A stretch of 64,000 nt of DNA from Octopus vulgaris (lineage: Eukaryota). The stretch covers positions 3,782,001 to 3,846,000 of the forward strand of contig OX597827.1 in NCBI GenBank assembly GCA_951406725.2, read 5' to 3'. Numbering within the stretch: position 1 is the first letter of the stretch; every line of letters begins with the position of its first letter. The notes below the pieces were generated by a model. The model was not told the origin of the DNA. It ran no database searches and was given only the letters and a program-made list of their open reading frames with translations. Positions 1-64,000 of this stretch are shown piece after piece. The translations under genes and the position numbers were made by a program.

Positions 1-469
1 GTATATCAGCTGAAACATTGTGTTAACAACAAACAAGATGAGTAGGTCTGCAATGCAACATTTTTCTACTTGCTTCAACCAGTGTCATCTCGACCAAAAC
101 TAGATCCCCTTCCCTATGCTTTCTTCCAAAGCCTCTTGCTGCTCATATCCTTACATTTCATACACCCAGTTAACTCTTTACCTGGTAATTTTAGCCATTT
201 ACATTAAATAATCAAATTATTAGCACTTGTACCACCTACTCTTATCAGCAAACGTCTAATTCAGAATCATTTGTTTCTAAGATTTACTCAAGCCCAGTCT
301 TTGGCATAAATGTCTGTAACATATTCAATAGGCCTTAACCAAATCATTCAGCTCTCTCATGCTCAACCATTTTCACAAATTGATATAGGACATGAAGCTG
401 ATTTTAACTAACTTGTATATCTTTCAGTTTATTAGACCGTGACCATACCAAGATTTAAAACCCTGAATA

Positions 470-691
470 TACTAGAGGGTGCTGAAAAGTTCCAGGAATT
501 AAGGGTATTGCGAAAGGCTTGGTTGGAAATCTAACCTCCCAAGTTCTTTTACAGGTCCTGGGAAAATTGTAGGACTGCTGCAATAAGTGTGTGAATCTGA
601 AAGGGGAATATATTGAATAAAATCATAATTAACTGATCCTCCTGTATTTTAATTTACTCAACACCAGGAACTTTTCAGTATCCCTCTTGTA
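470..691 (+). mobile_element. Tc1/mariner-type MITE (internally deleted)
   Basis: Imperfect terminal inverted repeats TACTAGAGGGTGCTGAAAAGTTCC / GGAACTTTTCAGTATCCCTCTTGTA with TA ends; interior keeps a mariner-like C-terminal remnant (CNKCVNLKGEYIE*). Confidence 0.75.
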
Positions 692-1152
692 AAGGGACAA
701 AGCTAAATACTGTCAGGAATTTTGTCTGTCATACTAGCAATCCTGCCATCCAGAACCCCTAAACTAAATATTAATTTTTTTTTAACTGAGGTACACAATC
801 ACAAAATTCAGTGAGAGGCAGCAGTGAATGGCAATCATTTTAAAGATTGTTACATTAAATAGTAATAGTAGAACCAATAGAGAAAAATTGTAATTAGTAT
901 TATATTAATTACTGCAGAATAACTGGTTATTATGAAAAATAAGTATAAGACATACAATCTAATAAAAGAAAGTATTAAAAAACCTAAATTAAGGGCCAGT
1001 GACCCTACAAAAATACATAAAAAAAAACAAAATGCCCAGCAAAATAACTGAAACAAAGCAGGGAAAATTTAATAAAACAAAGACAATTAAAGAAAGCGGG
1101 AACAATTTAAGCTGGAGTGGAGTAACATGAACAAAAGCAACACTGCACACAC

Positions 1153-1199
1153 CTGAGGCATATGGAGATGATCCTGGTGATGCAATGAAGAACTCGCAT
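1153..1199 (-). CDS. PCDH: Protocadherin, putative coding exon 3 (cytoplasmic)
   Basis: Minus strand acceptor ttgtattattattcatag|AT and donor CCTCAG|gtgtgt. The 47-nt exon accepts phase 1 from the 10307 donor, giving (G+AT)=D-ASSSLHHQDHLHMPQ, and ends in phase 0. Unique sequence next to a simple-repeat tract. Confidence 0.6.
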
Positions 1200-2314
1200 C
1201 TATGAATAATAATACAACAATAATGATGACAATAACAATAACAATAATGATAATAACAATAATGATAATGGTAATAATGATAAGAGTGATATTGATAATA
1301 AGCATTTTTTAAAACGGTAAATATAATAATTATAATGATAATTTCATTTCTATTCAAGAACTTTACTTTTAAGAAATTCTTTTCTTAATTTGTTTTGGCA
1401 CCAGGACAATACTTTGTCAATCAATTTGTCAATAGATTAATATGACATTAATCAGTTCGTTACCAGATCAATTTCTCATCAATATCCAAGTTGAAATGTC
1501 TCCAGATTATTTCATTCTGTTATTATTTTAAATACATAAATTTTAGATTTAAGGATTTGTTTTGCGCCCTCCTCCCCTAATATATTTATACGTCAATGTT
1601 ATTTACATAACCATCTGTAACTAGTGCTGGTGACACAAAGAAAAAAAGCATGCTGTGAAGTGGTAGGGATTATGAAGAGCATCCAGCTGTAGAAATCATA
1701 CCAAAGCAGACACTGGCACACGATCCAGCCCATGGGCCCATCATATTCTGTCAAACTATCCAACCCTTGTCAGCATGGAATATGGACATTTTGATGAGTA
1801 CAGTAGAATTGAGAAACTAAGAAATATTGAAGGAATTATACAAAAATAGGGATGCCATCTTAATACATTCTCTGTTTAATTTTTTTTTACACTCTTTTTC
1901 AGTTTTTTGTTATTACTCTCATATTAACATAAAGAAGAGAAATCTGTATTTCTTAACATCAGTTCCCTACCTCGTTCATGCCTCATTTAAAAACTTATTG
2001 TTTATACTGACTGGCAAAGTGATGAAGAACTGACCTGGCATCGAAGTGACTCAGTTATAATTTGATAGACAACAGATTGATTGGCAAAGAAGTGGCCAAT
2101 GATGAATTGACAACATGCCATTGATCTCTTCTCCATACATAAATATATAAAGGTGTGGGCATGACTGCGATTAAGGAGTTTGCAGCCATATGGTTTCAAG
2201 TTCAGTCCCACTGCATGGCATCATAGGCATGGGTCTTCTACTATAGTTTTAGACCAACCAAAGTCTTGTGAATGGATTTGGTAGATGGAGACTGAAAGAA
2301 ATGCATTGTGTATA

Positions 2315-2355
<41 letters not shown>

Positions 2356-2382
2356 CTTGAATAGGTTGATCCAATGATCCAA

Positions 2383-2610
2383 AGGCAGCGAGCTGGCAGA
2401 AACTTTAGCACACCGGGCGAAATGCTTAGCAGTATTTCGTCTGCCGCTATGTTCTGAGTTCAAATTCCACCAAGATCGACTTTGCCTTTCATCCTTTCGG
2501 GGTCAATTAAATAGGAACCAGTTATGCACTGGGGTCGATATAATCGACTTAATCCGTTTGTCTATCCTTGTTTGTCCTCTTTGTGTTTAGCCCCTTGTGG
2601 GTAGTAAAGA
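2383..2610 (+). mobile_element. SINE family A copy with 23-bp target-site duplication
   Basis: Head GGCAGCGAGCTGGCAGAA, B-box-like GAGTTCAAATTCC, body GACTTTGCCTTTCATCCTTTCGGGGTC; AATAGGTTGATCCAATGATCCAA repeated at 2360-2382 and 2611-2633. Related copies near 5690, 8385, 9225, 11060, 13510, 16210(-), 17330, 18150(-), 25250, 31740, 34440, 37220, 40156, 46885, 53660, 63660(-). Confidence 0.85.
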
Positions 2611-4229
2611 AATAGGTTGATCCAATGATCCAATCAACTGAAACATCCATCAGAACCAATGGAGTGGCAGTGTGTGTTCATGTTTTCTTGTCTTGGCATC
2701 ATGTGATAGTTGTAAATGAGTGTCACTTTCATATAAGCAGTGTCATTCGTTTCCAGTATTCTTTGAAAACATATTTGGCCAAGGGGAAATATTATGTTGC
2801 TTGTAAACAGTTGAAGGCTGGTGACAAGAAGGGCATCTAGCCACAGAAAATCTGCTTCAGCACACTCTTTCCAGCTCATGCAAGCAGGGAAAAGTGGACA
2901 TTAAAACATTGATGGTGATAATGATGATGAAGATGACTGCTAATTATTGCTTTCGTTGACTGCGATGGAGTGAATAACAACATTTCCTTTAGCAAGATTA
3001 AGACTAAAAAGTACAAGAAACTTAATTAGGTACTATATGCAACACTTATGAATGAAACATTCTCCCACCTCACCACATCAACCTCCACTTTAATCATGTG
3101 CAGCATGCAACTAGCGCCTTTTGCAATTGCTTCAAATGGTCTCGGTGGCATTGATCAGGGCAACACATTTGGCTTACTGTCTAAGAGTGCAATGATCACT
3201 TTGGTTGGTTTCAATACAGATTTTGTCTGTCTAATTTCACTAGAGGCTTTTGTTAACTCACAGCTATGGTAAAAGATAATTTCTGAAGTTGTTACATTTT
3301 CATGTTGTACCTGAAGCTATAGGCATTGCTGTATTATTGAGAAGTTTGCTGTGGGAGAGACAAACACGCATGCACATACACACACACACACACATACACA
3401 CACACACACACATATACATGACAGGCTTTCTCAGCTTCTGTTTACCAAATTAACTCGCAAGGCATTATTAGTTGGCCTGGCGCCACAGTAGAAGTCTTTT
3501 GCCTAAGGTACCACACACTAGGATTGAACTTGAAACCATGCCATTGCAACACTATGCTTCTTAACATCACAGCTATGACTGAGCTTATTTTCATGAATCA
3601 AACACTTTAACCCACCAACCACGCCTGTGCTCATATTTAAAATGTATACACTCTAAAACATTGTCTTGCTATCTTCTACACGCTTTTGAATAGTTCTGAG
3701 GATTTACAAATAATAATAATAATAATAATGATAATAATAATAATTGTGTACAGTGCTCAGGTGCACTACAACTCATCTAAAGTCTATATATAATCAGGTG
3801 TAGTTTCGGCAGATTTCGGAAAGCATGAGGGCCTTAATAAATAGAAACATCAGTAAACAGTGGTGAGGATCCACTCTTTAGCCTAGTTTATGAACCTACT
3901 AATTTATTTATTAATCCAGATTTTAGAGAATTACCTACATGCATTCAGTAAGTTTATTTATATGATTTTACAGGGAACCTGATTTTTATCAATGTCAGTT
4001 TGTCTTGTTTTTTTATTTTTTTATTTTTATCTAAAGCCTGTGGTGTCACTGCTGGGTGACATGTACCATAAGTTCTACATTACTTCTTTAGACCAAAAAA
4101 AAAAAAAAAAATGTTACTTCCTTAGGCCCTTGTCTCCATAAAAAAAAATGACATGATACTAATATACAATAGCAGCATACTTATACACATGCATATGTAC
4201 CAGGTCACATATAAAAACATAGATATATA

Positions 4230-4316
4230 TATATACGGACAGACATAGATAAGCAAATTGATAGATGGATGGATAGATAGATAGATAGATAGATGGATAG
4301 ATAGATAGATAGATAG

Positions 4317-4347
<31 letters not shown>

Positions 4348-4458
4348 TGGAGAGAGATGGAGAGAGAAAGACAGATAAATCAATTGGTATAAAGATAGAG
4401 ATGGATGGATGGAGAGACAGACAGACAAACAGATAGATAAATAGATATAAAGATGTAA

Positions 4459-4511
<53 letters not shown>

Positions 4512-4600
4512 CAGACAGATAGACAGACTGAAACAGATACATAGTTTGTTAGACAGATAAATAAATAGCTACAAAGATAGACAGGCAGACTGACAGGATT
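4230..4600. repeat. (GATA)n/(GACA)n compound microsatellite
   Basis: Directly visible; similar tracts near 12310, 30500 and 45220. Confidence 0.9.
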
Positions 4601-5014
4601 GGTTGTATCACACTGGTGTAAAATGCAATTAAGCGAAAGAAAGTGCCCAATACTGCTTTTAGAGTAGAATAATGTTTATTCAAAGCTGAGATTGTGTGAG
4701 CCACTACATATAGTTTCTTGTTTGCAATCCTGAAGCATTCTGATACTTGTTAATTAAATCTGTTTAGGTCACGCTGAAGGCAACTTGGTGAGAATTACTG
4801 GCTCCATACTTGGACATATGTAAACAAGGGCAATATATTTATAAAAATTATTCTATAAAAATGTATAATAATTTATCTATAATGATTCATAAAAATTAAT
4901 CTATAAAAATTTATAATAATCTCTAACAATTTATTACAATTAATCTATAAAGATTTATTGCAATTAATCAATAAAAATTTATAACAATTTAAAAAAGCTT
5001 AAACATTTATTGGT

Positions 5015-5425
5015 ACAGGTGTTGCTGTGTAGTTAATAAGCTTGCTTTCCAATCACTTGGTTTTGGGTTCAGTCTCACTATGTAGCACTTCAGGTATCTT
5101 TTACTAAATCTATAGGCCAACCAATGCCTAATGAGTGAATTTGAAAAGAGGAAACTGTGTAGAAGCCCATTATATATAAATATATTTGTGTGTGTATGTG
5201 TGTGTCTCTTTGTATCTGTGTTTGAACCCCACCCACCCCAACCGCTTAATGATCAGAGTTGGTTTGTTTATATCTACGTATCTGTGCAGCATTAGACACA
5301 AAAGATTGATGGAGTAAGTACCAGGCTTAAATTATAAGTACTGGGGTAAATTTGTTTTATTAAACCATTCAAGATAGTACTCCAGAATGGCCACAGTCCA
5401 ATGACTGAAACAAGTAGAACATAAA
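5015..5425 (+). mobile_element. SINE family B copy (diverged)
   Basis: Colinear with the full copy at 57168-57626 (head, internal TA/TG tract, tail ending ATGACTGAAACAAGTA). Confidence 0.75.
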
Positions 5426-6046
5426 AAATTTAATATCTCTCCAGTCATCAATTACTAGGCTGTAATTGTCTGCGTTGATGCCTAAGTTCACCACAGACTT
5501 TAACTGAACGTTCCTCAGAAATTTTCCGTCAGTTATTGTGAAAGAACCTTTCTGTAGAAGATCCTTTTATTCACTGCAATTGCTTTATAGAAATTTTTAT
5601 AATTTGTTATAAATGTTGATAGATTGATTTTTATAATTTTTGATATTTGTTTACATATTACTACATGTCCATATAAGGAAATGACCTGGAGAAATTATTA
5701 GCATACCAGACAAAATGCTTAGTGGCATTTTGTCTGTTTACATTCTGAGTTCAAACTCCACCTAGGTCAATTTTGCTTTTCATCCTTTTGGGGGTCAATG
5801 AAATAAATACCAGTTGAGCACTGGGGTCAATGTGATTAACTGTCCTCCACCCCAATAGTTTTCTGGTATTATGTCTATTGTTGCAAAGGAGTGCATCTCC
5901 ATATATGGAACAAGCAATTGCTGCCAAATTTATTTTCAGTGTGACTAGGGCCATTTGAATTGGTGTGTATATAAAAAAGTTTCATTTACATTAGATTCAG
6001 AAACTTCCATTAGGGGCTCACACACATTCAAGGTTGAATATGAATA

Positions 6047-6086
<40 letters not shown>

Positions 6087-6407
6087 GGATGGATGGATGG
6101 ATAGACACATATAAATAGATGAGGACATAAGCAGGTGAGTAGACAGATCGATGGAGAGATAGACAGAGGAAAAGATAGACAAATAGATAGATTAATGAGT
6201 AGGAAAATAGACTGACTGTTCGTCACATGTATATAGTGGTGGGCAAAAGTAGACATACCATGTTGCATATGAGTGGAATGTTCTTTTCATTACTGTGTTT
6301 CTTTTTCTTTCTTTTTTTTCTAGGATAAGAATTCTATGATTCTACTTTCTTTTTAAGTAATTCTTTCTATAGTAAAGTAACGATTCCTAATTTGTGACAT
6401 TTATTAT

Positions 6408-6750
6408 ATGGCTGGAAATTTGACCAACAATGAATGAAAGTGGATCAGCAAGAAGTACAAGAAAACAGAGATTACAGAAATGGTCAGACAGAAATGGACT
6501 GAAGAATTTCAAAGACCAGCTCCATCAAGATGAACTATTTAAGAATATGTGCAAAATTTGAGCAGACTGTGTCCATCTGCAATGCACAGGAAAATCGTCA
6601 ACCAGTCAGTGTTACTATTGAGAAAATGGAATGCTTGTGGCTCAAGCATTCGCTCAAAGTCCCCAGAAGTATATAAAAAAAAAATAGGGCTTTCAATGAA
6701 CTAGACATCTTTCAGAGATCCTTTAGGTGACTTATGAATCACTTAGGTAA
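6408..6750 (+). mobile_element. Decayed IS630-Tc1-mariner transposase N-terminal (HTH) fragment
   Basis: Translation across stops and frameshifts: MAGNLTNNE*KWISKKYKKTEITEMVRQKWTEEFQRPAPSR*TI...ICAKFEQT...AQAFAQSPQK...MELDI, resembling the DUF4817-type HTH of Tc1/mariner transposases. Confidence 0.6.
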
Positions 6751-7269
6751 AAAATAAATAGAGAAAGGAAGAGAATATTCCACTCATATTAAGCAACTGT
6801 GTACCTACTTTAGCTCATGCCTATATATGTATGTCTTTACAGATGTATGACTCTATGTAGATAGATGGATAGGCAGAGAGACAAATAGATAGATAGAGTG
6901 ATAGATAGATAGATAGAGAAAAACTCGATTGATGGCTTGGCGCATAGGTATAAACACACACACACACACGATTATACGTATGTAACATGCTGACAAACAG
7001 ACACATTTTTATCTGTCTGTTAGCAATGATATACAAAACCAGATAAGCCAGGATATACAATTAGGCAATGGTTATTGACAGAAAATACAGACAAAAATAT
7101 GACAGGTTAAACATTTGTACAAAAAACATCTGAGACATTTAAAGTTAGACAATGAAAACTATGACGTTTTTAGTCTAAGATGTCATCCATAATATTTCCG
7201 ATTAGATATTATAAGAAATGACATAAAATACATTAAAATCTAGTAATTTAGAGTGATATGAAATATAGA

Positions 7270-7304
<35 letters not shown>

Positions 7305-7688
7305 GGAAAAATGAAAAACGGTGTAAATGTAAAAATGTAAAAAAAAAGTAAAGAATGAATAGGGATGTTTCAAAGTGGTTATTTATCTTAATTTGTCATC
7401 CAGCTTCAACTCATGATCATATCTATTAAAGTACATTCTTAACATGGAGAGCATCTGAGTTCTTCCATAATTTTTTTTATGTATACATATATATTTTTGA
7501 TGTGGGATGAAGAAGTTTGGGAACTTATTTGAATATTTTTGCAACGGAATTAGCATTCATCCTATCCAGTGTCTGTATGTAGGGGAGAGGATGTGTTTCA
7601 CATGGAACCAGAGATAAGCACCATTCATGTGGATTTTTATGGTTTAGAAAAAGGATCAGCTAGCTTTATATATAAATAAATAGAGACA

Positions 7689-7946
7689 TGTGGAGGCGCG
7701 TGGCTTAGTGGTTAGGGTGTTGAACTCATGATTGTAAGGTTGTGGTTTCGATTCCTAAACCGGGCGATGCATTGTGTTCTTGAGCAAAACACTTCATTTC
7801 ACGTTGCTCCAGTCCACTCAGCTGGCAAAAATGAGCAATGCTGCGATGGACTGGTGCCCCGTCCAGGTGGGAAACACATACACCATAGAAGCCGGGAAAC
7901 CGGGCCCATGAGACTGGCTAGGCTTTAAAAGGGCACATTTATATTT
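7689..7946 (+). mobile_element. tRNA-derived SINE with 12-bp TSD
   Basis: A-box TGGCTTAGTGG and B-box GGTTTCGATTCC; TAAATAGAGACA duplicated at 7677-7688 and 7947-7958. The head resembles the 23543 and 24712 SINEs but the body differs. Confidence 0.85.
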
Positions 7947-8315
7947 TAAATAGAGACACATTGAATTAAGAGTTAAAATGTAAAATTTCTTCTTGTTCAG
8001 TGATTCGATAATTTTTTTCTTTTACTTTTCTGTGTTGTTGGTGATGGTGGAGACAGGCATTGAAGCCAATAAAAGAAATCATCATTGTCTTCATCATTAT
8101 TATTTAAAATCATTATAAAACTAAATACAGCAATTTATTAATAATTGTAATGATGATGATGATGATAATGACGACAGTGGTGGTGGTCATCGTCATTGTC
8201 ATCATAATGATGAAGAAATAGTAATAGGGATTATTTTATCATCATCATCATCATTATTATCATTATTATCATTATTATTATTATTATTATTGTTGTTGTT
8301 ATTATTATTATTATT

Positions 8316-8380
<65 letters not shown>

Positions 8381-8594
8381 TAGGTGGTAAGCTGGCAGAA
8401 CCATTAGTGTGCTACAGAAAATGGTTAGTTCGAATTCTGCCAAAGTCAACTTTGCCTTTCATCCTTTCAGGATCAATAAAAATAAGTACCAGTTGAAAAG
8501 TGGGGTTGATGTAATTGACTCATCCTCTCCCCTGAAATTGCTGCCCTTGTGGCAAAATTCGAAACCATTATTATTATTATTATTATTATTATTA

Positions 8595-8644
<50 letters not shown>

Positions 8645-9105
8645 GAGTGAGAGAGCAGTTCATGCCATCAAAGTGACACTGGGGTAAAATATACGAAGCC
8701 CAATATACCCATCATGACTACCCGTCTGATAAAGGTACACCAGGCACATGCATCACAACCATATGTGCGCGACATGGTGATCTCATATCAAGATAAACAG
8801 CACATGACCTTGCAGGTGGGGCCCAGTTAGAATTTTCTTCAGGTCGAGTAGCCCATCCCGCTCAAACGGTCCCTGAATAAGGGTTGTTTAAGGATGTTGA
8901 AGGAACCACCCATGTTTCCAGAGGTGAATTATTCAAACCCCAAAGAATCCCTCTCAACACATGGCTATGATGCTCCCCCACTACTTCTGCTCGTGATCAG
9001 AGATGCACATATCGTCAGCCACTAAGGGACATGCTCAACTGGTTAAGGTCAAACAACTGACAAGCAAATCTGTGGTATTGAGCAGAATATTTGCTGTAGC
9101 CCATC

Positions 9106-9108
<3 letters not shown>
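8645..9108 (-). mobile_element. Non-coding retroposon inserted in (TAA)n, truncated copy
   Basis: Reverse complement of most of 25727-26293, sharing the same end next to the TAA tract; both flanks are (TTA)n. Confidence 0.8.
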
Positions 9109-9138
<30 letters not shown>

Positions 9139-9142
9139 GTTG

Positions 9143-9183
<41 letters not shown>

Positions 9184-9597
9184 GTTGTTATTATTATTAT
9201 TATTATTATTATCATCATTTTTAAGGCTGTGGGCTGGCAGAATCACTAGCATGCTCCCAGCTTTCCATCCGCTGCTGGGGGTCAACTTTGCCTGTCATTC
9301 TTTTGGGATCAATAAAATAAGAACCAGTCAAGCTGAATCAATGTAATTAACTAACCTCCTCTCCAAAGATTACAGGCCTGTATTAGAAAGGATTATCATT
9401 ATTATTATTATTATCTACCATCACTGTTTTTTAAACCTTTGTATGCTTTGCCTATGTCCCTTCTTTTTCAGGGTATACTATGTATACTTAATTTCTTTCT
9501 TTTTTTCGTTTTTTTACCATTTCATTATATGCAAACCCCCACACTTTGTCTTTGTATTGTCCTCTTCATCCTTCACCCTTGTGGCAAACAAATGAAA

Positions 9598-9654
<57 letters not shown>

Positions 9655-9711
9655 GTAGTAGTAGTAGTAGTAGTAGTAGTCGTAGTAGTAGTAGTGGCGG
9701 TAGACGTCGTT

Positions 9712-9770
<59 letters not shown>

Positions 9771-10306
9771 TGATAATAATAGTAATAATAATACTGATGA
9801 TGATAACAATGATGAAATTAATAAGAGTCAGAGTAATAAGATAAACTACAATAAAACTATAACGCTAAGCTTTGTTACTATCAAGCTACTGGATTCTGGT
9901 TTGAAATAATATTCCCTCCATTAGGTCTTCTTGATAAGATAAAATGTTTTGCTGAGATGAAAATACAAACATAAAGAAAAAGAAAAAAATCTTGTATTCC
10001 TTAGATCTTTCAAACATAAGTATTTTACTCTAAAAATACCATGCTGTGTGCTGCAATTATTTTAGACTTCCAACATGTTTAGCTGACCTTCACTAACCAG
10101 GTTTGACTCAACCAGCAAATAATCTACAGGGGAGCTTCTAATTCTGTTTCTCAAATAAAAATGTAGCCTTTAGGAATAGAGAATTCCCCTTTTTACTTCA
10201 ACCGATTTTAATAGTGCCTTGTTTGTACATAGTTCAAAGATTCCATCAGAGCAAAACCATTTGAATGCATTGCATGCCACAGATAGGTTGTAATCTTTGA
10301 ACTTAC

Positions 10307-10457
10307 CAGCTAGGGTTTCATAAAGCCCGTTGTTTCCACCTTCACTGTTTATGCTAGGACCACAGTCATCTGAACGAGATGATATCGTTGAAGATTCATT
10401 CAGATGTTTTTCTTTTTTACCTGCACCAGATGTCACAGCAGTGTCTTGAAAGCACAT
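10307..10457 (-). CDS. PCDH: Protocadherin, coding exon 2 (cytoplasmic)
   Basis: Acceptor ttttttttcatag|ATG in phase 0 matches the 26681 donor; consensus donor GCTG|gtaagt. 151 nt encoding MCFQDTAVTSGAGKKEKHLNESSTISSRSDDCGPSINSEGGNNGLYETLA plus 1 nt. Confidence 0.8.
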
Positions 10458-12324
10458 CTATGAAAAAAAATATACAAGATAACGATAATAATTAAAGGTA
10501 GAGAATTAATTAATTTTTTCTCTCTCTTCTAGACACAATGTAGATTTGTGAGGGGAAGTTGTATAATCCAATCTACTACTGAATTTTAATGGAATTTGTC
10601 ACTGTTTGACTAATAACAAGGTTCTTTATTCTATTAATGTTTTTGAAGCATGATATAGCTGATTGAGTCAACCAAGTATTGTAAGATGTCCTTATTGAAT
10701 TTTCAAATATTTTATTATGAGACCCTGTTCAATTTATATCATTCTAAACACAAACTTAAGACTTGCTTGTAGTTTTCACAAGCCATACACAATATCAATA
10801 AATAAACGGAGAAGCTTTGCGATTAAATGTACATAGCAAAATCATTTCAGGCCTTGCCCTAAAATAACTTTGATGTTATAACCCCAAGAGCAAGGCAAGA
10901 AATAATTTCATATATAGATATTGTTAATTGGTTCATCTGCTCTGTGGAGTGTTTCATAGCTTTGTCATTAATATTAGCAATGAGCACAAAGGTCAGTGAG
11001 TTCACAGGAAGAATAGATTACTTATGAAATGCCCAACAGCATTTAAACACATTTAGATACATCTTTCCGAGTTCAAAATTTTGCCAGGTTCAACTTTGTC
11101 TTTCATCCCTCTGGCATTAATAAAATAAATATCAAGTACATTCTGTGACTAGAATTGATTGACTATATCTCTTTTAACTTTATAACAATGCAAGAAATCT
11201 ATATTGAAGCAGAGTACAGAGAGCTGTTAGTTGGAAGATATCATAGAACATATGAATAGATATGATAAACTATTAAATTAAATCTATCATTTTGAGTTCA
11301 AATTCCACTGAGAGTTGACTTTGTTTTACATCAGTTCAGACATTGACGTATGAAAAGCTAGCAAAATGCTGAGGTTAATTTTATCAATTACAATAACCTT
11401 TTTCTGCATAAAAATATTGATTTGTTTGCCCAAGGGAGAAATTAATATGGTATGTTGAGTAAATTAATCTATCGGTGTTTACATTGCATATGGACGCAGG
11501 CCTGGTTGAACTTTTAAATGACATAATGTTATGTTTGTATATATTGAAATACATAGATTTAATTGTATTTGTAGCTTACACCCGATATGTAGGCATACCT
11601 TCCTCTAATAAAAAGATTTGACTCACACAGACACACAGACACACATACTTCAAAGACCTAAATTCAGTTATAAAAAAAAATTTATGCTAAACATTATCAG
11701 TTACATTTGGACATCTTTTTATAAAATAAATGCCATATGTTACAATGAGAACACTTTATTTATAAATCCTCCTTCTCCTCATCATCATCATTGTCATCGT
11801 CATCTTCATCATCATTATCATCATCCTCATCATCGTCATCATCATCCTCATCTTCATCGTCATTGTCACCTTCATCATCATGGTCGCTGTCTTCAATATC
11901 ACTGATGACTATGATGTCAGTAGCAGCAATGGCATCATCATCATCATCATCACCACTTTATAAATGAATTTTGTAGACAGAAACAATATAAAGTCAATCA
12001 TATGTGTGTGTATGTATGTGTGTCCTTGTATGTGTGCCTGTATATGTGTGCGTATGTGTAAATGCATGATTGTGCAACTGACATATTGTTAATAGTTTAC
12101 TTGGTGCTGCTGTTGACATTTCTAGTTGGTACCATGACTTCTTCCACTGCACTTTCAAAAAATACCCTACCTGATAAAACAGGTATGGTTTGATCACAGG
12201 AGAAGCATCTTGGTTGTAAAAATCCTACCTCAAAACTCCTCTCCACTCTATGATAGCATGGAAAAATAGATGCTAAATGAACGACCAAATAAGTGTTGTC
12301 TTTATCACTATATCTATCTGTCCG

Positions 12325-12372
<48 letters not shown>

Positions 12373-12373
12373 C

Positions 12374-12420
<47 letters not shown>

Positions 12421-12899
12421 TATATATACTAAAAGTCTAGTCCTTTTTGTGCTGGTATGGTGGGCTGTGTGCAGTGTTGGTATGGTGGTCTGTGTGCATC
12501 AGTGGTACTGAGAGCTATGTCAGTGGAACACAAGCTCCTTGTATGGTATCACATGCTGACCCCATTCTTAGATATTTGTCATTTTACATATGTATATATA
12601 TATGTGTGTGTGTGTGTTATTTGTTTTTAGGTTTAATTATAATAAAACAATTTTGCATTTAATCTGACTCTGTAGTTTTGATGAGTACTAAATTAATTAT
12701 TCTTAAACAAGAATATTTTTGACAGTGACATCGAAGTTTCAGCCTATTGAGCATGTGTGCATGTGTGTGTGTGTGTGTGTGTGTGAGAGATGCCTTGATC
12801 TCCCATAAAAACCTGTCTCAGATGCATTTCTGACCAACCAATGCAAGGTTGGTAAAATGGATGTCGAATGAACAAATAAAGCTCTTAAAAAAGGATGTC

Positions 12900-13480
12900 A
12901 GTTGCAACACCTGTTTTTCTCATTCTTATATGTTGAAGTCTGGAGAAATTAATCCTAGCAGTGATTGACAGAAATGATTATGAAAACTTCAGCAATTGGT
13001 TCTATTCATTGAAATTGCATGGGATAAATAAAATATTGATTACTTGGTGAAATACCATCATGACATACTCGGATATTTCTAAAAAAAGTTGTCTACGAAA
13101 GCAAAATCTTTTTTTTTAATTTTATAAAAAAGATAAAAGAAAATGAATGTAAAAAAAACAACCATAATATTATGCACCAAATTGAGTTATCTGGTGAATA
13201 ACAGAATAAATTGAGACAGATAGTAAAGATAGGATTTAAGATAACTACAAATGTTGTTGCAGTATATATTTTTATTGACAGGATTCTTTGGTTGTCCCAG
13301 AGTGGTACTCTACCACTTTTAGGAAATTTTATTTTCGATTTTCTTATTATTTCGTATTGTTTTGTTTTTTTATACATGTATATTTAAATCTATATGTAAA
13401 TCCCCTTTGCTCTTTCTTTGTTTTGTCCTGAATATCGTTTTTTTTTTTTTTTTTTGCACTTGAGGCCATTAAAGAAAATA
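12900..13480 (+). mobile_element. L1/Tx1-like LINE 3' remnant (copy 1)
   Basis: About 210 bp (12900-13110) clearly homologous to 14810-15015; contains QHLFF of a zf-RVT-like motif; no intact frame. Confidence 0.5.
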
Positions 13481-13649
13481 CCATTATAATTGAGTAAGAG
13501 AGCAGCACACACCTTGACTGTCCCTTTCATCCTTTTGGGGTCAATAAAATACGTACTGGTTGAATATTGGAGCTGATGTAACTAACTTACCCTCTCCCCC
13601 TATCTTGCTAACCTTGTGCCAAAATTTGAAATTATAATTATTATTATTT

Positions 13650-14192
13650 TCATATACACTCAACAGATTAGACTGTTGGAGAAGAAAAGAATCCTAACAT
13701 TGGGCTACAACAAGTAACCTTAGATGCCAAGAACCTTCCTAAGTATCCTAGCTGTCCCCTAATATCACTGTTTTCTGGAGTTGTACTAAACTGGGTTTAT
13801 GCCTATTTTCTCTATTGATTCATTCAGATCTTTAGGGATAGTTTCCAATGCACCTATAACTACTGGGATACATTTTACTCGAATTTTCCAGTCTCTGTAA
13901 TTCAACAGCTAGGTCCTGGTACTTTGGTATTTTTTCATCATTTAGGACTGTAAAGTCAATCATCTGGCACTTTCTATTCTCTTTATCAACTATTACCAAA
14001 TCAGGCCTTCTAGTTTCTATTACTCTGTCAGTCTGAATGTTAAAGTCCCATAACATCTTATATTTCTTACTTTCTAGTACTTTACTAGGTCCCTGTTCAT
14101 ACCGTTTACCAGTATGTTCAGATCCTAGCTTTCTACATAGCTCCCAGCGGTTTGCTCTCCCTAGATTGTCATGTCTTTTCTTGTATTCTTGT
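13650..14192 (-). mobile_element. 3' fragment of an RLE-type non-LTR retrotransposon (R4/Dong-like)
   Basis: EYKKRHDN...WDFNIQTDRVIETRRPDLVIVDK...IDF...KYQDLAVELQRL, then after frameshifts IPVVIGAL...LQKTVIL-GTARILRKVLGI*. This is the RHD plus PD-(D/E)xK restriction-like endonuclease signature. The 3' end abuts TAA repeats. Confidence 0.85.
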
Positions 14193-14699
14193 AGCTGTGT
14201 GGTAAGAAGTATGATTCTCAACTTATATGGTCCCTGATTCTGTCCCACTGCAAGGAATTACTTCTTTTCTTAATACACTTGGAAGAGCTGGAAGAAATAC
14301 CACTGAACATATTGTCCAATGCACTAACAATTCTACTAACTTGCTTGAACAATTACAAATAATAATAATAATACTTATTCAATTCCTGTGATCCTGAAAT
14401 TATGAAAAAGACAAAGTTGGTAGGAACTGGATGCCAAACTAAATGGGGACAGCACTTTATTAATTCTTACAACCTGCTAAAATTGGTAAGAAAATAATGG
14501 CTGCCTTTGTTAAAGGAAGAAAAAAGAAAAGATTCATAGTTGTTAACAATATGTAATCATAAACTGAAATATATTTTCCCCCAAAAAAACTATTTACATT
14601 GGTATTTTCTCATATTCATACTATTGAGGACTTTGCCCTCTAACCCTGCTGGGAATGAGTGGGTAAAGAAGAGAAGATGAGAGATATTCCTACTGTAAA

Positions 14700-15660
14700 T
14701 TAAAGGTCTGCTTTCACCTCGTGTGATTTGATGACATATTTTTGATACCAGCTTGTTGGAGCTATTTCTCTGCAATTACTTCAATATTGTTCTTGGAAAA
14801 GAATGAACAGTGCAACACCTGTTTTTCTCAACCTCATATATTGAAGTTTTAGAGGAATTAATCCTAAGAGTGACAGAAAGGATTATGAAAACTCCAGCAA
14901 TTGGCTCTATTCATCGCAACTGCATGTGATAAATAAAATATTGATTACTTGGTGAAATACCATTATGACATATACTGATAGTTTTAAAAAGATGTCCCTC
15001 AAAGCAAAATCTTTCAACAAATTTTTAAAAAGTGAATAAAATAATGAACATTGATTTAAGTATGTTGGTGGGTGACAGAATAAATTATTTGAGACAGACA
15101 GTAGAGTGGAATTTAAAAGAAAATTTAAAAAGCATGAATGCTATTAGTGAGGAACACATTTATTTAAAAATATGGTAAAAATGGGAGTATATTGCATGGA
15201 AATTTTTTATGGTATCCTGAAAATTGTCAAGTTATCCCTCAAACCATTTTTGCATTTAATTCTAATAAAAGCTCTGTGATTCTAATCTATTTTTTTTATT
15301 TATGTTTTTTACATCCATGGCTTCACTTTAATTTTAAAAAAAAGTTTTTGTGTTAAGACGATCCTCATTTAAATATATTCCAACACAGTTCATTATGCCA
15401 GCTCTGTTTGGTGTAATCTGTAGCAACGAACTTTTGTTGCTTCTAATCCAACCATACCTTCCAGGATCAGAGAAAGAGTGAGATGTACTTTTCTTTAATG
15501 GTGTTGGCATTAGTCTCTTCAAAAATATGGCAAGTGCATTAAAGCAAGAAGTAATCCCCTTTCTCGACACATTCAATTCATGATGCAACTCTCAATTCCA
15601 AGTTGAAGTTAATTTATATCTCTTGTACTATTGATGGCTCTTGGGTAACATATTAGCATC
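14700..15660 (+). mobile_element. L1/Tx1-like LINE remnant (copy 2)
   Basis: TVQHLFFS motif near 14807-14830, duplicated with 12900-13110; many stops; boundaries uncertain. Confidence 0.45.
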
Positions 15661-16617
15661 AGTTCAGTTCATTATATTCCTCTATAGCTTTTTTTTCTCT
15701 CTTTCTGCTGAAGTAAGAAATTTATATATCATATTGCAAGTGAAAGAAAATGTGGATGCCATGAGTCTCAGCACAGGCAATCCATTGACTCAAATAAAAA
15801 CACACTGTAAGAAATTTATATTATATCATGAGTAGGAGAGAATAGGAACACTACAAGCCCACGACTCAGGTAACCCATCCAGGAGAGTGATAACTTAAGT
15901 AAAAACTGGTATAGAGTAAGGGGAATTCATTAGTCCTGATGCTACGTCTCTCATGTTGGTGGTACAGTAAAATCCACCCAGCCCAAACTGTAAATAGATT
16001 AGTGATAAGAAGGGTGGTCAGCTGTAAAACCAAAATATATCACAATATAAAAGACAGGCACTGTTTTGGATATTGTTGTTGTTCCTGTATGTGTCAGATT
16101 ATGAAGAACCACAATAAGTAATGAGATGCTAAGACTTGTCCAACCCATTCCACTGTGGAATAAAAACACAGAAATAAAACCAAAACATGTCAAATAACCT
16201 TTTCTTTTCTACTCTAGGCAAAAGGCCTGAAATTTTTGGAGAGGGAGCCAGACAATTAGATCGACCCCAGTATACAACTGGTACTTAATTTATCGACCTT
16301 GAAAGGATGAAAGGCAAGGTCAACCTTGGAAGAATTTGAACTCAGAATGTAAAGAGATGAAATACCACTAAGCATTTTGCTCAGCATGCTAACATTTCTA
16401 CCAGCTTACCGTCTTCAAAACATGTAAAATAATGATATTAATAATGATGATGACTATGACAACAATGACAACGATGATGATGATGACAATAATGGATTCT
16501 GCACTGTTTCTTCTTACCAAATTTCATACATGTAGTATTGATCAACCTGAGGTTATGGTTAAAGCCACTAACTCAAAATACTGCACATTGATATCCAGCC
16601 CCAAGAAACCTATGACT

Positions 16618-16850
16618 GTAACTTTTTAGCATTTAAACCGGCCATATCTTACTGAAATATTCTTCCTGTTTTATGTTCAAACTGTCCAAATCCAGCCTCT
16701 CATACCTACCCTACAATGTCATTCTAAAAATAAAGTATCAGATCATAAGAATTTTGAAGCTACAACACAATGCATGCTTAATTCATAACAATGGGAATAA
16801 ATATGCATTACCTTTGACAGAATAGAATAATTTAAATGCTAAAAGGCTAA
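16618..16850 (-). mobile_element. piggyBac-like MITE (about 230 bp)
   Basis: Three homologous copies (here, 23247-23472, 35875-36104) with ends resembling TTAACCCTTTAGCAT...ATGCTAAAGGGTTAA, best preserved at 36090-36104. Confidence 0.65.
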
Positions 16851-18508
16851 ACTATGTGATTCAAGATTCTAAAATTCACATTGAATCTTTTTATCCTATA
16901 TATCTGTCGTTTTTTTTTTATCTTTTTACTGGTTGCAGTCACTGGATTGCAGCCATGCTGGGATACTGTCTTGAAGAGTTTAGTTGAGTAAATTGAACCC
17001 AGAACTTATTTTTCTTTTCAGGTCTTGTACTTACACTACCGAACAACTAAGTTACAGGGGGCAAACAAAACAACACAAACATATAAACATACACATATAT
17101 TCATATATATAATGGGCTTCCACACAGTTTCCATCCAACAGATTCAGTCACAAGATATTGATTGATCCAGAGTTACAGAAGAAGACACTTGGTCAAGATG
17201 TCACACAGTGGGACTGAACCTGAATTCATGTAGTTGCAAGCAAGCTTCTTAACTACACAGCTATGTCTTGTGGAAATCTGTATCATTCTATATACATTTA
17301 ATACTACATACTATTAATCCCAAAAATAAGGTGGTGAATAGGCAGAACCAGTAAAATGATTAGCAGCATTTTGTCCTTCTTTACATCCTGAGTTCAAATT
17401 CTGCCAAGGTTGACTTTGCCTTTCATCATTTTGAAGTCAATAAAATAAATACCAGCTGAGCACTAGGGTCGATGTAATTGACTTATCTTCTCCCCACACC
17501 CAAACTACTAGCCTTGTGCCAAAATTTGAAATCGATATTAATCCCTAAAAGGGAGCTGTGCTCATAACAAGACAGCTATCTATTTTTGGCACCTTACTTA
17601 TATTTATTTATCTATTCATCTTTTATATTTAACTTGTTACACTCATTGGACTGCAGCCATGCTTAGGCACCATCTTGAAGAGTTTAGTTGAAGAAATTGG
17701 CCCAAGTACTTATCTTTCAAGTCTAGTACTTATTCTATTGGTCTCTTTTGCCAAACCGCTAGTGTTATGGGAATGTAAACACCAACGCCAGTTGTCAAGT
17801 GGTGGATGGGAAAAATACAATGAAGAGCATGCACACACATGCACACACGTATATATATATATATGGTGGGCTTCCACACAGTTTCCATCTACCAAATCCA
17901 GCCACCACAAAGTATTGGTTAATCTGGGGCTATAATAAAGGTACTTTGCCCAGTGGAATCGCACTTTAGACCATCTGGCTGCAAAGCATACTTCTTAATC
18001 ACTCAGTCATGTCTGTGATTCATTTTTATTAAAAACTGTCTCTGATACTGGTTTAAGTCATTGAACTTTGCTAGGGAACTGCTTTCGTAGTTTTTAATCG
18101 ACCATGTCAGCCACATTGCTTATTTCAATCTGATAGTTATATCATTGGTTTCAACTTTTGACATGAGGCCACAGGTTGGGCAGAGAGACTAAGTCAATTA
18201 AATCGACCCCAGTGTTTAACTGGTACTTATTTCATTGACCCCAAATGGATGAAAGGCAAGGTCAATGCCAGTGAGATTTGAATTCAGAACATAAATTTGG
18301 AAGAAATGTCGTTAAGCATTTTATGACATTAAAAGATGATGATCTTGATGACAATGCTGCTGCTGATCTTCAATTCACCATTCATCACCTGTTTGCCTAT
18401 ATATATATATATATATACACACACACATATATATATATAGTCAAACACACTTTTTTATGTAAATATACATATGTATATACATGAATATATATGCATACAC
18501 ACACTCAC

Positions 18509-18539
<31 letters not shown>

Positions 18540-18566
18540 CTTTATTTAAAGCAGCTTAAATTCAAC

Positions 18567-18613
18567 AAAACCTGTTACTCTGAGTTTCCCGTTGCCGTTC
18601 ATCGGACAGTTTT
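18567..18613 (-). ncRNA. Minimal type I hammerhead ribozyme motif (U4C core variant)
   Basis: 5'-AAAACTGT CCGATGA A CG GCAA CG G GAAA CTC A GAG TA ACAGGTTTT: stem I CTGT/ACAG, short stem II with GCAA loop, palindromic stem III ACTC-A-GAGT, GUA cleavage triplet. Confidence 0.65.
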
Positions 18614-18619
18614 TGCTAG

Positions 18620-18665
18620 AAACTGTCCGACGAACGGCAACGGGAGACTCAGAGTAACAGGTTTT
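18620..18665 (+). ncRNA. Mirror-copy hammerhead motif, probably inactive
   Basis: Same layout as the left arm, but the core reads CCGACGA and GAAA is changed to GAGA. Confidence 0.5.
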
Positions 18666-19386
18666 GTTGAATTTTCTGCTGCTTTAAATAAAGCATATTA
18701 CTCTACCACTGGTATTTGAGTACTCTTTTTTCCACCTTGTTTCACATTTATGTGTTTACTCTGGTATATATATATATATATATATTTATATATACACTCA
18801 CATACATACATATATATCCTGTCCTTTTTTTTACTGATATTGTATATTTAGGATTACATAATCTAATGTGTCCTTTCTCTAAAACAACAGTATAATTTAG
18901 AGGGAAATTAGTTGCTATTTCTAACAAGGCAAATAACCATCAAATTAAGGGTTCAGTGTTAGCTTGAATAGGTATCAGTAATATATTCAATCAACTATAA
19001 TAATTGCTCTTTAGAAAAGTTGAAAGAAAGCAAAAAAAAAAAAGTATTGGCTTTGTAATAATTGTTTTGAAAGATATCAATTTTATTCCCTAAAACAATA
19101 TTTTGTTCCTGACATAGCTTTAAGTGGTGAAACTAAAGTGGTGACAGCAGGTCTTTTAATACAATTTTTATTTCAATTTTCATTCTTCAATTTAAAAATT
19201 TTTTTCTTCTTTGTTTTTTTTTCTTCTTTTTTTCTTTCTTTTTTTTTTACCATTTTATATTCAAATCAGTCAAAAAGAAAGACTGAAATGCAAAAAACAA
19301 AAATTTAAAGTAAAAGGAGAAATAAAATGAAAGAGTGAAAAAATATATACATTGCACAAATTGATTATTATAATTATTATTATTAA

Positions 19387-19448
<62 letters not shown>

Positions 19449-21191
19449 GTAGTAGTAGTAGTAGTATTGTTGTTGTTGTTATTATTATTGTTGCTGTTGT
19501 TGTTGTTGTTATCATCATTATTATTATCTTTATTATTAAGGATTTGGTTGTTCGGGACACTGAAGAAAACTGTTAACATTTGGCCTGCTATAAATGGATA
19601 TTGCTATCTTCCAAATCTCAACATTTTTAATGCTTGTGAAAGAAACAAAACAAAGCAAAGCAAAGCAATAAATATATAAAATATAAGATAAAAAAAAATA
19701 AATTTTTTTTTTAGAAAAATAAAAGAATGAAAAAATGGAATATGGTGTCAATTTCTTCCCCAAAAAGTGTCGCCACTTTTATGGAAATTGCACACACAAC
19801 TGAAAAATGAAATCACCTGTCTACTGCAGCTGTTAAGAGCGAGCATTTTTTGAAAGATAAAGATAGGAATACATTAGCTGGTAATTATTAAGTGGAGGCA
19901 AAATGCAAAACAGTAACACCATGGCATATTGTTGCTGTTGTTTTTATTTTTATTATTAATAATAATGACAATAATAATAATAATAATAACAGTGATTGGG
20001 CCTTAGGGGTCTGTATATGCAATACAGACTGTGTTATACAAAATGGGTGAGGATGTACACATACATATTTTAAATGGGAGAATGGGTGTAGGGAATGTGA
20101 TACACTATATCGAGTCTGGTTAAAAATGTGGCAAATGAGATGTTTTCACATAAGGGCAGCCTATCCATATAAGGGGTAAGGAGCTACCACACTTCAGTAA
20201 GATTAAGACATCTTTGTAATTCTGACCATCTCCTGCTCTGATCACCTTCTGGGAACTGACTCCTCCAAATTTATCTGTGAGCATCTTAAAGGTTTGCAAA
20301 CTGTGAAGTCTCTCTTGTAACCCTTGAGAACTGGTTCATTTGTCATATGTAGACTTGCTGTGTTAATTTTACCAACAACCTCTCAAATTTATATTTTCTC
20401 TGTAAAAATCAGAAAGATATTCCACACTTTCTCCTCTGCTGATTCAACATTTATGTTAGATTTTTGGTATTGATTCTGACTATCCCCTGCAGTTTTCCAC
20501 CACAACAATGTAGTAGAACACTGCTGCTTGCAGCCTCTGATCAGTCCTCTGCTGAAAGAGGAAACTACTTAGCTTTTCAGTGTCCTATCACAGTAGTAAC
20601 CCTGGATGCTGATGGTACTGAGGATGGGGAAGTGTCATTTCCTTCCACTTGAGCTATACTTCGAGCTGCAATTTGCGGTGCTTTAAAAACAGCAATATCA
20701 GAATCCATGGCCTTCATCTCTTAGGATTGCTGTTTTTACTGTTGTCCGCGGCTCTTGTTCTTTTTCCTTCTTTTGGACAGAAGACCCTTTACTCTCACAC
20801 ATATAAAAACTGTACCTTTTGCCCAGCCCCAACAGCCTAATTCACTTGTCCTTCACTCAAACAGATGGAGATCCAGGATTACTTTATGGTCTTCTGAGGT
20901 CATCATGACCTGGATTATAATACTGACCCCCATCTTACCATATATCATTCTTGGCCACCCCTGTATCATCAACTGACTACATCCCAAAGCTAATGACCAG
21001 CCATGATTCAATGTCATTACCAGGATATCTAGCTGTGACCTTTGTATCTCTTACCCCCAATTAGTCACCAGTTCAACCTATCTCCTTGCTTCAGCCCTGG
21101 TTTGTAAAACTAAGCGTGCACTTCCATGCACCATGCCCATTGACTAGGGCTCACTCATCATCCAGAGCTTCCTCTTCTCATTCAATGGTAT

Positions 21192-21251
<60 letters not shown>

Positions 21252-21255
21252 TCCT

Positions 21256-21638
21256 TCTTTTATTTGTTTCAGTCATTTGACTGCAGCCATGCTGGAGCAC
21301 CACTTTTAGTCGAGCAAATCGACACCAGGACATATTCTTTGTAAGCCTAGTACTTATTCTATCAGTCTCTCTTGTTGAACCACTAAGTCACGGGGATGTT
21401 AACACACCAGCATCGGTTGTCAAGTGATGTTGGGTGGACAAACACAGACACACAAACACACAAAAACACACATGCATATATATATACGACGAGCTTCTTT
21501 CAGTTTCCATCTACCAAATCCACTCACAATGCTTTTGTCGGCCCGAGGCTATAGTAGAAGACACTTGGCCAAGGTGCCGTGTAGTGGGACTGAACCCAGA
21601 ACCCAGTGGTTGGTAAGCAAGCTACTTACCACACAGCC
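21256..21638 (-). mobile_element. SINE family B copy
   Basis: Reverse complement of 57168-57626; the tail runs into a (TTTC)n tract. Confidence 0.85.
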
Positions 21639-22052
21639 TTCCTTTTTAAATAATATGTCATCTTTCACTTTGCTTTTACTGATTAATATTTTGAATAAGG
21701 AAGTTCTCTTTTTTGTAACATACATCTTTCTTGCTCTTTTCTTTTCTCCCTAGAAACAACAAGCATTTTCTTCTGGCTTGCAATATTTGCAAAAGATGAG
21801 CTACTGTTGTTGTTCGTAAGGATTTTGTTAGTATCGCAAAAGTCTCAGATTTTGTTTGCAGCTATGCTTTTAGTATGTTTCAGTTTGTTTTATTTTTTGT
21901 CACCTTTTCCTTCTATCTTTAAATCCATTTATGTGATTTTTCAAAAACTCTGGGGCATATTTACAGTTCCTATCTTTGTGGTTAGCTCATCAGTCCACAA
22001 CACCAGAGTGGGGTTCCGCAAATAAATAAACCAAAATGGATGTTCATAAAAA

Positions 22053-22310
22053 GCATGGCTATGTGGTAAAGACGTTGGTCCCCAACTACATAGTTCTGAG
22101 TTCAATCTTACTGCATAGCATCTAGAGCATCTTCTACTATAGCCCTAGTTACTAACCAAAGCCTTGTGAGCAGATTTTGTTGATGGAAACTGAAAGAAGC
22201 CCGTCGTGTGTGTGTGTGAGTGTGTATACCTATATATATATATATATATATTATATATTATATATATATATAGGTATATGTATATATATATATATATAGA
22301 TATATATATA

Positions 22311-22353
<43 letters not shown>

Positions 22354-22625
22354 TAGCTATCGCCAAGCTAATATGGTAGTCTATAAATATAAGACTAAAG
22401 CTGCCGTTGATTAGCTCCAAGAGGCCATCGCCTCTAGCTAGCTATATGACACACGAACCTGTGTCCATTATAACCTTCGAACAGGGGAGGTCAGCCGCTT
22501 CCCCTTGCTGGTCAGACATCTGCAGACATGTTTCAGGGTATTTGCCCTTTATCAATGCAGATTAGCCAGACCCAGCAGGCATCACTACTAACCGTCTGTT
22601 CGAAGTATTATTTACCTATCCACTG

Positions 22626-22680
<55 letters not shown>

Positions 22681-22935
22681 GGTATATGTATGTATATATA
22701 TATATATATAAGTATATGTATTTATCTATGTATTTGTGTTGTGCATATGCTCACCACCACCACCACTTGGCAACTGCTGTTGGTTTGTTTATGTCCCTGT
22801 TACCTAGCAGCTCAAGAAAAGGAATCAATAGAATAAGTACCCGACTTATAAAAGCTTCTGCAGTTGAGTTGTTTGACTAAAGCCTTTATAGCATGCCCCA
22901 GCATGGCTGCAGTGCAAAGACTGAAAGAAGTAAAT
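22053..22935 (+). mobile_element. SINE family B copy interrupted in its internal (TA)n by a 280-bp ribozyme cassette
   Basis: Head at about 22053-22205, tail at about 22740-22935, unrelated insert at 22351-22630 flanked on both sides by (TA)n. Confidence 0.8.
22518..22562 (-). ncRNA. Minimal type I hammerhead ribozyme with U3:A8 core covariation
   Basis: 5'-ATCTGCA TTGATAA AGGG CAAATA CCCT GAAA CATG TC TGCAGAT: perfect 7-bp stem I, 4-bp stem II, palindromic stem III ACATGT, GUC cleavage triplet. Confidence 0.8.
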
Positions 22936-23246
22936 GGTAAAAGCTAAAAGATAGAATAAAGTCTTAGAACAATCCTTGGTTTTCTATTTCAGAGAAATGG
23001 GAAAGATGCTGAAATGTTTCAAAGCTCTTTATGGTAAAATAATATTTTTTTCGTTTTCCCTCTGGAAGAAAATGTCTTCTAAATAAAGCTCTGTGAAATG
23101 TGACCATTTACAGTAAAAAATGACAATAACAACAACAATGAATATGATAATGATAATGATGATGATTATAATGATGATGATAATTATAATAACAGAAATA
23201 ATTTTTAACATTTTTGAAATAGAAAATTACCTGTAACTATCAAATA

Positions 23247-23472
23247 TTAACTCTTAAGCGTTCAGATTACTTTGCCAAATATAATGCAAAGCATATTTAT
23301 TCACATTGTTTTGAATCAATCTTGCATTATCCCAAAGCTTCAAGATTTCAGTGATGTGAATGCTTATTTTTAGAATGACATTATAGGGTATGTGTGAGAA
23401 GTTAGATCTGGCCATAAAGTAAAAGTATAATATGCAGGCCTGATGTAGTCAGTGCAAATGCTGCAGGGTCGA
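23247..23472 (+). mobile_element. piggyBac-like MITE copy
   Basis: Homologous to 35875-36104 and 16618-16850. Confidence 0.65.
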
Positions 23473-23542
23473 ACATGTGTTTTATTTAGCACACTGGCTG
23501 AAGCATCAGTTTGAGTATTCATACTGCAATTATTCATGATAG

Positions 23543-23933
23543 GTGGAGGCGCAATGGCCCAGTGGTTAGGGCAGCGGACTTGCGGTCGTAGGATTGCGGT
23601 TTCGATTCCCAGACTGGGCGTTGTGAGTGTTTATTGAGCGAAAACACCTAAAGCTCCACGAGGCTCCGGCAGGGGATGGTGGTGATCCCTGTTGTACTCT
23701 TTCACCACAACTTTCTCTCACTCTTACTTCCTGTTTCTGTTGTACCTGTATTTCAAAGGGGCCGGCCTTGTCACTCTCTGAGTCACGCTGAATATCCCCG
23801 AGAATTACGTTAAGGGTACACGTGTCTGTGGAGTGCTCAGCCACTTACATGTTAATTTCACGAGCAGGCTGTTCCATTGATCGGATCAACCGGAACCCTC
23901 ATCGTCGTAACTGACGGAGTGCATCCAAAAAAA
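23543..23933 (+). mobile_element. Young tRNA-derived SINE with 11-bp TSD
   Basis: A-box TGGCCCAGTGG, B-box GGTTTCGATTCCC, short A tail; ATTCATGATAG at 23532-23542 and 23934-23944. Confidence 0.9.
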
Positions 23934-24711
23934 ATTCATGATAGACAGGGAAAAATGGGACTCTGCAAGCTGTATATGGTAATTAGTTTAATCATGAGCC
24001 CTAATAAAGGTAGTTATATCTTTCGTTTCTTGTCAGCCATGGCAGGAATTATAATCAAAAAACATTTTCATAATGTTTCTTATATTCTCATAAAAGAAGG
24101 GTAATAAACGTCCATTCTGTTGCAAGCATAATGGCTAAGTCTCTCTTTTGAGGGTACCCTCCTCTCTTTTTCTTAAGACCCTAGAAGGAAACATGTGAGC
24201 TGCCTTTTTATTCTGCCTATCCATCCATCCACCCATTTTTTCAGCTCACTCTGTCTGGGGAGGTTTTGCAGGTAAAGTTCTCAGGTATCTTCTTCTTAGG
24301 TCCTACCAGAAGTAAAATATCATTGCACTTTACTATTACCCAAGCATGACCAACTGCAACTGGATATTATCCACCTGTCTCCTTCTTGGTCTAACCTGGG
24401 GGTTAATTGTTTTAGGTGCCTCTATGGTTGAGAGCAATCACAGGCACCTTTTCTGCCTCACTCTTAGTTCATTGGAACATCCAGGATGTGACAGATGGTG
24501 TGTGTGTGTGCAAGAGAGAGCTGCTCCAGCATCTTGGCTGGTATTCATTTCAGATGGAGCAATATTTAATAAAGCACCTTCCTTAAGAACAACATGCTGC
24601 TTGGTCCAAGAACTGAGCCCACAAATACCCTAACTATTAGCTAATATGCCTTTGTAAAAAGATGTACCAGATGCTTAAAAATAATGGAAAAATATACAAA
24701 GAAAGCATTAC

Positions 24712-25094
24712 GGAAGCACTTCGTCGGTTATGACGATGAGGGTTCCGGTTGATCCGATCAACGGAACAGTCTGCTCGTGAAATTAACGTGTAAGTGGCTG
24801 AGCACTCCACAGACACGTGTACCCTTAACGTAGTTCTCGGGGATATTCAGCGTGACACAGAGAGTGACAAGGCCGGCCCTTTGAAATACAGGTACAACAG
24901 AAACAGGAAGTAAGAGTGAGAGAAAGTTGTGGTGAAAGAGTACAACAGGGATCACCACCATCCCTGCCGGAGCCTCGTGGAGCTTTAGGTGTTTTCGCTC
25001 AATAAACACTCACAACGCCCGGTCTGGGAATAAAAACCGCGATCCTACGACCGCGAGTCCGCTGCCCTAACCACTGGGCCATTGCGCCTCCACG
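24712..25094 (-). mobile_element. Young tRNA-derived SINE with 15-bp TSD (inverted partner of the 23543 copy)
   Basis: Near-identical reverse complement of 23543-23926; CAAAGAAAGCATTAC at 24697-24711 and 25095-25109. Confidence 0.9.
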
Positions 25095-25659
25095 CAAAGA
25101 AAGCATTACCGGTTATAACAGAAACTTCAAATAACTTGAATATTTGTATTGACAAACAAGAGCCAAAACTACGTAGTTACTTCTTTTGTTTTGTTTTTGC
25201 TTTATATGATTATTATTATTCTTAAAGTTGTGGGCCGGGAAAACTGTTCGCACACTGGAAAAAATGAATGGTGGCATTCCGTCAATCTTTACATTCTGAA
25301 ACTGAAACTTCTCTGAGGTCAACTTTGTCTTCCTTCCTTTTTGGGTTAATAAAATAAGTTCCAGTCAAATACTGGGGTTGATGTAATCGATTGACCCCAC
25401 TCAAAATAAAAATTAAAAAAACAACTGCTGTCCCTGTCTGCACTGAAATTTGAAATCATTATTATTATTATGATTATTATTATTATTATTATTGTGTTTT
25501 GTCAGGTTTAATTTGTACAAGCTGCACCCAAATATCAGCCAGAGTTGTCGATGGGAAACAAGTTTTGCATCTAAAGATGCATGCATTTAGGTGACATGCC
25601 ATGCAACTGAAAATTTGATGTTGGTGTGTGATAAAAATTAAAGAGAAAAGAATTCCTTC

Positions 25660-25721
<62 letters not shown>

Positions 25722-25726
25722 TATAA

Positions 25727-26293
25727 ATGCCCTGATGCAGTACCAGGCAGTGGCTCTCATGGCTTCTGATTTTAACTGATTGGAAATGTTATCATGTACA
25801 TTGTTTTGTCTTCGTATAAAAGATGGGCTTCAGCAAATATTCTGCTCAATACCACAGATTTGCTTGTCAGTTGTTTGACCTTAACCAGTTGACCATGTCC
25901 CCTAGTGGCTGACGATATGTACATCTCTGATCACGAGCAGAAGTAGTTGGGGAGCATCATAGCCGTGTGTTGAAAGGAATTCTTGGAAGTTTTGATAATT
26001 CACCTTTGGAAACATGGGTGTTTCGTTCAGCATCCATAAACAACCCATATTCAGGGATCTTTTGAGGTGGGGTGGGCTACTCAACCAGAAGAAAATTCTA
26101 ACTGGGCCCCACCTGCAAAGTCATGTGCTGTTTATCTTGATATGAGATCACTATAGTTGTGATATGAGATCACATATGGTTGTGATGCATGTGCCTAGAA
26201 TACCCTTATCAGACGGGTAGTCATGATGGGTATACTGGGCTTTGTATATTTTACCCCAGTGTCACTTTGATGGCATGCACTGCTCTCTCACTC
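25727..26293 (+). mobile_element. Non-coding retroposon inserted in (TAA)n, longer copy
   Basis: Flanked on both sides by (TAA)n; homologous to 8645-9108 with about 90 extra 5' bases. Confidence 0.8.
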
Positions 26294-26358
26294 AATAATA
26301 ATAATAATAATAATAATTATTATTATTATTATTATAATTGTTATTAGTGTTATTATTG

Positions 26359-26429
<71 letters not shown>

Positions 26430-26680
26430 TATGAAGATTGACATAACTCTGCATGAAGGCAAAATGCACAATAAGAAGAGTGTGATACAATTTGTAATGA
26501 ATAAAGATTGACTCTGTTTATTGGATTGAGCACTATTTCAACCTTCAACATTCAACTTCAATAAACAGTCTCAATCTCTTTTACAAATTGTATCATATTC
26601 TTCTTATTATGCAATGATAATAATAAATATGATTATTATTATTATTATTATTTTCAAGAATGTCTTTAAAGATAAATTAC

Positions 26681-29098
26681 CTGATAAGTTCCTTGACTTA
26701 TTTCTGGATGTTGTTGCTGGTGGTGCTGCTGCTGTTGATGCCGTAAAGATGAACTTTTCCAGGTATTATCTGAATGAGGGTCTCTCCTTAACACCGTTGC
26801 AGGGTGAATTCCTGGATGTGTCACCATTATGACTTGTCCGTCATTTTGAGGCGTCATTTGTTGACACATATATTCAGACTCTCCTCTATCACCAATAAAT
26901 TTACTGCTTTGGTCTATTCCATCGGTATATAGAATATCTCTGTTATGATTTCTTCTTACAATGCATACAGTCACTGAAACTACAATGGCAACAGAAACTA
27001 TCACAGCTGCTACTACTATAATAATCATCAAATTAATATGTATTCTATTATCCGACTCTGTGTCTTCAGAGATGTACATTCTTGCTGTTGTATTGCTAAC
27101 AGTTAGTGTCAAAAAGAGTGTAGTTGTTGCTGATAGAACTGGAGTACCGCTGTCTTTGACAGCTAATTCTAAATTATATGATCCAGCATCATTTTGGTAA
27201 ACGGTTCGAGAGAAAGATAAAACTCCTGTATAAGGGTTAACTTTAAATAGCTGTTTGTTATTGCCTCCAAATATTTCATACCTGAGGAAGGAATTAACAT
27301 GACTGTCTCTGTCGGAGGCTCTTAATGTTGTGATGTCACTCTTACTCTGTGGATGGTAGTGGACATCTAGATTGAAAGGGTTAACACTGGGGAATGTAAA
27401 ATATGGTGCATTGTCATTTTTATCCATAACTTCAACAACAACAACTGCTGTACTGTTGAGTGAAGGTATACCATTGTCTTTGACTAAAACTTTGAAATTA
27501 AAAACTTCTTGCTGTTCCCTGTCCAGTGGCTGAGTTGTTGAAATGAATCCAAAGTCAGATATTTCAAATGGAAGAAGGAGACCTTTGCTGTGACCAATCA
27601 AAGAGTAAGTCAACTGACCTCCAAGCCCTAGATCAGGGTCTGTTGCATTAATATAGCCCACAGGGAAATTGGGTTCTTCATTTTCATAAGTAAGAAATTT
27701 GAATGTATCTTTGGTGAAATGTGGTTGTACATCATTGACATCAAGCACTTGAATTGAGAACTCTCTAACAGTCTTCAAAGGTGGCGATCCATGATCCTCA
27801 CAAGTAACAACCAAATCAACATGGTTGCTCTTCTCTTTGTCAATTTGTTTCATTACAACCACTTTGTACTTCTTTAGACCCAAACTCTTGAGCTGAAATC
27901 CATTATTATTGAGGTCGCAGCTAACATTTCCATTTTCTCCAATGTCATTATCTGTGATTTTCATGAAAGCGATAAAGCTGCCTATTTTAACACCTTCAGA
28001 AATTGCGACTTTGTTTTCAGCTGATTTTGAAATAAAGTTCAAGTCAATAACTGGAGCATTATTTTGGTTGTTGTTTATATAAACCAACACAACTGCTGTT
28101 GAACTCGAAGGTGGATTTCCACCATCGGTAGCTTTCACGAATAGTTTATACATATTTTTAGAACCCGATGTGGTGTCTTTTATGATATAGATATCTCCTG
28201 TCTCTTTGTCCAGTCTAAAGAAAGTTCTTGTTAAAGCTGATGTTTTCGAACTGAACAAATATGAGATTTTTCCATTGTCACCTGAATCAAGATCAGTAGC
28301 TGACAAAGTAATAATTGGTCTCGATCTATCAAAGCCATTATTAACAGAAACATTATAGAGATTTTGACTAAATATTGGTAAGTTATCATTGACATCTGTA
28401 ACTGAAATACTAATTTCTAAAAATCCTTGTTTTGTAGGAAATCCTTCATCTCTGGCAATAATTTGTTCCTTGTAATGTTCATTTGTTTCACGATTTAACT
28501 TCTCTTGTAAAATTAACTCCAGACTATCTGTGCCATCAACCTTCTTAGAAACAGATAATATAAATGGATCATTTAGATTTTTTTTTAAGTGGTAAGATAT
28601 TTTTGAATTTAAAACACCTACATCTTTGTCAATGGCATTTGGAATAAACTTTGCTGTTCCTCTGCCATCAGTTTCAGAGAATTGCAAATTGATTTGTTTC
28701 TCAGGAAACTCAGGTTGATTGTCATTAACATCTTCTATGATTATTTTTATTTCAAGAATTTTTACAAAGGACTCTTTATTTCGGACTGCAACATCCACCA
28801 TCTGGAAGCACTCTGTGTTATATTTGCAGAGTGCTTCAGCATCCAACCTTTTGGCTGTGTAAAGTTTCCCAGACTCTGATACGTTGAATAACTGTGAACT
28901 AGTTGTTGCATCTTGCTGGAGTGTGCTAAACCAAATAAGGTTCTTCTCCTGGAATGGTACAATACCCAGGGTTTGTGTATCTACAGCAATGTTTCCAACA
29001 AATGTTCCAGGGATCTGTTCTTCTTCTATATGATAAATATGGTCAATGCCAAATGATTTATCCACAAGCAACGGGAACAGCCACAAAATCACCAGCAT
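26681..29098 (-). CDS. PCDH: Protocadherin (cephalopod type), large first coding exon: signal peptide, EC1-EC6, TM, proximal cytoplasmic tail (806 aa)
   Basis: 810-aa ORF with hydrophobic leader, DxNDN motifs (EDVNDNQP, TDVNDNLP, LDVNDVQP, MDKNDNAP), DxD and LDRE-type motifs, EC1 C-x5-C (LCKYNTEC) and TM LMIIIVVAAVIVSVAIVVSVTVCIV. A phase-0 donor CAG|gtaatt lies at 26681/26680, four codons before the ORF stop. Confidence 0.96.
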
Positions 29099-29170
29099 TT
29101 TTCTCTTTTCAAATTGCTGTTAGGTAAGCTGATACAGAAACTCTGAAAAAACAAAAAAAATTAAAGATTA
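29099..29170 (-). other. Splice acceptor and 44-nt 5'UTR portion of the large exon
   Basis: Long pyrimidine tract ttttttttgttttttcag|AG with exon start at 29142, implying at least one upstream non-coding exon. Confidence 0.7.
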
Positions 29171-30339
29171 CAAACTGAATAAAAACTGTCAGAATTTTTA
29201 GAATGACTTCAACATCAAGAAAAATATTCCATTTCAGATTCAGATTTCTTATCCCACTAAATATGAAGAAATGATTACCTCCCTTGTAATAGCTGTAACC
29301 ACTAGGGAAATCACAAGTGTCTACCAAAAATATTTCTTGAAAATAAGACGACCAGCGTACTTTGAATAAAGGCTTTTGCAATATTAATATTTTGCACTGA
29401 GTTACTGAGACACCCTTATTATTCATACCACATAATAAATACAATGAATCAGTGATGAGTTCATTTGATATATGTGACCAAGAGTGCTAGTTCACTGATT
29501 GTTATATAAAATATTAATAAGAATACCTTGACTGCATTTAGTTTTACCAATTATACTAGCCTTCTGCTGGGTTACATCTTGACTAACTATAGCTTACAAT
29601 TAAAAATAGGTTAAAGTTACAGTTACAATTAGGTTCAAAAGTGTTATTGATGGTTAGTCTCAGGCCAACCATGACACAGCAGCCAGTCCAGTGATGAAAG
29701 GCCATTGCAAACATGACAATACTCCATTTCATCTGAACTAAGGTATCTTGGATAACATTATTCAGCGTTTCCTAGTATAAGATGGTAGTGTAGGTGTAGT
29801 TTGAGGGAAATTCCGCAAATGATATCTAGCAAATTGCATGACCACCAAGGCAACTCCTCACTTGCTTTAATGTGACTCCCTCATAGACTGGAGAGGTCCA
29901 GCTGGTGGGTATTGATGTGTACTGCACCAATCTACTAGTTTTATCTCCATGACTATGGGGAACTACTTCCAATAAAATTTTGTGTCTGGTTCCACTAATT
30001 ATAATCTTTTTCTTTCTATTTTGTATATAATGTTGCGAAGGAAACAAAGAATGGGTGAAAAAAGACTCTATTTAAAAGCTAAAATTATATTTAGCTTCAC
30101 ACAAACACACAAACACACACAAACATACAACAAATAATGAACAAACGTAAATAAATAAATAAATAAATAAAGAGTGAAGAAAGAAAAGTAGAAGAGAAAT
30201 AAGCAAAGAAGTGAAAAAAGAATGAGAGTGAGAGAAGGAAGGATTGCTTCTTGAAAAGTAGAGAATAACTGCTTCTTGTTATAAGGCAAGAAGAGTTTTG
30301 AAAATGTTGTTGTTGCTGATAGAGTTTCTTTAATGATGG

Positions 30340-30440
30340 TGTCACAGACTGAGAATCACAAACAGCAAAAAGAAGAAAAAAAAAGCTCAAAACTTTGAAG
30401 AAAGAGCAAATTGGCTTTGGTCACGTAACAGTTTTATAGA
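30340..30440 (-). promoter_or_regulatory. Candidate promoter or upstream 5'UTR-exon boundary of the protocadherin
   Basis: Minus strand TATAAAA (30438-30432), GTTACGTGACC bZIP-like site (30429-30419), CCAAT (30414-30410), then a pyrimidine tract ending ctcag at 30349. The motif order is atypical. Confidence 0.25.
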
Positions 30441-30638
30441 GAGACACACACAAACATACACACACAACACACACACACACACACATCTATATATGTGTAT
30501 GTCTGTTTATCTATATATCTATCTATCTATCTACCTACTTATCTCTCTCTCTCTCTCTCTTTCTCTCTATTTATCTATCTGTCTATCTATCTATCTATCT
30601 TTTTGTCTGTCTATCTTTCTGTCTGCCTATCTATCTAT

Positions 30639-30677
<39 letters not shown>

Positions 30678-30790
30678 TGCTTAGAAAGAGAAAAATAGAG
30701 AGATAACATGAATTGTTCTAATGTTGGAAAATAATACTTTGTGGTATTTCTTCTGGCTCTTTACATCCTGGGTTCAAATCCCATCAAGGT

Positions 30791-31330
30791 CAACTTTTGC
30801 CTTTCATCCTTTCAGGGTTGATAAAATAAAGTATCACTCAAGGACTGAAATAGATTTAATATTTAGATAAAGCTTTCTAACTTTGAGTATAATTGTAACT
30901 GAAGATTAAGACTTTGCCTTTTATCTTCCTGGATTTGATGAAATTAAGTAGCAGTCAAGTACTGGGACAGATTTATAATTCCTTTAAAGCATCTGATATA
31001 TTAACAGAATTATAACAGAAGACTAGAACTAACTTCCACTTTCTCCTTCCTGGTGTTCATAAAATGAAGTACCAATCAAATACAGATTTAGCTTTAATAT
31101 TTCTTTGAAGAACCTTAGATGTGAAAAGAATTATTATAGAAGACTAAAACTAACTTTGTCTTTCACTCTCTCAGTGTTCATAAAATAAGGTACCAATCAA
31201 ATACAAGGGTAGATTTAATATTTCTTTAAAGCATCCTAGACGTGAATAGAATTATTATAGAAAGCTAAGGTTAAAGTTGACTTACATTCTTCCAGAGCTG
31301 ATAAAATATACTACTAGTTAAGTACTGAGA
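30791..31330 (+). repeat. SINE-derived tandem array, about 120-bp period, 4.5-5 units
   Basis: Units start near 30791, 30910, 31031, 31152 and 31272, each with ACTTTG(C/T)CTTT..ATAAAAT..GTAC/GTAT..AGATTTAATATT..AGAATTAT variants. Confidence 0.8.
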
Positions 31331-32093
31331 TTGATTGGTGGTCTGCTGGTGCAAATCAGTCGACATTGTTGTCTGTGTTTTAGATAAAGTTATAGCTTTA
31401 TAAGATCTGTTCAGAGTTGCCTCTCTTAGGTATTTCTGATTGATAAAAGCTAAGGAGCTAGAGACATTGATGTCTAAGAATCATGATAGATAGCGACACT
31501 GAACAGACATGGTGATTTTACACCCTTTTTACCATTAGAGAAAATTTTCACTATGGTAACTGCATTGAATTTGCTTTTTAGCAGTTGAAATATGTCAGAA
31601 ACATATTTTAACTAACCTAAACTTTGCATATATTCCTATAAAAAAATTTTAGATGTAAAAGGGATTATCTGGAAAATTGTACTCTTCACTGCCTTAATCC
31701 ATCTTGCTGCTTGTCACCCAATAATATTACATACATCTTAATTTACACCAAGGTCGACTTTGCCTTTTATACTTTCTAGGTTGATAAAATAAATACTAGT
31801 TGAGCACTGGGGTTGATTTAATTAACTTATCTCCTCCCTGGAAATAGCTGGTCTTGTGCCAAAACTTGGAACCAATATTACATGTTTGATCATGGATTTC
31901 AAACAATAGACTATACATTTGTAACTACATGGCCTCAGGTTCAGATCCATTGTGTGGCATTTTGTGCAAGCATCTTCTATTATAACACCAAACTGATAGA
32001 TACTTTGTGGGTGAAATTGGTTGATGGAAGCTGCACAGAAGCCTGTTTCATATACATATATATGTATGTATTTGTATGTGTGTGTATGTATAC

Positions 32094-32153
<60 letters not shown>

Positions 32154-33014
32154 ACGTATATATACATTTGTGTGTGTGAGTGTATGTGTATGTGTATGTG
32201 TGTATGTATGTATGTATGTGTGTATATATACATTTGTGTGTATTAGTGTGTATGCTTTATGTTTGTCTCACACACCTTGACTATTGATGTTTGTTTGTTT
32301 ACAACCCTGTAACTTGGAATTTCAGCAAATTTAACTAAAGAGTAAGCACCAGACTTAAGATGAGTCCACATTGGTTTGATTAACTAAACCATTCTGAATT
32401 GTGCACCAGCATGGGCTGTAGTCCAGTAACAGAAACAAACAAAGGAACAAAAGAATCCATCACATTTCTAAGAGTCACCAGATCCTTATCATTAGTTCTT
32501 AGGTTTTGCTGTCACATGTTAGCTGTGTTCTTTGACAGAAATCATGCAATGATGTGCAATTTTATACAGAGGATTAATCTCCATATTATCAACATAGGGA
32601 GGAGTTATTTAAGCTTCCATTCTTCTATTCGTTGTAAGTTTTAATCTTTAATTCATCTATCATTACTGGCTTATCCCCCACCAGCCGTGGTGATTTAGTT
32701 GGCAAAGATTTAAAGAAAGAAAATACTTCATTACTTCTGAATATACTTCACAGCCGTATATATGTATATATGAACATACACACACACACACACATTTATG
32801 TATGTATGTATGCATGTATATGCATATGTATACACACATACTTATAGAGAGACAGATAGATAAATAGATAGATAAATATGTATGTGTGTATATAATTGTA
32901 TGCATGTGTGTGTGTATGCATGTATTTATATATGCATACATATCGTATGCATATGTGTACATATAGACACATGCATAAACGCAATATATATATATATATT
33001 TATAAATAAGGATA

Positions 33015-33055
<41 letters not shown>

Positions 33056-33121
33056 TATATGTGTTTGTGTGTCTGTGTATGTGTGAGTGTGTGTGTGGAA
33101 TTATATGTATATATACACACA

Positions 33122-33163
<42 letters not shown>

Positions 33164-33499
33164 CATACATATATATGTGTATATATACATATAATTCCAC
33201 ATATATATAAACTCATATAGAAATATACATATATATGTACACATGCATGTAAGTATGTCTATAATCTTTATGAAGGATAGTGCCAGATTAATGTTGGGCG
33301 CATTCAGTGCTGTGGAAATATGTGTGTCTTCACATTATCTATGTTCCAACACATTTCTTATGTAGTATTGGTTTCACATAGAGACAACATGCTCATGTGG
33401 ATAAAACTCAAGACTCATTGTCATAGGAATTGAGAGAGTTCAAGTATGCTACTGGTGTCATTGTTGTGTGTTTGTAGCTTAAACTTTTTAACTCAATGT

Positions 33500-33995
33500 C
33501 CTTTTGTTTGTTTAACAGTCAACTTTAGGGAGAAGCCATTCATATTTTCATGGAGAAAGCAATGAAATAACCTCTACTTAGTTGCTTGATTTTGTAAGAA
33601 ACGGCAAACAAAACTTCTTTGTATCACAATCTTTTATCTTTACAAATGAAGAACACATTTAATAATGTAGTCCTAGGTACTTTCTGTCAGCAAAAAGAGA
33701 AAAAGAAAAAAATGGTCTGATCTGAATGCATTTGACCGCAGGTCTTCTCTGTCAGGGGTGAATAGGTTAAATCGCTGCAACAACCACATCTTTGAACTCA
33801 CAAGGGAGCTCTACATGGTTGCCCAACCGGTTAAATCTCTTTCAGTTTATATCCTTTCATTTTAAATAAAGGAAGGACACATTAGATAATGATAATGTTA
33901 TTCTAGACAAATCTCTAAATTGAGAGAGGGTGGTCATAACTGGAAATTGTTTGAGCAAAAGTTTGCTACATCAGGGTTGGCCTGGGGTTAAAGAA
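33500..33995 (-). mobile_element. Old interspersed repeat family (unclassified), two adjacent fragments
   Basis: Shared motifs such as GTTTAGCCCCAGG, (A/G)TGACCA and GCT(A/G)TTTCTAGCAG recur near 29640, 34960, 40860-41190, 42960 and 63810. Confidence 0.5.
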
Positions 33996-35874
33996 GAACA
34001 GCCAAACACCAGAAAGAAAGAAAGAGAAAGAGAGAGAGAGGGGGGAGAGAGAGAGGCAAACAAACAGACAGACAGATTGATTGTTGGGTGGGTGAATAGG
34101 ATGAATGGATGGATAGACAGATAAATAGATGAATGTGGAGCAAGATTAGTAAATTGGTAAGTTGGTTGAGGGGTGCTGTATAGATAGATAAATAGATAGA
34201 TAGATTTTATTCTAATTAAATGTTGACCTTAATGATTTAAAGGTTTCTCTGCCAATACTTTCAATTAAAGATTTTCTTTCAGATTTCTTAACAAGCTATT
34301 TTACATACTGTGAATACGTCTTTGTTTTTATTCCAAAATAAAGTAAAAACTTAAATCAAGACTTTTATTCTATTTTTTTTTTAAATAAAAGCAACCAAAA
34401 TATACTTATTTTATGCTTTATAAAAACCAAAAGTGAAAGCAAACATGTTAGCAGCATGTCAAGCAAAATGCTAAGCATCATTCCTTCCTACTTTTTACAC
34501 TCTGAGATCAAATTCTGCCACGGTCAACTTTGCCATTTGTCCCTTCATGGTTGGCAAAATAAGTACCGGATGAGGACTTGGGAGCTGACTTAGGTGCTGA
34601 CTAGAAAGGAAGAAAGGATAAAAGTAGCATGACCCAGGAGTTGTTGCTCTTCAATTACTCTTGCAAGCAACAGTAGCCTTCTTCAACTGAATGCATGTCA
34701 TTGACTGATTAAAATTATCCAAATACAACAACTTTAACATGAAATAACTTCTAAAATACAAAATTTTGTTACAAACATCGAAAGTAAACCATGTTCCGTG
34801 TGAGAAATTATACCAGTATACGAAGTTTCAAACTATTTAGTTAAAAAGAAGATAATTTTAAAAAATGTGAGTGAAAAATGAACATATCCCTTAGTACCAA
34901 GTCATACTAAGTTGTGAGTGACGGCTATGCATTTTTTCATTTCTCTTTTATTCTTTTATAAGATGGTTGAGTATAAATGATTTGAGAGAAATTAGCTTCT
35001 ATTTCTAGCAGATTATGCAATCTTGTATAAACTCCCTTGTGTTATATGATGGTATGCCCTATGATTGAGCAGAGGTCGATATTTTGTGCTTGGCGCCTCC
35101 TTTAGAAAGGAAACAACCTTTTATTTGTATTACTTTATGTTAACATTAAAATTGCAAAAGAAAACAATAAGATTTTAATTATAAGAAAACTGAGTAGATC
35201 AATAAATAAATAAATAAAGGTGTAGGGGAGAACATTCCAGAAGTAAAGGAGACTGAGGAATTTGTTTAAATAATTTTGATGGAAGGATGGGGAACATGTA
35301 AGAAAGAATATGGATTCTAATTATTTTTTTAGGGATTTTTCTTTTTTTTTATGTGTGTATGCTTGCCGAAGAACATTAAAGAATGGGAATAAACACAGAA
35401 GAGTTGGATCGTGATATTCCATGAAATTAACTAGAAGTTAACATTGTGATTGACGCTTTCTTCAAAAGAGGAAAAAAAAAACAATATTTGTTTTGTTTTA
35501 TGTTAGACATGAATTTTAAATTAAACAAACAAATAAATAATGAATATAAAATAAAATAAAATAAAGGGTATATTGCTAAAGTTAAAAGAATTATCCTAAG
35601 AAATAATCTGGAGTAAAGAAAGAGGAGTTTATCAGTTTTGATAAATTTTAATATTGGGGTGGATAAGATGCAAGGGATAGATTTTAATATCTTTTACTTG
35701 CTTAAGTCACTGGACTGCAGCCATGGGCACTGGGGTTATACATGTATGATGTAGTCATACTGTTGGTGGTAGTGTAGGTGTTGGTAGTAGAGGTGATGTC
35801 TAAACAAGGTTACACACACATAGACATACACTGCCTTGAGGGATTTAGTTGAACATATTGATCTCACTGCATAA

Positions 35875-36104
35875 CTTATAGCCTTCAGCATTCAGATTAC
35901 TCTGTCAAATGTAACAGTTATTTATTCACATTGTTTTGAATTAATCATACATTATCTTGTAGCTAAGAGATTTCAATGATGTGATTGTTTATTTTTAGAA
36001 TGACCTTGTAAGGTAGGTGGGAGAAGCTGAATCTGGGTGGTTTGAATATAAAACAAGTAGAATATTTTGGATGAATATGGCCAGTTTGCATGCTAAAGGG
36101 TTAA
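35875..36104 (+). mobile_element. piggyBac-like MITE nested within a minus-strand family B SINE
   Basis: Ends ATGCTAAAGGGTTAA; host SINE pieces at about 35690-35870 and 36105-36565. Confidence 0.65.
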
Positions 36105-36249
36105 AGTCAGGTTCTTATTCTATTGGTCTTTTTATCAAACTGTTAAATCTTAGGAATATAAATAAACCAACAATCGTTGTCATGCAGTAGATAGGAGCTA
36201 TACATAGATACAAATATATATATATACACAAACTCCACTAAAAAAAAGG

Positions 36250-36428
36250 TATACATACCTCAGGAAAGGAAAAAATCTGTATAAATATTTAACTTGTGTA
36301 AGTACCTCTATAAATATAAATATCTCCTTCAATGTTTTAGCAAATTGCTATAACACTGAATAAAATGCGATAATACTGAATTAAAATATTTATACAGATT
36401 TTTTCTTTTCCTGAAGTGTATATACATA
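36250..36428. repeat. Inverted-repeat cassette inside a SINE (TA)n tract
   Basis: CAGGAAAGGAAAAAATCTGTATAAATATTT pairs with AAATATTTATACAGATTTTTTCTTTTCCTG; inner hairpin TTCAATGTTTTAGCAA/TTGCTATAACACTGAA. Confidence 0.75.
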
Positions 36429-38164
36429 TTTTTGGCAGACTGTGGTTTCCACATATACAATTTACTCATAAGGCATTGGTAGGCTCAGAGCTATAGTAGA
36501 AGACACTGACCAAAGTGTTACACTGTAGGTCTGAATGCCAAACCACATGGCTGCTAAGTGAGCTTTCAGTTAGTTGAGATTGTCTAGTTCATCTTTGTTA
36601 ATGTTTCACCATCTTAATATATATTGTTCTACTTTTCTCCTTTATAACAACCAATCTGAGATAGTCAACAGTTCTTCGGTTCTTCAATGCAAAATCACCT
36701 GTTTTATTGTACTTTCTATCACAATATTTTCAAGAACATTTAATTAAATCATATTTCAGACTTCAATTTATTGTACTAATTAATGAAAAATAAAGTTACA
36801 TAGCCATCTATGCATCATACTTAATGTATACACACTGTTTATAGATCAGTCACTGCAGTACTTATTCTGAGAAGAGATGTTGTCACAGAATGAATACTTC
36901 AGTATTCATTGTGATACTCAGAGTTCTATTTTAACCAAAACTCCTTTAATTCTGAATTCCAGGAAAAGTTAGATATTTTACAAAAGCTTTCCAAATTCTA
37001 AATCTTTCTCAAAACTAACTGAAATGTTTGCAGCACATTTCGTTTTTAAATATGTCAAAGGTATGTGGCTTAGTGGTTAGGAATCTCATGATGTTAATTA
37101 TATCAAAAAAGACATTTTTAATAAAAGACTACTGGGACCAAATGTGCCAAAAACAGTAGTAATTTCTAAAAGCAAATTCAAAACCTAAGGCATTGTTTTT
37201 GTGTAAAAATTTCGTTTAAGCTGGCAGAGTCGTTAACATGCACAGTGAAAGCTTTGCAGCATGTCGTTTGTCTCTACGTTCTGAGTTCAAATTCAGCCAA
37301 GGTTGTCTTTGCCTTTTATCTTTTTGCTACTCGATACAATGAGCATCAGCTGAGCAATGAGGTTGATGCAATCAACTTCCCTCCACTCCGGATTTGATGC
37401 CCTTCTGCCAACATTGGAAACCAATATTGCAAAATGTTTGATTCAATTCAGTATTTAGGTATCTTGCAAAGAACTACTTTATATTCATATATATAATTGT
37501 ATGTAATAAATATATATTTTTAATAAACATTATTCATGCATGGCAGTTAGTGAATAATATTCTTAAGGTCAACATTTACTCATTTGTGACCACATCTATG
37601 CTTTGTCACTAATTCAGGTTTTTTACCAAATTTGTTGATGTTTATACATTTTTCGATTGGTCACCTCTTAAGCTACATTTTGAGCTACAAAATTTGAAAT
37701 TTGGTCCAATAGAAAAAATGTTGAGATTTCAAATATGTGAAGTCAAAAAGTAGGGAATAACGCCTGTAGATCAAGACTGCAGCCGGGTGCAACCATTTGG
37801 TTTGCCAGCCCACAGTCAAACTGTCCAACCCATGCTAGCATGGAAAGTGGACGTTAAACGATGATGATGATGATGATAAATATATTCAAGCACTCTAGTA
37901 TAATTGAAGTTGTGACTAACTGCATTGAATGGTAAGGAATAACCTAGCACTGTTTGAGGTAAACAATCTCAATGTCTTTCATCTGATGGGTAAATCCTGA
38001 ATTTGCTTCATTGGATTGTAAACAGTTTACTGAACGTATATCCAAGAAAATTCAAATGAATAAGGAGAATTATATATCTACAAGGTTTTTTATTATTACA
38101 GTCACTTATACAGCACATCTAATTTAAACCTCTGTCTGACATGTTTCTGCTGCATGGATATCTC

Positions 38165-38629
38165 GCAATGGAAGACCCGGCAGGACAAGTGAGACCATAA
38201 CCCGTGGCCTCTACCTGGGATGTAGCCAGCCCACTTATGCATACCTTTCCTTCTTGTGACACAAACCCTACTTGTGAAAACCTGTTGAGGCAAGTGAAAA
38301 TCAAAAATCAAAATCAAAATCAAAATCAAAATCGATCAACATCAATGGAAATTGTAACTGTGATACCAGTGCCGGTGGCACGTAAGAGAACCATCCGATT
38401 GTGGCTGTTTGCCAGCCTCGTCTGGCACCTGTGCAGGTGGCATGTAAAAAGCACCCACTACACTCACGGAGTGGTTGGCGTTAGGAAGGGCATCCAGCTG
38501 TAGAAGCACTGCCAGATCAGACTGTAGCCTGGTGCAGCCTTCTGGCTTCCCAGACCCCGGTTGAACCGTCCAACCCATGCCAGCATGGAAAACGGACGTT
38601 AAATGATGATGATGATGATGATGATGATG
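38165..38629 (+). mobile_element. Retroposon 3' end with (GAT)n tail (family C)
   Basis: GGAAGGGCATCCAGCTGTAGAA...CCAACCCATGCCAGCATGGAAAACGGACGTTAAATGATGATG; shorter 5'-truncated copies near 1620, 2800, 12170, 15940, 37790, 47575 and 48520. Confidence 0.8.
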
Positions 38630-39025
38630 TGGTTTTCATGTGCATCCTGTTTGTTCATCTTCATCTAGATTTCATTCATGTTAAAACTGTGTCCATGTGG
38701 TTTTATTCAAGGTGTTGCCACTAGCCATACCAGATTTCTCGCTACTTGCTCTTATTCTTTGCACTCAACACTAATCATCCCCTACAAAGATGTAAGACTC
38801 TATAAACCATTATACTCCAATTCACTTCAATCTGTAACTGCGACAATTTGAAACTATTATTATGAAAATGTTCTGTAGCAATATAACAAGGGAAAATAAC
38901 CAGGAGAAAATTGATTGAGAAGGATTTAAATAAGAGGAAGGGCTAATTATAAGGGGATCAGATATTAGCGCATGATTAATGTATTGGACATGTGGCAATG
39001 TGAATGATGAATGTAGTAATGTGGT

Positions 39026-39105
39026 GTGGTACTATAGAAGTGCGGTACTATAGAAATATGGCATTATAGAAATGTGGTACTATAGAAATCTTATACTATA
39101 GAAAG
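39026..39105. repeat. 16-bp minisatellite, 5 units
   Basis: GTGGTACTATAGAAGT / GCGGTACTATAGAAAT / ATGGCATTATAGAAAT / GTGGTACTATAGAAAT / CTTATACTATAGAAAG. Confidence 0.85.
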
Positions 39106-39316
39106 GCGCAGAGCTGCAATGTTGTGGGGATGTTGTGATGCTTGTGATGTGGTGGTGCAAAATGCTTTTATTTCTAATCAACTTTCTCACAATATTCAAT
39201 CAAGAAAGTAGAGCTGCTCAGGTACAAAATTCCAGCCTGCATTTTTAGGTTTATTCAATTATTGAAGGATGATGGTGTGTGTGTGTGTGTGTGGACAGAA
39301 AGACAGTTGTTGAGGT

Positions 39317-39353
<37 letters not shown>

Positions 39354-39652
39354 TAATAATAATAATATTAACACTGATGATGATGATTCAACGACAACAA
39401 TAATGAAGACAAAAGCAACATCAACAGCAATGATGATGATTTTTTCATTAATGCAATGACTTTTTTCTTTAATGACGATGATGATGATGGCAATGAAGGT
39501 GGTGGTGGTGGTGGTTATGGTTGTGGCGATGATGATGACGAAGTAGATGACGATGAGAAGAAAAACTAGGAGTATTTGTTGTTTAATATAGGATTTATGA
39601 ACAAAACAACTTAAAACAGTGAACAAAAATGTATATATGTGTGTATGTGTAA

Positions 39653-39690
<38 letters not shown>

Positions 39691-40155
39691 TGGGGGTTGC
39701 CAGGGAGTGTGGCAATTGTGAGTTAATCAAGTTAATGTGTTTATAAATAAGTTTTAATTAGACAAAACCATTGTGCTTCAGTATAATGGTTTGGTTGGTA
39801 AACGCAAGGAAAGTCTTGGTCAGCACAGAGATTGTGCCATATAGAGAAAACATAATGGTATATTGTTTTTCTCAGCATTTTTGCGTTTTATTTTCTATTT
39901 TTTATCTTATATTTCTTTCAGTTATAAGACTGTGGCCATGCTGGAGCACAACCTCGGAGAATTCTTTAGTCAAATGAATCTACTGCAGTACTTATTACTT
40001 TGTCTTTTAAGCTTGATATTTATTCTGTTGGCCTGTTTTACCAAACCACTATGTTAAGGGTACATCAAAATACCAACACCAGTTGTCAAACAGTGATAGG
40101 AGGGGTCAAACACAGACACAAAGACATATATATATTTGACAGGATTCTTTCAGTT

Positions 40156-40388
40156 AAGGTGGCGAGCTGGCAGAATCATTAGCACGCTGTGCGAAATGCT
40201 TCACGGTATTTCGTCTGCTGCTACGTTCTGAGTTCAAATTCCGCTGATGTTGACTTTGCCTTTCATCCTTTTCAGGTCAATTAAATAAGTACCAGTTACG
40301 CACTGGGGTCAATGTAATCGACTTAATTCGTTTGCCTGTCCTTGTTTGTCCCCTCTATGTTTAGTCCCTTGTGGGCAATAAAGAAATA
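40156..40388 (+). mobile_element. SINE family A nested in a minus-strand family B SINE, 15-bp TSD
   Basis: AGGATTCTTTCAGTT at 40141-40155 and 40389-40403; the host SINE spans about 39915-40540. Confidence 0.88.
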
Positions 40389-41793
40389 AGGATTCTTTCA
40401 GTTTTTACCTACCAAATTCACTCAGAAGGCTTTGGTTGACCTGAAGACATAGTAAAAAACACCTGTCCAGGGTGCCATGCAGTGGAACTGAACCTGGAAC
40501 CATGTGGTTGGGAAGCAAACTTCTTACCATACAGCCACATTTATCTTATTTTTCTTAAAATCTTTTCTAAAAATATATCAACTTGGTTTTCTTAATTTAG
40601 TATATATTTCCATTGGTTCCACAAAGCATTCACTATATTTCCCTACTTCCTCTATTCCTCCTTGATCAGGGGCCCTGTTGTTGGTTGTTTGACATGCACC
40701 AATAGCAGTCAAATCTTCCTTTAATCATATGGAGCTTAATGTTACCGTTTTTACCTTGAACTTGAAGACCTTTCATTATGTGTGTGTGTTAGTGGGCATG
40801 CATGGGCATATATGAGTGAACATATGTGTGTATGTATGTATGAGTGTATATATGTGTATATAAGACACGTTGAATTACGTAATCCTAACATATGATAGAA
40901 AGATGGGATGGTCACGGATGGAATGCTTCTTGTCATATGTATACAGCAACTAAACAACAACTACTACTAAATAACTATAGGGCAGCATGGGATCCTTTAT
41001 GTAGTAAATGAACTGCTAAAAATAGCAGTCAAATTACCCTCTACTTTCTTAAAAATAAAAGGGGTGATACAAATTCCGTACTGTAGTCCTGGATACACTA
41101 TTTGTCTAGAATGGTGGGGTGGTGGTGATCGTAGCTGTAATGTCTTTCATCTTTGGTCTGCTCGCTAAGAGATGACCTTGGGCTAAACAACAACAATAAC
41201 AACAGCAACTGCTAGATAGCCAAAATATCTATAATCTTCGATATAAAGGAAGTTGATAATTGATGAATTCCAAAAGGCTCGGGATGGTATCTATTACACC
41301 ATCTCACATACGCAATATTTTTCTTTTGTCCCTGTGTATGCATGCATGTGAGTATGTGTTCATGCAAGACTGCATGTGCTTGTGCATGTATGTGTGTGTG
41401 TGTGTGTGTGTGTGTGCACGTGCATATGAGTGTTTGTATATTTTGTTTCTTGAGTTCATTTCGCTTTTTATTTTATTTTATTTTTTTTTGTATGTGTGTT
41501 TCTGCTTTGATTTTTACTATTTTTTCACACGAAAGTAGTTAATGATTTAATGGATTTTTTTTCCCCCCAACACCATATATGTTTGTGTGTGTGTGTGTAT
41601 GTGTGTGTGTGTGTGTGTGTGTCTGTGTGCATGTATGTAAATATATATGCATACATGTACACACACATATACATACGTACATACACATTTATAGTTGCAT
41701 GTATATATATGTGTGCAAGTATATATATATATATGTATATGTATATATATATATATGTATATATATATGTATATATATATGTATATATATATG

Positions 41794-41850
<57 letters not shown>

Positions 41851-43422
41851 GTATGTATATATGTATGTATATATATGTATATATATATATATATATATAT
41901 GCACACATATACACTCATACATACACACGCATGTGCACACATACACCCACACACGAACACATATATGTTCACTCACATATGCCCATGCATGCCCGCTGAC
42001 ACACACACACATAATGAAAGTTCTTCAAGTTCCAAAGTAGGTAAAAATGGTAACAGTAACATAGAGAAAAATGGTAAAGCAAAGCAACAAAGCAAGATTG
42101 CAAACATTGATTACCATGGTAACCCCCTCCAACCTTCCCTCTCCCTCCTCCTCCTCTCCACCCTTCACACACACACACACACACACATATATATGTATGT
42201 ATATGTATGTCTATATATATATGTATATATATTCGTTTCCTCGTTAGTTAGTCAGTCAGTCAGTCAATCATTGAATCAAAGCGAGCGAATGTGAGTGAGT
42301 GAGTGAGTATATAGCCTTGTAGCCTCCTTGTGCTATTGATAGTAAACTTGACCTGCAGCCAGCAGTCTAAAAGATCTTCAATAGGATCTTATCCAAGATA
42401 TAAGCAAACAGTGTAGCTAATCAATGCTGGAACTTCCAACAATTACACAAAGCTCTATTGCAGAATATCTAACAATAGTATTGCTGCTATGACAAAAAGT
42501 TGCCTTTTGAAATACGATTTGTAAAGGAAGAATGCGGTTATAATTTAATAAAGTTTGCCTCATTGTTCTTGGACTCACTGCCATTCATCAGATGGCACTT
42601 CAGACAAAAATGGAGAGAGGAAATTAATAGGGAAAGGTCAGGAAATTTAGTTGAAGTCTTTGTACTGTTAGGTGATGGAATGATAGATGATGGGTGCTGG
42701 TTTAATGGCGATGGTGGTGGTGGTGGTGGTGGTCGTGGTCGTGGTGTATGTTGAGATGATGGTGGTGATGATGGTGGTGTTGGTGTTGTTGGCAGTGGTC
42801 GAAGTAATTGTGTGAGTGTATGTGTGTGGTGGGGTAGAGTAGGGGGGGTTGATTGAAACGGTGGTGGCGGTTGGTAAAGGTGGTGGAAGTTGTGGTTGTA
42901 AAAAGTGGTCTTGGTGTTAGTGTTGATGGGGGTAAGGTGTGCATTTAAACATTATGGCATTGTTTGCTGGTGTTGTTTAGCCCCAGGACAGTGCTGACTA
43001 AAGAAACCTGTGAGCAACTGTAATCCAGCTATGACCATCTCTACTTTATCTGAACATTTAATCCCAAGTGCCTTTCTTCTCTTATATTAAGATGGTTGGG
43101 AATGTTTTGAAGGTAATTTGGCTGTCATGTTTAGCAGGTCAAAGGACTGGACAGAGTCTCTCACATTTGACCTCAAGTGTTTCGTTCGTGGTAGTCTCAG
43201 TGATGAAGTTGGTGTAGGTGTTGGAATAATGTTGTCATTAAAGGTGATAGTGGTAGTAGTGATGGTAGTGATGGTAGTGATGGTGGTAGTGATAATGATA
43301 GTGATGGTAGTGGTGGTGGTGGTGATGGTGATAGCAATGGTGTTAATGGTGATGCTGATGGGTTGATGGTGGTAGTGGTTGTAACAGGTTGATGTTGATG
43401 GTGATGGTGGAAGTGACGATGG

Positions 43423-43490
<68 letters not shown>

Positions 43491-43915
43491 GTGACGATGC
43501 TGATGATGATGATACTGTTAATGGTGATGGTTTTGGTCATAGTAATGGTGATGATAACTGCAAATTTAAAAGTGATGATGGGTGTTAATAGTGAGGATAG
43601 TAGTGTAGGTTATTGCTGAAGATTAACCCAGGTCATCCTAGAGTTGTGATCAAAAACATTCCAACAGTAAATATCAAACCAGTTTTTGTTCAGCTTGCTT
43701 TGAAGCTATTCAATTTTGAGTTTAGTCCCATTGCATGGTGCTTTGGGCAAGTCTCTTATATTTTGGTACATATACATATATATACTATTTACCTAAGCTG
43801 TAAAAAGTCTTCATAATCTGTTACTCAGATTTTCACATGACTATTCTTCAGACAGTTGCAATATATATATATATATATATATATGAATACTAAGCAACAA
43901 GGATATCCAGAAGTA

Positions 43916-44003
43916 ATGCAGTATGATCGTTTCAAGCAACTCCATTTAATTGAACAATGCAATCATTACATCAATTTAAATGCAGAGCAATCCTCAGCTG
44001 CAT
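43916..44003 (-). ncRNA. Hammerhead-like motif with long stem II
   Basis: 5'-ATGCAG CTGAGGA [57-nt imperfect hairpin] GAAA CGATCA TA CTGCAT: 6-bp stem I, canonical core, stem III one change away from the palindrome ACGATCGT. The base of stem II pairs poorly. Confidence 0.6.
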
Positions 44004-45053
44004 AAAAACATAGAATTTATTTGAATTAAAACAGATGGACACATTAGTATAATTTTACCTAAAATCTTCAAGAAGGTATAGAGATAGACAAAGAACATGC
44101 TTTGTTCACTTCAGCTTAGAAGCTACTAAGGTATCAGGAAGAAAGACTTGTTGCAGATTTTGCTTACCACTATTTTATGGGGTCAGTTTTAATTTATAGA
44201 CTAGTTTATCAAATCTTTGTATATCTAAGGCCAAAAGAACAAGGAGCAGTGCCTGCTAGGAAGGGGGCTGAGGGAGTCGACAGAAATCATAGTGGGTATA
44301 ATCGTAAAAAACTATCAAGATTTATTGATGGTGATGGTTGTGGTATTGGTCATGAGAGTGATGATGATGATGGTGGTGGTGATAGTTTGAGATATATATT
44401 TTGACTACAGACGGCAGTGATAGTGTTTGTGGTGGTGGTTGACATTGTGGTTATTGCTTAGTTGTTGCAGTGGTGGTAGTGGCGGTGGCAGCAGTCATTG
44501 CTTGGTGGTGTTGGTCTTGGTTTGGTGGTGCAAGTTGTGTTGGTGGTGGCAGAAGTGATAAAACTCAGATAAGGAGAAAAAAAACGGGCAAAAATTAAAA
44601 CAAACAAAAAAGCAACCAAAAAAAGAAGAAAAAAATGAGAAGCAAAGAAGAAATGTTTCTAATATACCAAGTCTTCACAATAAAAGAAAAAATGTCTGTC
44701 TGATGGAAAGTTTGTTTTTTAATAGCAGACATGATTAGTATTTAAGTACAAATTTTCTGACTAAACAATAATAAAATCATCATTGTTTTCTAAGTGAATA
44801 AAGTTAGTGTTTTTAAATGACTATTGACTTATGTATGAATGCAGGAATCACTGTTCTTCTTTCTTATTTCTGTATTGCGTGTGTGTGTGTGTGTTTGTGA
44901 ATATATGTGCGTGTGTATATATATACATACATATATGTGTGTATGTATATATATGTATATATATGTATGTATATATATGTGTGTGTGTGTATGTGTGTAT
45001 GTATGTATGTATATATATATGTATGCATATATGTATGTATATATATATATATG

Positions 45054-45125
<72 letters not shown>

Positions 45126-45265
45126 GATATGTGTGTGTTTGTGTATGTATATATACAAGCCTGTATGTGTGTGTATATGTGTATGTGTAATATATATATA
45201 TGTGTGTATGTGTGTGTAGATAGACAGACAGACAAATTGACAGACAGACAGACAGACAGACAGAC

Positions 45266-45363
<98 letters not shown>

Positions 45364-47710
45364 TTTTTTTGGAGATTGCTAAAGCAAGCAATGGTAGAGA
45401 TTATTCACAAAATAGGGCTCAAATACAGGGAACTAAATTTCTAACTACTTCATCCAGAGTAGGTGCCTTTGATTTAGAAAGTTAGCTATAAGAACGATCC
45501 TTGTCAAGTGAGTATGGAAGTAAAAAGGCAGATAAACACAAGGAGGCCAATTGAAGATATTTACATAGATTATGAAATTCAGAGTATAGAATAAAGAAGG
45601 CAGAATAAAGAAAAGGAGTTATGTAATAGTATTATCTCGACAGCTGTTTCAGGTGAACCATGGCTTATGCCATTACCATAGTCATTAAATAATAAAGACC
45701 TAAAGTGTCATAGGTGTATGGAATAACAAATTCCAATGTGTCATTACTCTAATCAGAAGAATGTCGCTAGGTATGGCTACTGCTTGAAAGTAAAGAACAC
45801 ATTACATGGATAAAGTATATATTTTATTGATGGTACTGAAGCTTCAATTCCTAACAGTGAGTGACCAATGAGGATTCTTGACTATAGCTTCATTTCTGTA
45901 GAAATGAGTTTTAGAACAGTCTGAAAAAAAAGTTCAAGGAGCAACCACAAGTGTTGGCAACAAAGTTCATTTCCAACAGAGTGAAGGACAGAATTGTATG
46001 GTGCTTGTGTTAGAGATGTGAGGCTGCATGATAGTGAGACATGGTTCTTGAATACAGACGAGTAGAGACGACTGGGAATAAGTTTCCTTTGATTTGCTTG
46101 CTGTCACAACTTCCACTATCTCTCCCAAACCTCAGCAAGTAGTGCATTTCCTCTGTACTCACTAGTGAGTAACTACCAATCTACATACTTATCTAACACC
46201 TTCTTATGTAAACTGCGAATATATTTTCTAGATGGTCAAGGGATTTTTGCACTAACACTATCATTTATAAAACTTTAGCTTTATTCATTCCTATTGACTG
46301 TTAAGACTTCTGATTCTAGACCATTCTTCCGAGTTTATGAGATTTTATGCAACAGTTCAACAAGTCCTGAAACCACTGCAGAATATAAAAGATTCACAAA
46401 GACATCTAGTTATGTTATATTGCTTTAAATATTGTGTAATTATTCCCAAACACATCCTTTGTTGTTGGTTGATATATATCATGAGGAAGATATTGTATGG
46501 TGGTGAAGACACACACTGATACATAAGCACAAATCACACACATACATGTATGCAACCACTTATGTATGTATGTATGTATGTATGTATGTATGTATGTATG
46601 TATGTATGTATGTATGTATGTATGTATGTATGTATGTATGTATGTATGTATGTATGTATGTATGTATGCATGAATGCATGTATGTATGCATGTATTATAT
46701 CTATATATGTATTAAGTGTGTATATATTATATTGCCTTCAACTTATTAACTATGATACTAAATATATGTTGGTATATCATTGCATGCACATGCATATACC
46801 TATTTTATAGATATTCATTTTGAATAATTCATGAGCCTTTTGCCATTGTTGTTGTTGTTGTTGTTGTTACTGTTGTTATCCAAACTTGCAGAATCATTAA
46901 AACACCGGGCAAAATGTTCGTGACATTTCATCCATCTTTACATTCTGAGTTCTGCAAAGGTTGACTTTACTTTCCATCCTTTTGGAATTGATAAAATACG
47001 TACCAGTCAAGTGTTGGGCTTAATGTAATCAACTTATCCCTCCCTTCAAAAACTTCTGGACCTGTGCCAAAATTTGAAACCTTAATTTATTAAGGTCATT
47101 ATTATTATATACACATATAATTATATATATTATTATATATATAATTATTATTATTATATATATATAATTATATATTATTATTATATATACACATACACAC
47201 ATATGTATGTATATATATATAGTTGAAATTTACAGGAAAATAAAAGACAAAGACAGGTGTATTAGTTTGATGCTTTGGAAACAGAAAGGAATAAGAGAAA
47301 ATAAAAAACTTGTGGATTTAGTGGTCAAGTATGGTGACTGATTAGAAAAAGAGGTTTGATAGGGAGGATAATAATGTGGGGTAGGGGTGGGGTGATATCA
47401 ATGAAGAGAGAAGGTGGGTATGAGTGAAGAGAGGAGGTAGGTGTCAGATGAAGAGAGGAGAGGAGAGGTGGGTAGGAGTGAAGAGAGTAAGTAGGTGTCA
47501 GATGAAAAGAGGAGGGGAGTTAAGCCCATGTGGCACAAAGGAGTGAAGAGAGAAGATTAATTCCTACATATAAGAAGCTCCCATTACACTCTTGGAGTGG
47601 TTGGCATTAGGAAGCACATCCAGCTGTAGAAACATTGTCATATCAGACTGGCTTGTTAGACTTCAATCAAACCGTCCAACCCATGCCAGCATGGAAAGTG
47701 GACATTAAAC

Positions 47711-47746
<36 letters not shown>

Positions 47747-48867
47747 ATGTGTGTATGTATATAACAGTGCATTTGTGTGTCTGCTTGCATGTGCATAAGT
47801 GTACATCCATTGACATTCCACATCTTTGCTTATAGATATCTGAGAAAAATGATGCTATTATGTTTACATTTATTGTTGATGTTATGACTGGTCACAATAT
47901 ACTTTTGGTGACCAGGAGGGAAAAAAAATCTCTTTTTAAAAGAAAACAGGCAAGAGCTCATAAAACAAAGTATGACTGTTGCAGACTATGAGTAAAATAG
48001 CTGTAAGACACTTTTAGAGTATTGTTAATGTGCTACAAAAGTATAAGGAAGCCAGATAAAAGAGAAGTGCTTACTGAAGGTGGTGATTTCAAATGACCTC
48101 ACATTTTGTTATGAAATCCTTGGTCTGTATCAAGATATAGAGTTTCTTTGATTGACAATATCTGCAGTTGTTTGAACCAATGAGTGTGGAAAGGCTTTAT
48201 TGACAATGCCCCCAAGTTATTGGGTAGCATTCATGGTCTTGGTTTTTAAGCTACCAAATAAAATAGAACATGATGTGGAGTTTACCCTTTTCATGGATCT
48301 GATGAAGGATAAATGCAGCAAACTCTTTGCTTTGAGGTGATTAGTGGAAAGCCCACATATTTCATCTAGATGTCTTTTGAAGTTGAGAACGCCTACACAT
48401 TTTATTTCTAAAGTAATATATTTGTGTGTATAAGAGTGCTTGTGCGTGTGTATGTTTATGTAAGTGGCTGTCTGTGCGCATAACTGATTGAATAATATGC
48501 CAAAACAGTCATAGAAGTCCGGTGCAGGCATCGGCCTGGCTGACCCTTGTGATACCATCCCACCCATGCAAGCATGGAACACGTATGTTAAATGATGATG
48601 ATGATCATGATGTATGTTATACATACATACATATATATATATTTATGTTCATGAATTTACTATGTATAATAGATGTAATAAACATACATATGATGTTTAT
48701 GTAACATATGTGTAACTATAATGTAAGGAAATGTGTATTGCATCATATATACATGATATACATCTCAATGTAAAGCTATATGTATTTATATATATATACA
48801 CACACACACACACATATGCCTACACATACAGATAAGTACATATATATAACACATATGTATGCATACA

Positions 48868-48907
<40 letters not shown>

Positions 48908-49139
48908 TCATATTCACATACTCACACACATATATATTCATATATTTTTCTTACAAGTGATTAAACTGTCAAAACATCACATGGTATATAAAAAATTAAC
49001 ATGTTCAGGAAATATAGTACAGACAAGGTTTTGATAATTTGGTGAATGAGATGTAAAAAAACATTGAATAAATTAAAAGAAATATTATGAAAAAGAAATA
49101 ACAGAAATGAATTAAAACATATTAGAAGCTGTCATATAA

Positions 49140-49273
49140 GGTGTGAATACATACATATGTATGTGTGTATGTATGTATGTATGTATGTATGTGTGTATGT
49201 ATGTATGTATGTATGTATGTATGTATGTATGTATGTATGTATGTATGTATGTATGTATGTATGTATGTATGTA

Positions 49274-49304
<31 letters not shown>

Positions 49305-49490
49305 ATGTATGTGTGTATGTATGTATGTATGTGTGTATGTATGTATGTGTGTGTGTATGTATGTATGTATGTATGTGTGTGTGTATGTATGTATGTGTGT
49401 GTGTATGTATGTATGTATGTGTGTGTATGTATGTATGTATGTATGTGTATGTGTGTATGTATGTAGGTATGTATGTATGTATGTGTACAT
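49140..49490. repeat. (ATGT)n/(GT)n compound microsatellite
   Basis: Directly visible; comparable tracts at 41580-41920, 44880-45220, 46560-46690, 54530-54665 and 59770-59920. Confidence 0.95.
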
Positions 49491-50194
49491 ATATCTCTAT
49501 GTGTGTGAGCGTGTGTGTGTATCTGTGTGTGTATCATGCATACATACATGTGTTATATATATATGTATGTACCTGTGTGTGCAGGTATAGATATAGCTTT
49601 ACATTGAAATGTTTATCATATATATGTATGCATGTGTATGTTTATATATATGTATGTATGTGTATGTTTTTATATATATATGTGTGTGTGTATGTGTATT
49701 ATATATCTATATATCCACATGTATGCATACCTGTGGCTGATTGATAGACAACTTGGTAGACAAGCAAATAGATAGATATATATTCATATACATGAAGGTG
49801 TAATACATTTTTACACCCCTTACACACATGCACAGACACTCTCACATACATTCTTGCATACAGACACACAAATATGTGTGCATGCAAGAATATGAATGTG
49901 TGTATGTTTGTGTATATTTTTGTATGTGTAATTATAAAAAGCCCTTACTTAAAAAAATAAGTGTATTTCTGTATTTTGTTTCTTGGTTTAGTAGATATGT
50001 GTGCTTGTATGTGTGTGTGCATTTGTATGTTTACGTATACAAGTCAATAATTTTGGTTTTATAAATCTGTTTCCCAATATCTGTCTTATTTATTGTCCTT
50101 TTTTTGTTGAGCTATCAACAAATACACAAACACAAATATATGGACCTCTATATATATTAACAGATAACGTATTTTTGCTATTTTTGTTGTGTAT

Positions 50195-50228
<34 letters not shown>

Positions 50229-50339
50229 GTTTGTGGTGTGTGTAGTATGTGTTTGTATGTATTTAAATATTTAAGAAAAATGTTTTGATACACTCACAAT
50301 ATTTGAAAAAGAGTTTTGAAATTAAAAATTTGTTAATTA

Positions 50340-51630
50340 TATAAAACATTCTTTACGAATGGTGCTTGGAAACGACTAGTTCTTTGATAATCAGTATCAC
50401 ATTATCATATATCAGGAATGGGTAAGGGTGCAACAGTTGCACCCTCTTTTGGAACACTAGTGGCAGGATTCTTAGAAAAATAAAAATGCATGTCCTATCA
50501 GGGATTATTTCTGATTGGCATTTCCAACCCCATTTAATTCGAGATCTTTGGATGACTGCTTCATATTTCTGAATGGAAATAAGGATGACCTTACAGGATT
50601 CCATGGATTAATCAATAACTTTCTTGAATCGATCCAATTAAGAATGAAAATGAATGAAAGGAACTTCCATTTCCAAACATTTTGGTAATGAATTAAAGAG
50701 TGGCTGTTACTACTAATTTCTACTGCAAAGACATGGCCACAGACTAACACTTAGTTTCCAGATCTTGCTATCTTTCCCAAACTAAAAATAAAGAATTCCA
50801 TTTAATGTAACAAGACAAGTATGTGCAACAGTTACTGACTCAACTAGAGAAGAGAACAAACTGGAAGATCTAAAAATATTATCATAAAAAAATTATGATA
50901 ATACCAAACTAAGTCAAAGCAAATATCAGTCCCTGTTTTACTGAAAAGTTCTCCTAATGAAGAGGAAGGCAGACACAAGTGGAAAGATTCCATTTGTAGT
51001 AATCTGCAATTCGAGAAACAACATCTGACATTCAGCCAAACAATACCTGATTCTACACCAATTTTCGAATCTCATGAAAACCATCAAAGAATTTCAAATT
51101 ATTAACAATCAAAGACTCCCAACAGTTCTTCAGAGACTCTTGGCAAAGTTGAAATGCACATCATAAGAAGTAATACAGGTAATAAAATGTGAAGACTTTT
51201 GTTGCAGGATGTGTGATTAGATTGAACGGTGTAAAGTCAAGGTCAAGATTGGGAAAGAATTTAACATTTCTGCAAATATGAATAACAAAACAAAAAATTC
51301 TCTTTTACAGCATTACACGACTACAATGCAATGAGAACTATATTAACAAAATTTATCAACTGAATCAGAGTACATAAACAGCAAATCAAAGCTCCATCTG
51401 TCAGAACTAATATATTGTGAACATTGAAACAACTGTGTAAATAGGAAATTCAGAACATTGTTTTCCTTCAAAAAACTGAAAACAGTAATTACTAAATAGA
51501 TAACAAAATTGAAAACTTTGCCGTAGATCATGTGTGTTTGAAGAAGAATAGCAAAGAGATTCCCTTCTAACATGTCTGTGTTAATCTGCTTTTACTAAGT
51601 AATTTTTTCATAATTTTAATTAAAACAAAT
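50340..51630 (+). mobile_element. Decayed Penelope-like element (RT plus GIY-YIG endonuclease)
   Basis: Across frameshifts: FFDNQYH..ISGMGKGATVAPSFGTLVAGFLEK; RSLDDCFIFLNGNKDDLTGFHGLINN; IPFNVTRQVCATVTD; Cys linker KCEDFCCRMCD; YSITRLQCNENYI..RVHKQQIK. The order and motifs match Penelope RT, thumb, linker and GIY-YIG. Confidence 0.85.
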
Positions 51631-52204
51631 CTTTTTGCAAATACATGTATGTGCACACTTCCATCTACTTCCTGCCACATATATATATGTTATGCTTACA
51701 GAATATATATCAAAGTTTTAAGTCAACATTCCGTGTAATGACAGATTTGAACACCTTGTCTGCATATGAGTTCTCATAGCAGAAGGAAAAAAAAGTTCAG
51801 CAGGAATTAGTTTCATTAGTGACTAAGTAAGGGATGCGAGCCCCCTTTTCCGTTACATTTGGTTCACTCAAGCCTGTTAAATGAATTTGGGTAGACAAAA
51901 ACTGTGCAAAAATCTGTTGAGTGAACAGTAGCAGTGATTTAAGTGAACTTTCAGAATTCTGTGTAAAGTATGTGTGTCCATGGAATACACAGCCATTTCA
52001 CATGCTAATCCAATAGGTAGGTCATTTGCTTGATCAAACAGCTAGATAATCATGCATTAAAATCTTATACTTATTGTTTTTTTACACCTCTACGTCATTT
52101 CCTCTCCACTGTCATATGCTTTACTTCCATATATGGATGTGCAAACTCCATCACTCTTTTTACTTGTAACTCACCTGCAAACCAAAATAAAAATGATCAA
52201 TCTC

Positions 52205-52246
<42 letters not shown>

Positions 52247-52370
52247 GTGTGTTTAGTGTTGACTATCAAGAAAAAGAGTACTTGATACCATAGTAGAGAT
52301 TGATATATATATATATGTATATCTATTTGTGTGTGTGTATGTAAATATAATATGTGACAATTATTCAGTA

Positions 52371-52440
52371 GCCATGATAAAACTCCACGTTTTGGATGTC
52401 GGGGCGGAACCACACGCCGCCATCTCTTCAGTTATCTGGC
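52371..52440 (-). ncRNA. Degenerate hammerhead motif
   Basis: 5'-GCCAGATAA CTGAAGA GATGGCGG..CCGC..CATC C AAAAC GTGGA GTT TTATCATGGC: stems I and II are present, but GAAA reads AAAA. Confidence 0.5.
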
Positions 52441-52898
52441 CATCGAAAAAATGCTATGAAAATGACCATTAAACAAAGGGAAATTACTGTATGATTGACC
52501 GTTATTAAGACAAAAGAGCTATCAGAATGATAGGGGGGAGGGAGTGAAAATGGTCATAGTATTCACGTAAGCGCGCATGTCCATACCTACACATACGTGC
52601 CTGCACACCCATGTACGTGCACCTATAAGTGTATACTCATCCACTGTGTTTTACTCTTATTGCATATTTTTTATACATATTTTGCCTCTAGCCCTGTTTT
52701 TTCTTGCGCATGTGTGTATATAGATGTGTGTATGAACCATTATTGTGCGTGCATGTGTGTGTGTGAGCATGTATGTAAGTATGTATATATTTTTTGGCGA
52801 ATGTGTGGGTGAGCATGTGTGTATTTCAAGTGAGGGTGGATGACTATGCACTTATATATATATATATGTGTGTGTGTGTATATATGTATGTATATATA

Positions 52899-52957
<59 letters not shown>

Positions 52958-53441
52958 TACACACATATATATATATACACACACATATTATACATATATA
53001 TATATATATATATATGCATATTTATACAAAGTTGAACAGTACACTCAGATCCCATTATTGACCAGTCTCGTTTTATGCTTCTCTTCCTTGTCTTCTATCA
53101 TCTCTGCAGCACAAGAGTTCTAGAGATCTCCTCCCTATGTTGTCATCAAAGACATTTCTTCTTAATATACATAACTAACTGGGTGAAATATATGTTCAAA
53201 TTTGTGCAGCAGTTTTCTGTGTCATTGCTTCTATAAATGATATGCATTGAATGGAGAGGAATGAGATATGCATGTTGGATTGGATGGACAAAGAATGCAT
53301 ACCAGAAAGGTCATACTTATATGTGTCGAGCTAAAGGTGAAAGCATTGCCCAATTTAAGTAGAAACTGAAGAGCTAATTATTTTGGCATATGGAATATCT
53401 ATATCTATATCTATCATTCTCTCATTCTCTGTCAAAATATA

Positions 53442-53484
<43 letters not shown>

Positions 53485-53571
53485 CATATAAATACATACA
53501 TACAGATTTAAACATAAATGTTTAACTTACATTCATATATGCATACATATGTATATATGTATATATGTATA

Positions 53572-53631
<60 letters not shown>

Positions 53632-54621
53632 TTCATTCATTCATTCATTCATATAAGGTAGGGAGCTGGCAGAGTTGTCAGCATACTGGACAAATGCTTA
53701 GCGTCATTTTGACAGTCTTTACATTTCCAGTTCAAATTTCACCCGGATCCCACATTGCCTCTCATCCTTTCAGAGTCAATAAAATAAATACCAGTTGAGC
53801 AGTGCAGCTGATGCAATCAAGCCCCTCCCCACAAATATTTGTGTCTATTGTAAAAAGAATTTTATATGTCATTACTTTTTCAGTTGGCAGAAATTACAAA
53901 GGGACTCAAAGGCAAATATTTTAGAGCAGTAGTAATTAGATATAGCACTATTTCATTATTTATATTTGTATGTGTATTATAAAAAAATCATACTTAAATG
54001 CTAACAAACACTAACTAAAGAATCAAGAGTGGTTAGTTTAATCAGGCTGTTTGTCATAGCCAACCACTGTTTCTGCAAATTAAAAAGCCACCTTTGACCC
54101 ATACAATGCTGTATTAACAGTGTTATAGGTTCTCAGGCAAAGCAATTTATGGGAAATTAAAAGCTCTTACACAAAAATTTCCTTCCATTATGTCTGTGTT
54201 AATCTGTTTTTATTAAGGAGGGTTTTCATAATCAATAATTTTAATCAAAACTTCTCCAACTAGATTGAGTATAGATGTGGGGTTAGAAGTTTGCTTCACA
54301 AACACATGGCTCTGGGTTCAGATCACAGCATAGAATCTCAGGCAATTTGTCTTCTACTATATCCTTGTGCCACCCAAATACTCGTGAGTGGATTTGATGG
54401 ATGGAAACCAAAAGAAGTCCATTATATATATATTCTTTTATTATTTTTTTGTTTTTCTTGTTTCAGTATTTGACTGCAGCCATCCTGGAGCACTGCCTTT
54501 AGTCTATACATATATAGTATATACATATTTATGTATGTATGTATGTATGTATGTATGTATGTATGTATGTTTATGTATGTATGTATGTATGTATGTATGA
54601 ATGTAGTCTATACATATATAG

Positions 54622-54653
<32 letters not shown>

Positions 54654-55282
54654 CGTATGTATGTATGTGTCTTTGCGTTTGTGCTGTGTTTGTCCTTTAC
54701 CAACACCTGGCAACCAGTGTTGGTTTGTTTATATCCCCTTAACTTAGTGGTTCAACAAAAGAGACCACTAGAATAGGTGCCAGTTTCTAAAAATAAAATA
54801 AGTACTGGGGAAAATCTGTTCAACAGAACCCTTCAAGGTGGTGCTCCAGCATGACCATAGTCCAATCACTAAAACAAGTAAAAGGTAAACAACAAAAGAT
54901 ATGTGCATGCATTCACTCACTCTCTTTCTCTTTCACACACACACAAACACACACACGTGCTATACTATAACAGTCACATATCTAGATTCTGAGTCAAGAC
55001 GTCATATGAAGACAGAGGTAAATATCTTCTCTGTATGTGGTATCATAGTATTTGTTTATTGACCACAGTTCAGATCACAAGACCAGTCATGGTTCTTGGC
55101 CAGCTGCTCCATATACTCATGCATTAAAGATGACTCTGTCAAATGCGATCTTATGCGGAGTGCAGAGTTTGCCTGCAGCTTACCAAAGAAAGGATACAAG
55201 TGAACCAGTGATTGGTCCACTCCAAACTTATGACTGATGACACCAATCTTGACAAAATGTGATACAAAATTTTGAAAATATG

Positions 55283-55316
<34 letters not shown>

Positions 55317-55406
55317 AAAAATGGTGAAATATAATTAATTTAATAAAATTAATAAATTTCACCTAGTAGATTTATCTGTATGGAAAAGACCATATTTGGT
55401 AAGAAT

Positions 55407-55580
55407 TATATTAATTATAATAAAGGGTTAATTGCAAATTAATTACAAATTCTGTTTGTTTGTGGAGACTTTTTTATTAGTAGGAGAAATAGTGATCAAT
55501 TTGGCTGCTGTTTCTAATATTTTCGGTATGTGGTTTTGAGCAACTTGTTGCAATTAATCCTTTATTATAATTAATATATA
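55407..55580. repeat. Inverted-repeat cassette between (TA)n tracts
   Basis: TATATTAATTATAATAAAGGGTTAATTGCAA pairs with TTGCAATTAATCCTTTATTATAATTAATATA. Confidence 0.75.
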
Positions 55581-55726
55581 TATATATGTTCTAATTCTTA
55601 AGGTGCTTCTCTAGATATAGCCAACATTAATTTGAGGTTGAAGAAGAGCAGAGCAAGAAGAATATACATCAGCTTGTGTATATATGTATAAAGATATGAT
55701 TTTGTGTTTCTATGCATGTGTATATA

Positions 55727-55779
<53 letters not shown>

Positions 55780-56324
55780 AAGATGATGTGTAATAGCTTA
55801 ATCCTATTATGTGTATATATAAATATTTGCATCACTTTGTTGTGTATGAGTATGTGTAAGCGTGTATGAGTGTGTATTTGTGTGTGTAAACATATAATGC
55901 ATTTATATATACTTGTATGTATGCATGTACGTATTTATATATATTGTGTGTGTGTATATATGTACATCTTTTATTTGTTTCAGTCATTGAACTGCGGCCA
56001 TGCTGGGGCATGCCTTGAAGGGTTTAGTTGAACAAATTGACCCCAGTACTTAGTTTTTAAGCTTGGTATTTATTCTATTGGTCTCTTATGCTGATCAATA
56101 TATCCATCTATCTATTTCTTTTAGTTCATCTCCCGCTTCTTTCTCACTCATATTTATAAATATATAGATAATTTATATATTCATTGTGTGTGTGTGTATA
56201 TATAAGTTATAAATATGTATTATATTATATATGTAAATGTATATATATATATATATATATTATATTTATATTTATATAAAATACATATATATATATATAT
56301 ACATGTGTGTGTGTATGTATGTGT

Positions 56325-56398
<74 letters not shown>

Positions 56399-57167
56399 TT
56401 CGCCTGTGCACACATGCAATAGCACTAACCTCTCTACAGAGGAATCTATCCATCATTTAGAATTTATTACAACAGAAATCCATTCCATATGTAAGTGTGT
56501 GTGTGTGTAAAACGAATCCATAATAATGTAGAAGTTCTCAAGTCTTAAAGCATAACTCAAGTAGTTGCCACTGGGGAATCACTTATTTGAACTTGGAACC
56601 GATTGCTTGGCAACCATCAAGTTAAGACAAATAAACTATGTGCTGTGTATCTGTAACTGTGAAAAAAAAAAATATATAGATGAATCATTGTCATAATTTG
56701 GTGCAGGCATGGCATGGCTGTGTGGTTAAGAAGCTGTTTTTGAAACCATGAGGTCTTGGTCTCAGTCCTATTCTGTGGCATCTTAGGCAACTGTCTCAAG
56801 GTTGACCAATGCCTTGTGAATGAAACTGTGTGGAACCTGTCATATACACACATGTATGTATGTGTGTCTGTGTGTCTGTGTGTTTGTCCCCCCACTATGC
56901 TTTTACAGCTTCATGAAAGAGCAGTTCAGCAAAAGTGACCACTAGAATAAGCACTACCTTTAAAAAATAAGTACTGGAGTCAATTTGTTTGACTAAAACC
57001 TTCAAGATGGTGCCCCAGCATGGCCACCGTCAAACGACTGCAACAAGTAAAAGACAAGAGAAATGGAGAGAAGAGTAATCATCGTTTTGGATTAACCTTT
57101 TGTTTGAGACATAGAACTTTTTTTTACATCTGGCCAAAGACATCAGATTTCTCCAGGCGCAGCTCAT

Positions 57168-57330
57168 AGGCACAAAGGTGGCTGTGTGGTAGGAAACTTG
57201 CTTACCAACCACATGGTTCCGGGTTCAGTCTCACTGTGTAGCACTTTGGGCAAGTGTCTTCTACTATAGACTCGAGCCAACCAAAGCCTTGTGAGTGGAT
57301 TTGGTAGATGGAAAATAAAAGAAGCCTGTC

Positions 57331-57407
<77 letters not shown>

Positions 57408-57626
57408 CGTGTGTGGATTTGTGTGTTGTGTTTGTCCCCCCACCATCGCTTGACAAGCAATGTTGGTGCGTTTACGTCCCCATAATTTAGCAGTTTGGCA
57501 AAAGCGGCCAATAGAATAAGTGCTAGGCTTACAAAGGATAAGTCCTGGGGTCGATTTGTTTAACTAAAGACGGTGCTCCAGCATGGCTGTAGTCAAATGA
57601 CTGAAACAAGTAAAAGAATAAAAGAA
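57168..57626 (+). mobile_element. SINE family B, full-length copy with internal TA/TG microsatellite
   Basis: tRNA-like head TGGCTGTGTGGTAG...GGGTTCAGTCTCACTG, tail CCAGCATGGCTGTAGTCAAATGACTGAAACAAGTAAAAGA; further copies near 2155, 3420(-), 16920(-), 17625(-), 31920, 54270, 55965(-), 56705 and 60815(-). Confidence 0.88.
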
Positions 57627-57759
57627 TATTGAAATTCATTGTACATATGTGTATGAGTGTTAAGTGTGAATTTAGACTCTCCTCTTTCGTAACAAATTAC
57701 AAGACGTTGTAAATTTCTACAGATTCCCAATAATATATATTCTGTATGTGTTATCTGCG

Positions 57760-57810
<51 letters not shown>

Positions 57811-58887
57811 GTATATATATATATCTATCTATATATATAATATATATCTATATATATATATATATATATATATATAACCTCTATATATAATATATATATG
57901 TATGTATATATGTATGTACACACACATGTATATACATATGTGTGTGTGTGTGTTTGTTATCTGTATTGCATATATATATATATGTGTGTTATCTCTACTT
58001 GCAGCTAACTAAGGCTAACAACAACTGCACAGTTTCTTGTAAACTCTAATCTAATTAATGTGCACAGCATGGTCTGATAGCACCATTATCATTACCTTTT
58101 TAAAAGCGATTAATGCAGGTATGTATATTTGTATGCTTCTATTGCGCAGAGTCTAGTGTTATTTTTATATCATTTTATGTGCTATGTTGTGAATGTGGGT
58201 GTACGTGTATATAGATATGTGTGGGCGTGAGTGTGTATGTGTGCATGTGTGCATGTGTGCATAACGAGATGTGTGTTTGAGTGTGTGTGCATGCGTATGT
58301 CCATTATTGTGTATATTGTGTGCATGTGTGTGTGTTATGTTTGTTATATGTATACATATATGTGAGACATGCATGCATTTATGTGTCTGTGTTTCACTGT
58401 GTGTGTGTTGGTGTGTGTACGCGTGTAGTTTGGTTGTTTCTCACTTGAAGTAGGATAAGGATAAGAAATGTGAGATAAAAACAAAGCAGCAGATAAAAAT
58501 TACAAAATAAAATTAAATACTTGCATACACACACTCACATACACAAACATATATATATACTAACAAGCACACACATAACTACAAATATACACACATTCGT
58601 ATATATATATACATACATAAACATTTTATAAGTGTATATAAATATTGTGTGCCCCCTTAATAAGTGTCTTTTGCTGTAGTTCCAGGCTGACCAAAGATAT
58701 GATTTGATTTGATAGATAGAAGCAGTGTGGAAGACCATCATATACAGACATTAGTTCTTCCCTGATGATGTGTTGTGGTTAAGCTTCCCACTGTACCTGG
58801 AACATCAAATGCAGAGTTCCAAATAACCATAATGGTAAAATATATGTATCTAAAAATAATATAAACTTGTGATTATCATAATTTGTC

Positions 58888-58920
<33 letters not shown>

Positions 58921-59033
58921 ATAGAATAAGTACCAGGTTTAAAAAGATAAATACTGGGGTTGATTCATAGAATTAAAATATATATGGAAAAAAAGTCAAG
59001 ATAGAAAATGGTAAAATAATTTTATATAAAACA

Positions 59034-59075
59034 TTTCAGTACCGGTTTCAGTCATTGGGACTTTTTCAACTGTAA
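59034..59075 (-). ncRNA. Minimal hammerhead motif with U3:A8 covariation (left arm)
   Basis: 5'-TTACAG TTGAAAA AGTC CCAAT GACT GAAA CCGG TA CTGAAA: 4-bp stem II, palindromic stem III ACCGGT, GUA triplet, stem I with one mismatch. Confidence 0.7.
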
Positions 59076-59261
59076 GTTTGGAAAGCAATTAAATTTTTGA
59101 AAAATTATAAGAAAATTTTTTTAAAAGAATATTTTCATGGCATTCAAATACAAGTAGCAGGCAGAAACAAGGAAAATGGCACTTGTATTCGAACACTTTG
59201 CAAATATTCATTTAAAGAACTTTTCTTTTAATTTTTCCAAAATATAATTGTTTTCCATAGG

Positions 59262-59302
59262 TACAGTTGAAAAAGTCTCAATGACTGAAACTGGTATTCA
59301 AA
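59262..59302 (+). ncRNA. Mirror-copy hammerhead motif (right arm)
   Basis: TACAG TTGAAAA AGTC TCAAT GACT GAAA CTGG TA TTCAAA; core and stem II intact, stem I weakened. Confidence 0.55.
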
Positions 59303-59384
59303 TGTTTTTTTATAAAATTATTTTAGCATTTTCTATCTTGACTTTTTTTTCATATATATCAACTCATGTGTTCCTTTACAACCT

Positions 59385-59421
<37 letters not shown>

Positions 59422-59984
59422 CTAAGAGTAAATCTACATGTGAGTGACTAAAAAGTATACATCATGATCAAGCAGCAATGCTTCTTTTCTGTGACCAGAA
59501 AAAGGAGGCTGATCTGATTGGTTTCAGTATTTACTACAGCTTTATCAAGCTTAGGTTTCTACCTTATGATCGCAGAGAGACTGACGTATTATTGCCCTAA
59601 TTTACATAACAATTGTGCAAATAGATGCAAGCGTTAATTAATAAGTAGAAAGCCAGCATTGCATTTCAATAATTCGTCTTAATGTAAACTTTTGGATGCA
59701 TGTTTGTAGTAAACACATAAACGAAAGGTTGCCTTAGATACCAGTTTATATAAATACTGTGTAAGTACTGATATACATACATACATGCATGCACACATAC
59801 ATACATACATACATACATACATGCATGCATGCATACATACATACATACATGCATGCATACATACATACATACATACATACATACATACATACATACATAC
59901 ATACATACATACACACACAGTACATATACAGTAATTCATTTTGCAGCCATCATATACTACCAAATATAAAGTATATGTATATAT

Positions 59985-60500
59985 CAAAATACAGCTTAGG
60001 TGGTAAGGTCATCTCTCATGTATGAGTGATATCAGAATTCTGAAGCAACTTCCCTTTCACTACTTCCCAACAAGAAGATCAGTTGGAAGGCCACTCTTGC
60101 ACTTCAAAGGCAAACTAAAAGACAGTCTGAAGTGATGCAACTTTCCTTTTCTTCCTCGAAAAGCAAAGCATCAGAACGCAGAACCTGGTGCCAGTCTTGC
60201 TTTTCAGTTAAAAGATTTGAGCACAGTTGACTCCAACATCGAGACCAGCTTCGTGCAAGCATGAAGGCATGTTGGCAAAATGCTCTTCCTCGAAATGGAA
60301 ACCTTACCTGTCATTGTGGTTTTGTGGCACAAATCAAAGCAGGCCTTGCTATCCACTCAAGAGAACACAAGTCCTCAACTTGTTCCATTGGCCAAAAGGT
60401 TTTCAAGGCACCAACAGGCCGCAAGAGACAGATTTGTGTCCATAGAACATGGTCGACACTTTATTTTACTGAACCCTCACTTGTCGTTCATGACAAGAGA
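59985..60500 (+). mobile_element. RTE-clade LINE 3' fragment
   Basis: IQLRW*GHLSCMSDIRILKQL...RRSVGRPLLHFKGKLKDSLK*C...ASERRTW...TCHCGFVAQIKAGLAIHSREH, the typical RTE C-terminus with a Cys/His finger. Confidence 0.8.
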
Positions 60501-60690
60501 ATCCATCATATGCATATGTGTGCGTGTGTGTGTGTGTGTGTGTTATAAACATTATGGAAGCCTGGCATGTATGTGAGTATATGTGTCTGTATATGTTTAT
60601 GTTTGTATGAATTTATGTTATATAACATATAAGTGAGTTTTTGTGTCTCTGTGTGTATATTCGCTCTCTCTCAATATATATATATATATA

Positions 60691-60780
<90 letters not shown>

Positions 60781-61119
60781 TAAATGCATAATACATACAG
60801 GCATATGCACACACGTATGGCAGGCTTCCATAAAGTTTCCTTCTATCAAATTTACTCAGAATTCTTTGGTTGGCCCATGGCTATAATATAACAATATAAA
60901 GCACTTGGTTCACTGCAGACCTCATATAAATATGTGTATACACACTCTCACATGCATACATATTTAGACCAACAGATATTGATATACAGATATATATTGA
61001 CGCATACGTATACATATATACATATTTATATACACTTACGTATCCATATGAATATATATATATACATACGCATACACATATAATATACACACACATATAT
61101 GTGTGTATATATTTATATA

Positions 61120-61151
<32 letters not shown>

Positions 61152-61214
61152 CTTATATACACACACACACACACATATATATATACATACATCCATGCAT
61201 ATATATATAGATTG

Positions 61215-61250
<36 letters not shown>

Positions 61251-62079
61251 CGAGAGAGAGAGATGAATAAATGTGTAATTCTATACCTATCTGTGTGTAT
61301 GTGTGTGTGTGCGTGTGTGTATGTCTGTGTGTGTGTGTTAGAGAAGCAACTCATTTAACAACTATTTACTCTTTCTACTGTTTACGACCAAACTAGAAAA
61401 TACAAATAGGTATAAAAACACATGCATGTATATATATAGATGTATGTGTGTGTGTGTGCTTATTTCTATTTCTGTTATATATGTATGTATACACACTTAT
61501 ACACAATTGGAAAGTCTTTTTTTTTTATGTTTCTTTAAGATGTTTATTTTAACTCGGAATCTATTCTGACTTCATTACTGCATGAGTAAACAGAGAGAAA
61601 ACAGAATAAATGAAAAAGAAAAGAAATTATTTCTTGCAAGAGACATTATAGGAGTTGGCATTTTTTGTTTCTTATCAGGCAGGGGAATCATTTTATAAAA
61701 AAAACTTTGGCAAATTTCTGGAAAATCTAAATTTTTTACACATTTTCAGTTCTGATTTATGACTATATTTTTCCTTTTTTTTTTTCTGTTTCTCTGAGTA
61801 AGGCATGTATGTGTGCTGAGGATTCCCATTCTTCCATGCCTTGTATAACTTTCAGGTTCCAGTTCCTATCTGTTTTGCATTGTGACCCATTTTGGCTAAT
61901 CAATATTTCTCAATGGCCTTTTATTTTTTAAATTTATTTCCCTGGGTTTCACTAAATGTTTGATATTTTTTTCTTCTGCAAATATTCCTAAAATTTTTGT
62001 TTGCTGTAAATTTTGTATTGTCTCCTTACTGTAGCTTATGTTGTTTATTGTCTATAATAGAATAAGCAAAACAGTAAAT

Positions 62080-62754
62080 TGGGGATCCACAGTAGTATTT
62101 TAAGGGTCCATGTAAAAGGGTTGATTTAGATTTATTTATATAGTGAGAGTAGAGAGGCAAGTTTTGTCTAGTGAATGTTTCAAAAAAAGATGGGTGAATG
62201 TAGCAAGGATGGCATGTATGAATGACAAAGCCACCTTGAGCAATATCCTATGAACCCGGAAAAATTTAAAACAGAGGGTTACTTACTTGCAAACAAATGT
62301 GTTAATATGTGACATTATTGACCGAGGTTACTGTAGTCTTTTCTGAAGGCTTTTCTTTCCACGGATAAACCTTATCTGCTTCCCCCTTTACACTTTACAT
62401 CATGACATTTCTGTGATACACGATCCCTACTGATCGTTTTTTTTCCTCCGTTTTATGATCCCTTTTGATAGAAAACCTACCCCACTATTTTTGTTTTCTG
62501 CCCAAAAAGAAAAGCCCTACTTTGTAATCTGTCCTGTCTGTATGCAGCCCTGTGTGGCTAATAAAGAAACATATATAGCAAGAAGCAACTAAATTTCATC
62601 CTCAAACATTGTGTTAATGAGTCAAATGTAAAATTGGAATTTTGAAAGAAGTGTGTATAAAACTAGTTTATAAATATTGAAGGGTTATAAGATCAACCAG
62701 GATAAAATAGTGACAAAAGGGGTCCATAGCTAAAAGATGGTTGAGAGTCACTGT
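62080..62754 (+). mobile_element. hAT-like MITE fragment carrying a nested L1/Tx1-like 3' end (about 62143-62575)
   Basis: Right end GGGGTCCATAG..GGTTGAGAGTCACTG resembles hAT termini. The insert reads VRVERQVLSSECFKKRWVNVARM..NIL*, then a UTR ending AATAAAGAAAC, and is flanked by TATATAG. Confidence 0.5.
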
Positions 62755-63184
62755 TCCTGAATATTTTTGTATTTGGACATATGCTTTAAATGCAAAATAA
62801 TTTTCCTTTACAACCCTTTTAGAATTGTATCATGACCCATAAGTTGGGAACAACCAATTTGTTAATGTTTTGTGCCTATGAGAGACATTAATTTTATTTT
62901 GCACAAGTCTTTTAGTTCTTAGTTGTATCTGTAACTCTTCAATGGTGTTACTAGTATCTAAGAGGAAGGTTTGACTACTGCAATTTCCATTTTTTTCCCC
63001 TGTGGGAAATTGATTTTTTTTTTGTTTTGTTGCACACTCATATGAAATGTTTAATTTAACTTTCACATAGTTTAAGTACATGATTGAAGTCATTAAAGAA
63101 AAACAAAAAAAGAATTGGGGTTGCCTTAAATCCTGACACCACCATAAGATCCAGTCTTGATTGTTGTGTGGTAGCTGTATGTGT

Positions 63185-63545
63185 CAGTAACCCTTAGAGC
63201 TATGCTGGTGGAGTACAAGCTCATGGTAAGGCCTCCCATCCTGGATAGGTCGAAAGATAGAGGACAGACTGATATGAACCACCTCTTCTTAGAGATAAAT
63301 AGGGGTCTTCTTAGAGCACAGTTTCTAAAGCATCAGTGACAGTTCAAAATAAGAAAGACCTGGGAGAGGAAGGTCTTCCCTTAGGAAAACATTCAACACA
63401 ATGTAGTAAAAACAAAAAGGAGACTGAGGCTAAGTTGAAAAAAAAATAGGGTTCCAACTGGAGAGAAGTAGAAAAACATGGCAGTCATGAGAACAGTGGA
63501 GAAAAGGTCTAATGCTCTACAGGAAGCAAAGGTCTCAAATAAGTT
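63185..63545 (+). mobile_element. Decayed RTE-like remnant
   Basis: RRETEAKLKK..NWREVEK..CSTGSKG-like C-terminal residues; the 5' piece AGAGCTATG..TGGA..CAAGCTC resembles 12505-12565. Confidence 0.45.
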
Positions 63546-64000
63546 GAGTCCTTATGGGGCTGTAGGGGGTGCTGTCTTAGGGTTTTTAAAGCCTGTTAGG
63601 ACCCCATTTTCTCCAGTTCTGAACAGGGATGATTTATTCCCAAGAGAAAGAAAGATAGTAGGATTTGAACCCAGGACATAAAGAGTTACAAGAAATGTTG
63701 TTAAGCATTTATCGAAATGCTAACAATTCTGCCAGCTTGCCACTTTAAGGAGACATTTCATGATGGTATTTACAACTTGCCACTATTTAGCACCAGTTTA
63801 ATCTTGATTAAGCAAACTTAAGATCAAAGACATCACTATCAATTAGCAAAATATTGTCCATTTATTCTTTTTGTTCAAAGATAGAATGGTGTGGTTTGAG
63901 GGAATTCAGCTGTTATTTCTTAGGGGTTATGACCACATTGAGGTTCCCTTATGACAGTGTATTTACAAGTGTTGTGGAATGGAAAACGGTAATGGTAAAA

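Follow-up and report, generated by a model that had tools for sequence, protein, structure and literature searches.

Host gene and features of the locus

The window analysed here, a stretch of 64,000 nucleotides of Octopus vulgaris DNA, contains part of a protocadherin gene, which was mapped with the tail of a named octopus protocadherin (99% identical) and whose third exon maps beyond the window. From the mapping of exons 1 and 2 (Table 1) it follows that the hammerhead motif lies in sense orientation within the 16.2-kb intron 1. The motif lies 4155 nt after the donor (about 4.2 kb in the original prediction). The exon-1 frame continues four codons into intron 1 and then meets a stop (window 26666-26680), which might permit a short form without splicing.

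Table 1. Coordinates of the annotated features (positions in the window)
Feature	Position	Strand	Remarks
Hammerhead, type I	22519..22561	-	stem I 6 bp, stem II 4 bp (A10.1:U11.1), stem III 2 bp plus palindrome
Outer stem, 5' arm, 10 bp	22596..22605	-	family feature
Outer stem, 3' arm, 10 bp	22475..22484	-	from sequence and fold
5'-truncated repeat copy	22351..22630	-	unit 94-361 plus 12-bp inverted 5' piece; non-coding
Micro-inversion, 12 bp	22619..22630	+	repeats unit 83-94 in reverse complement; lies at the 5' truncation
(TA)n tract, 3' end of element	22230..22350		likely insertion target
(TA)n tract, 5' end of element	22631..22712		from sequence
LINE-type target site	22574..22591	-	empty, CpG-decayed; unit 121-138
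Protocadherin coding exon 1	26681..29098	-	cadherin repeats; donor 26681/26680
Protocadherin coding exon 2	10305..10457	-	51/51 aa identical to the tail of the named homolog

Structure of the hammerhead motif

According to the sequence and script-derived positions, the motif is a type I hammerhead that carries U3:A8 instead of C3:G8. Stem I is formed by 22561-22556 and 22524-22519, and stem II by 22548-22545 and 22538-22535. The core comprises U3 (22555), A8 (22550), A9 (22549) and G12-A14 (22534-22532, with G12 at 22534), while stem III closes a 2-nt loop within the 6-nt palindrome ACAUGU. With C17 at 22525, the predicted cut falls at 22525/22524. The 3:8 pair, G12-A13-A14, A15.1:U16.1 and H17, which characterize a type I core, are all in place; the 10.1:11.1 pair, however, is A-U rather than the usual G-C. 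The U3:A8 hammerhead motif, sense to the protocadherin, is real. As for the flanking outer pairings that were also proposed, the outer inverted repeat is a perfect 10-bp match, and the inner one is bulged.

Fold z-scores equal −4.2 for the minus strand and −4.5 for the plus strand, and thus cannot choose between them. When the window copy is folded as a monomer, G5-A8 is predicted to mispair with the cleavage strand, and the predicted probability of stem III is 0, a value partly forced by the minimum loop size of the program. The dimer cofold (−31.4 vs 2 × −13.2 kcal/mol) does not represent the active fold and is not used as evidence. The short palindromic stem III fits a dimer-dependent ribozyme as described in the available text of PMC4209133, in line with the partner requirement suggested originally. 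Rfam reports no hammerhead match for the motif, either at the gathering score or at E ≤ 10; the minimal stem III together with the 3:8 swap may place it outside the Rfam hammerhead models.

The dispersed repeat family

Positions 22351-22630 (280 bases) correspond to exactly one copy, truncated at its 5' end, of a dispersed repeat of 361 bp, with 97.0% identity to a full unit found elsewhere in the genome (locus L003). A genome search with these 280 bases yielded 64 scored matches, derived from the best 40 of 2622 candidates, and near-full-length matches among those scored are mostly 92-98% identical to the window copy. The exact 34-nt core occurs 158 times in the genome, and exact U3:A8 cores with stem II left free occur 466 times, in both cases with about equal numbers on the two strands and none for the control. 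The C3:G8 core combined with the stems of the window family has 0 exact matches in the genome. The motif, its U3:A8 pair and the outer stems in the intron copy are inherited family features.

Insertion anatomy was summarized over 28 distinct loci (30 fetched minus two duplicates). The 5' ends are variable, and the 3' ends fall at unit positions 358-361. An inverted 5' copy is present in 11 of the 28 loci, a partial tandem in 8, and a tail of 53-59 nt that repeats the start of the unit in 10. A TA or TAA microsatellite adjoins the 3' end in 14 of 28 loci, compared with a background of 7.7% in the window. Head-to-tail dimers of 360-362 bp and one trimer are found at loci L065-L067. Like Penelope-like elements (PLEs), the family includes copies that are truncated on the 5' side, that form partial tandems, that carry an inverted 5' piece or that end in a tail on the 3' side; partial tandems, inverted 5' copies, tails and microsatellite bias are given as PLE traits in the consulted part of PMC8557442. 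The unit is non-coding, occurs in tandem and contains a type I hammerhead, and its length of 361 bp lies within the 150-450 bp expected for a non-LTR retrozyme.

Covariation among sister families

Sister families were reached by following composite copies, and they have homologous backbones with different cores (CCGAUGA, CCGACGA, CUGAUGA, UUGACGA, and UUGACAA). Over 93 distinct contexts, sampled with a bias towards the window family, the 3/8 states are U/A (76), C/G (14), U/G (1), A/G (1), and C/A (1). Covariation was computed for 17 hand-picked, related representatives, and this relatedness inflates the figures. Pairing is preserved in 96.8% of cells, and both-sided changes are seen at 9 of 13 pairs (5/6 in stem I and 3/4 in stem II), which argues against the window fold having arisen by chance. 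Among the same representatives the 3:8 pair is U-A in 9, C-G in 7 and U-G in 1. Stem III pairs are invariant and thus uninformative on covariation, and the loop is palindromic in most sister families. The covariation score of 0.60 was reached by 0 of 500 shuffles, and slid controls did not exceed 0.14.

These values support selection on the ribozyme in the history of the element, as opposed to selection at the intron locus. The suggestion that the double change at 3:8 reflects past selection on catalysis is borne out in the same sense, as C3:G8, U3·G8, and U3:A8 all appear across the sister families (17 rows). The U3-A8 state, however, is already published for Schistosoma Penelope-like elements and is not new: about 1,300 such motifs are reported among PLE-related hammerheads of S. 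mansoni (PMC4209133, in part).

Several sister families (at L088, L091, L097, L098, and L101) carry a family-wide U4C core (CCGAUGA or CCGACGA) with covarying stems; according to the available text of PMC3088659, U4C is weakly active in vitro. A second, unrelated U3:A8 hammerhead-like motif lies 36 kb away on the minus strand (window 59000-59330, core at 59069). It has a different stem III palindrome and a GUA triplet, and its repeat has an inverted partner copy; similar motifs occur at loci L071 and L099.

LINEs and ORF1-only cassettes upstream of the hammerhead

In four sister families, L1/Tx1-like LINEs and their ORF1-only derivatives are located 25-40 nt upstream of the hammerhead core, flanked by repeat-derived duplications of 14-18 bp. 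In other copies of the window family it is the unit 121-138 site that is duplicated around ORF1-only cassettes. Two wider-spaced core pairs enclose cassettes of about 1.75 kb with a 445-aa frame containing a CCHC-type motif. The protein has 12,747 candidates in the genome, and among the best 150, which were scored, many have open frames. The frame has no Pfam match, no close database match and no Atlas match. It was considered as an unknown gene, but it is a LINE ORF1, homologous to frames directly ahead of an APE-RT ORF2, and homologs of this ORF1 carry zf-CCHC.

For the insertion sites, 30 cassette loci were chosen by protein similarity alone, and only pattern-recognised 3' ends were counted. 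Not every copy is independent, given the PLE-type inversions and tails of the composites. All 28 recognisable 3' ends lead into a repeat-derived motif of 14-18 nt, followed either by a hammerhead core 25-40 nt further on (18) or by a further cassette or LINE (10, including one with the automatic label 'other'). Of the exact ends, 13 of 14 cassette ends and 12 of 13 LINE 3' ends coincide with repeat-derived target sites. According to the script, the target motif of the same family is present on both sides of 21 of the 30 cassettes, on one side of 4 and on neither side of 5. Cassette lineages cluster by host repeat family with some switches (8 changes vs 17 when shuffled). Filled sites are rare in the window family, with 14 exact junctions vs 466 cores, and the site in the window copy is among the empty ones.

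At L161:4409-9907, two identical motif copies enclose an L1/Tx1-like LINE whose ORF2 is open over 1133 aa, immediately 5' of a U3·G8 hammerhead repeat. Its ORF2 contains PF03372, PF00078, and PF13966 (APE, RT, and zinc finger, respectively); the nearest solved protein is L1 ORF2p, and homologs bear no clade name. These LINEs are called Tx1-like from their architecture and from the habit of Tx1 elements, not from a tree. At the same site, two or three distinct ORF1-only cassettes follow one another in L107:6448-10000 with L108:1-2162, in L063 and in L064. Each chain sits in one window-family repeat copy, and the L107/L108 proteins are 57-86% identical to that of L064.

Arrays of 4-8 related ORF1-only cassettes also occur at another target (L104-L105, L111-L112, L118, and L120-L121). 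One of them ends in an APE-RT LINE, the repeat involved has CCAAT/TATA-like boxes, and no hammerhead was found near these arrays.

Overall, the LINEs were quite probably placed at a fixed spot upstream of the ribozyme by targeted insertion. It is also conceivable, but distinctly more doubtful, that the LINE and cassette lineages are nested parasites which co-diversified with the repeats and exploit them for transcription, for processing by the hammerhead and for mobilisation of the Penelope type; the uncertain part of such a scheme is whether the composites make use of the ribozyme.

RNA reads on a composite copy were taken from two runs of a related organism, together with two contig sets. 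The reads number 253 in one run and 292 in the other and fall on both strands, with no pile-ups of starts or ends and with the hammerhead core uncovered, and hence they are silent on cleavage. Head-to-tail joints appear in 38 and 59 reads, respectively, and genomic partial tandems give an identical joint. In one run, contigs over an ORF1 cassette (L074:1900-2100) show many A>G differences, at 28 places, which may represent paralog divergence or RNA editing.

Proposed origin of the intron copy

The dispersed family with its copy number and insertion anatomy, the covariation among its sister families and the solo intronic position are all observed, and the following route is inferred. At tandem source loci, two hammerheads would pair via the palindromic stem III and cut out a unit-length RNA, possibly circularised. 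A Penelope-like RT/GIY-YIG protein would then copy this RNA in trans into microsatellites, a process that would yield the partial tandems, the inverted 5' pieces and the tail. The intron copy would have landed in sense orientation by chance and would since have undergone neutral decay as a passive product. Non-LTR retrozymes are argued to be non-autonomous PLE derivatives in the available part of bioRxiv 10.64898/2026.07.22.740005.

An autonomous Penelope-like element that shares the repeat was not found among the best-scoring genome candidates. A Neptune-type element abutting the unit at L113 was rejected as the partner, as 0 of 24 other fetched copies continue into the repeat. A Neptune-like GIY-YIG fragment beside L010 and L017 was rejected as well, since it has its own terminal repeat, dissimilar by eye. 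The fragment itself (L017:400-1480) adjoins family copies inside a (TA)n tract, and its inverted terminal repeat contains an atypical hammerhead-like fold.

Alternatively, the 361-bp unit might belong to a longer, autonomous PLE as nothing more than its terminal repeat (pLTR), in which case the window copy would be the truncated 3' end of that PLE. PLE hammerheads usually reside in pLTRs, mostly as single truncated motifs (PMC4209133, in part), and the genome searches scored the best candidates only. However, the sequence upstream of the core in 60 loci is more unit, inverted unit or unrelated flank, the two longer-spaced core pairs enclose LINE ORF1 cassettes rather than RT, and pure head-to-tail trimers exist, which makes a pLTR unlikely.

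Activity of the intron copy

Relative to most of its 32 close copies, the window copy has 6 substitutions, two of them CpG-type and none in the core. At this rate an untouched 35-nt core is expected by chance in about 45% of cases, and 16 of the 32 close copies have an equally intact one. Variability among these copies is 1.6% in the core vs 3.7% in the flanks, which runs counter to the reading of an inert copy. This difference may stem from selection on source elements or from ascertainment, and some constraint after insertion may also contribute.

Neither a second window-family copy nor another hammerhead with the ACAUGU palindrome was detected in the window or in the next 40 kb downstream in the direction of the gene. 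Without a partner in cis, the intron copy would cut rarely if at all. According to the consulted text of PMC4209133, a single minimal PLE hammerhead shows no cleavage, and dimers show low cleavage. The solo copy, the 2-bp stem III and the lack of a cis partner in the region searched together make a role in cleavage or splicing unlikely. The intron location is likewise unremarkable, given that 42-44% of retrozyme copies in Xenopus are intronic (bioRxiv 10.64898/2026.07.22.740005, in part).

With a probability of about 85%, therefore, the feature is a solo 5'-truncated copy of the 361-bp repeat in a (TA)n tract, the repeat itself is likely a non-autonomous PLE (non-LTR retrozyme), and the copy is likely inert. 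It is very improbable that the copy cuts protocadherin intron 1 alone, with a protein or with a partner in trans, and alters splicing or gives rise to a short isoform: its sense orientation in a confirmed intron, its intact core, the exon-1 frame that meets a stop within a few intronic codons, and the precedent set in RECK and C10orf118 by conserved intronic hammerheads with a proposed origin from repeats (PMC3088659, in part), are outweighed by a young and multi-copy insertion, core intactness at chance level, the weak stem III with A10.1:U11.1, the missing cis partner, the slowness of PLE hammerheads even as dimers, and the commonness of intronic placement. The splicing or short-isoform function envisaged in the original prediction is accordingly not sustained, the motif being an inherited one in a solo copy with no partner detected in the window or in the next 40 kb downstream.

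Comparison with known systems

The octopus motif resembles the PLE type I hammerheads of Cervera and De la Peña 2014 (PMC4209133, in part) in its type I fold, its short palindromic helix III that needs a dimer, its thousands of mostly single genomic motifs with close inverted pairs, and the U3-A8 state known from S. mansoni. In contrast to the minimal hammerheads of that paper, the helices have 'canonical' metazoan sizes, with 6 bp in helix I and 4 bp in helix II; A10.1:U11.1 replaces G-C, and no linked RT frame was found.

With metazoan non-LTR retrozymes (the accessible portions of PMC7229834 and bioRxiv 10.64898/2026.07.22.740005) the repeat shares a single type I hammerhead in a unit that is non-coding and measures a few hundred bp. 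It also shares the occurrence of monomers, dimers and a trimer, and the proposed status of a non-autonomous PLE derivative. The octopus repeat, however, occurs mostly as scattered partial tandems in which inversions are present, and not as long arrays. The word 'octopus' is absent from both sources.

The hammerheads in the amniote genes RECK and C10orf118 are likewise sense in a host intron; they show cleavage in vitro, and their conservation extends throughout mammals and, for RECK, to birds (PMC3088659, in part). The octopus motif, in contrast, is one among hundreds of family copies, with 97% identity, and lacks the rarity and, by prediction, the monomer-competent fold of this exapted intronic type.

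As for the LINEs, site-specific insertion has precedents in Tx1L within Tx1D and in tandem SINEU-3 within Mariner-N4, and ORF1-only elements have one in HAL1 (PMC4494074 and PMC5753468, respectively, both in part). The octopus elements are similar to Tx1-clade LINEs in that an APE-RT LINE occupies a fixed site of another mobile element, with sequential tandem insertions sandwiching the duplication, and similar to HAL1 in their ORF1-only derivatives. They differ from the Tx1 precedents in their target, which is a hammerhead retro-repeat; four sister families with differing target sequences are all hit at one structural position.

Novelty and implications

The element belongs to a known type of hammerhead retro-repeat, and the octopus repeats may already be listed in Repbase, Dfam or paper supplements. 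In the literature searched, the combination of hammerhead ribozyme, Penelope-like element and octopus returned only the Naiad paper. LINE insertion targeted to hammerhead repeats has no report in the open-access literature searched; such targeting would be a variation on known Tx1 behaviour.

The intron motif alone matters little, as hundreds are scattered in the genome. The family, however, provides a natural series of cores (C3:G8, U3·G8, U3:A8, U4C, and varied stem III palindromes) on homologous backbones, which is directly testable for the evolution of the hammerhead 3:8 pair. If the LINE and cassette lineages are indeed nested parasites of the repeats, the composites would be protein-coding retrozymes. 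For site-specific LINEs, finally, the target class would be new, with a single site used across repeats with different target sequences, and this bears on how APE endonucleases follow an evolving target.
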